Assembly: GCF_963921235.1 (NCBI RefSeq)
Contig: NC_086097.1
Location: 140,370,001-140,434,000, forward strand
DNA from: Mobula hypostoma
Taxonomy: Eukaryota
Direction: 5' to 3'
DNA: 64,000 nucleotides
Under the pieces are notes generated by a model, which was not told the origin of the DNA, made no database searches, and saw only the letters and a list, made by a program, of their open reading frames with translations. The translations under genes were made by a program, and so were the position numbers. Positions within the stretch are counted from its first letter, which is position 1. Every line of letters starts with the position of its first letter. Shown in pieces: positions 1-64,000 of the stretch.

Positions 1-179
1 AATAACCATGAGTTACGACAGTGGTGTGCAGAAGTGCACCTGTAAATTCACAATATGTTGAGCTTTGAGACACTTATCCAGCTGTCTTTACAAATTAATA
101 TGTCTCCATTACTATCCCAAACAACTTATGTAGAGATAAAAGGTACATACATAAAGATGTATAAAAACATCTAAAATTG

Positions 180-1430
180 GTTGACGGGACTGGAAGACTT
201 GAGTTATTGGAGAAACTGAATAGGCTGGTATTCTTCCCTGAAGCAAAGGAGGCTAAGGGTGACTTTATGAATCATGAGGGGCATAGATAAGGCAGATGGT
301 TAAAATCCTTATCCCAGTAAATGGGAATTTAAAATTAGAAGGAATAAGTTTAAGGTGAGTGGGAAAAGATTTCAGATTCAGGTTTACTTATCCTATGTAC
401 ATCGAAACACACGGTGAAATGTATCCTTTGTGTTAACAACCAACACACCTAAGGATGTGCTGGGGGCTTAAAGGGGACTTCAAGTACAGAAGGTTGTAGG
501 TATATAAGTGTCAAGTTAGGAAAAGGGGAAGTACAACGAGATCTAGGTGTCCTTGTTCATCAGTCACTGAAAGTAAGCATGCAGGTACAGCAGGCAGTGA
601 AGAAAGCTAATGGTATGTTGGCCTTCATAACAAGGGGAGTTGAGTATAGGAGCAAAGAGGTCCTTCTGCAGTTGTACAGGGCCCTGGTGAAACCACACCT
701 GGAGTATTATGTACAGTTTTGGTCTCCAAATTTGAGGAAGGACATTCTAGCTATTGAGGGAGTGCAGCGTAGGCTCACGAGGTTAATTCCCGGGATGGCG
801 GGACTGTCATATGTTGAAAGATTGGAGCGACTGGGCTTGTATACACTGGGAATTTAGAAGGATGAGAAGGGATCTGATTGAAACGTATAAGATTATTAAG
901 GGATTGGACACGCCAGAGGCAGGAAATATGTTCCCAATGTTGGGGGAGTCCAGAACCAGAGGCCACAGTTTAAGAATAAGGGGTAGACCATTTAGAACAG
1001 AGTTGAGGAAAAACTTTTTCACACAGAGGGTTGTAGTTCTGTGGAATACTCTGCCTCAGAAGGCAGTGGAGGCAAATTCTCTGGATTCTTTCAAGAAAGA
1101 GTTAGATAGAGCTCTTAAAGATAGCGGAGTCAAGGGATATGGGGAGAAGGCAGGAAAAGGGTACTGATTGTGCATGATCAGTCATGATCACAGGGCTGAA
1201 TGGCCTACTCCTGCACCTATTGTCTATTGTATATGGAAGAAGCTGCCAGAGGAAATAGTAAACATGGGTACAATTACAACATCTAAAATACATTTTGACA
1301 GGTTCATTTTGAAAATGATGTGTGATATGCGATAAATGTAGACAAATGGGCTAGCTCAGGAATGCACGATAGCCAGCATGGATGATGTGAGCCAAATGGT
1401 TTGTTTCCATGCTGTACAACTATGACTGAA
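180..1430 (+). mobile_element. Old degenerate CR1-type LINE 3' end, interrupted by a younger CR1 (507-1229) and a short SINE-like piece (~372-467)
   Basis: Decayed CR1 ORF2 C-terminal sequence (gaggctaagggtgac..., tttaaggtgagtgggaaaagattt) resumes after 1230 (ctgccagaggaaatagta...). Confidence 0.65.
507..1229 (+). mobile_element. 5'-truncated CR1-type LINE (ORF2 C-terminus and 3' UTR)
   Basis: ORFs 579-857 and 811-1167 (VKKANGMLAFI...PHLEY.VQFWSP...RTRGHSLRI...FFTQRVV) are split by a frameshift. The 3' end reads gaatggcctactcctgcacctattgtctatt. Confidence 0.9.
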
Positions 1431-2542
1431 ATTAGAAATCACTAATTCCATTGACAAACTGGTTCTGGTACTATAATTAACTGTCTGGTAACCAGTTCCA
1501 GAATGGTAATGTGTCTTGAATTTTGTTCCCGTGGTCATGTTGAACAAAACAATTATAAAATGGAAATAGGTTGTGCAGCACAGTACGGTTGAAGGTGATG
1601 AATGAACCAACACAATTGTTAGATCTACTTCACCTCATCCTAACTAAATTCACCTGCAGCAGGTGCATTTACCAAAGAAAGCATTAGGAGTAGGTTCAAT
1701 CTTCTCACCAACATGTGTGGTGCTGTTATAGCCTTAAAATGGGTTATATTGATAACACCTCTGCCAGCTCAAAACTGCACATCCATGAGGCAACATGTGC
1801 TATCAGTAGCAATGGAACTGCACAGCATCACAATATTTAACTTCACAGCTTGGCACATCCCTCATACCCATTTGTGCATATAGTACGGGCTGCTCTGTAA
1901 ACATTCATGGCATGGGGTTTATAGTATTTTCAGTCTCTGGATAATGTCAGATCATTCTTGCACTCCAGGCTATTCTCATGTCCATAATCTACCTTTAATT
2001 TTTACCAGCAAAAATAAATCATGACTTGTTAATGTAATCTTATCATTCTGTGGAAATAAATGTTTAGAAGTCATGGTGAAGGTTTCTCACTGTATCAGGA
2101 AGAAGGGAAACCAGTACGAATTCTCTCACTCTGGATTATATACAAGATGTAGCAAATTCTGTAATAAAACTTCAGAAAGGAACTGGTATCCATGACACTT
2201 CTAGGACTAGGCTTACATAATTCATGGTAGTTGCATTTCAATTTTTTTTACTCAAATTAGAACTGCCAGCTTTTTAAAAAATTACCATCTATGTTAGTTT
2301 ATTTCTTCTTAAAATACAACATGCAGAAGTAATGAAAGCACTCAATAGCAAAATTACTCTGTTATATTGATCAAGTTTATTCACCTTCAGCAGCAGAAAG
2401 ATGCTTATTGTTATGTACCTGCTAATCCCTTACTTCAGTAACTCAGCCAACAAAGCTGTTTTAAATATGTAGGAGCATACATCAGAATAGTCTATACTGC
2501 CTCTTGAGCCTGGTTCAACATTTAGGATTTGGACCGGAACTA

Positions 2543-3997
2543 CACTCAGTAGCCATTTTATTTGGTACCTTCTGTACCTAATAAAGTGGCCACTGAGTGT
2601 ATGTTTGTGGTTTTCTGCCAATTCACCTCAAGATTCAACGAGTTTGTGTCCATAGATGCTCTTCTGCACACCACTGTTGTAATGCATAGATTACTCTCAC
2701 TACAGCATGAACCAGTCTGGCCATTCTCACCTGAACTCTCTCGCTAACAAAGTATTTTTGCCCACAGAACTGCTGCTCACAGGAATTTTTTTTTTGTTTT
2801 TTGCACCATCTCTGTAATCTCTAGAGACTGTTGTGTGTGAAAATCTCAGATCAGCTGTTTTTAAGATATTCAAACCACCCTGTCAGTCACCAACAGTTAT
2901 TCTACAGTCAAGGTCACTTAGATTACATTTCAAGTTGTCAAATTTATTGTCATTTTAACCATAAGCTGCTGGCACAGCACACAGTAAAAACAAAACATGT
3001 TCCTCCAGGACCATGGTACTACATGAAACAACACAAAACTACACTAGATTATGTGAGACAGCACAAGGCTACACTAGACTACGTAAAACAACCATAAAGT
3101 GCACATAACAGTGCAGGGCAGTACAATAATTAATAAACAAGACAAGAGGCACAGTAGAGGGCAAATTACAATACAATAATAAATGATGTAGATGTCAGTC
3201 TAGACTTTGGGTATTGAGGAGTCTGATGGCTTGGGGGAAGAAACTGTTGCACAGTCTGGTCGTGAGAGCCCGAAACCTTCGGTACCTTTTGCCAGATGGC
3301 AGGAGGGAGAAGAGTTTGTGTGAGGGGTGCGTGGGGTCCTTCATAATACTGTTAGCTTTGCGGGTGCAGCGTGTAGTGTAAGTGTCCGAAATAGCGGGAA
3401 GAGAGACCCTGATGATCTCAGCTGACCTCACTATCCGCTGCAGGGTCTTGTGATCCCAGACGGTGCAATTCCCGAACCAGGCAGTGATGCAGCTGTTCAG
3501 GATGCTCTCGATGCATCCCCTGTAGAATGTGGTGAGGATGGGGGCGGGTGGGAGATAGACTTTTCTCAGCCTTTGCAGAAAGTAGAGACGCTGCTGGGCT
3601 TTCTTTGCTATGGAGCTGGTGTTGAGGGACCAGGTGAGATTCTTCGCCAGGTGAACACCAAGAAATTTGGTGCTCTTAACGATCTCAACGGAGGAGCCGT
3701 CAATGTTCAGTGGAGAGTGGTCGCTCCATGCTCTCCTGAAGTCAACAACCATCTCTTTTGTTTTGTTCACAGAGACAGGTTGCTGGCTCTGCATCAGTCT
3801 GTTAGCCGCTGCACCTCCTCTCTGTATGCTGACTCATTGTTCTTCCCCATTCTGATGATTGCTCTGAACAACAACTGAACCTCTTGACCATGTCTGCATG
3901 GTTTTATGCATTGAGTTGCCTTCACATGATTGGCTGATTAGATATTTGCATTAACGAACAGGTGTGCAAGTATACCTACTAAAGTTGAAACTGTGCG
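2543..3997. mobile_element. Non-autonomous Tc1/mariner-like DNA transposon, interrupted by a LINE
   Basis: TA|CACTCAGTAGCCATTTTATTTGGTAC at the left end and the degenerate inverted end GTATACCTACTAAAGTTGAAACTGTGCG|TA at the right. Confidence 0.65.
2931..3839 (-). mobile_element. Rex1/Babar-type LINE 3' fragment
   Basis: ORF 3195-3794 contains NKTKEMVVDFRR...KFLGVHL...LTWS.NT...[10 protein letters not shown]...HPSHKLFSLLPSGKRYR...NSFFPQAIRLLN. The 3' tail contains aaatgacaataaa. Confidence 0.85.
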
Positions 3998-5971
3998 TAT
4001 GCTTCAGGCTCATTCTCCTACTAAATCCATGTCCAAACATGACTTCGTTTTTACCCTGAATCTACTTATTGGCCAAGTATCCAATTAAACACATTTCCAT
4101 GTGTAAAAACTTATGAAGGAACCTGAAGCCAACCTTTACTCTCCCATCTTCAAATGTTTAAAGCAGAACTGTTGCAAGGATCATATTGTTTGTTGAGAAA
4201 CCAAAACAGTTTTTTGAAGCTAGTCATTTAAATATCTGGTCATTGCCTTGAGAGGTTTACTATCTACTGCACTATATTCAAAAACCACAAATTAATGTAT
4301 CCTTGACTTGTAGGAATACTGCAATTGTTAAATGCCAAATAACAAATTTTATAATGTACTTTAACTTATACCCACGGAACTGAAAGTGAGCAGACAACTA
4401 AATATCATGGCTTTATTAATTAATTTCAGCAATATTTGGCAATTGGTCAATAACATTTGTTGATCAAAATGCTTACCTCTGGCTATAATACAACACAAGT
4501 TTCAGGGAACACAGATGAGGTTTTTAAATAAAAGTCACTTTAAAATAAATTCAGAACTGCTCCAAATGAGAATACAAAATTGCCTAAGGTAGATTACAAC
4601 ACTCCTGCTTCTCTGATTACTGATTTCAAGAGGTGTACAAACACTGGGACATGTAAACAGCAAAGGAAGATTCCACTTCATCACAAACAAAAACATAAAC
4701 ACAGGAATGATTGAACACTTTCAACATCCTGCATCTGGGAGCACAGTAGAATCAAACGCGATCTGCACAAGTGACCATACACACTTACTCTTACAAAGTA
4801 GAATTTTCTGTTTCTTTGTTAAAATATCACTGCAGTTTCAAAGAATAAGTATACATAATGGAGAATCAACACCAAAAGACATATTGAAACAAGTTCAACA
4901 GTTGCAAGATTCTTTTTAATAAAAAGTGAAACAGCATAGACTCATTACTGGAGTCACCAACAGCTGTTGTGAGGATATGTTAGTGATCTACCCAAAGAGT
5001 CTGTGGGTTGCAGGGACTAGCCAAATGATGGAAAATAATGAATCAGATTATGGGGATAGACCTGGGACATATGCCAGGAAATAGTGATAGAGTGCCAGGA
5101 ATAACAAAATCAAAGCTGTGGTTTAAAACACTGAAAGTAAACAGGAAAGATCTTATCCAGAAACACTTAGCAGACTCCTATGTAAACTCATCATGTTGGA
5201 ATTGCACCCACTGGCTAATGGCTCTGGTATAGCACTTCCCAGATCCACAGCTGATCCAAATACAAGGACAATCCAAAACTCTCGGCCCACTAACCTCTGA
5301 TTTATATGGAAAAAACACTGGCTCCTACACCAGTAAGGGAAGTTAATGAGTGAGCAAGCTATCTAATCATTCAGAACAGTCAAAATGATTGTAAAATGGC
5401 GTTTCTCGTTCATACGTCCCATTGTGTATTCAGACTAATATAATCTGAAAACACTAAGACCTTCAGATATATTCTCAAATGTACTTCACTGATCTGACTT
5501 CACAAAAATCTGCTGTTTAATAAACATGCAATGATCTTGCACTATGTAAACACCTGATGCAATGAAAAATTGACATACTTGCATTGGAGACACAGTGACA
5601 GCAGGTGCTTGAACCTGGAGCAAAAACAAACTGCAGTAGTTAGAGTAAGGAATGGTTGATGAATGGTAGAGACCTGCAGGACAACTCTGATGAGGACTGC
5701 TGAGTTCCTCCAGCAGCTTTTGCAACATATTTGCACTACTTTGGATTCAACCAACATACTATCAAACTGTTCTAGTGATACCAGACATTGCCTTTACCCT
5801 GCTACTTTGTAAGATAATAATTTTACTCAACATTTTGGATGGGATAAACTGTTGGTAGATCACCCTTCAATTAAGTAGGTAAAGATAGCCATAGCAATGC
5901 ATCATTCAGTGGGATAAACCCTTTAATTCAGATTAAATTTCCTATGTTCTGTAGTGAAACTGTGGCTAGAT

Positions 5972-6490
5972 TCGGGTTGCCAATTGTCCTGTATTGGCCA
6001 GGACATCCCGTATATTGGGCTAAATTGGTTTGTCCCATACGGGACTGCCCTTGTCCCGTATTTCCCCCACTAAGGTAGAGCGTTCCTATGAAACCGTTCG
6101 TAAGCCGAAATGGCGTAAAGCGCAGAAGCAATTACCATTAATTTATATGGGAAAAATTTTTGAGCGTTCCCAGACCCAAAGAATAACCTACCAAATCATA
6201 CCAATAACACATAAAACCTAAAATAACACTAACATATAGTAAAAGCAGGAATGATATGATAAATACACAGCCTATATAAAGTAGAAATAATGTATGTACA
6301 GTGTATCAGAATCGGGAAGATTAAGCCAAAATTGATTTGTAGAAAATAATCGGCACGTACACACATGCGCACACAGGTGCCTGCGCAAGGCTTCAGGGTC
6401 ATGGTAGTCTTTCTCAGGTTAAACACAAGTGTCCTATATTTGACTGTTACTTTTGTCCTTTATTTGGGAGTGAGAAAGTTGGCAACCCTA
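5972..6490. mobile_element. Non-autonomous hAT element with (TA)GGGTTGCCAA TIRs
   Basis: TIRs are TCGGGTTGCCAA and TTGGCAACCCTA. A perfect 8-bp TSD GGCTAGAT lies at 5964-5971 and 6491-6498. Confidence 0.85.
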
Positions 6491-8334
6491 GGCTAGATTC
6501 AAAATATAGCTGACAAATCGACAGAGGCAGACTGCATAGAGGGGCTATTGCAAGAATATTTCAAAGATTTTTCATCATATTTGTGAAATTAGTCCCCAAG
6601 AAAACTTTGTGGCATGTTTCTGATAATGCAATAATCAGCAAGGCACTTTCTCATTTCAAAAGTGATTGGCACCTGAACCTGGATTTCACAAGAAACGGTG
6701 TCCATTGTGGCAATTCTGCCACATCCAGCTTACTAGACTAAAATGGATCTTGGCATACCTATTTTCATTTGAGTAAATCCATAGGACTTCCAGTTCTATC
6801 AGTCAACTGGCAGAACATCAATAGAAAATTACACAATGTTCTCATTCAATAAGTAAACTCCAATTCAGCCCAACATTAAAAATCACTTTAAAGTGAAAAG
6901 AACTCAACTCTCTTTAATTGGTCATCTGTATGAAAGTAATAAAAGTGAACCTTGGATTCAATAAATGCAGTCAACGTTGGAAAATACCACAGCATCATTC
7001 AAATAGCTCTATTCAATGATCCCAAACATCACATATACAATCCAGAGTGGTAGTCACCATTTCTGCATCTTTTGAGTGAAACTTTTAAAAATAGATGCCA
7101 CAATCAAAACAATGTACATCACACACACATCAAAATATAGCTACTTTAAATAACAATTCAGTAATAAACCACATCTAATAAGAAAATTAGCAGGGTTTAG
7201 TCAGATTGTTGCAAAGCCAAAGCGGGTGATATTATAGGTTTCAAGTGAAAAGTTGAACAGAGGTAGATTTTAAGGAATATTGGCAAAGATATGGAGGTGG
7301 AGAATATTTATTTCAAGTCAAGGTTCAGACAGGGAGAGCAGGATTATCAATGGAGGAGAACATGTTAGGTTGGGGGAGGAACGACAGAAGGTAATAAACA
7401 AATGGGAGAAGCAAAGCCATGAATTTATTTAAAATCAAGAATAAGAGAAAAATACAAATGCTCAAAATTGAATTCTAAAGCCTCATGGTACGACTTCCAG
7501 ACCTACAGACAGTGTAAAGTTAATTTGATATGCCAACAAACTAAGATTTAGAGTTAGAAATTAAAATCTGGAATTTATTTATGATCAGAAGTGCTTGATT
7601 TCACTTTCAGAGTGTATGGACAATCCCTTGAGGGATTGCACCAGAGTATGGCCTCAAGGAGAAACAAGGGTACACTCTTCATCAAACATTGTCACTCTAA
7701 ATTCCTAGGTCCACAATGATCAAACTATGATTCATCAATCTAAAGATTGCTACCAGAGGGAAGAACCATTTTGCATTGATAATAAAACTGTTTGTCTTGA
7801 GTTTATCTCCAGATGTTCAACATCATAATCAAACCCAGATCCTTAGACCGAGTTCTCGAGGTGGGGACTACAAAAAAATAGATTTACTTTGTATTCATAA
7901 TACATTATGAGAAAAGAGAAATGCAGATTAAGCAAAAAGCTGGAAATAATTGTAACCATTACAAAATGACCGACAAGAATACAATGAGTTGACGGAGCTT
8001 TTGTACTGCAACTCCAGTTTATGACAGAAATTGTCTCAATAAACTTGTGCAACAAATGCGCATATACTGTTTTCATTATGGACAAGTAACTTAGATGAAA
8101 ATTTTAGAGAATGTGGTGCTGAAATTAAGAATGGAAAATATGACTAATATATGTAGACGCAATTTTTTTTTAAACTACTGTAAAAAGAAGCCTGAATTTA
8201 AGCTACTTTTGCATGTCAATGGTATAGTATTTCAAACAGATCCCGACACTGAACTGACCAAACAGGAATCACTGAAAAGACTGAACAGAGCAAGCTGTAG
8301 CTCCAGAGAGAGAACAAGAGTCCATAGATTTTTC

Positions 8335-8737
8335 ACAAGAAAATCTGTAGATGCTGGAAATCCAAGTGACACACACAAAATACTTCACCATTCCCATTTC
8401 CCTCTCTCACCTTATTGCCTTACCTGTGCATCACCTCCTCTGGTGCTCCTTCCCCTTTTCTTTCTTCCATGGTCCACCCTAAGCTATCAGATTCCTCTTT
8501 CTCCAGTTCTTTATCTCTTCAGCTATCAGCTTCCCAGCTCTCGATTTCGTTGCTACTTCTCTCGGTTTCACCTATCACCTACCACCTTGTACTTCTCCCC
8601 CCCCCCCACCACACCTTCTTGTTCATCCTTTTTTTCCAGTCCTTATGAAGGGTCGCAACTCGAATCGTCGACTGTTACTCTTTTCCATCCATTGATGCTG
8701 CCTGGCTTGCTGAGTTCCTCCAGCATTTTATATGTTC
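8335..8737 (+). mobile_element. Penelope-like element pseudo-LTR fragment with short inverted 5' arm
   Basis: Same sequence family as 45640-46030. It carries a degenerate hammerhead motif cagtc-cttatga...gaat-cgtc-gactg at ~8637-8673. Confidence 0.75.
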
Positions 8738-8956
8738 CACAAATTTTTTCCTGCCCTAATCAGTACTTCCAGTATGTTCTGATTTTATTTCAGGATTACA
8801 AGCACCTGTAGTAATTTGCTTTAGGATTTACATTTTAGATTAATAATCGCAGATTAAAATTTTAGGTAAACAATCAATTCTTTCTCAGCCTCCACACACT
8901 CTATGCTCTTGTATGTGTTGACTTCACCTTTTTCAATTTCCACCTACAGCTAACTT

Positions 8957-9733
8957 GTCATAGTCATAGTCATAGTCGTACTTTATTGATCCCGGGTGAT
9001 ATTGGTTTTCATTACAGTTGCACCATAAATAATAAATAGTAATAGAACCATAAATAGTTAAGTAGTAATATGTAAATTATGAAATAAGTCCAGGACCAGC
9101 CTATTGGCTCAGGGTGTCTGACCCTCCAAGGGAGGAGTTGTAAAGTTTGATGACCACAGGCAGAAATGACTTCCTGTGACGCTCTGTGTTGCATCTCGGT
9201 GGAATGAGTCTCTGGCTGAATGTACTCCTGTGCCCAACCAGTACATTATGTAGTGGATGGGAGACATTGTCCAAGATGGCATGCAACTTGGACAGCATCC
9301 TCTTTTCAGACACCACCATCAGAGAGTCCAGTTCCATCCCCACAACATCACTGGCCTTACGAATGAGTTTGTTGATTCTGTTGGTGTCTGCTACCCTCAG
9401 CCTGCTGCCCCAGCTCACAACAGCAAACATGATAGCACTGGCCACCACAGACCCGTAGAACATCCTCAGCATCGTCTGGCAGATGTTAAAGGATCTCAGT
9501 CTCCTCAGGAAATAGAGACGGCTCTGACCCTTCTTGTAGACAGCCTCAGTGTTCTTTGACCAGTCCAGTTTATTGTCAATTCATATCCCCAGGTATTTGT
9601 AATCCTCCACCATGTCCACACTGACGCCCTGGATGGAAACAGGGGTCACCGGTACCTTAGCTCTCCTCAGGTCTACCACCAGCTCCTTAGTCTTTTTCAC
9701 ATTAAGCTGCAGATAATTCTGCTCACACCATGT
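8957..9733 (-). mobile_element. Rex1/Babar-type LINE 3' fragment
   Basis: ORF 9101-9472 contains FY.SVVASAIMFAVV.WG...SHPLH...RKSFLP.VIKLYN. A (tatgac)n microsatellite tail is present at 8957-8980. Confidence 0.8.
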
Positions 9734-10344
9734 TGATTGTTGATTGCTCTTCATTCCAATTCCTTAATAACGTCTTTAGTGTCCAGTGGGGCTATTTCCT
9801 GATCCCGTACGCTTCAAACCACTTATCAAAAAATTCCACTAAGCTCTGATTCATACATTGATTTCCATAACCAGATTAGGAATCTGGAACAATTAAGTGA
9901 GGGGGCAGTCACCTAAATGTATAATACAAAATATGAAATGGCCTCCGGGGGATAACAAAACCAAATGAAGAAAGCCCAACAAAAAAGCAGAATTAAAGGG
10001 CTGATCCTTCTAAAACGCACTCTTCATGCACAAAAATCAGAATTTTTACTGATCAGCAAGAGCTAGGGAAAAGCACACAGCTTCCAAGTTATAAATGTTA
10101 AATATGGTGAAAGACATGCTGCAGAAGTACTCAGAATTGTAAGCAAATAAATCAACATGCTATGCCACAATATAATTTAAATAATGTCTTTGAAATGGCA
10201 AAAAGTATCCAGGAGAAGATTAAAATATTGCGTTGAACAATGATTTTTGAATCAGAAAGAACCACTGTTTAAAGGAGCCGAAATTATCATTTGACTCATT
10301 GTAATGATCAAGCTTTATTTATAAATGCCTATACATTCACGAAT

Positions 10345-11225
10345 GTGAGGCCAGATTCTGCTCTAACTGTAATCTACAACTGTGCAGATGACACCACCAT
10401 AATGGGCTGAATCCCAAATAATGATGAGTTGGAGTAGAGGAAGGAGATAGAGCCTAATTACATGGTGTCATTACTTTCCCTGCATATCAGCAAAACAAGA
10501 ACTGGTAAGTGACTTTAGGAAGGTAGAGGATACAGTACATTTGCTCCTGTTTACACAACCATGCTGATGGTGACAGAATTAAAAGCTTAATTTTCCAAGG
10601 AGTGAACATCATCAATAGCTTATCCCTGGTCCAACCACATTGACAACAGTGCCAAGAAAGCACAGAAAGAATCTGCTAAAGAAACTGGGCATATTCCCTT
10701 GGACCTTTACCTATTTTTATCAATGCACCGTACAAAGCGTCCTCTTCAGATGTATCAAGGCTTGATATGGTAACTGCTCTGCAATTTCTTGCAATCTCAA
10801 GCAGAGTTGTGGACACAACTCAGCACATCATGGCAATCAGCCTCCTCGCCATGGACTCTGTCTATACTCCTCTCTACTTTGGTAATGTAGCCAACATAAT
10901 CAAAGACTGCACCTACCCAGACTTTCTCTCTCCTCCCTACACCTCCCACTCCCCATTCAGCAGAAGATACAAAAGCCCATACCACCAAACTCAATAATGG
11001 TCCCCAAATACAATAAGATCGACTCTTGACCTCACAGTCTACCTTGGTGTGACCTTGCACTTTATTGTCTACTTGCTCTGCACCTTCTATGCTACTATAT
11101 CTCTTCATTCCACATTCTGTTACTTTCCTTTATATTACTTCAATGCACTGTTGTAATGAAATAATCTGGATGGATGACATGCATAACAAAGTTTTTCACT
11201 GAACCTTGGTACCTGTGATAATAAT
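10345..11225 (+). mobile_element. Old degenerate Rex1/Babar-type LINE fragment
   Basis: gcagatgacaccacc (ADDTT) motif, a tggtccaaccacattgac...gccaagaaagcac motif and a typical 3' UTR; many indels. Confidence 0.7.
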
Positions 11226-11811
11226 TTAACAATTTTTTTTTTGGAATCCAAATACTGCTGCTATTGGCAGCATTTATTGTCCTCCTCCAACTACCCCTGT
11301 GAAGGTTGCGGTGAGCCATCTTCTTGAACTGCTGCATACCTCTAGTGAAGATGCTCACCAGCGCTGACGAGAGGTAGTTTCAAAATTTAAATCCAGAGGT
11401 GATGAAGAACTAGTGATGTATTTGCAAATCAGAATATTGCATGACTTAGAGGGAAACCTGCAGGTAACAGTACTCTCGTGCATTCTGCCCTCATCCTTCA
11501 TGACAGTAGAGGTTGAGGATTCACGAGTGTTTTTAAAAGCTATGTGCGAAGTAAATGCAGTGCAGTTTTGTGGATGGTACATTCTGCTGTTATTATGCAC
11601 TGGTGGGAACAAACATCTAGGGTGATTAGTGAGAAACTAACTAAGCAAGCTGCTTTGTCCTGGATTGGTTATAAATGCACCAATTCAGTTACACTCCTAA
11701 TTTAATTATTATATATCATGGAAAGGCCTTACAGTGTCAGGAGTCACTCACAACAAAATATCCAACTTCTGACCTGAACTTGTATGGTACCTTCATGGTT
11801 GGTCCTGATGA

Positions 11812-12090
11812 ATTTTATTTATTTTTATTTAGAGACACAGCACAAATCAGGCCCTTCTGGCCCAATGAATTGCACTGCCCAGCAACCCACCTATACAACA
11901 CTAGCTTAGTCACAATTTGTAATGACCAATTAACCTACTAACTAGTATGTCTTTGGACTGTGGGAGGAAACCTGGAGCACCTAGAGGAAATCCACACGGT
12001 CATAGGGAAATGTACAGACTCCTTACAGAAGGTGCTGGAAATGAGCTCCGATGCCCTGAGATATAATAGCAGCGCACTAACCGTGGCACA
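11812..12090 (-). mobile_element. HE1-like tRNA-derived V-SINE
   Basis: V-domain-like sequence gtgggaggaaacctggagcacctagaggaaatccacacggtcatagggaaatgtacagactcc, with an A-rich tail on the minus strand. Confidence 0.75.
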
Positions 12091-12993
12091 CTGATTTCTG
12101 GTCCATGGTGACTTCAGGACATCGATAGTGAGGGACACGACAATAATAATGCTGTTGAACGTCAAGGTAGGCAGTCTTTCGTTGAAATGGCCGTGGTCTC
12201 TTTGCTGTGACATGACTGTTATTTGCCATTGATCAGTTCATACTTAAATATTGACTGGGTCTTGTTACATGCAGGTATGGAATACTTCATTTGTTGATGA
12301 GTTTGGAAAAGAATTGAACAGCAATCATCACGAAACAGTCCATTTCTGACCTTGTGCTGGAAGATCTTTGATGAAACAGCTGAAGAAGGTTAGGCCTAGG
12401 ACATTGTCCTGCATTCTGGGGCTGAGATGAATAACCTCTGAGAAACTATCATCTTCCTTTGGGTGAGTTGTGACTCATACTATTGGAGGGCTTTCCTTTG
12501 ACTTCATGCTTACCAGGACACATGACACAATATCCAGTCTAATACTGTCTTAACATCAAGGGTGGTTATTTATTTCTTACTTCTAGAGTTCAGCAGCTCT
12601 TTGGTCCATGTGTGGATCTACAAAGTTGTGTTGAGGTTTGCAGTCAAGAGGTCTGGCAAAACCCAAACTAGGCATTTGTGAGTAGTTACTGGTAAGTGCT
12701 ATTGTGTATGACAGCACTGCTTGAAGATAGCTTGAAGATAGATTAGATTACCTGGGTGGTAATTAGCCATCTTGGATTTGTGCTGCATTTTGTGAACAGG
12801 ATATGCCTGGGCAATGTTTTCCATTGTCAAGTAGATGCTAGTGTTGCAGTTGTACTGGATCAGCTTGGCTTGAGGCACAGATGGTTCTGCAGAGCAGTTC
12901 CTCAGTGGTACAACTAGGACTTTGCTGGCTCCCTTAACCTTTTCTACATCCAATTCTCTCAGCCATTTTTTGATAGTATGTGAAATTAATTGA

Positions 12994-13266
12994 CAAATAA
13001 GAGACAATTTGCAGATGCTGGAAATCCAAGCAACTCTCACAAATGCTGGAGGAACTCAGCAGACCAGGCAGCATCTATGGAAAAAACAGTACAGTCGACG
13101 TTTTGGGCCGAGACACTTTGGCCTAATTCTGCTGCTATGTCTTATGGTCTGGTATTAAGGACTCATAAGTGCAGACGAAGGCTCTTGGCCCGAAATGCTG
13201 ACTGTACTTTTCTTTCCCCCATAGGTGCTGCCTGGCCTGCTGGGTTCCTCCAGCATTTGTGAGTTA
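12994..13266. mobile_element. Penelope-derived fold-back insert
   Basis: Inverted pseudo-LTR arms with a 13-bp TSD TGAAATTAATTGA at 12981-12993 and 13267-13279. Confidence 0.8.
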
Positions 13267-13615
13267 TGAAATTAATTGAATCGGTTGAAGACTATTTTTT
13301 TCTGATATGAGGATTACAGGAGGAAACCAAGATGGATTCTGGCTGAACAAGGCTGTGTGTGCTTCACCCTGGTCTCTAGAACATGCTTGCTGAGCCCTAT
13401 CATCATTAAAGATGGGATTCTTCTTGAAACCTCCTTTTCCTGTTAGTTATTTCATCACCCACTACCATTCATGGCAAAATAGGATAGTACTGTGGAGCTT
13501 CAACTGATTCATTAGTTTCAAGATTGCAAAGGTCTATCTAGGCTGCTGATTTTGCTAGTTAACACACAAACAGTCCTGTACTGCAGCTTCAATAGGCTGC
13601 CACTTCCTCAATTTT

Positions 13616-14690
13616 AAGATTCGAGATTATTTAATGTAATTTCCAGCAGACAAGTGTAAATGAGATGAAATAATTGTTACTCCAGATCCGATGCAGCGCA
13701 AAAAAAAACCAATAAGATAAAGAATACAATAATAATAAGAAAGTGTAATAAACATAAATACATAAGATAGCTTACATACATAGATTGATTGTATGTCCTT
13801 AAAGTGACACTAAGCCCAGGAGTGTCTGTACATAATGTAACTGACAGGAAATGATGAAGTAGTGGTGGTTGGGGGTGTGTAGGGCTGGGTTAGTGGGTGG
13901 ATCTGTTGATCAGCCTTACTGCTTGGGGTAAGTAACTGTTGTTTGTTTGTTTGTTTTTTGAGTCCGGTGGTCTTGTCATGGATGCTATGTAGCCTCCTCC
14001 CCAATGGGAGTGGAACAAACAGTCCATGAGCAGGGCGGGTGGGATCCTTAATGATGTTACTGGCCCTTTTTCTGCATCAGTCTGTATACATGTCCTTGAT
14101 GGCAGGTAAGCTGGTGCTGGTGATGCATTGGGCAGTTTTGATAAAATGTTATAGACCCTTCCTGTCTGCTGCAGTGCAGTTTCCGTACCATGCAGTTATG
14201 CTACATGTTAGGATGCTGTCTACTGTGCATCTGTAGAATGAGGTGAGTACAGATATGCAAAGTCCAACTCTCTTCAGCCTCCTCAGAAAGTGGAGGTGTT
14301 GGTGAGTTTTTCTGATTGAGTGAAATCTGTTCTGGGACCATGAGAGATTGTGCAAGATGTGCACTCTCAGGAGTTTGAAACTTCTCATGGTTTCCACTGC
14401 CGTGCTGCCAATGTAAAGAGGAGTGAGTTCTCCTGAAGTCGATAACCTTCTTCTTTGTTTTGTTGACATTGAGGAAGAGGTTATTTGCCTGGCACCAGAC
14501 TTGAAGCTCTTCCACCTCCTCTCTGTAGGCCATATCATCATTGTTGATGATGAGCCCCACCACTGTCATGTCATCCGTGAACTTGACAATGCGATTACTT
14601 AGGTGTTTAGCTGTGTAGTTATGTGTGAGCAGAGTGTAAAGCAATGGGCTCAGCACACAGCTCTGGAGAGCATCCATGTTAAGCATGATA
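13616..14690 (-). mobile_element. Rex1/Babar-type LINE fragment (RT C-terminal half)
   Basis: ORFs 14201-14686 (CVLSPLLYTLLTH...KFTDDMTVVGLI...NVNKTKK.VIDFRR) and 14149-14541. Confidence 0.85.
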
Positions 14691-16600
14691 GGGAGGGAGG
14701 AACGTTGTGCATCCTACTATCTCCAGTTGGTTAGGAAGTCTAACACACAATTCAAAAGTGGTATACCTAATACTGCTTTGAGCTTACCCCTCTACACCAG
14801 AGGAGCAGAAGTAGGTTATCCAGCCCTTTAAGCCTGCTCTTATATTCATTAAGATCATGGCTGATTTGCCTCAGTGCAACATTAAATGAGAACAGTCTGT
14901 CAAAATATATCAAATTCCATTTCTTTCTACGGATGCTACCTGACCTAATGAGTGTTTGCAGCAGTTTTGTCATTGTATTCTCTACCCAATATCCTGTATT
15001 CTCTTAATATCAACAAACATATATATGTTTTAAATTAACAGCTCTTCAGGGTAGAGAATTTCAAAGGTTCATCATCCTCTGAATGAAGAAATGTTCCCTA
15101 ATCTCTCTCCTACACAGCCTGTACACTCTTGTCCTAAACTCCCCAGCCAGGGGAGATGTCTCCCCTGCATCTGGCCTGTCCAGCTACAGTTTTATATGTT
15201 TTGACGAACAGGGTTGATTCCCTGGTTTAACATTAATTGCAGAGTGAGGGATATGCTGGACCCTCGCTCAGGGATATGTTACAAATTGTGGTGATATACT
15301 TTTCTGCTGCTATGCTGATAATTCACAGTGATACATGGAAGCTCAGTTTCAGCAGCTGGATCCGCTGACATACACTGATTTAGAACATTTGTAGTGCCAC
15401 CCAATACAGTGGAAGAGATTCTTGATGCAACTGGCATCACCTGTATAAGAACCTTGGGACCAGGTAAGCATGCCTTTGTCCCTACTCCAATTTTCTTTAA
15501 TGCACATATCCAAATAACCCTATAATATCAAAAGCACGAAATATGTCTACATTATATCCAAACTTTCTCGTTGGTACTTGGTAAACAAAGTTGCTTATGT
15601 TGGAGAAATATACATAGTAGACAGGTCATAGCTTAACAGAAATTCACAGACTGAATGGTGATTGAAATTATCCAAAAATTATTCATTATTATTGATTGCA
15701 GTGGAAAACTACTCAATATCTACAGACACAATTGTTCATCATTGACTCTGACCATTAAACTCTGATGCTGAGGTCAGACACCTGTTGACCACCATCTACT
15801 ACCTTCCTCAGCTGATGATTTAATCCTCCGTCAAGTTGTTCATCACTTGGAAGATGACTGAGCTGGCCAAGTCATGGAGACAGCAACCACCATACTAACC
15901 CTGCAGCAAATGGTGTGGGAACCGGCAGTGGAAAGATCACTTAACAATGTGCTTATAAATCTATCAGTTGAAGATGGATTGATCTTGAAAATATTGCAGT
16001 AAATAACCATTGCAAAGTCATTGTGAAGAGAAAACCACATGTTACTATTGAATTCTATTTTTGCTATTGTGCTGAACATTTGCACTCCAGAATTAGGTAT
16101 ATGCTTAGCTAATCTGCTTTAGTACATTAATAACTTTGGCATTTATTGGATATCTGAAAAACTGCCCAGAAATGCCCTAGACATAAAAAAAGACAAATTA
16201 AATGCAATCATAGTCCATCAGTCTGTTTTCAGACACAACCAGCATGGATGGCATCAGTGACAGTGCTTTCAAGCAGTAATGACTTAAGGACCAAGGCTCC
16301 TTTGTTCCAAGGGAAATAACTCCAGCCTATTACATGTCATCTCATAGTCCTCCAGCCCTGGCCCACCCTTAATCACATCTGTACCTTTTCTAGTGTATCT
16401 ACACCTTTCCTGTAACATAGTGACCAACATCTTTCACTGTTCTGTAGTTGTGGCGCAGCTGGTATTTTATATGGTACTTAGAACATGGAACAATACTGAG
16501 CAGGAACAGTGTCTTTGGCCCATAATAGTGAGGTAAACTAATTAGCTAGTAATTAAACAGCTAACTAAACTAATCCCTTCAGCCTACACAACATCTATAT

Positions 16601-17776
16601 CAGCGGTCCCCAAACACCGGGCTACAGAGCATGCGCTACCAGGCCGCAAGGAAACGATGTGATTTGGTGATATGAGTCAGCTGCACCTTTCCTCATTCCC
16701 TGTCACGGCCACTGTTGAGCCATTACGCACGCGAGGTCATTACGCGCTTGTCATCCATTTCAGCGCGGGAAGATCAACTCTTCGAGCTTGTAAATGACGG
16801 TGGGCTGAAATGTATGTTTGACATAACATCTCTGCCAGCAATCCGGATCAAAGCCAAGGCTGAATATCCTGCGATAGCCACGGAAGCACTGAAAACGTTG
16901 CTTCCATTTCCAACGTATCTCTGCAATGAATGCAACGAAAACTAAATTGCGGAATAGACTGGACATAAGGAACCCCCTTCAAGTATCGCTGTCTCTCGTC
17001 ACCCTTCGATAGGACCGTCTTGTTGCAGGAAAACAATCCCAGGGCTCCCACTGTTTCAGCGATATTGGTGTGTTGCAATGATTTTATATGTTCATACGGG
17101 GAAAATATGTGCTGCATGTTTAATATCCAAACGATACTTAAAATGTTATGATGCTATTGACTTATATAACTATATAACAATTACAGCACGGAAACAGGCC
17201 ATCTCTGCCCTTCTAGTCCGTGCTGAACGCTACTCTCACCTAGTCCCACCGACCTGCACTCAGCCCATAACCCTCCATTCCTTTCCTGTCCATATACCTA
17301 TCCAATTTTTCATTAAATGATAAAATCGAACCTGCCTCTACCACTTCTACTGGAAGTTCGTTCAACATTTACTTCAAGCTCCCCTGATAATTGACTTATC
17401 ACTATATTCATGCGAGGAAAATATGCGCAGTGTGTTTAATATTAAATTCATTAGGTAAACCCTTTGAGAAACGAAATTGAGTGCATTAGCTAATTATCAT
17501 CTGTAGTCCAGTCGTGATCAACACCCACCGCCCCCCCTCGTCCAAAAAGAATCGCCAAAAACGATTTGTGGAAAAAAAATCGTACACGCATGCGCACTGG
17601 TGCCCGTACAAGGCTTCATGGTCATTGTAGTCTTTCTCAGGGTAAACCCAGCGTATTTGACTGCTACTCTTGTCCGTTGGCAACCCCCCCACCCCCCACC
17701 CCCCCGGTCGGCCGGTACGTAAGAATATTGTCAAAATGAAACCAGTCCACAGTGCGAGAAAGGTTGGGGACCCCTG
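16601..17776 (+). mobile_element. hAT-Charlie/Buster-type internally deleted element
   Basis: TIRs are CAGCGGTCCCCAA and TTGGGGACCCCTG, with an 8-bp TSD ATCTATAT at 16593-16600 and 17777-17784. A transposase C-terminal remnant reads EDQLFELVNDGGLK...EYPAIATEALKTLLPFPTYLC. Confidence 0.9.
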
Positions 17777-17949
17777 ATCTATATCCCTCCTTTCCTTCAT
17801 AATCATGTGCCTATCTTGGTTCAATCTATTTTTGCAGTACAATCTAATAAGCTACCAGCCAAACTCGCTTAGAAAATCTCATTCAGTTGTATCCGTACTG
17901 CTGGTTTAAGAAAAGAATTTGTTCAAAGTCACATAAAATGTATATTAAT

Positions 17950-20432
17950 TAATATATAGATTGGGTGAATGAAATTGGTAAAGGTGCTGAGGATGAGGAT
18001 TTCTTGGAATGTATACGGGATAGTTTTCTGAACCAACATGTCAAGGAACCAACTAGAGAGCAGGCCATTCTGGACTGGGTATTGAGCAATGAGGAAGGGT
18101 TAGTTAGCAATCTTGTCGTGCGAGGCCCCTTGGGTAAGAGTGACCATAATATGGTGGAATTCTTCATTAAGATGGAGAGTGATATAGTTAATTCAGAAAC
18201 AAAGGTTCTGAACTTAAAGAAGGGTAACTTTGAAGGTATGAGACGTGAATTAGCTAAGATAGACTGGCAAATGATACTTAAGGGGCCAACGGTGGATATG
18301 CAATGGCAAGCATTTAAAGATCGCATGGATGAACTACAACAATTGTTCATCCCAGTTTGGCAAAAGAATAAACCAGGGAAGGTAGTGCACCCGTGGCTGA
18401 CAAGGGAAATTAGGGATAGTATCAATTCCAAAGAATAAACATACAAATTAGCCAGAAAAAGCGGCACACCTGAGGACTGGGAGAAATTCAGAGTCCAGCA
18501 GAGGAGGACAAAGGGCTTAATTAGGAAAGGGAAAAAAGATTATGAGAGAAAGCTGGCAGAGAACATAAAAACTGACTGTAAAAGCTTTTATAGATATGTA
18601 AAAAGAAAAAGATTGGTTAAGACAAATGTAGGTCCCTTACAGTCAGACTCAGGTGAATTGATCATGGAGAACAAGGACATGGCTGACCAATTGAATAACT
18701 ACTTTGGTTCTGTCTTCACTAAGGAGGACATAAATAATCTTCCAGAAATAGTTGGGGACTGAGAGTCCAGTGAGATAGAGGAACTGAGGGAAATACATGT
18801 TAGTAGGGAAGTGGTGTTAGGTAAATTGAAGGGATTGAAGGCAGATAAATCCCCAGGGCCAGATGGTCTGCATCCCAGAGTGCTTAAGGAAGTAGCCCAA
18901 GAAATAGTGGATGCGTTAGTGATAATTTTTCAAAACTCTTTAGATTCTGGATTAGTTCCTGAAGACTGGAGGGTGGCTAATGTAACCCCACTTTTTAAAA
19001 AAGGAGGGAGAGAGAAACCAGGGAATTATAGACTGGTGAGCCTGACATCAGTGGTGGGGAAAATGCTAGAGTCAGTTATCAAAGATGTGATAACAGCACA
19101 TTTGGAAAGCGGTGAAATCATCGGACAAAGTCAGCATGGATTTGTGAAAGGAAAATCATGTCTGACAAATCTCACAGAATTTTTTGAGGATGTAACTAGT
19201 AGACTGGATAGGGGAGAACCAGTGGATGTGGTATATTTGGATTTTCAAAAGGCTTTTGACAAGGTCCCACACAGGAGATTAGTGTGCAAACTTAAAGCAC
19301 ACGGTATTGGGGGTATGGTATTGATGTGGATAGAGAATTGGTTGGCAGACAGGAAGCAAAGAGTGGGAATAAACGGGACCTTCTCAGAATGGCAGGCAGT
19401 GACTAGTGGGGTACCGCAAGGCTCAGTGCTGGGACCCCAGTTGTTTACAATATATTTTAATGACTTAGACGAGGGAATTAAATGCAGCATCTCCAAGTTT
19501 GCGGATGACATGAAGCTGGGTGGCAGTGTTAGCTGTGAGAAGGATGCTAAGAGGATGCAGGGTGACTTGGATAGGTTAGGTGAGTGGGCAAATTCATGGC
19601 AGATGCAATTTAATGTGGATAAATGTGAAGTTATCCACTTTGGTGGCAAAAACAGGAAAACAGATTATTATCTGAATGGTGGCCAATTAGGAAAAGGGGA
19701 GGTGCAACGAGACCTGGGTATCATTGTACACCAGTCATTGAAAGTTGGCATGCAGGTACAGCAGGCGGTGAAAAAGGCAAATGGTATGCTGGCATTCATA
19801 GCAAGAGGATTTGAGTACAAGAGCAGGGAGGTTCTACTGCAGTTGTACAAGGCCTTGGTGAGACCACACCTGGAGTATTGTGTGCAGTTTTGGTCCTCTA
19901 ATCTGAGGAAAGACATTCTTGCCATAGAGGGGGTACAAAGAAGGTTCACCAGATTGATTCCTGGGATGGCAGGACTTTCATACGATGAAAGACTGGATCG
20001 ACTAGGCTTATACTCTCTGGAATTTAGAAGATTGAGGGGGGATCTGATTGAAACATATAAAATTCTAAAGGGATTGGACAGGCTAGATACAGGAAGATTG
20101 TTCCCGATGTTGGGGAAGTCCAGAACAAGGGGTCACAGTTTGAGGAAAAAGGGGAAGCCTTTTAGGACCAAGATGAGGAAAAACTTCTTCACACACAGAG
20201 TGGTGAATCTATGGAATTCTCTGCCACAGGAAACAGTTGAGGCCAGTTCATTGGCTATATTTAAGAGGGAGTTAGATAAGGCCCTTGTGGCTAAAGGGCT
20301 CAGGGGTATGGAGAAAAGGCAGGTATAGGGTTCTGAGTTGGATGATCAGCCATGATCGTAATGAATGGTGGTGCAGGCTCGAAGGGCCGAAAGGCCTGCT
20401 CCTGCAACTATTTTCTATGTTTCTAAGTTTCT
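17950..20432 (+). mobile_element. Young 5'-truncated CR1-type LINE (partial endonuclease plus RT)
   Basis: ORFs 17965-18438 and 18811-20328 are in one frame, with stops at 18436 and 18760. RT motifs are [21 protein letters not shown] and FADD. The tail reads tttctatgtttctaagtttcta. Confidence 0.95.
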
Positions 20433-20544
20433 AATAATGTGGGAAATAGCTCTAAAGAATTAAGATTTAAAAATGGCATTCAATATCAGTCCAATAGTAT
20501 GTGAAGGCTTGACTTTTTTTGGTCTTGGGGTACAAGTTTTGCTT

Positions 20545-20900
20545 TGCATAGCTCAAATACCATCATTAAATTAATCAATGACACCACTTCAGTTGGCAAC
20601 TTCAAGAGGTGGTGCCTCAAGAAGGCAGCATCCACCACTAGGGACCCTCACCATCTGAGACATGCCCTCTTCTTGTTACTACCATCAGGGAGGAGGTACT
20701 GGAGCCTGAAAACCCACACTCAATGGCTTACAAACAGCTTCTTCCCCTCTGGCATTAGTTATCTGAATGACCCATGACCTTATAAACACAGTCTCGTTAA
20801 TTCTTTCTTGTATTATATATTTTTCTAATTTATAATTTGCACTGTACTGCTGCTGCAAAACAACAAATGTTATGTCACATAATAATAAATTTAATTCTAA
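20545..20900 (+). mobile_element. Rex1/Babar-type LINE 3' fragment with internal deletion
   Basis: CLKKAAS..RDPHH..HALF.LLPSGRRY.SLKT.T...NSFFP motif. Confidence 0.75.
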
Positions 20901-21723
20901 TGCATCACAAATACTGCTTAATCTGGAGCCAACACAGAGGTCACATTCACCCTTTTGTTACAGTAGTTTATACAAGCAATCTCAGTGAAATAATATCTTT
21001 CAATAAGTTCAAATTCTATTTTAATTTGCTTTCTAATTTGCAGTTCTTTTGGGACTGAATTGTTGATACAATATTCAGTATCAGTTGATCATTTTTCAAA
21101 ATGACTGAAGTCCAATAAATACTAAAAATGCCTAGGGAATCATTCCTCGTTCTCAATAGCTTAAAAGGCCCCAAAAAGAATATCAGAAAGAAGGATAGTA
21201 TTACATTTTGCTGGACTCTATACTTTCAAAACTAACAAGACGGTGAAATATACAAGCATTCAAATCCTCTATTGTAAGCGGTGTAATTATCAGTCATATT
21301 GAAGGCATCCCCAAGATAGCCATTTCTGCTTTTGTTGTGGAGAATGATTATATGACAAATCAGTGTTAATGACTTTTTAAAAGTAACAGATTGGGTGTCA
21401 TATTATAGCCGCTAGGATTACCAGTATTGAATCACGTGTATTCATAACTCCACACATAAAAGTCAGCACAAAAGAAATAATTACCCTGATCAAAATTAAA
21501 CAGGAAGACTAATAATGAAGCCAAGAGCACCTTTTAAAACGCATCTTTTTCCTATCATCACTGAGGCAAGCAGATAAGACTATGATTTATTTCTAATCCT
21601 TCAAGTAAGTAGTTCTATTCTACAAGTGGATAATTATCAGCTTTATAGAGATCTACAAGTTACTGACATCCATAACTCTGGCAGAAAATTAAATGTTATG
21701 CATGTCTAGAAGTTAAATCTTGA

Positions 21724-24716
21724 AACATAGAAACATAGAAACATAGAAAATAGGGGCAGGAGTAGGCCATTCGGCCCTTCGAGCCTGCACCGCCATTTAT
21801 TATGATCATGGCTGATCATCCAACTCAGAACCCCGCCCTAGCCTTCCCTCCATACACCCTGACCCCTATAGCCACAAGGGCCATATCTAACTCCCTCTTA
21901 AATATAGCCAATGAACTGGCCTCAACTGTTTCCTGTGGCAGAGAATTCCACAGATTCACCACTCTCTGTGTGAAGAAGTTTTTCCTAATCTCGGTCCTAA
22001 AAGGCTTCCCCATTATCCTCAAACTGTGACCCCTCGTTCTGGACTTCCCCAACATCGGGAACAATCTTCCTGCATCTAGCCTGTCCAATCTCTTTAGGAT
22101 TTTATACGTTTCAATCAGATCCCCCCTCAATCTTCTAAATTCCAACGAGTATAAGCCTAGTTCCTCCAGTCTTTCATCATATGCAAGTCCTGCCATCCCA
22201 GGAATTAATCTGGTGAACCTTCTTTATACTCCCTCTATGGCAAGGATGTCTTTCCTCAGATTAGGGGACCAAAACTGCACACAATACTCCAGGTGTGGTC
22301 TCACCAAGGCCTTGTACAACTGCAGTAGTACCTCCCTGCTCCTGTACTCAAATCCTCTTGCTATAAATGCCAGCATACCATTCGCCTTTTTCACCGCCTG
22401 CTGTACCTGCATGCCCACTTTCAATGACTGGTGTATAATGACACCCAGGTCTCGTTGCACCTCCCCTTTTCCTAATCGGCCACCATTCAGATAATAATCT
22501 GTTTTCCTATTTCTGCCACCAAAGTGGATAACTTCACATTTATCCACATTAAATTGCATCTGCCATGAATTTGCCCACTCACCCAACCTATCCAAGTCAC
22601 CCTGCATCCTCTTAGCATCCTCCTCACAGCTAACACTGCCACCCTGCTTCATGTCATCCGCAGACTTGGAGATGCTGCATTTAATTCCCTCATCCAAGTC
22701 ATTAATATATATTGTAAACAACTGGGGTGCCAGCACTGAGCCTTGCGGTACCCCACTAGTCACCGCCTGCCATTCTGAAAAGGTCCCGTTTATTCCCACT
22801 TTTTGCTTCCTGTCTGCTAACCAATTCTCCACCCACATCAGTACCTTACCCCCAATACCGTGTGCTTTAAGTTTGCACACTAATCTCCTGTGTGGGACCT
22901 TGTCAAAAGCCTTTTGAAAATCCAAACATACCACATCCACTGGTTCTCCCCTATCCACTCTACGAGTTACATCCTCAAAAAATTCTATGAGATTCGTCAG
23001 ACATGATTTTCCTTTCACAAATCCATGCTGACTTTGTCCGATCATTTCACCGCTTTCCAAATGTGCTGTTATCGCATCCTTGATAACTGACTCCAGCAGT
23101 TTCCCCACCACCGACGTTAGGCTAACCGGTCTATAATTCCCCAGTTTCTCTCTCCCTCCTTTTTTAAAAAGTGGGGTTACATTAGCCACCCTCCAATCCT
23201 CAGGAACTAGTCCAGAATCTAACGAGTTTTGAAAAATTATCACTAATGCATCCACTATTTCTTGGGTTACTTCCTTAAGCACTCGAGGATGCAGACCATC
23301 TGGCCCTGGGGATTTATCTGCCTTCAATTCCTTCAATTTACCTAACACCACTTCTCTACTAACATGTATTTCGCTCACTTCCTCCATCTCACTGGACCCT
23401 CTGTCCCCTACTATTACTGGAAGATTATTTATGTCCTCCTTAGTGAAGACAGAACCAAAGTAATTATTCAATTGGTCTGCCATGTCCTTGCTCCCCATAA
23501 TCAATTCACCTGTTTCTGTCTGTAGGGGACCTACATTTGTCTTTACCAGGCTTTTCCTTTTTACATATCTATAAAAGCTTTTACAGTCCGTTTTTATGTT
23601 CCCTGCCAGTTTTCTCTCATAATCTTTTTTCCCCTTCCTAATTAAGCCCTTTGTCCTCCTCTGCTGAACTCTGAATTTCTCCCAGTCCTCAGGTGAGCCA
23701 CTTTCTCTGGCTAATTTGTATGCTTCTTCTTTGGAATTGATACTATCCCTAATTTCTCTTGTCAGCCACAGGTGCACTACCTTCCTTGATTTATTCTTTT
23801 GCCAAACTGGGATGAACAATTGTTGTAGTTCATCCATGCAACCTTTAAATGCTTGCCATTGCAAATCCACTGTCAATCCTTTAAGTGTCATTTGCCAGTC
23901 TATCTTAGCTAATTCACATCTCATACCTTCAAAGTTACCCCTCTTTAAGTTCAGAACCTTTGTTTCTGAATTAACTATGTCACTCTCCATCTTAATGAAG
24001 AATTCCACCATATTATGGTCACTCTTACCCAAGGGGCCTCTCACGACAAGATTGCTAATTAACCCTTCCTCATTGCTCAAAACCCAGTCCAGAATAGCCT
24101 GCTCTCTAGTTGGTTCCTCGACATGTTGGTTCAAAAAACCATCCCGCATACATTCCAAGAAATCCTCTTCCTCAGCACCTTTACCAATTTGGTTCACCCA
24201 ATCTACATGTAGATTGAAGTCACCCATTATAACTGCTGTTCCTTTATTGCACACATTTCTAATTTCCTGTTTAATACCACCTCCAACCTCACTACTACTG
24301 TTAGGTGGCCTGTACACAACTCCCACCAGCGTCTTCTGCCCTTTAGTGTTACGCAGCTCTACCCATATCGATTCCACATCTTCCCGGCTTATGTCCTTCC
24401 TTTCTATTGCGTTAATCTCTTCTTTAACCAGCAACGCCACCCCACCTCCCCTTCCTTCATGTCTATCCCTCCTGAATATTGAATATCCCTGAACGTTGAG
24501 CTCCCATCCCTGGTCACCCTGGAGCCATGTCTCTGTGATCCCAACTATATCATAATCATTAATAACAATCTGCACTTTCAATTCATCCACCTTATTACGA
24601 ATGCTCCTTGCATTGACACACAAAGCCTTCAGGCGCTCTTTTACAACTCTCTTAGCCCTTATACAATTATGTTGAAAAGTGGCCCTTTTTAATGCTTGCC
24701 CTGGATTTGCCCTGGA
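21724..24716 (-). mobile_element. Young CR1-type LINE, nearly complete ORF2 (APE endonuclease plus RT)
   Basis: The 799-aa ORF 22224-24623 (NARSIRNK...GITETWL...YRPP...GDFN...SDH...RT) continues in frame past one TAA to 21825. The tail is (tttctatg)n and the TSD TAAATCTTGA lies at 21714-21723 and 24717-24726. Confidence 0.95.
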
Positions 24717-25074
24717 TAAATCTTGAGTGAGTTATATTCAGATAATTTTAAACAAGAATACAGTAAAAGACTGTAAGCATTATAATATAATTCTACCATC
24801 GCTGAGGTGTAGTTCCTACAAAACATCATCATGGAAGTAACATCATTTGAAAGACTTGACAACCGTGGAAGAAAGCTTAGCGATATCCGGTCAGAGTAAC
24901 TTGGAAGAGCAACACATGAAGCCACGCTAGTATTTAATTTAACCAGCATTATAAGCACATAAAAGCTATGGCATAGGTGTCGGAAGCAACTGCTGTTTAT
25001 AATAGCTAATAAATCTTAGAAAACATATTCAAGTATTTTGTTTAAAAAAGAGATACACTTTTATGAAGATATAA

Positions 25075-27535
25075 AACCATAACACATAGGAGCACTCTAT
25101 CATGGCTGATCCTGGATCCCAATCAACCCCATACATCTGCCTTCTCACCATATCCTTCGATGTCCTGACCGATCAGGAAACGATTAACTTCCGCCTTAAA
25201 CATATGCAGGCACTTGGCCTCCACCGGAGTCTGTGGCAGAGCATTCCGCAGAGTTACGACTCTCTGGCTAAAAAATTCCTTCTTACCTCTGTTCTAAAGG
25301 GTTGCCCCTCAATTTTGAGGTTGTGCCCTCTAATTTTGGACACCCCCACCATAGGAAATATCCTCTCCACATCCACCCTATCTAGTCCTTCAACATTCGG
25401 TAAGTTTCAATGAGATCCCCACACATTCTTCTAAATTCCAGTGAGTCCAGGCCCAAAGCTGCCAAATGCTCTTCATATGTTAACCCCTTCATTCCTGGAA
25501 TCATCCTTGTGAACCTCCTCTGGACTCTCTCCAATGATAACACATCCTTTCTGAGATATGGGGCCCAAAACTGTTGATAATACTCCAAGTGCGGCCTGAC
25601 TAGTGTCTTACAAAGGCTCAGCATTATTCCCTTGCTTTCATATTCTGCATTTGCCTTCTTTACTACAGACTCAACCGTCTGGGAGTCTTGCGTGAGGTCT
25701 CCCAAGTCTCTCTGCACTACTACTGTTCCTTTCCATTACCATACATTTCCCAACACTGTATTCCATCGGCCACCTTATTTCCCCATTCTTCCAATTGGTC
25801 TAAATCCTGCTGTAATTGCATTGCGTCCTCAGCACTACCTACCCCTCCAGCTATCTTTGTATCATCTGTAAACTTTGCCACAAAGCCATCAATTCCATTA
25901 TCAAAATCATTGGCAAACAACGTGAAAAGCAGCAGTCCCAATACTGACCCAAGGAACACCACTAGTCACTGGCAGCCAACCAGAAAAAGTCCTTTTTATT
26001 CCCACTTGCTGCCTCCTGCCTGTCAGCCACTCTGCTACCCATGCCAATATCTTTCCTGTAACACCAAAGGATTTTATCTTGTTAAGCAGCCTCATGTGTA
26101 GCACCTTATCAAACGCCTTCTGAAAATCCAAGTAAATAACATCCACTGCCTCTCCTTTATCCACCCTGCTTGTTGCTTCCCCGAAGAACTCTAACAGATT
26201 TGTCAGGCAAGTTTTCCCTTGAAAGAAACTATACTGACTTTGAATCATTTTATCATGAATCTCCAAGTACATCAAAGCCTCATCCTTAATAATAGACTGA
26301 ACACTTCCCCAACCCCTGAGGTTAGGCTAACTGGCCTACAATTTCCAAACAAGAGAAAATCTGCAGATGCTGGAAATCTGAGCAACACACACAAAATGTT
26401 GGTGGAACTCAGCAGTCCACACAGCATCTACGGAAAAAAATACAGCTGCTGTTTCCGGCTGAAACAACTGTCCTTTTTACCATAGATGCTGCTTGGCCTG
26501 CTGAGTTCCTCCAGCATTTTGTGTGTGTGTGGCCTACAAGTTCCTTTCTTTTGCCTTCCTCCAAAGAGTGGAGTGATAGTTGCAATCTTCCAGTCCTCCA
26601 GGACCATGCCAGGATCAAGTGATTCTTGAAAGATCATGACCAATTCATCCATTATCTCTTCAGCAACCACTCTCAGGACTCTCAGATGTAGTCATTCTGG
26701 CCCAGGTGACTTATCCACCTGAAAACCTTTCAGCTTGCCTGGCACTTCTTCCTTTGTAAAAGCAATGGCACTTACTCTTGCTCCCTGACACTTACAAACC
26801 TCTGGTACACTGCTAGTGTCTTCCACAGTGAAGACAGATGCAAAGTAACCATTAAGTTCATATGCCATTACTTTGTTCCCCATTACTACCTCACCAGCAT
26901 CATTTTCCAGTCATCCAATATCAATAACCTCCCTTTTCCTCTTTATATAACTGAAAAAAACATTTGTTATCCTGCATTATATTATTGGCTAGTCTGCCCT
27001 TGTATTTCATCTTTCCCCTTCTTATAGCTTTGTTTTTTAGTTGCCTTTTGCTGGATTTTAAACGCTTTCCAATCATCCAACTTCCCACTCACTTTTGCTA
27101 CCTTATATACCCTTTCCTTGGCTTTTATGCAGTCCTCAACTTCCTTTGTCAGTCATGGTTGCCTACCCTTACCATTTGAGAACTTCTTCCTCTGTGGGAC
27201 ATACCTATCCTGCGCCTTTTGAACTATTCCCAAAAACTTCAGCCAGCTCTGCTCTGCCATCATCCCTGCCAGTAACCTCCTCCAATCCACCTGGGCAAGC
27301 TCCTCTCTCATGACTCTGTAACTCCCTTTATTCCATTGTGATACTGATACATGTGAGTTATGCTTTTCCCTCTCAGATTGCAGTATGAATTCAATCATAT
27401 TATGATCACTGCCTTCTAAAGGTTCCTTTACATTAAACTCCCTAATAAGATCTGGGTTATTATACAACACCGAATCTAAGATAATCTTTCCCCGAGTAGG
27501 CTCAAGTACAAGCTGCTCTAAAAAGCCATCTTGTA
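25075..27535 (-). mobile_element. Older CR1-type LINE with deletions and frameshifts
   Basis: Fragmented ORFs 25382-25717, 25720-25962, 25907-26275, 26692-26883 and 27153-27470 carry CR1 RT/endonuclease motifs (YLDFQKAFDKV, KFTDDTKI, SDHNMIEF). Confidence 0.9.
26347..26530. mobile_element. Penelope-derived fold-back insert inside a CR1
   Basis: Inverted arms flanked by GGCCTACAA(T/G)TTCC at 26333-26346 and 26531-26544. Confidence 0.8.
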
Positions 27536-27710
27536 TAACTGTAGAGAAAAAAATTGAACGTCAAAATTCAGTGGAGTGTGACTGTTTCAGTTGTTGGCCC
27601 TTGTCTAGTCATGATTTATATAAAAGGACAGAGTAGAATCTTTACCTCTTCTGTAATTTCCAAACTAACAGTCTGGTTACTCATGATTTCCTTTTCATTC
27701 ATACAAGGAA

Positions 27711-27910
27711 TGGCTCAGCAGTGCAGCAGGTAGTGCTGTTGACTCATAGCTTCAGTGACCTGGGTTCAATCCTAAGATACTGGTACTGTCCGTGGAATTT
27801 GCATGTGCTTCTTGTGAGCACATGGGCTTCCCCTGGTGCACCCATTTCCACGCACATCTCAAGGCCATCAAACTGCTAGTGGTAGGTTAGTTGGCTGCTG
27901 CAAATTATGG
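27711..27910 (+). mobile_element. HE1-like tRNA-derived V-SINE (degenerate)
   Basis: tRNA-like head with B-box-like gggttcaatcc, followed by a V-domain-like ggaatttgcatgtgcttcttgtg...gggcttcccctggtgc. Confidence 0.65.
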
Positions 27911-28691
27911 ACTGGACTATAGTACACTTGGACTCTTCCAGTTTTATATTTTTATATCCTGTGGTTTTGCCCATTCTTTTGTTTGCCCACTTGTGTGATT
28001 TGTCTGTTTTTTTTTGCACGTGGGGGATGGGTGATGTTCTCGTTGCCATTTGCGTGATGTCTTTTGCACAAGAGGAGTTTGATGTTCTCGTTGCTGTCAG
28101 CACGATTTGTTTTTTTTTGCATGGAGGACAGTCAGATGATTTTCTTTGAATCGCTTCCATGGTTTTCTTTGTTTTGTGGCTGTCTGGTGAAGATGAATCT
28201 CAGAGTTGTATACTACATACATACTTTGATAATAAATGATCCTTGAACCTAGTGTATAAGTGAGTGGGGATCAGGAAAAAGTTAGGGGAATAGGTTACCA
28301 GACATCCCACCCTGCAAAAACTCATTTCAGGGAGGTAGCACCTCCCCCCCAACCCCGGTCGACCTCCAAGGGTGTACGTAATACTTTGTTTAGTGATTTT
28401 GTCTAATCTGTAAACCAAGTTGGGTATATGCAGCAAATGTGACATTAAAATATGTACTTATATATTATCATGTTTATTCTATTACAACTTTAAGCAAGTC
28501 TACAGGGAGTTTGGCCTCATCACTTAGGACATCAATAGCGTAACTCCTTGTCAGTTAGCCAGCTAGTTTAAATCAGGGGCCCCCAAACTTTTTTGCAGCG
28601 CGGACCGGTTTAATATTGACAATATTCTTGCGGACCGGCCGACCCGGGGTGGGGGTGGTGTTAAACGCGACTGGAATATAGGTGATAAGTC

Positions 28692-28866
28692 ACCCCTCCC
28701 CCTTTCAAATCTCTTACTAGCTCTTACTTCAGTTAGTCCTGACGAAGGGTCTCGGCCTGAAACGTCAACTGTACCTCTTCCTAGAGATGCTGCCTGGCCT
28801 GCTGTGTTCACCAGCAACTTTGATGTGTGTTGCTTGAATTGCCAGCATCTGCAGAATTCCTCATGT
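28692..28866 (+). mobile_element. Penelope-like pseudo-LTR fragment
   Basis: Same family as 45900-46030; it contains the best-preserved hammerhead motif in the window. Confidence 0.8.
28734..28771 (+). ncRNA. Minimal type I hammerhead ribozyme motif (Penelope-associated)
   Basis: tagtc-CTGACGA-agg gtctcgg cct-GAAA-c gtc-aactg shows intact core boxes, stem II, the ACGT palindromic mini stem III and a GUC site. Stem I has one mismatch. Confidence 0.7.
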
Positions 28867-28990
28867 ACAAGTCATTTGTAAGTGGCTAATACACTCAATT
28901 TCATTTCTAAAGGGGTTTATCTAACGAATTTAATATTAAACACACAGCGTATATTTTCCTTGCATGAATGTAGTGATAAGTCAATTATAA

Positions 28991-29247
28991 CAGTGGTCCC
29001 AAACTTCTGGGCCGCGAAGAATATAGCAGTAGCCAGAATGCACCCAGCACATCTTTAAGAAAAAAGCTGAAATAAACAAGCTAATTGATTAGGTGCCACC
29101 CGGCACGTAAATGTCAGCCCAGATCAGAGGTGATGCAACCAGCACCTAACTAGTTAGCTTGTTTATTTCAGCTTTTTTCTTAAAGACGTGCTGGGTGCGA
29201 TCCGGCCACCACTGTATTCTTTGCAGCCTGGAGGTTGGGGACCACTG
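28991..29247. mobile_element. Palindromic hAT MITE
   Basis: TIRs CAGTGGTCCC and GGGACCACTG, inverted arms of ~100 bp, and an 8-bp TSD AATTATAA / AATTACAA. Confidence 0.85.
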
Positions 29248-29402
29248 AATTACAAGTCACTTATAACTCAATAGCATCATAACATTTTAAGTAACGTTTG
29301 GATATTAAACACACAGCGCATATTTTCCTCATATGAACATATAAAATCATTGCAACACACCAGTATCGCTGAATCAGTGGGAGCCCTTGGCTTGTTTTCC
29401 TG

Positions 29403-30264
29403 TATTACGTACCCCGTAACTGGGTTGCCAAACCAGCAGAAATGGATCACTCGGTTGGAGTCTGGAGTACTAGAACTAAGGAAGTTTTATTAAAGAAACA
29501 AGCAACACAGTGATCGAAAGGATAATAAATGCAACAGTTCAGCGATGATAAACACACATGTGCACAGAATTAAAATAACAGCATCAATCAAGCTCTATCG
29601 TTGTCTAGGGGTAAATGACCAAATTTCAAAGTGACTCAAAGTTCAGTCCAGTTTAGTAGTTCAGTTCGCAGTAATCGTTGCCATGGCGATGGACAACGTG
29701 GGGGAAGAGAGAGAGAGAACAGGAACAACCGATCATTCAGCACGGCTTCACTCACAGACCGGCGAGATGGCTCACAAGCAGCTTTTGGGCAGGTCCTTGG
29801 TGATGTCACCTGAGGTCACCGACTGTGACCCCTCCTCCAGATGCGGTCGATCCTCTGCAGTGAACCCGGCACCCAGGCAAGGGCGGACACACACCGGGTT
29901 CCCGCTGATCGTACTTTTCCACCCTGTGCGTTGTCTGGTACTTCCCACTGACTCGTGAGAAGCGTACCGCTTCCAGGGTCTCGTTACCTCGGGTGGCGTG
30001 TGTCCTGCCTTAGCGAACTGGTCCCTTTTTATCCCCCTGCTGGGGTATCGCCTGTCCATCACTTCAAACAGTTCAAGGTTCAAAGGGGGGAGCCGCTCCA
30101 GACAGCTCTCTCTCTCCCCTGTCCCTTCATTACACATCTCCAGACGCTGCTCCATTGTTCCTTATCTCTCCTTCCCCTGAGGGCAGGTGGCAGACCACTT
30201 GCTGATGTCACTGATGCTAACCCAGGCGAGCAAACATCTTAATTTTATGTGTATTCTCGTCACA
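29403..30264 (-). mobile_element. Solo LTR (Gypsy-like, 4-bp TSD)
   Basis: Minus strand reads TGTGACG...CGTAATA (CA end mutated), with TSD CCTG at 29399-29402 and 30265-30268. A TATA-like GATAAAA (~30030) and AATAAA (~29488) lie on the minus strand. Confidence 0.8.
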
Positions 30265-31869
30265 CCTGCAACAACACAGTCCTATCGAGGGGTGATGGGA
30301 GACAGCGATACTCAAAGGGTGTTCCTTATGTCCAGTCTATTCTGCAATTTAGTTTTCGTTGCATTCATTACAGAAAACTCCACTTCGCAGAAATATGTTG
30401 GAAATGGAAGCAACGTTTTCAGTTCTTTCGTGGCTACCTCAGGATATTCAGCCTTGACTTTGATCCAGAATGCCGGCAGAGATGTTATGTCAAACATACT
30501 TTTCAGCCTGTCGTCATTTGCAAGCTCAAGGAGTTGATCTTTTTCCCCGCGCTGACATGGATTCACTGGGGATATTCACAAATGGATCACGGACCCATTC
30601 CTTCACACACCTTGGGTCACTGATGACCTCGCGTGCATTAAAATTCAACAGTGCATGACAGGGAATGAGGAAAGGTGCAGCTGACTCGTATCGTTTCATA
30701 TCGCCAAATCATACTGTTTCCTCGCGGCCCAGTGGTTGGAGACCACTCTTAGCACGAAGAGAGACCAATCAGGATGCTCGCTCTCCCTCTCCCTCTTAAA
30801 AAAAATCGATTTCCGGGCGGCAGGAGGCCACTATCGATATGCGGGAGACTCCCGGAACTTCCAAGAGAGGTGGGATGTCTGGGTTACTAGGGAATGCTCC
30901 AAGAGTCAACATAATCTCATTGGACAGAATAAACCTTTCTATGGCATACATAAACATAAAAATAAGAAACTGTGACTGTGATAATTCTACATCTGCTTTT
31001 ATTTTTGTATGTGCACAAATGCTCTATAAATTTAGGAGTGTGTGGTAAAGTGACATACAAATCAATGTTCTCATTTGGATCCCTGATACAGCCATAACCA
31101 CCATAGCTGGAGCACCAAGGATGGATACTAAGGCAATGAAAAGAAAACACCATAGCTTTACCGTTTCTGCCAGCTATGGGGAAATGTGAACAAAATTGTG
31201 AGATAGTGTTCTGTTAGAACAGGGAGATGCCAGCTGATTTGACAGAGGGTTAAAATGATTAAGATGATAAGATGGAATAGACAATCCAGTAATTGTGGCA
31301 CAGAAGAAGCAAAGCATGGGAGTCTGTTTCTTCCAGTCTGTCCGGCATGAATTGCAAAGTGGTGCAGGCAATCATTTTCCCCTGGCTGACAGGGAAAGAT
31401 CTGGGTATTCAGAACAAGGCAATGTAAAATTAAAGCCAGGCAATTTCAGGGGTGAAATCAGGAAGCATTTCATGACTAAAAGGACAACAGAAATTTGAAC
31501 TCTCCCCATGCAGATGCAGGGCATTCAATGAGATCCAGACTATGATGTAGATTTTTGTTACACAAAGGCACAGAAAGAATATGCTGATGAAAGGAGCCAA
31601 GCTATTGAGATTCAGAACTCTCTGATGTTAGATCCATTTAAAATCTAAGATCATTAACTGAAGTACTAAGGAAAATAGAACAAAAGGAGATATATGGAGT
31701 TAGGACCAGATCAGCCGCTGTCTCGCATATAGTGGAGCTAAATAATCAATTCCTTTGTTTGGGATTTGCTGTTTCTGGAAGTTTATTGTCCAAAATTGTT
31801 TGCTGTGTTTTCCTTCATTACCAAATTGACCTGACTTTAAAATACTTCGATGGGCATAGTGTATTCTAA

Positions 31870-34105
31870 AATTCAAAGCTCGAAGTAAATTTTATCAAAG
31901 TACATATATGTCATCATATACAACTTGGAAATTCATTTTATTGTGGGCATATTCAGCAAATCTATAGATTCGTAACTATAACAGGATCAATGAAAGATCA
32001 AGCAGAGTGCAGAAGTCAATGAACTGTGAAAATGCAAATATAAATAAATAGCAATAAATAACTGGAACTTGAGATTTTGAGATAAAGAGTCCTTAAAGTG
32101 AGATCATAGGCTGTAAGAACATTTCAATGATGGGGCAAGTGAGTATTGTTATCCCCTTTTATTCAAGAGCCTGATGGTTGAGGGGTAGTAACTGTCCTGG
32201 TGGTGCCAGTCCTGAGGCTCTTGTACCTTCTGCCTGATGGTAGCCAGCGAGAAAAGAGCATGACCTAGGTGGTGGGGATCTTTGATGATGGATGCTACTT
32301 TCCTATGACAGCATTTCATGTAGATGTGCTCAATAGCTGGGAGGGCTTTACCTGTGATGTACTGGGCCAAATCCACTACCTTTTATAGGATTTTCTATTC
32401 AAAGGTATTGGTGGTTCCATACCAGGCTGTGATGCAGCCAGTCAATGTACTCTCAACGACACATCTATAGAAGTTAGTCAAAGTTTCAGATATCATGCTG
32501 CATCTCTGCAGACTGCTAAGGAAGTAGGAGCACTACCTTGCTTTCTTCACAATTGCACTTATCTGCTGGATCCAGGATGGGTCCTCTAAAATAGTAACAC
32601 CAGCCAGGAATTTAAAGTTACTAACCCTCTCCACCTTTGACGAAGACTGGCTCAAGGACCTCTGATTTCCTTCTCCTGAAGTCTATAATCAGCTTCTTGG
32701 TCTTGTTGACAATGAATGAGAGGTTGTTATGACACAGTATGCAAAATTTTCAATCACCCTTCTGTGTGCTGATTCACTACCACCTTTGATTTGGCCTACA
32801 ACAGAGGTGTCCTCAGCAAACTTGAATATGACATTGGAGCTGTGCTTAACCACACATTCAAAGGTGTAAAACGAGTAGAGCAGGGGCTAAACACACAGAC
32901 CTGTGGTGCACCTGTGTTGATGGAGATCGTGGAGGAGATGCTGTTGCCAATCTGGACTGACTGGGGTCTACAAGTAAATCCAGAATTCTATTGCAGAAGG
33001 ATGTATTGAGGCCAAGGTCTTGGAGCTTATTGATTAGTTTTGAGGGGTTGATGGTATTGAGTGCTGAGCTGTAGTCAATAAACAGCATCTTTGCAGGAGA
33101 GCATGGAGCGAACACTCTCTGCTGAACATTGACAGCTCCTCCGTTGAGATCGTTAAGAGCAACAAATTTCTTGGTGTTCACTTGGCAGAGAATCTCACCT
33201 GGTCCCTCAACACCAGCTCCATAGCCAAGAAAGCCCAGCAGCATCTCTACTTTCTGCGAAGGCTGAGAAAAGTCCATCTCCTACCCCCCGCCCCCCAACC
33301 CTCACCACATTCTACAGAGGATGTATCGAGAGCATCCTGAGCAGCTGCATCACTGCGTGGTTTGGGAATTGCACCGTCTCGGATCACAAGACCCTGCAGC
33401 GGATAGTGAGGTCAGCTGAGATCATCAGGGTCTCTCTTCCCGCCATTACAGACATTTACACCACACGCTGCACCTGTAAAGCCAACAGCATCGTGAGGGA
33501 CCCCACGCACCCCTCATACAAACTCTCTCCCTCCTGCCATCTGACAAAAGTTACCGAACCTTTCGGGCTGTCACGACCCTCCTTAATATCCAGAGTCTAG
33601 ACTGACATCATTTATTATTATATTGTAATTTGTCCTCTACTGTGCCTATTGTCTTGTTTATTATTTATTCTACTGCCCTGCACTGTTTTGTGCACTTTAT
33701 GTAGTCCTGTGTAGGTCTGTAGTCTAGCGTAGTTTTTGTGTTGTTTTACATAGTCTAGTGTAGCCTTGTGTTGTCTCACTTAGCCTAGTTAGCTTTGTGT
33801 TGTTTCATGTAACACCAGGGTCCTGGAGGAACGTTGTTTCATTTTTACTGTGTACTGTACCAGCAGCTTATGATCGAAATGACAATAAAAAGTGCCTTGA
33901 CTTGACTTGAAGACATTCCAGGATTGAGTGGAGAGTCAAAGTCATGGCATCTGCTGTGGACTTATTGCTCCGGTAAGCCAATTGGAGCGGATCCAAGTCA
34001 CCTCTCTGGCAGGAGCTGACCAACCTCTCAAAACACTTCATCGCTGTGGATACAAATACAACTGGGTAATTGTCATTGAAGTAAGTCACTACGTTCTTCT
34101 TGGAC
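31870..34105 (-). mobile_element. Older Rex1/Babar-type LINE, interrupted at ~33091-33910
   Basis: ORF pieces 32149-32376, 32858-33090 ([17 protein letters not shown]) and 33868-34224 (MKCFERLV...DPLQ.AYR). Confidence 0.8.
33091..33910 (+). mobile_element. Younger Rex1/Babar-type LINE 3' fragment (same family as 2931-3839)
   Basis: Closely similar to the reverse complement of 2931-3760, with a (cttga)n tail. Confidence 0.85.
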
Positions 34106-34801
34106 ACCAGTTTCATTACTTCACTCATTGTTTTTGTCAAAATAGAATGCTGAATCCCACTTTTCCTGGATGTTGCTTTGTGCTCACTTGGGTTTAACCC
34201 AGAACTGAACATGCACCTGGTCAATCCACAACCAACACAGTCTTCCTCTAGGAAAACTACCAGTCTCCAACCTTACTTCTGGCCTAAAACATTATCATTC
34301 CAAAACATAACTTCTCAAAGAAGGACAAGTACTTTGAATAATCTAAGTTCTTAGAATACATTAACTACATTTCTGAAGTACCTCATTACAAAAGAAACAC
34401 AAGAAGTCCTGTATTAATACAAATGCAAAAAATACAAACGCTGGAAATCTGAGATAAAATGCTGGAAACATTCAGGAGGTCAGGTATACATTATAGAGAG
34501 CCTTTAATCAGAAATGGGTTATACTTTCTGAATGCAGGGAAGGAAGAATGGAAGGTCTGAAAAGGCAGAGGAGAGTGTAAACAAAAGAACTGAATGTGAA
34601 AGGATATAAATGCTAACTAGACATCGGGGTGACTCGTTGGGGCACCTTTGAGAGAAGGGTAGTGCAGTCTGATGTGACCAGAATGAATATTAAATTTTGC
34701 TGAATGCTATTGGTATCGCCTTGCTTTGGAAATTGAAGAAGAAAACCTCAGTTTATTAAAGAAGAACGACACATAGCAAGGCAAATATAGCTCCTCCTCG
34801 T

Positions 34802-35335
34802 TTAGCGAAGGACACTTTTGATGGCATCGTTTCTGGTTGATCTGCCACCCTTGTGCCTCTCGTTGTCATTCTGGAGACATGCAGTCCTTTCATCCGCTGT
34901 CTCTTCATCTCTTCTGCTGTCTATTCTTTGTCTCTGATCTTGGAGACGTGCATTTCTCTGCTTCTTTGTCTCTTCCTCTCTCCTCCTCCTGTGCCTGTTT
35001 TTGTCATTCTGGAGACATGCAGCCCTTTCATCCTCCGTCTCTTCATCTCTTCTGCTGTTTGTTGTTTGTCTCTGATCCTGGAGAAGTGCATTTCTCAGCT
35101 CCTTTGTCTCTTCGTCTCTCCTCCTTCTATGCCAGTTGTTGTCATTTTGGAGACATGCATGCCCCTCCTCCTCTGTCTCTTCTTCTCTCATCTTTTTTGT
35201 CTTGACTCTTTGATCCTGGAGTTGTGCAGCCCTAGCCTCATCCGATTCTTGTTCTCTCCCTCTCCTTGCTGCTTCCCGACGACGTTTGGCGTTATCTGTT
35301 GACCATAATGTCCCCCTTCTCTTTCCACGCGGCAT
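34802..35335 (-). CDS. Helitron-borne 177-aa ORF of six tandem 23-aa STPR-like repeats (expression unknown)
   Basis: ATG at 35335 (MPRGKRR...). Units are ESDEARAAQLQDQRVKTKKMREE / ETEEEGHACLQNDNNWHRRRRDE / ETKELRNALLQDQRQTTNSRRDE / ETEDERAACLQNDKNRHRRRREE / ETKKQRNARLQDQRQRIDSRRDE / ETADERTACLQNDNERHKGGRST. Confidence 0.55.
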   Translation of the reverse strand: MPRGKRRGTLWSTDNAKRRREAARRGREQESDEARAAQLQDQRVKTKKMREEETEEEGHACLQNDNNWHRRRRDEETKELRNALLQDQRQTTNSRRDEETEDERAACLQNDKNRHRRRREEETKKQRNARLQDQRQRIDSRRDEETADERTACLQNDNERHKGGRSTRNDAIKSVLR

Positions 35336-35375
35336 AATTAGGCTGACCATATTTTTTTTTACCCTAATGCTGGAT

Positions 35376-35934
35376 GGGGTGTATGGGGTGTCAGGGAGGG
35401 CTAGCACCTCTGGTGGGGGAACATGTCACGTCCTTTTCAAGTTGGTTAGTCCACCTTTGGTCCCCACCTGGCATTCAGCTCTCACCTGTGGCTCCCTGTG
35501 GCTGTTTGCACGCGACAGTGGCCACACCCTGGGCAACAGCTTCGACAAGCGGGCTAAACCAGGTGAGGGTAGCCAACAGGTCTCAAACCCTCGGTGAGAT
35601 AGGGAGTTGTCTATCGCTGCATGTGAAAACAGACTCCAGCGGATTGAGCAGACAAGACCAATGGAAGGTCCAATAGTCAAGAAGGCAATCTCTGCAAGCG
35701 TCATGGAATGTGTAGAGCAGGACAAGACACAGAAGATATCCTGGTTATCCACTGCGCCTAGTCCCATCTTCAGCAGTCCTGACTCTGTCTTGCCACTGGA
35801 TCCAGATGGGAATTGGGAAGAGAGGGTGAGGCAGATGCTGTGCAACTCTCCCTCACTTAAATCCAAATCACGCGCTAGTCTCGACACCATAATAATGGTG
35901 TTGAGGTTCTTATCGACGACGATGGACGAACACA
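35376..35934 (+). mobile_element. Non-autonomous retroposon (possibly RTE-related) inserted in the Helitron
   Basis: 10-bp TSD AATGCTGGAT at 35366-35375 and 35935-35944, with a short (cga)n-like 3' end. Orientation and family are inferred. Confidence 0.65.
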
Positions 35935-36669
35935 AATGCTGGATAGAAGATATGAAGCAGTAACACCAAAAACTCTAGGATGCTGATTATTCTTGATGAT
36001 GTGGTTGGCGCTCTCCTAAATGGACGTGATATAGTCACTGCTGTCCTTTGATTGCAGCAAAGGGTTTGATGGGTGTCTCGAAGTACGTCATTACAATAAG
36101 ATTTAATTATCTCTTATTGATGGGTCTCAGCTTGATCTGTCCCAAACCTGAACATGCTGATGGTGATTAGCAGAATGTGACCGCTCAAAATAAAGCTGCC
36201 CTGCCCTTTTGCTCCGGTTGGTGTCGCTGCTGTGAGCATTGAGAGTCGCTTCTGAGACTGGCTGTGCGCATGTGTCGCAGTGTCGCATCGCGGCTTCTAT
36301 CATAGCTGACATCGGCTCTCGGGTGAAAGCGGGGCTGTTGATTTTGGCGAGTGAGCAATTTTATACGAATATATAACCCTGAACTTTGCTTGCATTCTGT
36401 AAGTTAGCGCATTTTAAGTTGATTTAGCCAAAAATAGTGCCGCTGTAATGCACCGTTTGCGCTAATTGGAGGTCACAAACAGACAAGCACAGCATGAGAG
36501 TTTTAGTAGTATATAGATAGATAGGGTGAGTCCTGATTAAGGGTTTTGGCCCAAAACAATTGCTTATTCCCCTCCACAGAAGCTACCAGACTGCCAAGTT
36601 CCTCCAGCATTTTATTTGTGCTGCTTTTGGCTTCCAGCATTTGCAGAATCCCTTGTGTTTATGAACTAA

Positions 36670-37870
36670 CACAGCAGAGGAAACTGCGAGCAGTTTCAAA
36701 CTTTTTTGGAGTTCACATCTTGCACAACCTCTCATGGTCCCAGAACACATTCTCCGAGGTCAAGAAAGCTCACCAATGTCTCTACTTTCTGAGGATGCTG
36801 AAGAAAGCTGGATGATGCACATCATACTCAAGACTTTCTGCAGATGTACAGTCGAGAGCATCCTAACATGCTGCATTACTGGTGGTACGTAAACTGCACT
36901 GCAGCAGACAGGAGAGTTCTACAGCAAGTAGTTCAAAATGTCCAATACATCACCAGAACCAAACTACATCAAGAACACAAATACAGAAAGGTGCCAGAGA
37001 AAGGCTAGCAATATTATAAAGGATCCCACCCATCCACCCTGCTTATGGATTGTTTGTCCCACTCCCATCAGGAAAGAGGCTCCACAGCATCCACACCAGA
37101 ACCACTAAACTCAAAAACATTTACTCCCCCCCAAGACATTAGGCTGAAAAACACCTCCACCATTTAATCCACCCCACCACCCTTGCATCTACGTCAGCTG
37201 CTCCTCTCGGCAACCCCTACGCACCCTTTACCTCTGATGCACTGCCACTTTATGCTTGCACTCTACACTTCATACCTATACTGAGACTGTCACTGTCCTA
37301 CTGGGTTTTCATGTGCTTTGCTGCTACCTAGAAGAGTTCCTCTTGCCAAGAGTCATTTGTCACATTATTTCCTGTAAGTCACCTTGAGTGCGAATACTCT
37401 TGCACCTTGCATCACTTTACGTACATGCAATTAGTCTACGTATATAAGCTAATCTTATGGCACGTGGCCAAGTGGTTAAGGCATTTGTCTAGTGATCCGA
37501 AGGTCGCTAGTTCAAGCCTCAGCTGTGGCAGTGTGTTTGTGTCCTTGAACGAGGCACTTAACCACACATTGCTCTAGTGTCTGCGTGAGGAGTGGCGCCC
37601 CACACAGACTTCCAATCTGCGCTTTGTAAGGCATGAAAATGCCTGACGCAGGCCTCTCATGGTCTGAGTCGATATTCCCTCCCCTTACGTATATACAGTG
37701 ACACTCAAAGAGTTACTTGTACATTGTGTTTTAAAGGATTGCATTTACATTCATATCTATTGTGTATTTTATGTTTATTATGTTTTTTTTATGCAGCATC
37801 AGATCCACAGTAACAAACATTTCATTCTACTTTACACTCACGTACTGAAGAATGACAATAAACAATCTTG
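36670..37870 (+). mobile_element. Degenerate Rex1/Babar-type LINE 3' part
   Basis: FFGVHILHNLSWSQNT...KKAHQCLYFLRMLKKAG and a 3' gaatgacaataaa. Confidence 0.75.
37459..37685 (+). mobile_element. tRNA-derived SINE
   Basis: A-box-like tggccaagtgg, B-box-like agttcaagcc and CORE-like gtgtccttgaacgaggcacttaacc. Confidence 0.8.
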
Positions 37871-37884
37871 AATGCTTGCAGGCT

Positions 37885-38200
37885 TTTTCCCCATCAGATT
37901 GGGCAAGTCTCGAAATAGAGGTAATTGGTTTAGAGTAAAAGTAAAAAAATTTAAGTGGAATCTGAGGGCGATCTTCTTCACAGCAGGTAGTGTGCGTGTG
38001 GAGTGAGCTGCCAGTGGGAGTGATAGATACAAGTTCAATTATAACATTAAAAATAAGTTTGGATAGGTACATGGATAAGAGAAGTATGGAGGGCCATGGA
38101 CTGGGTGCAGGTAGACGGGACTAGACAGAAGAGCAGGCTGGCATGACTAGATGGGCGAAAGGGCCTGTTTCTGTGCAGTGGTGCTCCATGACTCTATGAA
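37885..38200 (+). mobile_element. Old CR1 3' end
   Basis: Degenerate RGHRFKV...FFTQR region and a gggcgaaagggcctgtttctgtg tail. Confidence 0.7.
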
Positions 38201-38975
38201 GCTGAAATAGATTGGTAAGGGACTGGTGTATACCATTGGCCCAGAGGAGATGCAAATACGAGTTGATAATTAATTACTTAAGGGACAGGAAGACGCAAGG
38301 ACGGTAAAACATAAATGCTAGAAATAAGAAAAGTACTGAATTCAGTTTTGAATCTGAAGACCAGATTCTGCCCAACCCAACCGTGGCCTAAAACGTCAAC
38401 TGTTTATTTTCCTTCATAAATACTGCCTGAATTACTGAGTTCCTCTAGCACTTATTGTATGTCCAGATTTTCAGCATCTTCAGTCCCTCATGTGCTTCAG
38501 GTTCAGGATGTGTGTGTTCACATAGGAACCTCAATCTTTGAAGAAATTGTATGGAGAAATTTCAATAGTTCAGCAAAAGAGTGTCAGAATTTTTCAGCAG
38601 GTTCCAAATCAATATAAAGAAACTGCCTAAGTACAGGACAGAGATAGTATTTCTCCAGTGGTTCTTTCATTAATCACTACAATGTATCTCATAGCCGTTT
38701 AATAGATCTCACTTGGCAAATTTTAATTACATCTCCAGGTTTTCATTCTTTTCAAATCAAAGACTAACACAAGAAATATATCTCCATGTGCTTTAAAGTT
38801 CATCGCAAGGTAAATCAGATGGTATTTTCATTGTTCATTAGATTTGTCCCAGATGATTCTATTCTTTTCAACATATTAAGTTGGCCAGAACAATAATGAT
38901 GGTGTAACACAGTTCTACATTGAATAACTGTAGATCAAGGTACATTATATTTACTGCATGATTATATAGTAAATC

Positions 38976-39734
38976 CAGACATCCTACCTCTCCCAGAAGT
39001 TCCGGGAGTCTCCCGCATATTGATAGCGGCTCCCTGATGCCCGCAAATATCCCAGAAATTGATGAGAGAGTGAGAGAGTGAGAGAACGAGAACAAACACA
39101 CAAATAAATAAATAAATCCTGATTGGTCTCTCTTTGTGCTAAGTAGACCTATCAGTTTTCTCTGTGGGCAGGCTTTACAATCGACCTCTTTCTCTTTCAC
39201 TGTCCATCAGTTCAGTTTAGTGTCCTGCAGCGCCAAGGCAGAGTGTTCCAAAAAAAGAAAATATAAAACGTACTTCACCCCAGACTACACTAAAGTGTAC
39301 CCCTGCCTAATAGGGGTCAAAAATAATGACAGTGTTGCTCGCTGCACTGTTTGGAACAGTGACTTTTCTATTGCCCATGGTGGGTTAGGACTGTAAAAGA
39401 CATGTTGAGGTGAGTTTAACAGGTGTCATTCGTTCATTAGCATAGCTAACATTATTTAAGCTCGCTGGCTAGCTCAGGAGCTACTCTATTGATGTCCTAC
39501 GTGATGAGGCCAAGCTCCCTGTAGGCTTGCTTAAAGTTGTAATAGAATAAAAAATGACTCCAATATAATATAAGTACATATTTTATGAGGTTGAGACTTC
39601 TGGCAAAATGCTCAAATCTGCCAAGCAAGCCACATCACAGTACAAGGAAAGTTTGCAAAGGAAATAGAAAAGCTATTCGCATTAGCATTTAGCTATTAGC
39701 ATTGAGACTGCCAACAAAATACTCAACAAGGAGA

Positions 39735-39797
<63 letters not shown>

Positions 39798-39998
39798 CGC
39801 GCGTGTGTGTCTGTGTCCGTGTCTATAAATGGTTTCAATATGTGATCAAATAAATTGTTGTGTTCTTTCATAATCAAATGTCCTGTATACATACACCCTT
39901 GGAGGTCAACTGGGGCGGGGGGGGAAATATGGGGTTGCGGGGGGCAGGGGTGTTGGTGCTACCTCCTTGAAATGAGTTTTTGCAGGGTGGGATGTCTG
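38976..39998 (+). mobile_element. Internally deleted hAT-like element, CAGACATCC TIRs, probable 6-bp TSD
   Basis: CAGACATCCTACC...GGTGGGATGTCTG with flanks TAAATC / TAAACC. N-terminal zinc-finger-like remnant KKRKYKTYF...YPCL...ARCTVWNSDFSIAHGG; C-terminal remnant MLKSAKQATSQYKESLQRK* (39587-39667). Confidence 0.8.
39740..39794. repeat. (GT)n microsatellite, ~27 units
   Basis: Directly visible. Confidence 0.98.
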
Positions 39999-40199
39999 TA
40001 AACCTGTATGACTTGTTAAATTCTGTGGAGTTTGACAAGCCCCCAGAAAATATTTTGCAAAGACGTTCAGAAAAATTGCATGGAATCAAATAGAATCTAT
40101 GATGAGGAGAAAATGAAAAAAAGTTTGTATTTTCCAAAATAAGAATGTTTTCCAACTGTTTAACATTTTTGAGTTTATAGTATCGCTGAGCATTGGGTC

Positions 40200-42172
40200 T
40201 TGACAGCAAAAATCAGATGGAGGAGTTGGCATCAGCTGTGCCATCAAACTGGTTGGAATGTTCAAGGACATTTTCAACCTCTCACTACAGTAGTTTGAGA
40301 GTTTCAGCTGCTTCAGAAGAGTAGCAATCCTACCAGTGCCCGAGAGCAGGAGAGCTGCCTCACATCCACCATAATTAAGTACTTTGAGAAGTTAATAATG
40401 GCTAGAATTAACCTCTGCTTGAGCAAGGACCTGAACCCACTGTAATCTGTTTACCATCACAATGGAACAAAGTGGATACAATCTCACTAGTTTTCCACTC
40501 TGCTTTGGAGCACTTAGACAACAGCAAAACATGTGCCAGGCTGCTGTTTACCTAATACAGCTTGGCATTCAATACCATTATCCCCTCAATATTAATCACC
40601 AAGCTTCTAAACTTGGGCTTCTGGATCTCCCTCTGCAACCGGATCCTTGACTTCCTCATCAGGATACCACAGTCAATGCAAAACAAAATTCAAAGTCAAT
40701 TTCTTATCAAAGTACACATATGCCACCATAATTTAATGAGATCATTTTCTTGCAGGCATTTACAGGAAAATAAAGAAATACAGTAAAATTTATGAAAAAC
40801 TATAAATAAAGACTGACAAACAACCAACGTGCAAAAGACGGCAAATTATGCAAATAATTTTTTAAAGTAAATAAATAATAATGAGTTGCAGAGTCCCTGA
40901 AAGTAAGTCTATAAGATTGTGGAGTCAGTTCAGCATTGAGGTGACTGAAATTACCTACACTGGTTTAAAGGACTCATGATTGTAGGTTAATAACTGTTCC
41001 TGAACCTGGTATTGTGGCAGCTAAGGCTGCTGTACCTCCTGCCTGATGGGAATAGCGACAAAAGAACATGCCCTGGATGATGGGGTTTTTGTTTCCTTGT
41101 AACTGTACCTAATAATGGGGAGAGCCTGTAATGGACTGAGATGTATCCACCACTTTTTGTAGACTTTTCCAATCATGGGCATTGGTGTTTCTGTACCAGG
41201 CAGTGAGGTAACCAGTCAGGTTTCGCTCCACTGTGCATGCATAGACATTTGTCAAGACTGGTGTTAATAGCTCCTCTGTGCTGACAGTTAACGTATATGC
41301 CCTCAAGGATGTGTGCTTAGACCCCTGCTTTACTCTCTATATACTCACAACTCTATGACTAAGCACAGCTCAAAGGCCACCTACAAGTTTGCAGGTGACA
41401 TCACAGTTGTTGGTAAAATCTCAAGTGGCAACAAGGAGGTATACAGCAGCGAGATAGATTAGCTGGTTCAAGTGATGTTGCAACATCAACCTCGCCTTTA
41501 ATGTCATCAAGAGCAATGAATTGATTATGGACTTCAAGAAGGTGAAGTTGGGAGAACATTTACCAGTCCTCAATGAGTTGTCAGCAGTGAAAAGGGTGAG
41601 CAGTTTTAAGTTCTTATGTGTCAACATTTTGGAGAATTTATCCTGGCCCAACTGATGCAATCATAAAGAAGAGGCGCTAGCGGTTCTACTTCATGAGGTG
41701 TGAGGAGATTTGGTATGTACCAAAAACTCTTGTAGATTTCTATATATTTACAATGGAGAGCATCTGATTGGTTGCATCACAGTCTGTCATGGAGGCGTCA
41801 ATGTATAGGATTGCAGAGTGTTGTTAACCTAGCCAGCTCCATCATGGGCGCAATTTTCCCCACCATCAAAACAATCTTCAAGAGACTATGCCTCAAGAAG
41901 ACAAGCAGCTACCTCTCAATATACTTTCTTCTCTTTGCTGCCATCTGGGGAGGACGTACAGGAGCCTGTAGATGTACACAAACTGATTCAAACAACAACC
42001 TCTTCCCTTCTGACATCAGATTTTTGAACGGTCAATGAACCCATGTACACTACCTCATCATTCCTTTTTCTGCATCACTTATTTATTTTGTAATTTATAG
42101 CCATTTTTTGGCTCTACACTCTACTGCTGCCACACAACAATAAATTTCAGTGATAATAAACATCATTCTGAT
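40200..42172. mobile_element. Degenerate Rex1/Babar-type LINE (+) interrupted by an opposite-strand copy (~40685-41270)
   Basis: [15 protein letters not shown]...LCN.ILDFL and KFA.D motifs on the plus strand; HHPGH.L.SL.PSGRRY on the minus strand. Confidence 0.7.
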
Positions 42173-42382
42173 CTATTAATCAGCTTTACCTAAACTCTTC
42201 TATGGTCAAAGCATAAAAAGCCTCAACTGCAATGTTTCTTCCACATCAGGCATCACTTACATTGATAAGGTCATGTAAATTTTCGTCAATATAGTACAAT
42301 TAGCAAAGTGACACAGGCAGTTCAAGAAACAATGGACTAGCAGTTTTCTGAACGGACTAAGCAGTTTTCTGAACAGACTAAC

Positions 42383-42535
42383 CTGTTGATATGTTCCATC
42401 CAGTAACGTATCCAGATTACGGAGAGGTGAGGGAGTTTTGTCCTTGAAATGTGTTAAAAGTCGCCTTTGGATAGCCCTGTACTGTACAGCCCGTTCTGAA
42501 AGAAGCTCTTTATATTTCTCAGCATTTAGGCGCAG
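42383..42535 (-). CDS. BBS9: BBS9/PTHB1 coding exon (153 nt, phase 0-0)
   Basis: tatag|CTG CGC CTA...CAA CAG|gttagt translates LRLNAEKYKELLSERAVQYRAIQRRLLTHFKDKTPSPLRNLDTLLDGTYQQ, versus human LRINGEKLEELLSERAVQFRAIQRRLLARFKDKTPAPLQHLDTLLDGTYKQ. Confidence 0.95.
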
Positions 42536-42992
42536 CTATATAAATAACAAAAAATATTTTACGCACAGTTCTTCTTTTGAAAACTTAAAAAAATCATTTG
42601 AGTTCATATGTTCAAAATATAAATAAACTTCTTAAATTCACTTTATTTGAACCATTGCAGAAGTATAAAGGAAGGCCTCAATTTGGTGGACTGCAGCAAA
42701 TAAATGCTTACTGCTGATGTCAAATGAAAATCCCTGTAAAGATCCAGTGATCAACACAGTGTAGATTTCACTTTTCCTAATGTTTATTTCATTCTGGTGA
42801 CAGTACTATCTGATCTCTGAAATAGCTTCAAGCTGACTTGACATCAAATGTCGATGACATTTGCATACCAGGCAGATGAGAACAAAAAGGCTGGTATGCA
42901 TACACAAGATCAAAGTAGTAGCCAAAAAGTCAAATTGAATAACTAAAATAAATTAAATTTAACTAATCTTAGAAAGGTTAAATTTTGAAATT

Positions 42993-43808
42993 CAATGGAT
43001 TCCATTTAATTGAAATACATTGGAACCATAGATTTTGGCCCAATTAAGTGGCTGCCCCAATCAGCTGAAATTTCTGAAAATAGTTAAGAGGGTTAAAAAG
43101 AAAAACTACTATTTAACTGAGTAACAAATTATTTACTTTAATTAAATTCAGGACAAATTAGGACACCATCAATACTACTACAATACTATAAAACTGTATT
43201 GGTTCCTAATAACTATTGATGAAGGAATCCATCCACACTGCCGTGTTCTTTTGATTGACTATAAATGAACAAAATCACGCAGACACCTAGTGCAGATAAT
43301 GGACTGCCTTCATACAATCCTTTCAACAGTTGCATCCTCCAAGTCTTTGTTTTCATTGTAACATTCAAGATCATTGTCAATCCCTTCAAATTCTTCATAG
43401 TTCCTAACTTGTTGAAGTAGTGAACTCATTTCATTTTCAGTCCCAGCCATTTCTGGCATCTCCAAGCCTGAATACTTGAAGCAAAACAGTTCAGAATTGT
43501 CATACTGCTTATTTCTCACCAATTATCAGTGACAAAAATCACTGCTTTTTGAACACAAACACATGCAACTGATACCATTTAAAAACTTTGCTCTAAGCAT
43601 GCTGTTGTCTCTAACTGACATACAAGTACACTGGACTGACGCTAGTAAAAAAGAACAGTTCAGCAAGTCTCCTGTCCAAATTAAGCTGTGTAGTGTCACA
43701 CATAAAGGAAATCGCAACAATTTACTCGATTAATTTTTGCTCTTTAGGAGTTGTCCCAAATAAGTGGCTGCTCTGATTGACTGATAGCCCAATTAACTGG
43801 AACTAATT
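42993..43808 (-). mobile_element. Probable pogo/Tigger-type non-autonomous DNA transposon
   Basis: Repeated ccca(a/t)taagtggctgc subterminal motifs at both ends and an acidic transposase-like remnant EEFEGIDNDLECYNENKDLEDA. Confidence 0.5.
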
Positions 43809-43844
43809 TGTTTCAACATACAAAATTAGTTCTTTTGAGGTTAG

Positions 43845-46030
43845 AAACAAGAGAAAATCTGCAGAAGCTGGAAATCCAAGCAATACATTGCTGGAGGAAC
43901 TCAGCAGGCCAGACTGCGTCTATGGAAAAGAGTAAGTGTCGATGTTTTGTAACGACACCCTTCAGCAGGACTGGAGAAAAAAAGATGAGCAGATTTAAAA
44001 AGTGGGGGGGAGGGAGGAACAGAAGATGATAGATGAAACTGGGAGGGGGAGGGGTGAAGTAAAGAGCTGGGAAATTGATAGCGTAAGAGTTACAGGGCTG
44101 GAGAAGGGGGAAATCTAATAGGAGAGGACTGAAGGCAATGGAAGAAAGAAAGGGGGGGGGGGAGTAGCAGGTATTTCAGCTTGTTCCTGACCCACTGAAC
44201 GCACCTGTGTACCTTGACTCTGTTTTATCCCCCTACTTCAGTCCCTTCCTATCTACATCTGTGACACTTCACAGGCACCGGATCTTTTCAAGGATTAAGC
44301 TCCCTGACTCCCATCATCTTATTTTCACTGTAAATACCCAGTCCCTATACACCTCCATCTCCCACCAGGAAGGCCTCAAAGTTCTCCATTTCTTTCTGGA
44401 CACCAGACCCAACCAGTTCTCCTCCACCACTCTCCTCCATCTAGCAGAACTTGTCCTTACTCTTAATAATTTCTCCTTTGGCTCCTCCCACTTCCTTCAA
44501 ACAAAAGGTGTAGCCATGAGCACTCTCATGGGTCCCAGCTATGTCTGCCTTTTTGTTGGCTACGTGAAACAGTCTATGTTCCAAGCCTACACTAGTGTCC
44601 GTCCCCCCACTTTTCCTATGCTACATTGATGACTGCATTGGTGCTGCTTCCTGCACCCATGCAGAGCTCATCAACTTCATTAACTTTGCCTCCAACTTCC
44701 ACCCTGCCCTCAATTTACCTGGTCGATGTCCGACACCTCCCTCCCCTTTCTTGATCTCCATGTCTCTATCCCTGGAGACAGCTTTTCTACTGATGTCTAT
44801 TATAAACCACGGACTTTCACAGCTACCTTGACTCTACCTCTTCCCACCCTGGTTACTCAGAAAACACCATCCCCTTCTCTAAATTCCTCCTCCTTCGCCG
44901 CATCTGGTCTCAGGATGAGGCTTTTCATTACAGGACAAAGAAGATGAACTCCTTTTTCAAAGAAAGGGGCTTCCCTTTCTCCACCATCAATGCTGCCCTC
45001 AACTGCATCTCTTCCATCTCATGCACGTCTGCTCTCACCCAATCCTCCCGCCACCCTACCACAGATAGGGTTCCTCTTGTCCTCACCTACCACCCCACCA
45101 GCCTCTGTGTCCAGCACATAATTCTCCAGAACTTTCGCCATCTCCAACGTGATTCCACATCTTTCCCTGCCCTCCCACCTTCTATTTTTCACAGGGATCA
45201 TTCCCTATGCAACTCCCTTATCTATTCATCCCTCCCCACTGATCTCCCACCTGGCACTTATCCTTTCAAGCAGAACAAGTGCTACATCTGCCCCTACACC
45301 TCCTCCCTTACTACCATTCAGGGCCCTAAACAGTCCTTCCAGCTGAGGCGACTGTTCACCTGTGAGTCTGTTAGGGTCATATACTGCGTCCAGTGTGGCC
45401 TCCTGTATATTGGTGAGACCTGACATAGATTGGGAGACCGCTTCGCTGAGCACCTAACGCTCCGTCCACCAGAAGAAGCGGGATCTCCCAGTGGCCACCC
45501 ATTACAATTCCACTTCCCATTCCCATTCTGATATGTCAATCCATGGCCTCCTCTATGTCACAATGAGGCCACAATCAAGTTGGAGGAGCAACAACATATA
45601 TTCCTTCTGGGTAGCCTCCAACCTGATGACATGAGCATCCTTGAACTTCTGGTAATGCCCGCCCCCCTTCACTATTCCTCATCCCCTTTTCCCTCACTCA
45701 CCTTATCTCCTTGCCTGCCCATCGCCTCCCTCTGGTACTCCTCCCCCCCTTTTCTTTCTTCCATGGCCTTCTGTCCTCTCCTTTTAGATTCCCTCTTCTT
45801 CAACCCTGTATCTCTTTCATCAATCAATTTTCCAGCTCTTTTCTTACTGCTCCCACCCCCCCCCCCAGCATCACCTATCACCTTGTGTTTCTCTCTCCTC
45901 TCCCCCCACTTTTTAAATCTACTCATCTTTTTTCTCTAGTCCTGTTGAAGGGTCTCGGCCCAAAAAGTCAACTGTACTCTTTTCCATAGATGCTGCCTGA
46001 CCAAATGGGTTCCTCCAGCATTTTCTGTGT
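43845..46030 (+). mobile_element. Penelope-like element (RT plus GIY-YIG remnants) with inverted pseudo-LTR at the 5' end
   Basis: RT motifs SLYTSI, LTLNNFSF...FLQTKGVAM...GPSY.CLFVG and YIDD; GIY-YIG motif FTCES..VIYC..CG.LYIGET..RFAEH. The region 43845-44168 is the inverted copy of ~45735-46030. Confidence 0.9.
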
Positions 46031-46054
46031 TTTCAGGGTTAAAGATTGCTTTAA

Positions 46055-48745
46055 AAGTTCAAAGTGTGAAGTATATTTATTATCAAAGTACATATACGTC
46101 ACCATATACTACCATGAGATTCATTTCCTTGCGGCTATTCACAGTAAATACAAGAAACACTATAGAAAACTGCATGAGTCAGACAAACAACCAATGTGCA
46201 AAAGACAACAAAATATGCAAATACAAAAAGGAAAATACAAACCAAATAAAAATAAGCAATAAATATCAAGAACTTGAGATGAAGAGTCCTTTAAAGTGAG
46301 TTCATAGGTTGTGGAAACAGTTCATTGTTAGGATGAGTGAATTTCAAAGTTGAATGAAGTTATCTCCACTGGTTCGAGAGCCTTATAGTTGAGGGGTAAA
46401 ACCTGTTACTGAACCTGGTGGCGTGGGCCTTGAGGCTCCTCTACCTCCTTCCTAATGGCAGCAGCGAGAAAAGAGCATGGCCTTGATGGTGGGGATCCTT
46501 GATGATGTATGTTTCTTTCCAGCAACACTGCTCCTTGTAGATGTGCTCAATTGTGGGGAGGGCTTTATCCGCGATGGTCTAGGCTGCATACACTATTGTT
46601 TTTTTTTATTTTATTCTATTCCAGAGCATTGGTGTTTCCATACCAGACCATGATACAACCAGTCAGAATACCCTCCACTGCACATCTAAAGAAGTTTGTC
46701 AAAGTTTCAGATGACAGGCCGAACCCTCACTAACTTCTAAGTAGAGGTGCTGCCGTGCTTTCTTTGTAATAGCACTTACATGCTGGACCTAGGACAGATC
46801 CTCTGAAATGGTAACACTGAGGAACTTAAAGTTGCCAGGGTGCAGCTTCCCCACTTGAAAGAGATTGAATGTGTCTACCCGAAGGTTTTTTTAACTGGAT
46901 TCCACTCAATGACCAAACAACTTTTCCTTTTTCCTCCTTTTATTTTTCGCAAGTGCTGCAGTTTGATAGTTCCATTAGTTCCATCAACTATTAGACATTA
47001 GTCACTAGTCACTAGGTGAAAAAACTGGCTACCTCTCCGGACTTTGTAGATGGATTCCGACCTGCACAGCCTCCGCTCCCTAATAGACTGTTATGTTTTC
47101 AAACCGGGCGCAACTTCTGGAAGGTTCCCGAGCTCTTCTTAAACCTCGCGCCATTTCCCAGAAGTGCCCGTGCGTGATGATCCCCGTGACGTGAAGCTAG
47201 CGCTAACCCAAAACGCAGTGACAGCAGTGCTCTTTTCCATGAAACAGTCTCTCAAGTTATTTAAAGTTCAGTATCTTACCTCAGATTCCAATGCTGCTCC
47301 GGGACTGCCGCTGTGATGCTGCGGGGTCCGCCTAATATTCCAGGCAGAAGCAGCACTCAGTCAGTGGGTTCCGTCTGGTCTATCAGTGGATTCTTGCTAT
47401 TACTTTTAAATTTTATTTTCTTTTGCCTCTAGGTCCCAATACTTTCTCGAAACTCCAGTTTGACTTGACAAAAGTTGTTGACCCTCTCCACTTCTGATCC
47501 ATCAATGAGGACTGGCTCACGGACCTCTGGTTTCCTGCTCATGTAGTCAATAATCAGCTCTTTAGTCTTGCTGATATTGAGTAAGAGATGTTGTTGTGGC
47601 ACCACTCTGCCAGATCTTCAATCTTCCTTCTATATGCTGATTTGTCACCATCTTTGATTCAGCCAATGGCAGTGGTATCGTCAGCAAACTTAAATCTCAT
47701 AGTCTTAAGTATAAAGCATTAGAGCAGAGGACTAAGCACACAGCTTTGTGGTGCACCTGTGCTGATGGTGACTGTGGAGGAAATTTTTTTGTCAATCCAA
47801 ACTGATTTGGGTCTGCAAGTGTGGAAATCAAAGATCCAGTTCTTGCAGTTTATTGATTAGTTTTGAAGGGATGATAGTATTGAATGCAGAACTGTGGTCA
47901 ATGAAGAACATCCTTGTATAAGCATCTTCACTATCTAGATGCTCCAAGACTGAGTGAAGAACCAATGAAATAGCAGCCGCTGTTGACCTGTTGTGACAGT
48001 TCACAAATTGGATAGGATCCAAGTTGTTCTTCAGACAGGAGTTGATATGTTTCATCACCAACCTCTCAAAGCACTACATTGCAGTGGATGCACGTGCTAC
48101 TGGACAATAGTCTTTAAGGCAAGATACTACATTCTTTTTGGGTACCAGTACAATTGAAGCCTGCTTGAAGCAGGTGGATACCTTAGACTGCCAAAGTGAA
48201 AAGTTAAAGATATCAGTGAACATTCCAGCCAGTTGATCAGCACAAGTCTTCAGTACTCAGCTGGGTACCTTGCCTGGGCCAGATGCTTTCCATGGGTTCA
48301 CCCTCCTGAAGGATGCTCTCACATTGACCTCAGAGACTGAAATCACAGGGCATCAGGGATTATGGGAGTTTGTGAAGGTGCCACCATGTTTTGTCAGTCA
48401 ACTCAAGCATAAAAGGAATTGAGTTCATCTGGGAGCAAAATCTTGCTGTCACATATGTCACTTGGTTTACCTTGTAGGAGCTGTTAACATTTAAGCCCTG
48501 CCTCAGATGTTGAACATTCTTCTGTAATTCCAGTCTGATCCGGAATTGCCTCTTCGCATGTGAGATAACTTTCCAGATGTCACAACTGGATCTCTTGGAC
48601 TTTATTTGATTAGCAGAACTCATTCACAACTGACTTTATAAGGACCGTGACAACTGTAGCATATTCGTTCAGATCCTTTGATGAGTCCTTAAACATGGCC
48701 CAGTTCACTTACTCAAAACAGTCCCATAGACGCTTCTCTGCCTCC
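46055..48745 (-). mobile_element. Degenerate Rex1/Babar-type LINE, interrupted at ~46836-47470
   Basis: ORF 47828-48061 (NLDPIQF...RST..AISL.LH...[20 protein letters not shown]); the sequence resumes on both sides of the interruption. Confidence 0.8.
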
Positions 48746-49009
48746 TATTGTGCTTAATTACTGTTAAGCTAAAGACCAAGGCTCCAGAAGTGTGGTTTAG
48801 CATGCTAATAAAACCTCTGTAATACCTCGTTCTACTAAATTTCACATTTCCTGTTTACAGTGACATCACATGTAAAGGTTGAGAGATTTCCAGAGGATTT
48901 CTACCTTTCAGAACTTAAAATAGCCTAGGGTGGAACAGAGCATTTAACTGTTTTTGTATAATTCAAAAGTTGATGTCTGTTTATTAATTTAACACTTACA
49001 AAGGCTAAT

Positions 49010-50140
49010 TTTGTTTAAAAAGGCAACTAAGTTTGTTAATGAGCGCAGAGCAGTGGATGTGTGTTAAATGCACTCCAGTAAGCCTTTTTGACAAAGTCCC
49101 ACCACGAGAGACTGATCCAAAGGGTTCATGCAAGCTGAATCAAAAATTGGCTTGGCAACAGGTGACAGAAGATGATGATGGAGGGCTATTTTTTATTGAA
49201 TGTCTGTGACTCATGTTCCACAGGGATTGTTGCTGGGACCCCTGCAGCTTATAATATACTTGAACAATTAGGATATGAATAGACGGCATGATCAACAAGT
49301 TTACAGATGACACTAAAATGGAGATATTGACAGTGTGGAGAGTAGCTTAGAATAAGGGTTGATATTGATGTGTTGGTGAAATGGGTTGAGAAATGACAGG
49401 TGGAATTCAATTCAGATAATTGTGAAGTGATGCACTTTTGGAGTACTAATAAAGATAGGGCATACACCATTAATAGTAGGATTCTAGGGAGTAGTGAGGG
49501 ATAGTAAGACCTTAGTGTGCAAGTCTAAAAGATCCTCGAATATGGGAGTAGAGATAGTATGTTTTAAAAAGGAAGATAGGATATGACTTTCATGAGTCAG
49601 GGCAACAAATATAAAAGCAGGGAGGTCCTGGTACAACTTTATAAATTACCAGTCAGACCTCAGCTGAAGAACAGTGGGCAACTCTGCTCACCACACAGTA
49701 GGAAAGATGTGATAAGTTTTAGAAAGTCTGCAGAGGAGATTCACCAAAATATTTCCTGGGAGGAGGTTATGAGCAGAGATTGGAGAAGTTAAATCTATTC
49801 TCCCTAGAACAGAGGAGGTTAAGAGGAGAGATTACTTAAGTATATAAAATTGTGATGACCATAGATAGGCTAGATTGTCGGAAACCTTTCGCCCATCAGT
49901 GGTGATTAAAACTGGAGACATAGATATGGAGTAAGAAGCAGGAGTTTTAGATGGGATTTGAGCATCCTTCTCATCAGAGTAGTGAGTACCCGGAATATAC
50001 CACTGGAGAAAGTTGAAGCTCACAACATTTAAGAGTGGCAACATGTACTATGGTTAATTGCTAAACGAAAGGATTAGTTCAGCTAAGTGCCCACTGGTGG
50101 TTGTGTTGGGCAGAATGGCCCTTTTCTATTCTATATGACG
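49010..50140 (+). mobile_element. Old CR1-type LINE fragment
   Basis: gcagtggatgt...tttgacaaagtccc, tttacagatgacactaaa (FTDDTK) and YKSREVLVQLYK. Confidence 0.8.
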
Positions 50141-50207
50141 CCAAGACTAAAAGATTCGTCAGTGTTACTCCACAAACTCTGGACTACAGTGATTAAAAAT
50201 GACAGAC

Positions 50208-50380
50208 CTCAAAATGTCGATCAATTAATTGAAAGTACTCTTGCAAAGGAATGGGCCCTGGAAAGGTGCACACAAAGTCCTTGTGTTCTTCATTGGAAAA
50301 GGTCTCTTCCAAACGCTGAATAAGTCCTTTAGTGATTAGCCACAGATCTTCAAACTGGTCACATTGAACTCTGTATCGAC
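50208..50380 (-). CDS. BBS9: BBS9/PTHB1 coding exon (173 nt, phase 1-0)
   Basis: tttctcag|GT CGA TAC AGA...TTT GAG|gtctgt translates SRYRVQCDQFEDLWLITKGLIQRLEETFSNEEHKDFVCTFPGPIPLQEYFQLIDRHFE, versus human QRYRIQSEQFEDLWLITNELILRLQEYFEKQGVKDFACSFSGSIPLQEYFELIDHHFE. It is not listed in the ORF track. Confidence 0.95.
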
Positions 50381-50399
50381 CTGAGAAATTAAAAACACA

Positions 50400-51020
50400 A
50401 GAGTCGTTGTGTCATACAGCAGTGAAATAGGCCATTCAGCTCAACTGGCCTAAAGATGCCCTATAAGCTAGTTCCATTTGCCTACATTTGGCTCATATGT
50501 ATCTAAATCTATCCTATTCACATACCTATCCAAATGTCTTTTAAATTTTGGTGTTATTGTACCTAACTCAACCACTTCCTCTGTCAGTTCATTCTGCATA
50601 TGTACTACCCTCTATGTGAAAAGGTTGCCCCTCAGGTTCCTTTTAAATCTCTCCCCTCCCATCTTAAAACCTATGTGTTCTAATTTTTGATGCCCCAACC
50701 ATGGGGGTGGGGGGGGGAAGGCTCTGTGCATTCACGTTATCTATGTCCATCATTGTTTTTTTACAGCTCTACAAGATCATCCCCATTTTCTGAACTCCAA
50801 GGATTGAAGTCCAAGCCTGTTTAACTTCTCCTTATAGTCCTGCCAAAGTTTTTTTGCATTTGGTCTATCTTAATGGCTTAAAGTGAACATATTACTTCAA
50901 GTGTACACCACATCTTGCACAACTACAACATGACATCCCACTTCCTAAACTCAAAGCCCTGAATGATGAAGGCCAGCATGCCAGTAGCCTTGTGTACCCT
51001 GTGTACCTGTCAGGCCACTA
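50400..51020 (-). mobile_element. Old CR1-type LINE 3' end
   Basis: Reverse complement of a CR1 ORF2 C-terminus and 3' UTR (gaatggcctatttcactgctgtatgac). Confidence 0.75.
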
Positions 51021-51815
51021 TCAGCAAATTTTCAGAAAATGGATGAAAATAAGCACATGGATAAAAGATAAATGGAGGGCTATGCGGGAAGAAAGGGTTA
51101 GATTGCTCTTAGAGTAGGTTAAAAGGTTGGCACAACATCATGGGCCAAAGGGCCTGTACGGCTTTATGTTCTATATTTCATATTCATGAATATTTAATAA
51201 TTAATTAGATAATGTCGTATAACATTTTTAACCTTTACCTACTTGCTTTTAAAGCAAAACCTTTACATATTTGCACCTTTTGCTTTTCCATCAAGTCCCA
51301 ATGTAACCTTGAGGAAATACACTTCATCTACTACAAAACATACTGCAGCCCTTGGGATCAAACATGAATTCAGCATTCTTAGACAACCAGCCATTTTTTT
51401 GTGTCAGGACTGGTCAGTTCTGATCCAAGGTTGCCCACCTGTAATAGTCTCTTGCCACATATGCTGACTGATCTGTTTTTTTTTTCCAGTATTCTATTTC
51501 ATTAGGTTTCTAGTTATATTCTGCCTCTCACAGAGCCAGTATATCCTTCTGTTTCATTTCCTCTGTCTAACTGTTCTTATTCATCCAATAACTAAATGGT
51601 ACGAAATGCTTTGTGACACTTGATCAATTTTTCTCTCGAGTCCATCAGAGCTCCTTTCCTTGTTATTTCCATCTATACCCCTCTCTGTGACAAAACCACA
51701 CTTATTTTAAGTCTGTACTCCACCCTTAGGCCACATACTCCAATCTCAACCTTGCCGAATTCACCCAGAGACAGCAAAAGTGCAAAATCGCTCAGTCAAT
51801 CCGAAAAAGGAATTA

Positions 51816-53349
51816 CAGGTGTCCCCCGCTTTTCGAACATTTGCTTTACGAAACCTCACTGTTACAAAAGACCTACATTAGTACCCTGTTTTCGCTTTCA
51901 GGAGGTGTTTTCACTGTTACGAAAAAAAAGCAGCGCACGGGGAAAATCAGCGCACGATAAAAGGCAGTGCACGCCCCGAGCAGCCGCTCTCCCCCGGATT
52001 CGGGACTGTATTCTCGCCGGCATTGCTTAAACACGTGCCTGTGAGCAGCCGTTTGCAAGACGAGTTCCAAGGTATTGGAAAAGCCTAAAGGAGCTCGTAA
52101 GGGTGTTACACTTAGCGTAAAACTAGACATAATTAAGTGTTTCGATCGTGGTGAACAAAGTAAGGACTAACTGAGTTTGGCTTGTGGAAGCTGACAAAGA
52201 TGATGTTGAAGAGGTTTTGGCATCCCATGACCAAGAACTGATAGATGAAGAGCTGATGCAATTGGAAGAGGAAAGGATAACAATTGAAACTGAATACAGT
52301 AGCGAATGGACCGAAAGTGAAGTTGTCCAGGAACTGAATGTGAATTAACTGCGTGAGATTTTCGCTGCAATGATAAAGTACGACTTTAATTTTGAAAGGG
52401 TACGCAGGTTTAGGGGATATTTGCAGGATGGTTTGAGTCCGTACAAAGAACTGTATGATAGAAAAATGCGTGAGGCTCAGCAGTCAAGCAAGCATCCGCA
52501 TCAGCCACAGCAGACGACGAACCTCGAGCTCCGACATCGAGGCAGGCAGTCATAGGAGAAGATGAGCTGCCTGCCCTAATGGAAACAGACGACGATATGA
52601 CACCCCAGTGTCCCACCACCCCGCGATTCGCGGAGAATGCAGTGGTAGCCAGGAGGCACACAGCACATCTTTAAGAAAAAAGCCAAAATAAACATGCTAA
52701 TTAATTAGGTGCCACCCGACAAGTAATTAATTAGCATGTTTATTTCGGCTTTTTTCTTACAGATGTGCTGGATGCCTCTCGGCTACCGCTATACCCCTGC
52801 ATGCTTTGCTTTTAGGTATCTGTCAGCGGCCCGGAGGGTGAGGACCACTACACCACTTCAGCCTGCGACGACTCAGTCTAACACACCATCATCAGTGTGC
52901 TCGGCGCTGAACCAATTCCGGTAAGTGATACTACACTGTACATACATTATTTCCACTTTATATAAGCTGTATATTTTAACGTGTTATTTGGTATGATTTG
53001 GCAGCTTCATAGCTTAAAGGTTACTGTAGACTGCTTGCGCCATGTTTTTGCCGACGGCGCTTGTGTGAGATTTTCGCTACGGAGAACAGTGCAGTAATGA
53101 TTGTGGAAAAGTATTTCTACTTTATATACGTTGTGTATTTATCATATCATTCCTGCTTTTACTATATGTTACTGTTACTTTAGGTTTTATGTGTTATTTG
53201 GCATGATTTGGGAGGTTATTTTTGGGTCTGCGAACGCTCACAAATTTTTCCCATATAAATAAATGGTAATTGCTTCTGTGCTTTACGACATTTCAGCTTA
53301 CGAGCCGTTTCATAGGAACGCTCTACCTTTGGATGGCGGGGGAAACCTG
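51816..53349 (+). mobile_element. Tigger/pogo-type internally deleted DNA transposon
   Basis: TA|CAGGTGTCCCCCGC...GCGGGGGAAACCTG|TA. A CENP-B-like N-terminal remnant KPKGARKGVTLSVKLDIIKCFDRGE lies at ~52081 and an acidic remnant DDVEEVLASHDQELIDEELMQLEEE at ~52200. Confidence 0.88.
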
Positions 53350-53459
53350 TATTGAATACTGAAAGGAATTTATTGATAGGGATTCAATAGAGCAGAAATG
53401 TAATTGCCATGCACCTACTCTTTTGATCCTTCCCACTTTCTACAAATCAAGGATGAAGA

Positions 53460-53675
53460 CCTTATACAGACCCCAGTTATGCTCATCTTTTGATACCAAA
53501 CCTACACTAGGACCACTCCCCAACTCCTTCTCCACTACATCAGTGACGGCATTGGTGCTGCTTCCTGCATGAGTGCACATCTCATCAATTTTTAATCACC
53601 TTTGCCATCAACTTCCACCCTGCATTCAAATTCATCTAGACCATCTCTAACACTTCCTTTTCTGGATCTTTCTGA
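53460..53675 (+). mobile_element. Penelope-like RT fragment
   Basis: Similar to 44530-44760 (cattggtgctgcttcctgca..., aacttccaccctgc). Confidence 0.7.
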
Positions 53676-54074
53676 GGAACATCATACTTTGTTTAGTGCA
53701 TGTGTGTTCATTACAGTACCAAGCTGTCATTCTAGTGGATATGGTCTACAAATTCTAAGACCATATCCCACCATTTATAATTATGTTGTATTTTGAGACC
53801 CATTCCCCCACTCGTTACGCTCGACCAGTTTATTTATTTCCCATAAACACATATCCAAGGGAGTTCTTACAACTTTGAACTTCACCTTCAGAATCCGGCT
53901 GCTAAGGTACAAATTCCAAGATGAAGGCACATATTAGGTCAGCTGAAGAAGCAGAGGCAAACTCAAGTGGGATTACACATAGAGGCTGAGACTAAGAACT
54001 GACCTTGCTGCAGTGTTTTTACTGCGGATATCCTACTATGGTGAAAAGACAGAAGTCCAAACATCTTCAGCATC

Positions 54075-56810
54075 TCAGAATCAGAATCAGGTTTATTATC
54101 ACTGACATGTGTTGTGAAATATGTTAACTTAGCAGCTGCAGTTCAATACAATATATAAAGTAGACTAAAGTAAAGGCATCTGTTAGTCTTGCAAGACCAT
54201 GGATCTGCACCTGGAAAGTCTTCACTCTCCAGGGCGCAGGCCTGACCAAGGTTGTATGGAAGACCAGCAGTTGTCCATGCAGCAAGTCTCCCCCCTCCAC
54301 GACACCAATGTTGTCCAAGGGAAGGGCATTAGGACCCATACAGCTTGGCACCAGTGTCGTCGCAGAGCAATGTGTGATTAAGTGCCTTGCTCGAGGACAC
54401 AACACATTCCCTTGGCTGCGGCTCGAACTCACGACCTTCAGGTAGCTAGTCCAATGCCTTAACCACTTGGCCACGTGCCCACACAATACAAAATAATATA
54501 GAAAAATAAATTACAGTATATGTATATTTAATAGATTAAAAATAGTGCAAAGCAGAAATATATTAAAAAAGTGAGGCAGTTCATGGAATCAATGTCATCT
54601 TGGAATCAGATGGCAGAGGGGAACGTGTGCCTTCAGGCTTCTGTACCTCCTACCTGATGGTAGCAATGAGAAAAGGGCATGCCCTGGGTGGTGAGGGTCC
54701 TTAATAATGGATGCTGCCTTTCTGAGACACCGCTCCTGGACACCATACTTCATAGGCTAGTACCCAAGATGATGCCAACTAAATTTACCACCTTCCGCAG
54801 CTTCTTTCGGTCCTGTGCAGTAACTCCTGCGCGCCCCCCCCCCATACCAGACAATGATGCAGCCTGTCAGAATACTCTCCACGTTACATTGATAGAAATT
54901 TTTGAGTGTTTTTGTTGGCATACCAAATCTCTTCAAGCTCCTAATGAAGTATAGTCACTGTCTTGACTTCTTTATAGTTGCACCAATACGTTGGGACCAG
55001 GTTATGTCCTCAGAGATCTTGACACCCAGGAACTTGAAACTGCTCACTCTCTCTACTGCTGATCCCTCGATGAGGATTGGTTCGTGTTACCTCGTCTTAT
55101 CCTTCCTGAAGTCCACAATCAACTCTTTCATCTTACTGACGTTGAGTGCAAGGTTGTTGCTGCGACACTACTCCACTCCTTTATGGCCTCACTCACTCCT
55201 TTATGGCTTCTCACCTCCATCTGAGATTCTACCAACAATGGTTGTATCATCAGCAAATTTATAGATGGTATTTGAACTACGCCTAACCACACAGTCATGG
55301 GTATAGAGAGAGTAGAGCGGTGGCGATAGGCAAATTGCAGTGGGTCCAGGTCCCTGCTGAGGTCAGTTTGGTCCCGACCAACCTCTCAAAGCATTTCATC
55401 ACTGTCATGTGAGTGCTACCGGGCAATAGTCATTAAGGCAGCTCACATTATTCTTCTTAAGCACTGGTATAATTGTTGCCTTTTTGAAGCAAATGGGAAC
55501 TACCGCCCGTAACAGTGAGAGGTTGAAAATGTCCTTGAATACTCCTGCCAGCACATTTTCAGAGTCTTACCAGGTATTCCATCAGGGCCTCCCACCTTGT
55601 GAGGGTTCACTCTCTTTAAATACAGCCTAACATCGGCCTCTGAGACAGAGATCGCAGGGTCATTGGGTACAGCAGGGATCTTCACAGCTGCAGTTATATT
55701 CTCCCTTTCAAAGCGGGCATTTAGTTCATCTGGTAGTGAAGCATCACTGCCATTCATACTATTGGGTTTTGCTTTGTAGAAAGCAATGTCTGGCAAACCC
55801 TGTCAGAGTTGTTGTGCATCCAATGTCTCCTCCAACCTGGTTTGAAATTGTCTCTTCACCCTTGAAATAGCCCTCTGCAAATCATACCTGGATACCTGGT
55901 TTTCTGGTACAGACCTGGGTCGCCACACTTGAATGCCACAGATCTAGCCTTCAGCAGACAATGCATCTCCTGGTTCATCCACTGCTTTTGGTTTGGCAAT
56001 GTACAGCAAGTCTTTGTAGGCACATGCTCATCCACACAGGTTTTAATGAAGTGGGTAACAATTGCAGCATACTCATCCAGATTGGAAGATGAATCTCTGA
56101 ATACAGTCCAGACCACTGACTCAAAGCAGTCCTGTAGGTGCTCCTGTGTTTCCCTTGTCCAAACCTGCTTGGCCCTCACTACTGGTGCTGCAGTCTTCAG
56201 TCTCTGCCTGTACTCAGGGAGTAGAAGTAGTACAGCTAGGCAATCAGACCTCCCGAAGGGAGGGTGTGGAATAGCATGGTAGGCATTCTTGATGGCGGTG
56301 TAACATGGTCCAGTGTGTTGTTTCCTCTGGTATTGCAAGTCATCTGTTGATGGTAATGGTTTAGTGATTTTTTTCAGACTGGCCTATTTAAAACCCCCAA
56401 AAACGATGGTGAAGGAGTTAGGGTACACTGTTTCATGCATGTTGATCCCATTGCTCAGAACATCTAAAGCCTGATTGACATTGGCCCGAGGTGAAATATA
56501 TACGCTACCAAAATGATCACGGTAATCTCCCATGGTAGGTAAAATGGACCACATTTAATTGTGAGATATTCCAGGTCTGGTGAGCAGAATTGGGACAGCA
56601 TTGATATATTTGTTATATATATCATTGATATATAAGAGGAGTTGAATATGAGGCATACTCCTCCACCTTCTGCTTTTGAGAGACTCTGTGGATCTATCCA
56701 TCGATCTGAATTACTGCATCCAGTACAGAAGGGGTTAACCAGGATTCTGTGAAACAAAGGACACACGTGATCCTAATGTCCTTCTGATTCAGCACCCTAG
56801 CTCTGAGACC
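54075..56810 (-). mobile_element. Rex1/Babar-type LINE (endonuclease plus RT remnants)
   Basis: ORFs 56464-56766 (GGGVC), 55856-56338 (HPPFGRSD...LQDCFE) and 55500-55796 (LKRVNPHK.GGPDGIPG), with a (gattct)n tail. Confidence 0.85.
54168..54482 (-). mobile_element. tRNA-derived SINE inserted in the LINE 3' UTR
   Basis: Head GGCACGTGGCCAAGTGGTTAAGGCATT...GAGTTCGAGCC is shared with 37459; the tail is (ttta)-like. Confidence 0.8.
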
Positions 56811-57489
56811 AGTCTCAGAATATTCCCAAGTGATACAAAATTATTTTGGGAAATTTAGATCCCAGTTTTAATGATGAAGACTTGGGGATAAAACTGATAG
56901 AGCAAGTTCCAACTCCCCTGCTCTTCAAAAAAATTTAGCCCACCAAAGAGCTGTGTTATAGCATTACATGTTGCAACATGAACTTCTGTTGTGGGTTTGA
57001 TCTCACTGCGTTTTCCCTTAGCATTAAGAATACTGCCCACAACCACAAATTAATCAGTATCTACCATACTTTCAGCCAGTGCACTCTCATCATGTCATCC
57101 TTGAATCTTTTATCAATCTCTTTAAAATCAATCATGTCTGATTCTTGAACTCCTACCTCATGCTAATTGAAAAGCTTTCTGTTGACCCTTTCTAAAGTTG
57201 ACATAGCTTTGAAAATTTTGTCAATCTCTTCTCTACCTTCCAGTTTCAAGGAGTACCCCAGATTCTTTAGACAGGAGTTATGAACACAAACTCAATTAAA
57301 ATCAAACAACTTTAAATTACTTTTTTAAAATCCCAAAACAAAATTCTCCTGTGCAGTCTCTCAATAGCTGCTTTATTTCTAATGTGCCCACTAAATACCA
57401 TTAAAAAAACGGAGTAAGTTAATCTCCTTAAAGTCCTCACACTGACAGTCCAAGTGTAACCGAATGAGAGCTTCACATGTTATTGAAGT

Positions 57490-58050
57490 AGCTTCTCCAT
57501 TGATTAGGGTCAACCATGGTAGTTGCATGCTAGCTGTCTACGCAAGCTAAGACAGTATGATATGGAGAGCAAGTTGTTGCCCATACAGCAAGCTCCCCCT
57601 CTCCGCACAACTGATTTGAATCCAAAGGAATGCAGTTTGGCACCAGTGGCATTGCAGGAGTTGCCAGACAGCATTTAACTCAACACAGGACTACTCCAGG
57701 GTCTTGATTTCCAGATTTTTCCCTCTGAGTTTACTCCAAAAGCCTTCCCCTTGAGTGGGCATAGCCACAAGGCAGTGAAGGTTTGACATCAGAGTATTTG
57801 TTCTCCAACCATGGCTGGTGAGTGCCAACTGCTCAAAGTGAATGGTTTTAAAGTGCTGGTAACCTGCCTTTGCCCCTTCTCCTGTCAGCAGAATTGGTTC
57901 CATTGGACTTGGTGATCAACCACATGTGAAGGCCAGAAGCTGGACTTGGCTGTCAGAGGCTATTTGAGAAGAACACCTTTGGAAGCACTTAATAGGTGTG
58001 GGAGCTTATCTCTGCTACTCCCCCTGGGCTATGACAACCTTAAAGAACCT
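57490..58050 (-). mobile_element. Probable RTE-related non-autonomous retroposon
   Basis: It shares motifs with the body of the SINE at 54168-54482 (ccat.cagcaag.ctccccct, cag.ttggcaccagtg) and is flanked by a repeated tgttattgaagt (57478-57489 / 58050-58061). Confidence 0.55.
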
Positions 58051-58276
58051 GTTATTGAAGTGATTCTAGATAATGGTAGTGAATTTAGATGAAAAAGTAA
58101 CTTGTTTAAGTGTCCAGCTGGTCACTGGATTTAATGTGGTCCCATCCACACAAATACAATGCCTATATCCAGTACATAGCTCTGCATGTTTACAATGAAA
58201 TGGACTGGCATGGATTAGAATGAAATGGTTTGAACATTGTGTGTAGGACATCTCTCAAAAATCAAGCAGTAAAGCT

Positions 58277-60330
58277 AGAACATAGAATAGCACAGCACAG
58301 TACAGGCCCTTCAGCCCACAATGTTGTGCTGACCCTTAAACCCTGCTTCCCATATAACCCCCCACCTTTAATTCCTCCATATACCTGTCTAGTATCTGTT
58401 ATCTGTCAAGTAGGGGGCCGTGCACAATTCTGATTTGATGGAGACAGATGTGAGAGCACGGAGGAACATCTGGAAAACTTCTGAAATGCCCGTTTTGCTG
58501 CCGCTGCTACTATGTGGTAAGCGGAATCTCCGGAGCCGAAGGCCCCGAAATCCTCGGCTTTGCGTGTTTCAGTGGCTGGGGAGAGGTCAAAGGCGCTCGG
58601 CAGAGGATGGCGCTCGGGAGGCTATATCGGAGAGGCTGGTTGGAAGCTCGAAGTTTTCGGACGGATGGACTCAGTGTCGGCTGTGGTCGGCTGCTTCCAA
58701 GGCATCAGCAAGTTGACGGTGCCTGGAGGTTTATGGCAGGGAGTCTCTCCCTTTTGCCGCCTGCTATCGGGGACTCGGGAGTCGATCGACTCGGGACTTT
58801 GAGACTTTTTTTTTTACTGTGCCCATGGTCTGTTCTTCATCAAATTATGGTATTGCTTTGCACTGCTGTAACTATATGTTATAATTATGTGGTTCTGTCA
58901 GTGTTAGTCTTTGGTCGGTCCTGTTTTCTGTGATATCACTCCGGAGAAACATTGTATCATTTCGTAATACATGTATGCATTTCTAAATGACAATAAAAGA
59001 GGACTGAGTGTTCTCATAATCTAATCTAATCTAGTAGTTTCTTAAATTTCACTAGTGTATCGGCCTCCACCACTGACTCAGGCAGTGCATTCCATGCACC
59101 AACCATTCTCTGAGTAAAAAACCTTCCTCTAATATCCTCCTTGAACTTCCCACCCCGTACCTTAAAGCCATGTCCTCTTGTATTGAGCAGTGGTGCCCTG
59201 GGGAAGAGGCGCTGGCTATCCACTCTATCTATTCCTCTTATTATCTTGTACACCTCTATCAGGTCTCCTCTCATCCTCTTTCTCTCCAAAGAGAAAAGCC
59301 CTAGCTCCCTTAATCTCTGATCATAATCCATACTCTCTAAACCAGGCAGCATCCTGGTAAATCTCCTCTGTACCCTTTCCAATGCTTCCACATCGTTCCT
59401 ATAGTGAGGCGACCAGAACTGGACACAGTACTTCACGTGTGGCCTAACCAAAATTTTATAGAGCTGCATCATTACCTCGCGACTCTTAAACTCTATCCCT
59501 CGACTTATGAAACTAACACCCCACAAGCTTTCTTAACTACCCTATCTACCTGTGAGGCAACTTTCAGGGATCTATAGACAAGTATCCCCAGATCCCTCAG
59601 CTACACCACACTACCAAGTATCCTGCCATTTACTTTGTACTCTGCCTTGGAGTTTGTCCTTCCAAAGTGTACCACCTCACACTTCTCCGGGTTGAACTCC
59701 ATCTGCCACCTCTCAGCCCACTTCTGCATCCTCTACACTATCCACAACACCACCAAACTTTGTGTCGTCTGAAAACTTGCCAACCCACCCTTCTACCCCC
59801 ACATCCAGGTCGTTAATAAAAATCACGAAAAGTAGAGGTCCCAGAACAGATCCTTGTGGGACACCACTAGTCACAACCCTCCAATCCAAATGTACTCCCT
59901 CCACCACAACCCTCTGCTTTCTGCAGGCAAGCCAATTCTGAATCCACCTGGCCAAACTTCCATGGATCCCATGCCTTCTGACTTTCTGAATAAGCCTACC
60001 ATGTGGAACCTTGTCAAATGCCTTATTAAAATCCATGTAGATCACATCCACTGCACTACCCTCATCTATATGCCTGGTCACCTCCTCAAAGAACTCTATC
60101 AGGCTTGTTATACACCATCTGCCCTTCACAAAGCCATACTGACTGTCCCTGATCAGACCATGATTCTCTAAATGCCCATAGATCCTATCTCTAAGAATCT
60201 TTTCCAACAGCTTTCCCACCACAGACGTAAGGCTCACTAGTCTACAATTACCCGGACTATCCCTACTACCTTTATTGAACAAGGGGACAACATTCGCCTC
60301 CCTCCAATCCCCGGTACCATTCCCGTGGAC
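58277..60330 (-). mobile_element. 5'-truncated CR1-type LINE (different subfamily from 17950/21724)
   Basis: ORFs 59713-60282 ([27 protein letters not shown]) and 59026-59526. The 3' UTR at 58277-58394 is separated by an insertion. Confidence 0.9.
58395..59029 (+). mobile_element. Non-coding retroposon (SINE-like) inserted in the CR1
   Basis: 7-bp TSD TCTAGTA at 58388-58394 and 59030-59036; the 3' end has aaatgacaataaa and a (taatc)n tail. Confidence 0.75.
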
Positions 60331-61382
60331 AGGTTTGGTGATAAGTGTTTATCAACGCATGTGAAGCACAAACTCGAATCTGTGGAGAACTTGACATTGT
60401 GTTCATGATTATATCCTTAGAGTTTAACTGGAATACATGCAGGAGACAGAGTTATCAATAAAGGAATTATGCCCTTGGCATCATTCTCATTCAAAAGAGA
60501 ATAATATAAAACTTACAACACAGGGAAAGGCAGAAGTCAACCATAAATTTTAGACTTTCAAGTTAAACTGGAAAAGAGTACATAAGTACACACAAGTTTT
60601 CTAGACTACTGGCACACTCAAATAAAATTTGATGCAGAGGAAGTATTTGGCACTTATTTTTTCTATACTTGTCACCAGGATGAAACAAATATTTCACCAC
60701 TAATTCTTGATTAGCATATTCAGTGTGAAAAACCTACTCCACATGCCACACACTTAACTGACTGGGAAGACTTACTTTTATCAACATTGTACTTCATTTC
60801 TGCTTGGAACAAGGACAGCTACAAAGTCAAAAAACATCAGTCTTACATAACAATAAGAAATCTGGTATGAGAACTAATAAGCTCAGTAAGCAAAACACTA
60901 TATTTCACACATCACTTCACCCAAACACAAGAATCAACAGTCTCCTTAAAGATATTCCTGGGCAGAAATGGGTCATCCATAACCTGCAATTCTTTCCTGA
61001 TTGCCAGAGGCACAAGGTCAGTAAATAACAGAAGATCTCAAAACCCACTTAGAATAAAAGGTTAAAGTGATACTTAAAGCATCAAAAATTGAAAGCAGAT
61101 ATTTTTCTCTCTATAAACAATGTATATCAAATTTTTTTAAAAAGTATTACAAAAGCACTTCTTAGGAGCTGATATTACCTTCCAAGCTTATTTATACAAT
61201 ATGATGCTGCATTCTCCTGTTAAAAGAGGCAAGGGACAGAGCACAAAATTGGAAGTAGATTTAAAAGAATAATTATAATTCTTGAAATGAGATATGTGCC
61301 CTTATTGCATGCTGTACACTAGAAGTAGTTGTAGTTGGTTAATTTGAAGGCAGTTAATGGGATAATCAAAGATCATACTCAC

Positions 61383-61478
61383 TTGATGTCTTTGAGGCTA
61401 AAACTGTAATCGTTGACCCTGAGAGTAATTTAAATCCCAAAACATTTATCTGTTCATGATCTGACTCTCCAAGAAAAT
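61383..61478 (-). CDS. BBS9: BBS9/PTHB1 coding exon (96 nt, phase 1-1)
   Basis: aaacag|AT TTT CTT GGA...ACA TCA A|gtgagt translates DFLGESDHEQINVLGFKLLSGSTITVLASKTS, versus human GFASQSDDDQVNVMGFHFLGGARITVLASKTS. It is in phase with both neighbouring exons. Confidence 0.95.
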
Positions 61479-62249
61479 CTGTTTTTATAAACAAAAATGG
61501 AAAATGAACCGAAATGTGAGCATAACAAAGCAACAGCCACGCATACAGCTTTTGCCAGAAGTTCAACATAGAAATTGCTCAAACTGGACTTTGTGAATAC
61601 AATAAAATTACACATCTTTAATAAATAAATTAATTGACTAAAATATTTAAATATTTGAAAATAAAAATTGAACTTCAAAAGGCAAAAATATTTCATTACA
61701 GTTCACAAAGATCTTGTCTTGTGTTGTTATGTAGGGAAATAATTGTGGTGCCATTTACTGTATAAAAGCATAGCTAAAGAGTAGAAAAATTAATTCTGTA
61801 TTACATACACATGATAACAATTACATGTACTGAGCTTATTACAAGTTCCAAATAGAAGAGATCTACTGAGGTTCTGAGTCTCCATCTACCCATTAAGATC
61901 TTGAGTCCAGTTCTGCACTGATCTCATTAAACCCAGCATTAAAGTGCTGCAGCTGAGCTTAATATCTGGGTTAATTGTTGCCTAGTACCTTTTGCAAGGC
62001 AAGAACAAAATAATTTCCAGCTGCAACACTCAATAATCAGGCTCATAAATGAACCTATAAAGTGCCACTAAAAAGTGTCACGCTCTTCACCAGAAAAAGT
62101 AAGACAACTGAGAAAAATAAGATGAATAAATTGCATTACATAAATATTAATTTTATATGCAGCCACTATTGACGGTGCCTTGTTAATATTTGTTATTCTA
62201 TCGTAATTGGTAATGACATATACCAGCTTTACTGGTGTAAAGTGCTTAC

Positions 62250-62390
62250 CTGGAAAAAGAACTGCAATGTTTACTGGTGGCTTGTTTGTATCAATTGTAA
62301 TTTTATGAACAGCATTCTTACATGGTTGAACTGGTTGGCAAATTAATTTGAGAGGCAAACTAAATGTGCGCTGTACAATTCGAGGTACAC
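62250..62390 (-). CDS. BBS9: BBS9/PTHB1 coding exon (141 nt, phase 1-1)
   Basis: Minus strand reads ttgcag|GT GTA CCT CGA...TTT CCA G|gtaagc and translates (G)VPRIVQRTFSLPLKLICQPVQPCKNAVHKITIDTNKPPVNIAVLFP. This matches recalled human BBS9 GIPRVIQCKFRLPLKLICLPGQPSKTASHKITIDTNKSPVSLLSLFP. Confidence 0.95.
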
Positions 62391-63237
62391 CTGCAAGGCA
62401 AGATTACTGTTAACATTTCTGAATTAAGATCTGCATTATCCTGCTCAGTTTTTAAGCTATAATTGGGGAAAAATTACTGCTGAAGTATCATTGACTTCAA
62501 ATATTAACTCCTTCTTTCTCCACGCAACTAAGTATTTCTAGCATTTTCTGTTTCTATCATAGTCTTTAATTTTATTTTTTATTTCAGAGTAATGCCTTGC
62601 TGTGTAATTGTTTCCCCATGATTCTCTACCTTTACCCTAACAAACTTTTGGCGATGAGACAAGGAGGAATTTATTCCAATGTTCTCTGCAATTATTAGTG
62701 GTTGTGCTCTGTATATTATCACAAGAACTATGGTTTCTGAGCCAGGATCAAGATTTGTTCTCTTCAAAGGTCTTTTAATTTCTGTGTCAGGAAATAAAAA
62801 ACTTTTGCAAAATTGGCTTAATGAAAAAACTAGCCATATTTAAACCCATAAGATATGCAAACAAACTATTAGTAGGGCTCTGCTTCCATAACAATCTCAT
62901 TATCAGACTCTTCAAGTACTCTGCTTCAAAATTTACAGTGTTGTATAGTGATTAGGATTTTTGCTGTTGTGGTAATAAACTTGGTGTTCATTATAATAAC
63001 CAAACAGCCAAATACTATTACAATAAATTGCCAGTTATTATTGAGAACAGCTCTACAGAATTGTATATTATCAAGTATGAGACTTAAACTCACATGTGCA
63101 TAACACCTTTAAGGCATTCCAAGGTGTTAGCAAATATGAACATTTGAAGTAGGAATACAAAAGTCTCTTGAATCTGCTGCACTATTTCATATGATAGCTG
63201 ATCGCATTAGTAACCTCAAATTTGCATTCTTGTCTGG

Positions 63238-64000
63238 AAACATGAAATATAGAAAAGTATAGCACAGCAACTGGTCCTGCAGCCCACAAGGGTTGTGCCA
63301 AACTAACTAGTAATCAAATGCCAAATTACACTACTCCCTTCTGCCTAATTGTCTAAGAGCCCTTTGAATGCCTCCACTGTACTTGCCCCCACCACCACCC
63401 AAGGCAGCACATTCCAGGCACCCATCATTCCCTCCAAGTGTTACAACAAACTTGCTCCACATATTTCCATTGAAAATACTCCCTCTCCCTTCAAATGTAT
63501 GTCATCTAGTATCAGACATTTTAACCCTGGGTAAAAATAATGACCGTCTCCTCTGGCGTGATTCTATCAACCTTAACAGTTCCCCTCAGCCTCTCCACAG
63601 AAAACAACCCAAGTTTGTCCAACCACTCCTTACAACACCTGTCTAATCTATGCAGCATCCTGATAAAGCTTTTTTTTAAAAAAAAACCCTTTCCAAAGCC
63701 TTCACATCCTTCATATTATGTTCTTTCATGCCCTGTTTATCTTCCATCATAATACTCAGAAGACTTCCTTCCACTGCCCTTTGAGGAAGAGATATCCAGA
63801 GATTCATGATCATCTAAAAACTTGCATCATCACACTTACAGAGGTGTCCCTTCATTTTTAAATAGTGATCCCCTCGTTCCCAAATATCCCACAAAAGAGA
63901 ATATCTTTACATCAATTCTGTGATCATTAATGTTTTAATTAAGAACTCTCACACTCTTCTGAGCTCTAGTGTATAGAAACTTATCTGTACAATGTTTCCT
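63238..64000 (-). mobile_element. Old CR1-type 3' fragments
   Basis: Degenerate reverse-complement CR1 3' UTR and ORF2 C-terminus (ggcagcacattccaggcaccc..., agagattcatg...). Confidence 0.6.

Follow-up and report, generated by a model that had tools for sequence, protein, structure and literature searches.

A non-autonomous Helitron of Mobula hypostoma with an open frame of STPR-type repeats, probably a leftover of a RepHel N-terminus

The 64,000-nucleotide stretch of Mobula hypostoma DNA analysed here, hereafter the window, contains a real and ordinary non-autonomous copy of a canonical Helitron (HLE1). With a probability of roughly 0.74, it is an aged member of an abundant non-autonomous family of 1.3-kb elements, and its open reading frame (ORF) is the leftover STPR N-terminus of a RepHel gene, now decaying in the absence of selection. 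The element is useful mainly as a clear case of a short open frame that persists in a decaying transposon. Its more interesting lead is a set of snake gene models whose repeats are intact and run into a segment that is likely of host origin.

Structure, abundance and host locus of the element

Read on the minus strand, the element opens behind an A with TCTATCTATATA at position 36521 and closes ahead of a T with GATGTCTAG at position 34617, where the terminal CTAG occupies 34620-34617. The 5′ TC end and the 3′ CTRR end are both present, a target duplication is absent from the A and T flanks, and the sequencing depth steps in the bins that hold the two ends. In the accessible text of the HELIANO paper, HLE1 is defined by TC and CTRR ends and by insertion between A and T (PMC11417382). 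An earlier interpretation made from the letters of the window (the sequence-only reading) had proposed these termini, and both were found where it had put them. It had further described a Helitron devoid of Rep and helicase sequence, which was confirmed by tblastn of 14 proteins against the whole window, where only the repeat block was matched, and by the 130 window frames of at least 85 aa, of which none matched a Helitron or PIF1 family. These results, together with the canonical ends, identify the element as non-autonomous. No second Helitron copy was found within the window.

As it stands, the Helitron is 1905 bp long, and without its nested insert it measures 1905 − 569 = 1336 bp, in agreement with the size of about 1.3 kb given earlier. 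The terminal hairpin of the sequence-only reading has the right place and size, but its stem is damaged and folding does not pick it out (z-score 0.40; 125 of 200 shuffles were as good). The remnant stops 11 nt short of the CTAG terminus and has the same geometry as the hairpin of Helraiser, which is described as 19 nt long and as finishing 11 nt ahead of the end of that element (PMC4778049, accessible text).

Table 1. Features of the window discussed in the text
Feature	Position	Strand	Evidence or remark
Non-autonomous canonical Helitron (HLE1) copy	34617..36521	−	A-TC and CTAG-T ends; depth jump against the flanks
Helitron 5′ part: left terminus and non-coding leader, without a long frame	35945..36521	−	Median depth ratio 2,909 (run X1)
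Nested 559-bp high-copy repeat, SINE-like	35376..35934		10-bp duplication, insert-free joints, depth
Open frame of 177 codons with the basic start MPRGKRR, six units of STPR type, a short tail and a TAA stop	34802..35335	−	
Six 69-bp (23-aa) units, A-B alternation, 138-bp period	34835..35248	−	
AATAAA, possible poly(A) signal	34752..34757	−	45 nt past the stop codon
Damaged 19-nt 3′ hairpin, 5 of 7 stem pairs	34628..34646	−	Read by eye
BBS9 (PTHB1) exon, about residues 655-705 of 887	42382..42533	−	PF23338 E 2.5e-20; PDB 6vbu_9 E 5.6e-21; splice sites read
Earlier BBS9 exon, residues 518-565	62250..62390	−	PF23337 E 1e-10; PDB 6xt9_I E 2.4e-14

The nested repeat is bracketed by a 10-bp target duplication (AATGCTGGAT at 35366-35375 and 35935-35944). 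Since joints that skip it, near 35358 to 35935, occur in all four sequencing runs that were aligned, the insert is specific to this copy of the Helitron. Its depth ratio over the unique flank is about 13,000-19,000, and neither a tRNA scan nor an Rfam scan of it returned a match. Sitting 40 bp upstream of the ATG of the ORF, the repeat parts the frame from the 5′ part of the Helitron and brings in six extra ATGs that, on the strand of the ORF, come after the leader and ahead of the frame.

The abundance of the family was assessed with contigs from four of 24 listed sequencing runs, aligned on positions 34250-36850 at 80% likeness. In organism A (run X1), the flanks and both junctions were matched with no differences, and summed depth was 16.6 on the unique flanks, whereas most bins within the Helitron reached about 45,000-70,000. 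Across the three genomic-looking runs, the median depth ratio to the unique flank was about 2,800 in organism A, 2,000-2,400 in organism B and about 1,000 in organism C; such a ratio is no copy number and gives an order of magnitude only, and it points to a dispersed family whose copies number in the thousands. Depth is also high over the ORF bins (ratios of 1,148-3,557 in organism A), and the repeat block is therefore a common part of the family; in the bin 36251-36337, the depth falls to 2,401. Joints of 69 and 138 bp occur among the family contigs, so the number of repeat units differs among copies. Splicing was considered as the cause of another joint, from 36031 to 36198, and was rejected, as the joint is also present in three other runs and is without GT-AG ends. 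In run X15, which is RNA by guess, family sequence extends along the element and the unique flank bins are uncovered, with contigs that carry neither level nor strand.

Organism B has the insertion too, as judged from one contig that crosses the 3′ junction with nine differences in 429 bases (2%). In organism C, a flank contig stops aligning at 34613, three bases before the junction, which may mark an empty site; a joint across the element was not seen there.

The two exons of BBS9 that were recognised lie on the strand of the Helitron (Table 1), and no later exon was recognised by eye among 41 candidates in the window. Because the exon nearer to the element ends near residue 705 of 887 and no later exon was recognised, the Helitron is likely located in a long BBS9 intron downstream of that exon, on the strand of the gene.

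The open frame and its kinship with STPR repeats

The uninterrupted 177-aa frame of the sequence-only reading, with its basic MPRGKRR start, is open from 35335 to 34802 as described; an in-frame ATG further upstream, at 35350, would lengthen it to 182 aa. Its six 23-aa units start at residues 30, 53, 76, 99, 122 and 145 and alternate between an LQDQR and an LQND type (hereafter A and B), and TRF returned the corresponding periods of 69 and 138 bp, with a score of 511 for the best 138-bp row. Unit 6 ends abruptly near 34850, and the tail behind it may resemble the last residues of RepHel; the last 24 aa of the ORF had no match in the PDB. The coding strand is T-poor (57 of 531 bases). The claim that an open frame is exceptional among the older elements of the window proved weak, as the window has ten stop-to-stop frames of at least 177 codons, some of them in LINEs (521 and 835 codons). 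For sharks and rays, a CR1/L2-type LINE load of 22-34% is given in the accessible part of PMC13343379; the LINE load of the window would fit such a host.

Judged by sequence profiles, the kinship of the ORF with STPR repeats is firm despite a Pfam score below the cut-off. The profile comparison that had been suggested as a check gave a divided answer: the STPR family (PF21107) was matched with an E value of 0.021, but the score of 15.6 bits lies under the curated cut-off of 27, as do the 14.3-22 bits of the snake relatives treated below. When 24 two-unit rows from five invertebrate relatives were made into a profile, the ORF scored 84.1 bits, versus −4.9 or less in 500 shuffles, and a profile of the ORF with its closest relatives found FMBP-1 (PDB 5d23) at an E value of 2.9e-4. 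The ORF on its own had no match in the PDB, and thus no direct match to Helraiser (7lcc). All six units carry Glu1, Ser or Thr at position 2 and Leu10, and Arg6 is present in five of them; with the profile score, these 23-residue units bear out the STPR type that had been assigned to the repeats.

The 23-residue period and a predicted all-helical fold are common to the ORF and to the STPR domains of Bombyx FMBP-1 (5d23), PF21107 and ZNF821. Besides its score under the Pfam cut-off, the ORF differs from the FMBP-1/ZNF821 type by the A/B alternation, by the absence of Tyr16 and by the presence of Arg9 in a single unit of six. The structure model of the ORF is all-helical (pLDDT 81.3, pTM 0.32), with helix breaks at residues 53-54 and 99-100, where units 2 and 4 begin, and thus at two of the five junctions at which an STPR domain would have a two-residue linker between helices; Foldseek returned no match to it. 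Such a predicted fold fits descent from STPR repeats and is silent on function. The top three clusters of an Atlas search were STPR clusters, with scores of 0.87-0.88, which we take as a lead only.

Position 9 of units 1 to 6 reads Q, C, L, C, R and C (codons CAA, TGT, CTT, TGT, CGT and TGT), whereas the four closest relatives have Arg in each of their 16 core units. CAA and TGT are the codons into which an Arg codon would turn by CpG decay. In FMBP-1, Arg6 and Arg9 touch DNA phosphates (PMC4856987), and replacement of Arg9 by Ala (R9A) in any one of repeats 2, 3 and 4 abolishes stable chromatin binding (PMC4821344), according to the accessible text of both papers. Because Arg9 is gone from five of the six units, the product of the ORF, if made, would be unlikely to bind DNA stably. 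Each of the three B units has a Cys at position 9, and a related contig protein (P0002) also has Cys at the aligned place of its last unit, which is degenerate; the Cys of the B units may be a family trait that is older than the present copy rather than a result of decay. The repeats of Helraiser itself likewise depart from the Arg9 pattern.

Origin of the frame in RepHel, and decay versus selection

A search of 1.84 billion representative proteins gave ten matches. In five of the seven more distant ones (P0007-P0011), the repeats run straight into the Cys-rich N-terminal motif of RepHel, and residues 142-384 of P0011 align without a break in coverage to residues 21-274 of Helraiser (7lcc_A), with an E value of 6.1e-15. 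The earlier statement that STPR-like repeats stand N-terminal to RepHel in some Helitrons is thereby substantiated. The N-termini of RepHel proteins (Helraiser 7lcc, GBP33268.1, CAH2098232.1, UYV83769.1, KAK6012893.1 and P0009) contain 23-aa units like those of the ORF; four of the five RepHel matches have a basic MP(R/P/S) start, and the A/B alternation occurs in P0007, P0009 and P0011. Since P0009 has the alternation too, along with the MPR start of the ORF, the 138-bp period was inherited and is not new. The RepHel matches differ from the ORF in that it is without the Cys-rich motif, Rep and helicase, and its identity to the five is only 34-38 of 92 residues. A further protein, P0013, a GPCR model with a repeat tail and 26 of 92 identities, was set aside as unrelated.

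Protein searches did not find a full-length autonomous parent; the three matches among 8000 scored candidates of 311-2000 aa were all snake models, which is weak evidence. Metagenome contigs gave no match in 302 stretches of one set and, in a second set, one in 542, which is a distant RepHel fragment (L001) and no family member; viral contigs likewise held no family member (0 of 4, 0 of 29 and 0 of 63). In prokaryote genomes, the single hit (1 of 172), a 43% match over 53 residues, was taken as compositional.

Truncated Helitrons of this size have precedents. In the accessible text of PMC3014272, the non-autonomous Helitrons of the anole are all internal deletions of 550-2,000 bp; the families Helitron-1N1_AC and Helitron-2N1-5_AC, with lengths of 0.55-2 kb, TC/CTRR ends and up to >1,000 copies, are the closest parallels. 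This comparison is by description and not by sequence, and an N-terminal STPR frame is unmentioned in that text for the Anolis families, whereas the present family keeps six units.

The history of the element may be pictured as follows. An internal deletion near 34850 in an autonomous HLE1 would have cut out the zinc-finger-like, Rep and helicase parts, so that the repeat block came to lie against the final 200-250 bp of the Helitron. The founder would have kept both ends, and the RepHel of the parent would have copied it in trans. As the founder was cut with its frame intact, every new copy would have begun open. The present copy would then have inserted between an A and a T, likely within the BBS9 intron, after which the nested repeat would have arrived 40 bp upstream of the ATG and mostly G/C-to-A/T changes would have built up. 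The frame would still be open by chance, aided by its T-poor coding strand.

Within a 2,601-bp stretch that includes the insert and flank repeats, 155 places differ in at least 25% of the X1 depth. At 78 of these, the window has A or T versus G or C in the reads, and 32 are the reverse transitions. Indels look rare in this element, with none in the ORF and one in the whole element among the differences at the 25% level. Comparisons between units gave a pN of 0.177 and a pS of 0.162 for units 3+4 versus 5+6 (unit 6 includes the likely junction) and 0.109 and 0.072 for unit 3 versus unit 5; units 2 and 4 (pN 0.12, pS 0.41) count against decay, as do the Glu1 and Leu10 retained in every unit and the Arg6 retained in five. 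In simulations, the chance that the ORF acquires no stop was 0.20-0.40 at 5-9% divergence, and with indels at 5-15% of substitutions, the chance that it stays open was 0.002-0.17, which also counts against decay. The stand-alone DNA-binding mini-protein put forward in the sequence-only reading finds no support as a working product of this copy, given the loss of Arg9 in five of six units, the Pfam score of 15.6 against 27, the nested repeat and the decay-type mutations.

Selection might instead have acted on the family, with a small STPR protein that binds the Helitron ends and helps or blocks the transposase of the parent, the present copy being dead. A mini-protein maintained by selection would be something new for a non-autonomous Helitron; it is unsupported here, and we regard it as unlikely. 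Depth is high over the repeat block as well as over the ends; the frame comes with an ATG, a stop and an AATAAA of its own; no majority frameshift is listed for the ORF; and among the best 40 of 208 rows by support, three of its four differences from the family majority are synonymous. However, a founder cut from a working gene would also yield open frames without selection, and a repressor that acts in trans should not benefit the particular copy from which it is made. The predicted all-helical model, with its two helix breaks, is compatible with a binding protein, as is the requirement of the N-terminal region of Helraiser for DNA binding (PMC4778049, accessible text), but that binding result concerns 489 residues that include the zinc-finger-like motif, which is absent here, and Arg9 is gone from most units of the ORF.

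The frame might also be a complete accessory gene, or the first exon, of the autonomous parent, located apart from RepHel and inherited whole before it began to decay. HELIANO reports STPRs almost only in HLE1 and counts them among 17 domains in frames apart from RepHel (PMC11417382, accessible text), the stop and the AATAAA come after the repeats, and the snake repeat region matched none of 2347 candidate proteins of 640-2000 aa, although this null is weak evidence. The continuation of the repeats into the Cys-rich motif in most distant matches, in one case aligned to Helraiser in a single stretch, and the abrupt end of unit 6, which is like a deletion junction, make such an origin quite improbable. 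Co-option of this copy by the host, e.g., in the form of a small gene or of an alternative terminal exon for BBS9, appears the most remote of these explanations. The strand and the likely intronic position would suit it, as would the AG acceptor-like sites before the ATG, the AATAAA after the stop and the insertion in common with organism B; yet the key residues are lost, the mutation pattern is decay-like, the leader is broken by the nested repeat, and an insertion present in two organisms 2% apart speaks of age and not of function. A decaying leftover of RepHel is thus the reading that we retain.

Snake gene models with intact repeats

The closest named matches to the ORF are predicted proteins of snakes: XP_013920868.1 (Thamnophis), XP_058029732.1 and XP_058029734.1 (two isoforms, Ahaetulla) and KAK9405686.1 (Crotalus). 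Two of them are named 'RNA-binding protein 25-like'. The contig protein P0002 groups with these models by sequence, and its likeness to the Helitron extends upstream of the ATG of the ORF. Over four units, the snake models and P0002 have 54-61 of 92 identities to the ORF, versus 26-41 of 92 for nine other proteins, and 75-84 of 92 among themselves. Their first four units correspond to those of the ORF, and the start is the same, except in the Crotalus model; they differ by the Arg9 kept in every core unit and by the fusion of the repeats, in the three named snakes, to a common non-Helitron segment.

The repeats at the front of RepHel form a ready-made DNA-binding module, which in the models of three snake genera is intact and fused. 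The suggestion that the frame provides raw material for domestication accordingly gains support in snakes and not at the locus studied here. Horizontal transfer of the Helitron followed by domestication in snakes is a tentative proposal from sequence comparison, to which we give somewhat less than even odds; the transfer presupposes that the host of this element is no reptile. If the models are real genes under purifying selection, they would be candidates for a Helitron-derived transcription factor, and their closeness to this element would be a further example of Helitrons passing between distantly related vertebrates. A wider scheme has one Helitron lineage passing between snakes and a fish-like host, with its STPR repeats becoming independent twice: here as a frame that selection keeps in the non-autonomous family and that makes a small regulator of Helitron ends, and in advanced snakes as a domesticated module for DNA binding, fused with a gene of the host. 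This scheme seems very unlikely as a whole; its selected mini-protein half is in itself unlikely.

In the accessible text of PMC2997563, HeligloriaB moved horizontally among bat, anole, lamprey and bug and left fragments in snakes; it spread as non-autonomous copies, like the present Helitron, to which it is likened here by description. A review of snake repeats mentions Helitrons in its references only (PMC8303610), and no description of snake STPR fusion genes was found in the literature searched, with most subscription papers outside the search. The non-Helitron segment of the snake models had no convincing Pfam family and no named Atlas family. It may resemble the fronts of reptile SCAN/zinc-finger genes, and it occurs twice in the Crotalus model.

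Snake gene models carrying STPR units

Intact STPR units of the same Helitron type as those in the ORF are present in gene models from three snakes (XP_013920868.1, XP_058029732.1, XP_058029734.1 and KAK9405686.1), all of which belong to the set of proteins that match the ORF most closely (P0002-P0006), and in these models the units are fused to one non-Helitron segment that is common to them. The models are candidates for a domesticated gene, and horizontal transfer is a possible source of their Helitron-type units. The last residues of the ORF itself are presumably similar to the extreme end of the Helitron transposase (RepHel), and if this tail is indeed the RepHel end, the frame would be an in-frame join of both gene ends.

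Read depth and joints along the element

Features of the element and its surroundings (window positions)
Feature	Position	Strand	Remarks
ORF end segment	34805-34850		putative resemblance to RepHel end
Nested repeat	35376-35934		559 bp, 53% GC; 10-bp target duplication
Joint 1 in element	35375->36005		run X15 contigs
Joint 2 in element	36031->36198		run X15 contigs
Low-depth segment	36251-36337
BBS9 exon	42382-42533	-
BBS9 exon	62250-62390	-
CR1-like LINE copy	17947-20305		member of inverted pair
CR1-like LINE copy	21857-24215		member of inverted pair
MITE-like short inverted-repeat element	28991-29247
MITE-like short inverted-repeat element	52629-52793

Read depth in the low-depth segment is about twenty-fold lower in all four sequencing runs, and this Helitron copy is therefore unlike most family members there. 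The nested repeat reaches very high read depth in three organisms; tRNA and Rfam scans of it gave no match. Both joints have a depth of ~1,910 in X15, which is an RNA run by guess only, and apparently lie on a single contig; joint 2 is present in the remaining three runs as well, where its depth corresponds to few copies. The X15 joints possibly reflect a deleted subfamily copy within an abundant transcript.

Host gene and other repeats

The two tabulated exons belong to the host gene BBS9; none of its later exons could be made out in the 42 kb of the window that remain. The two CR1-like LINE copies, which contain open frames of 521 and 835 codons, lie inverted to each other as a 2.36-kb pair with 94% complementarity and a spacing of 1.55 kb. 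The two MITE-like elements are mutually related, with arms of ~80-106 nt.
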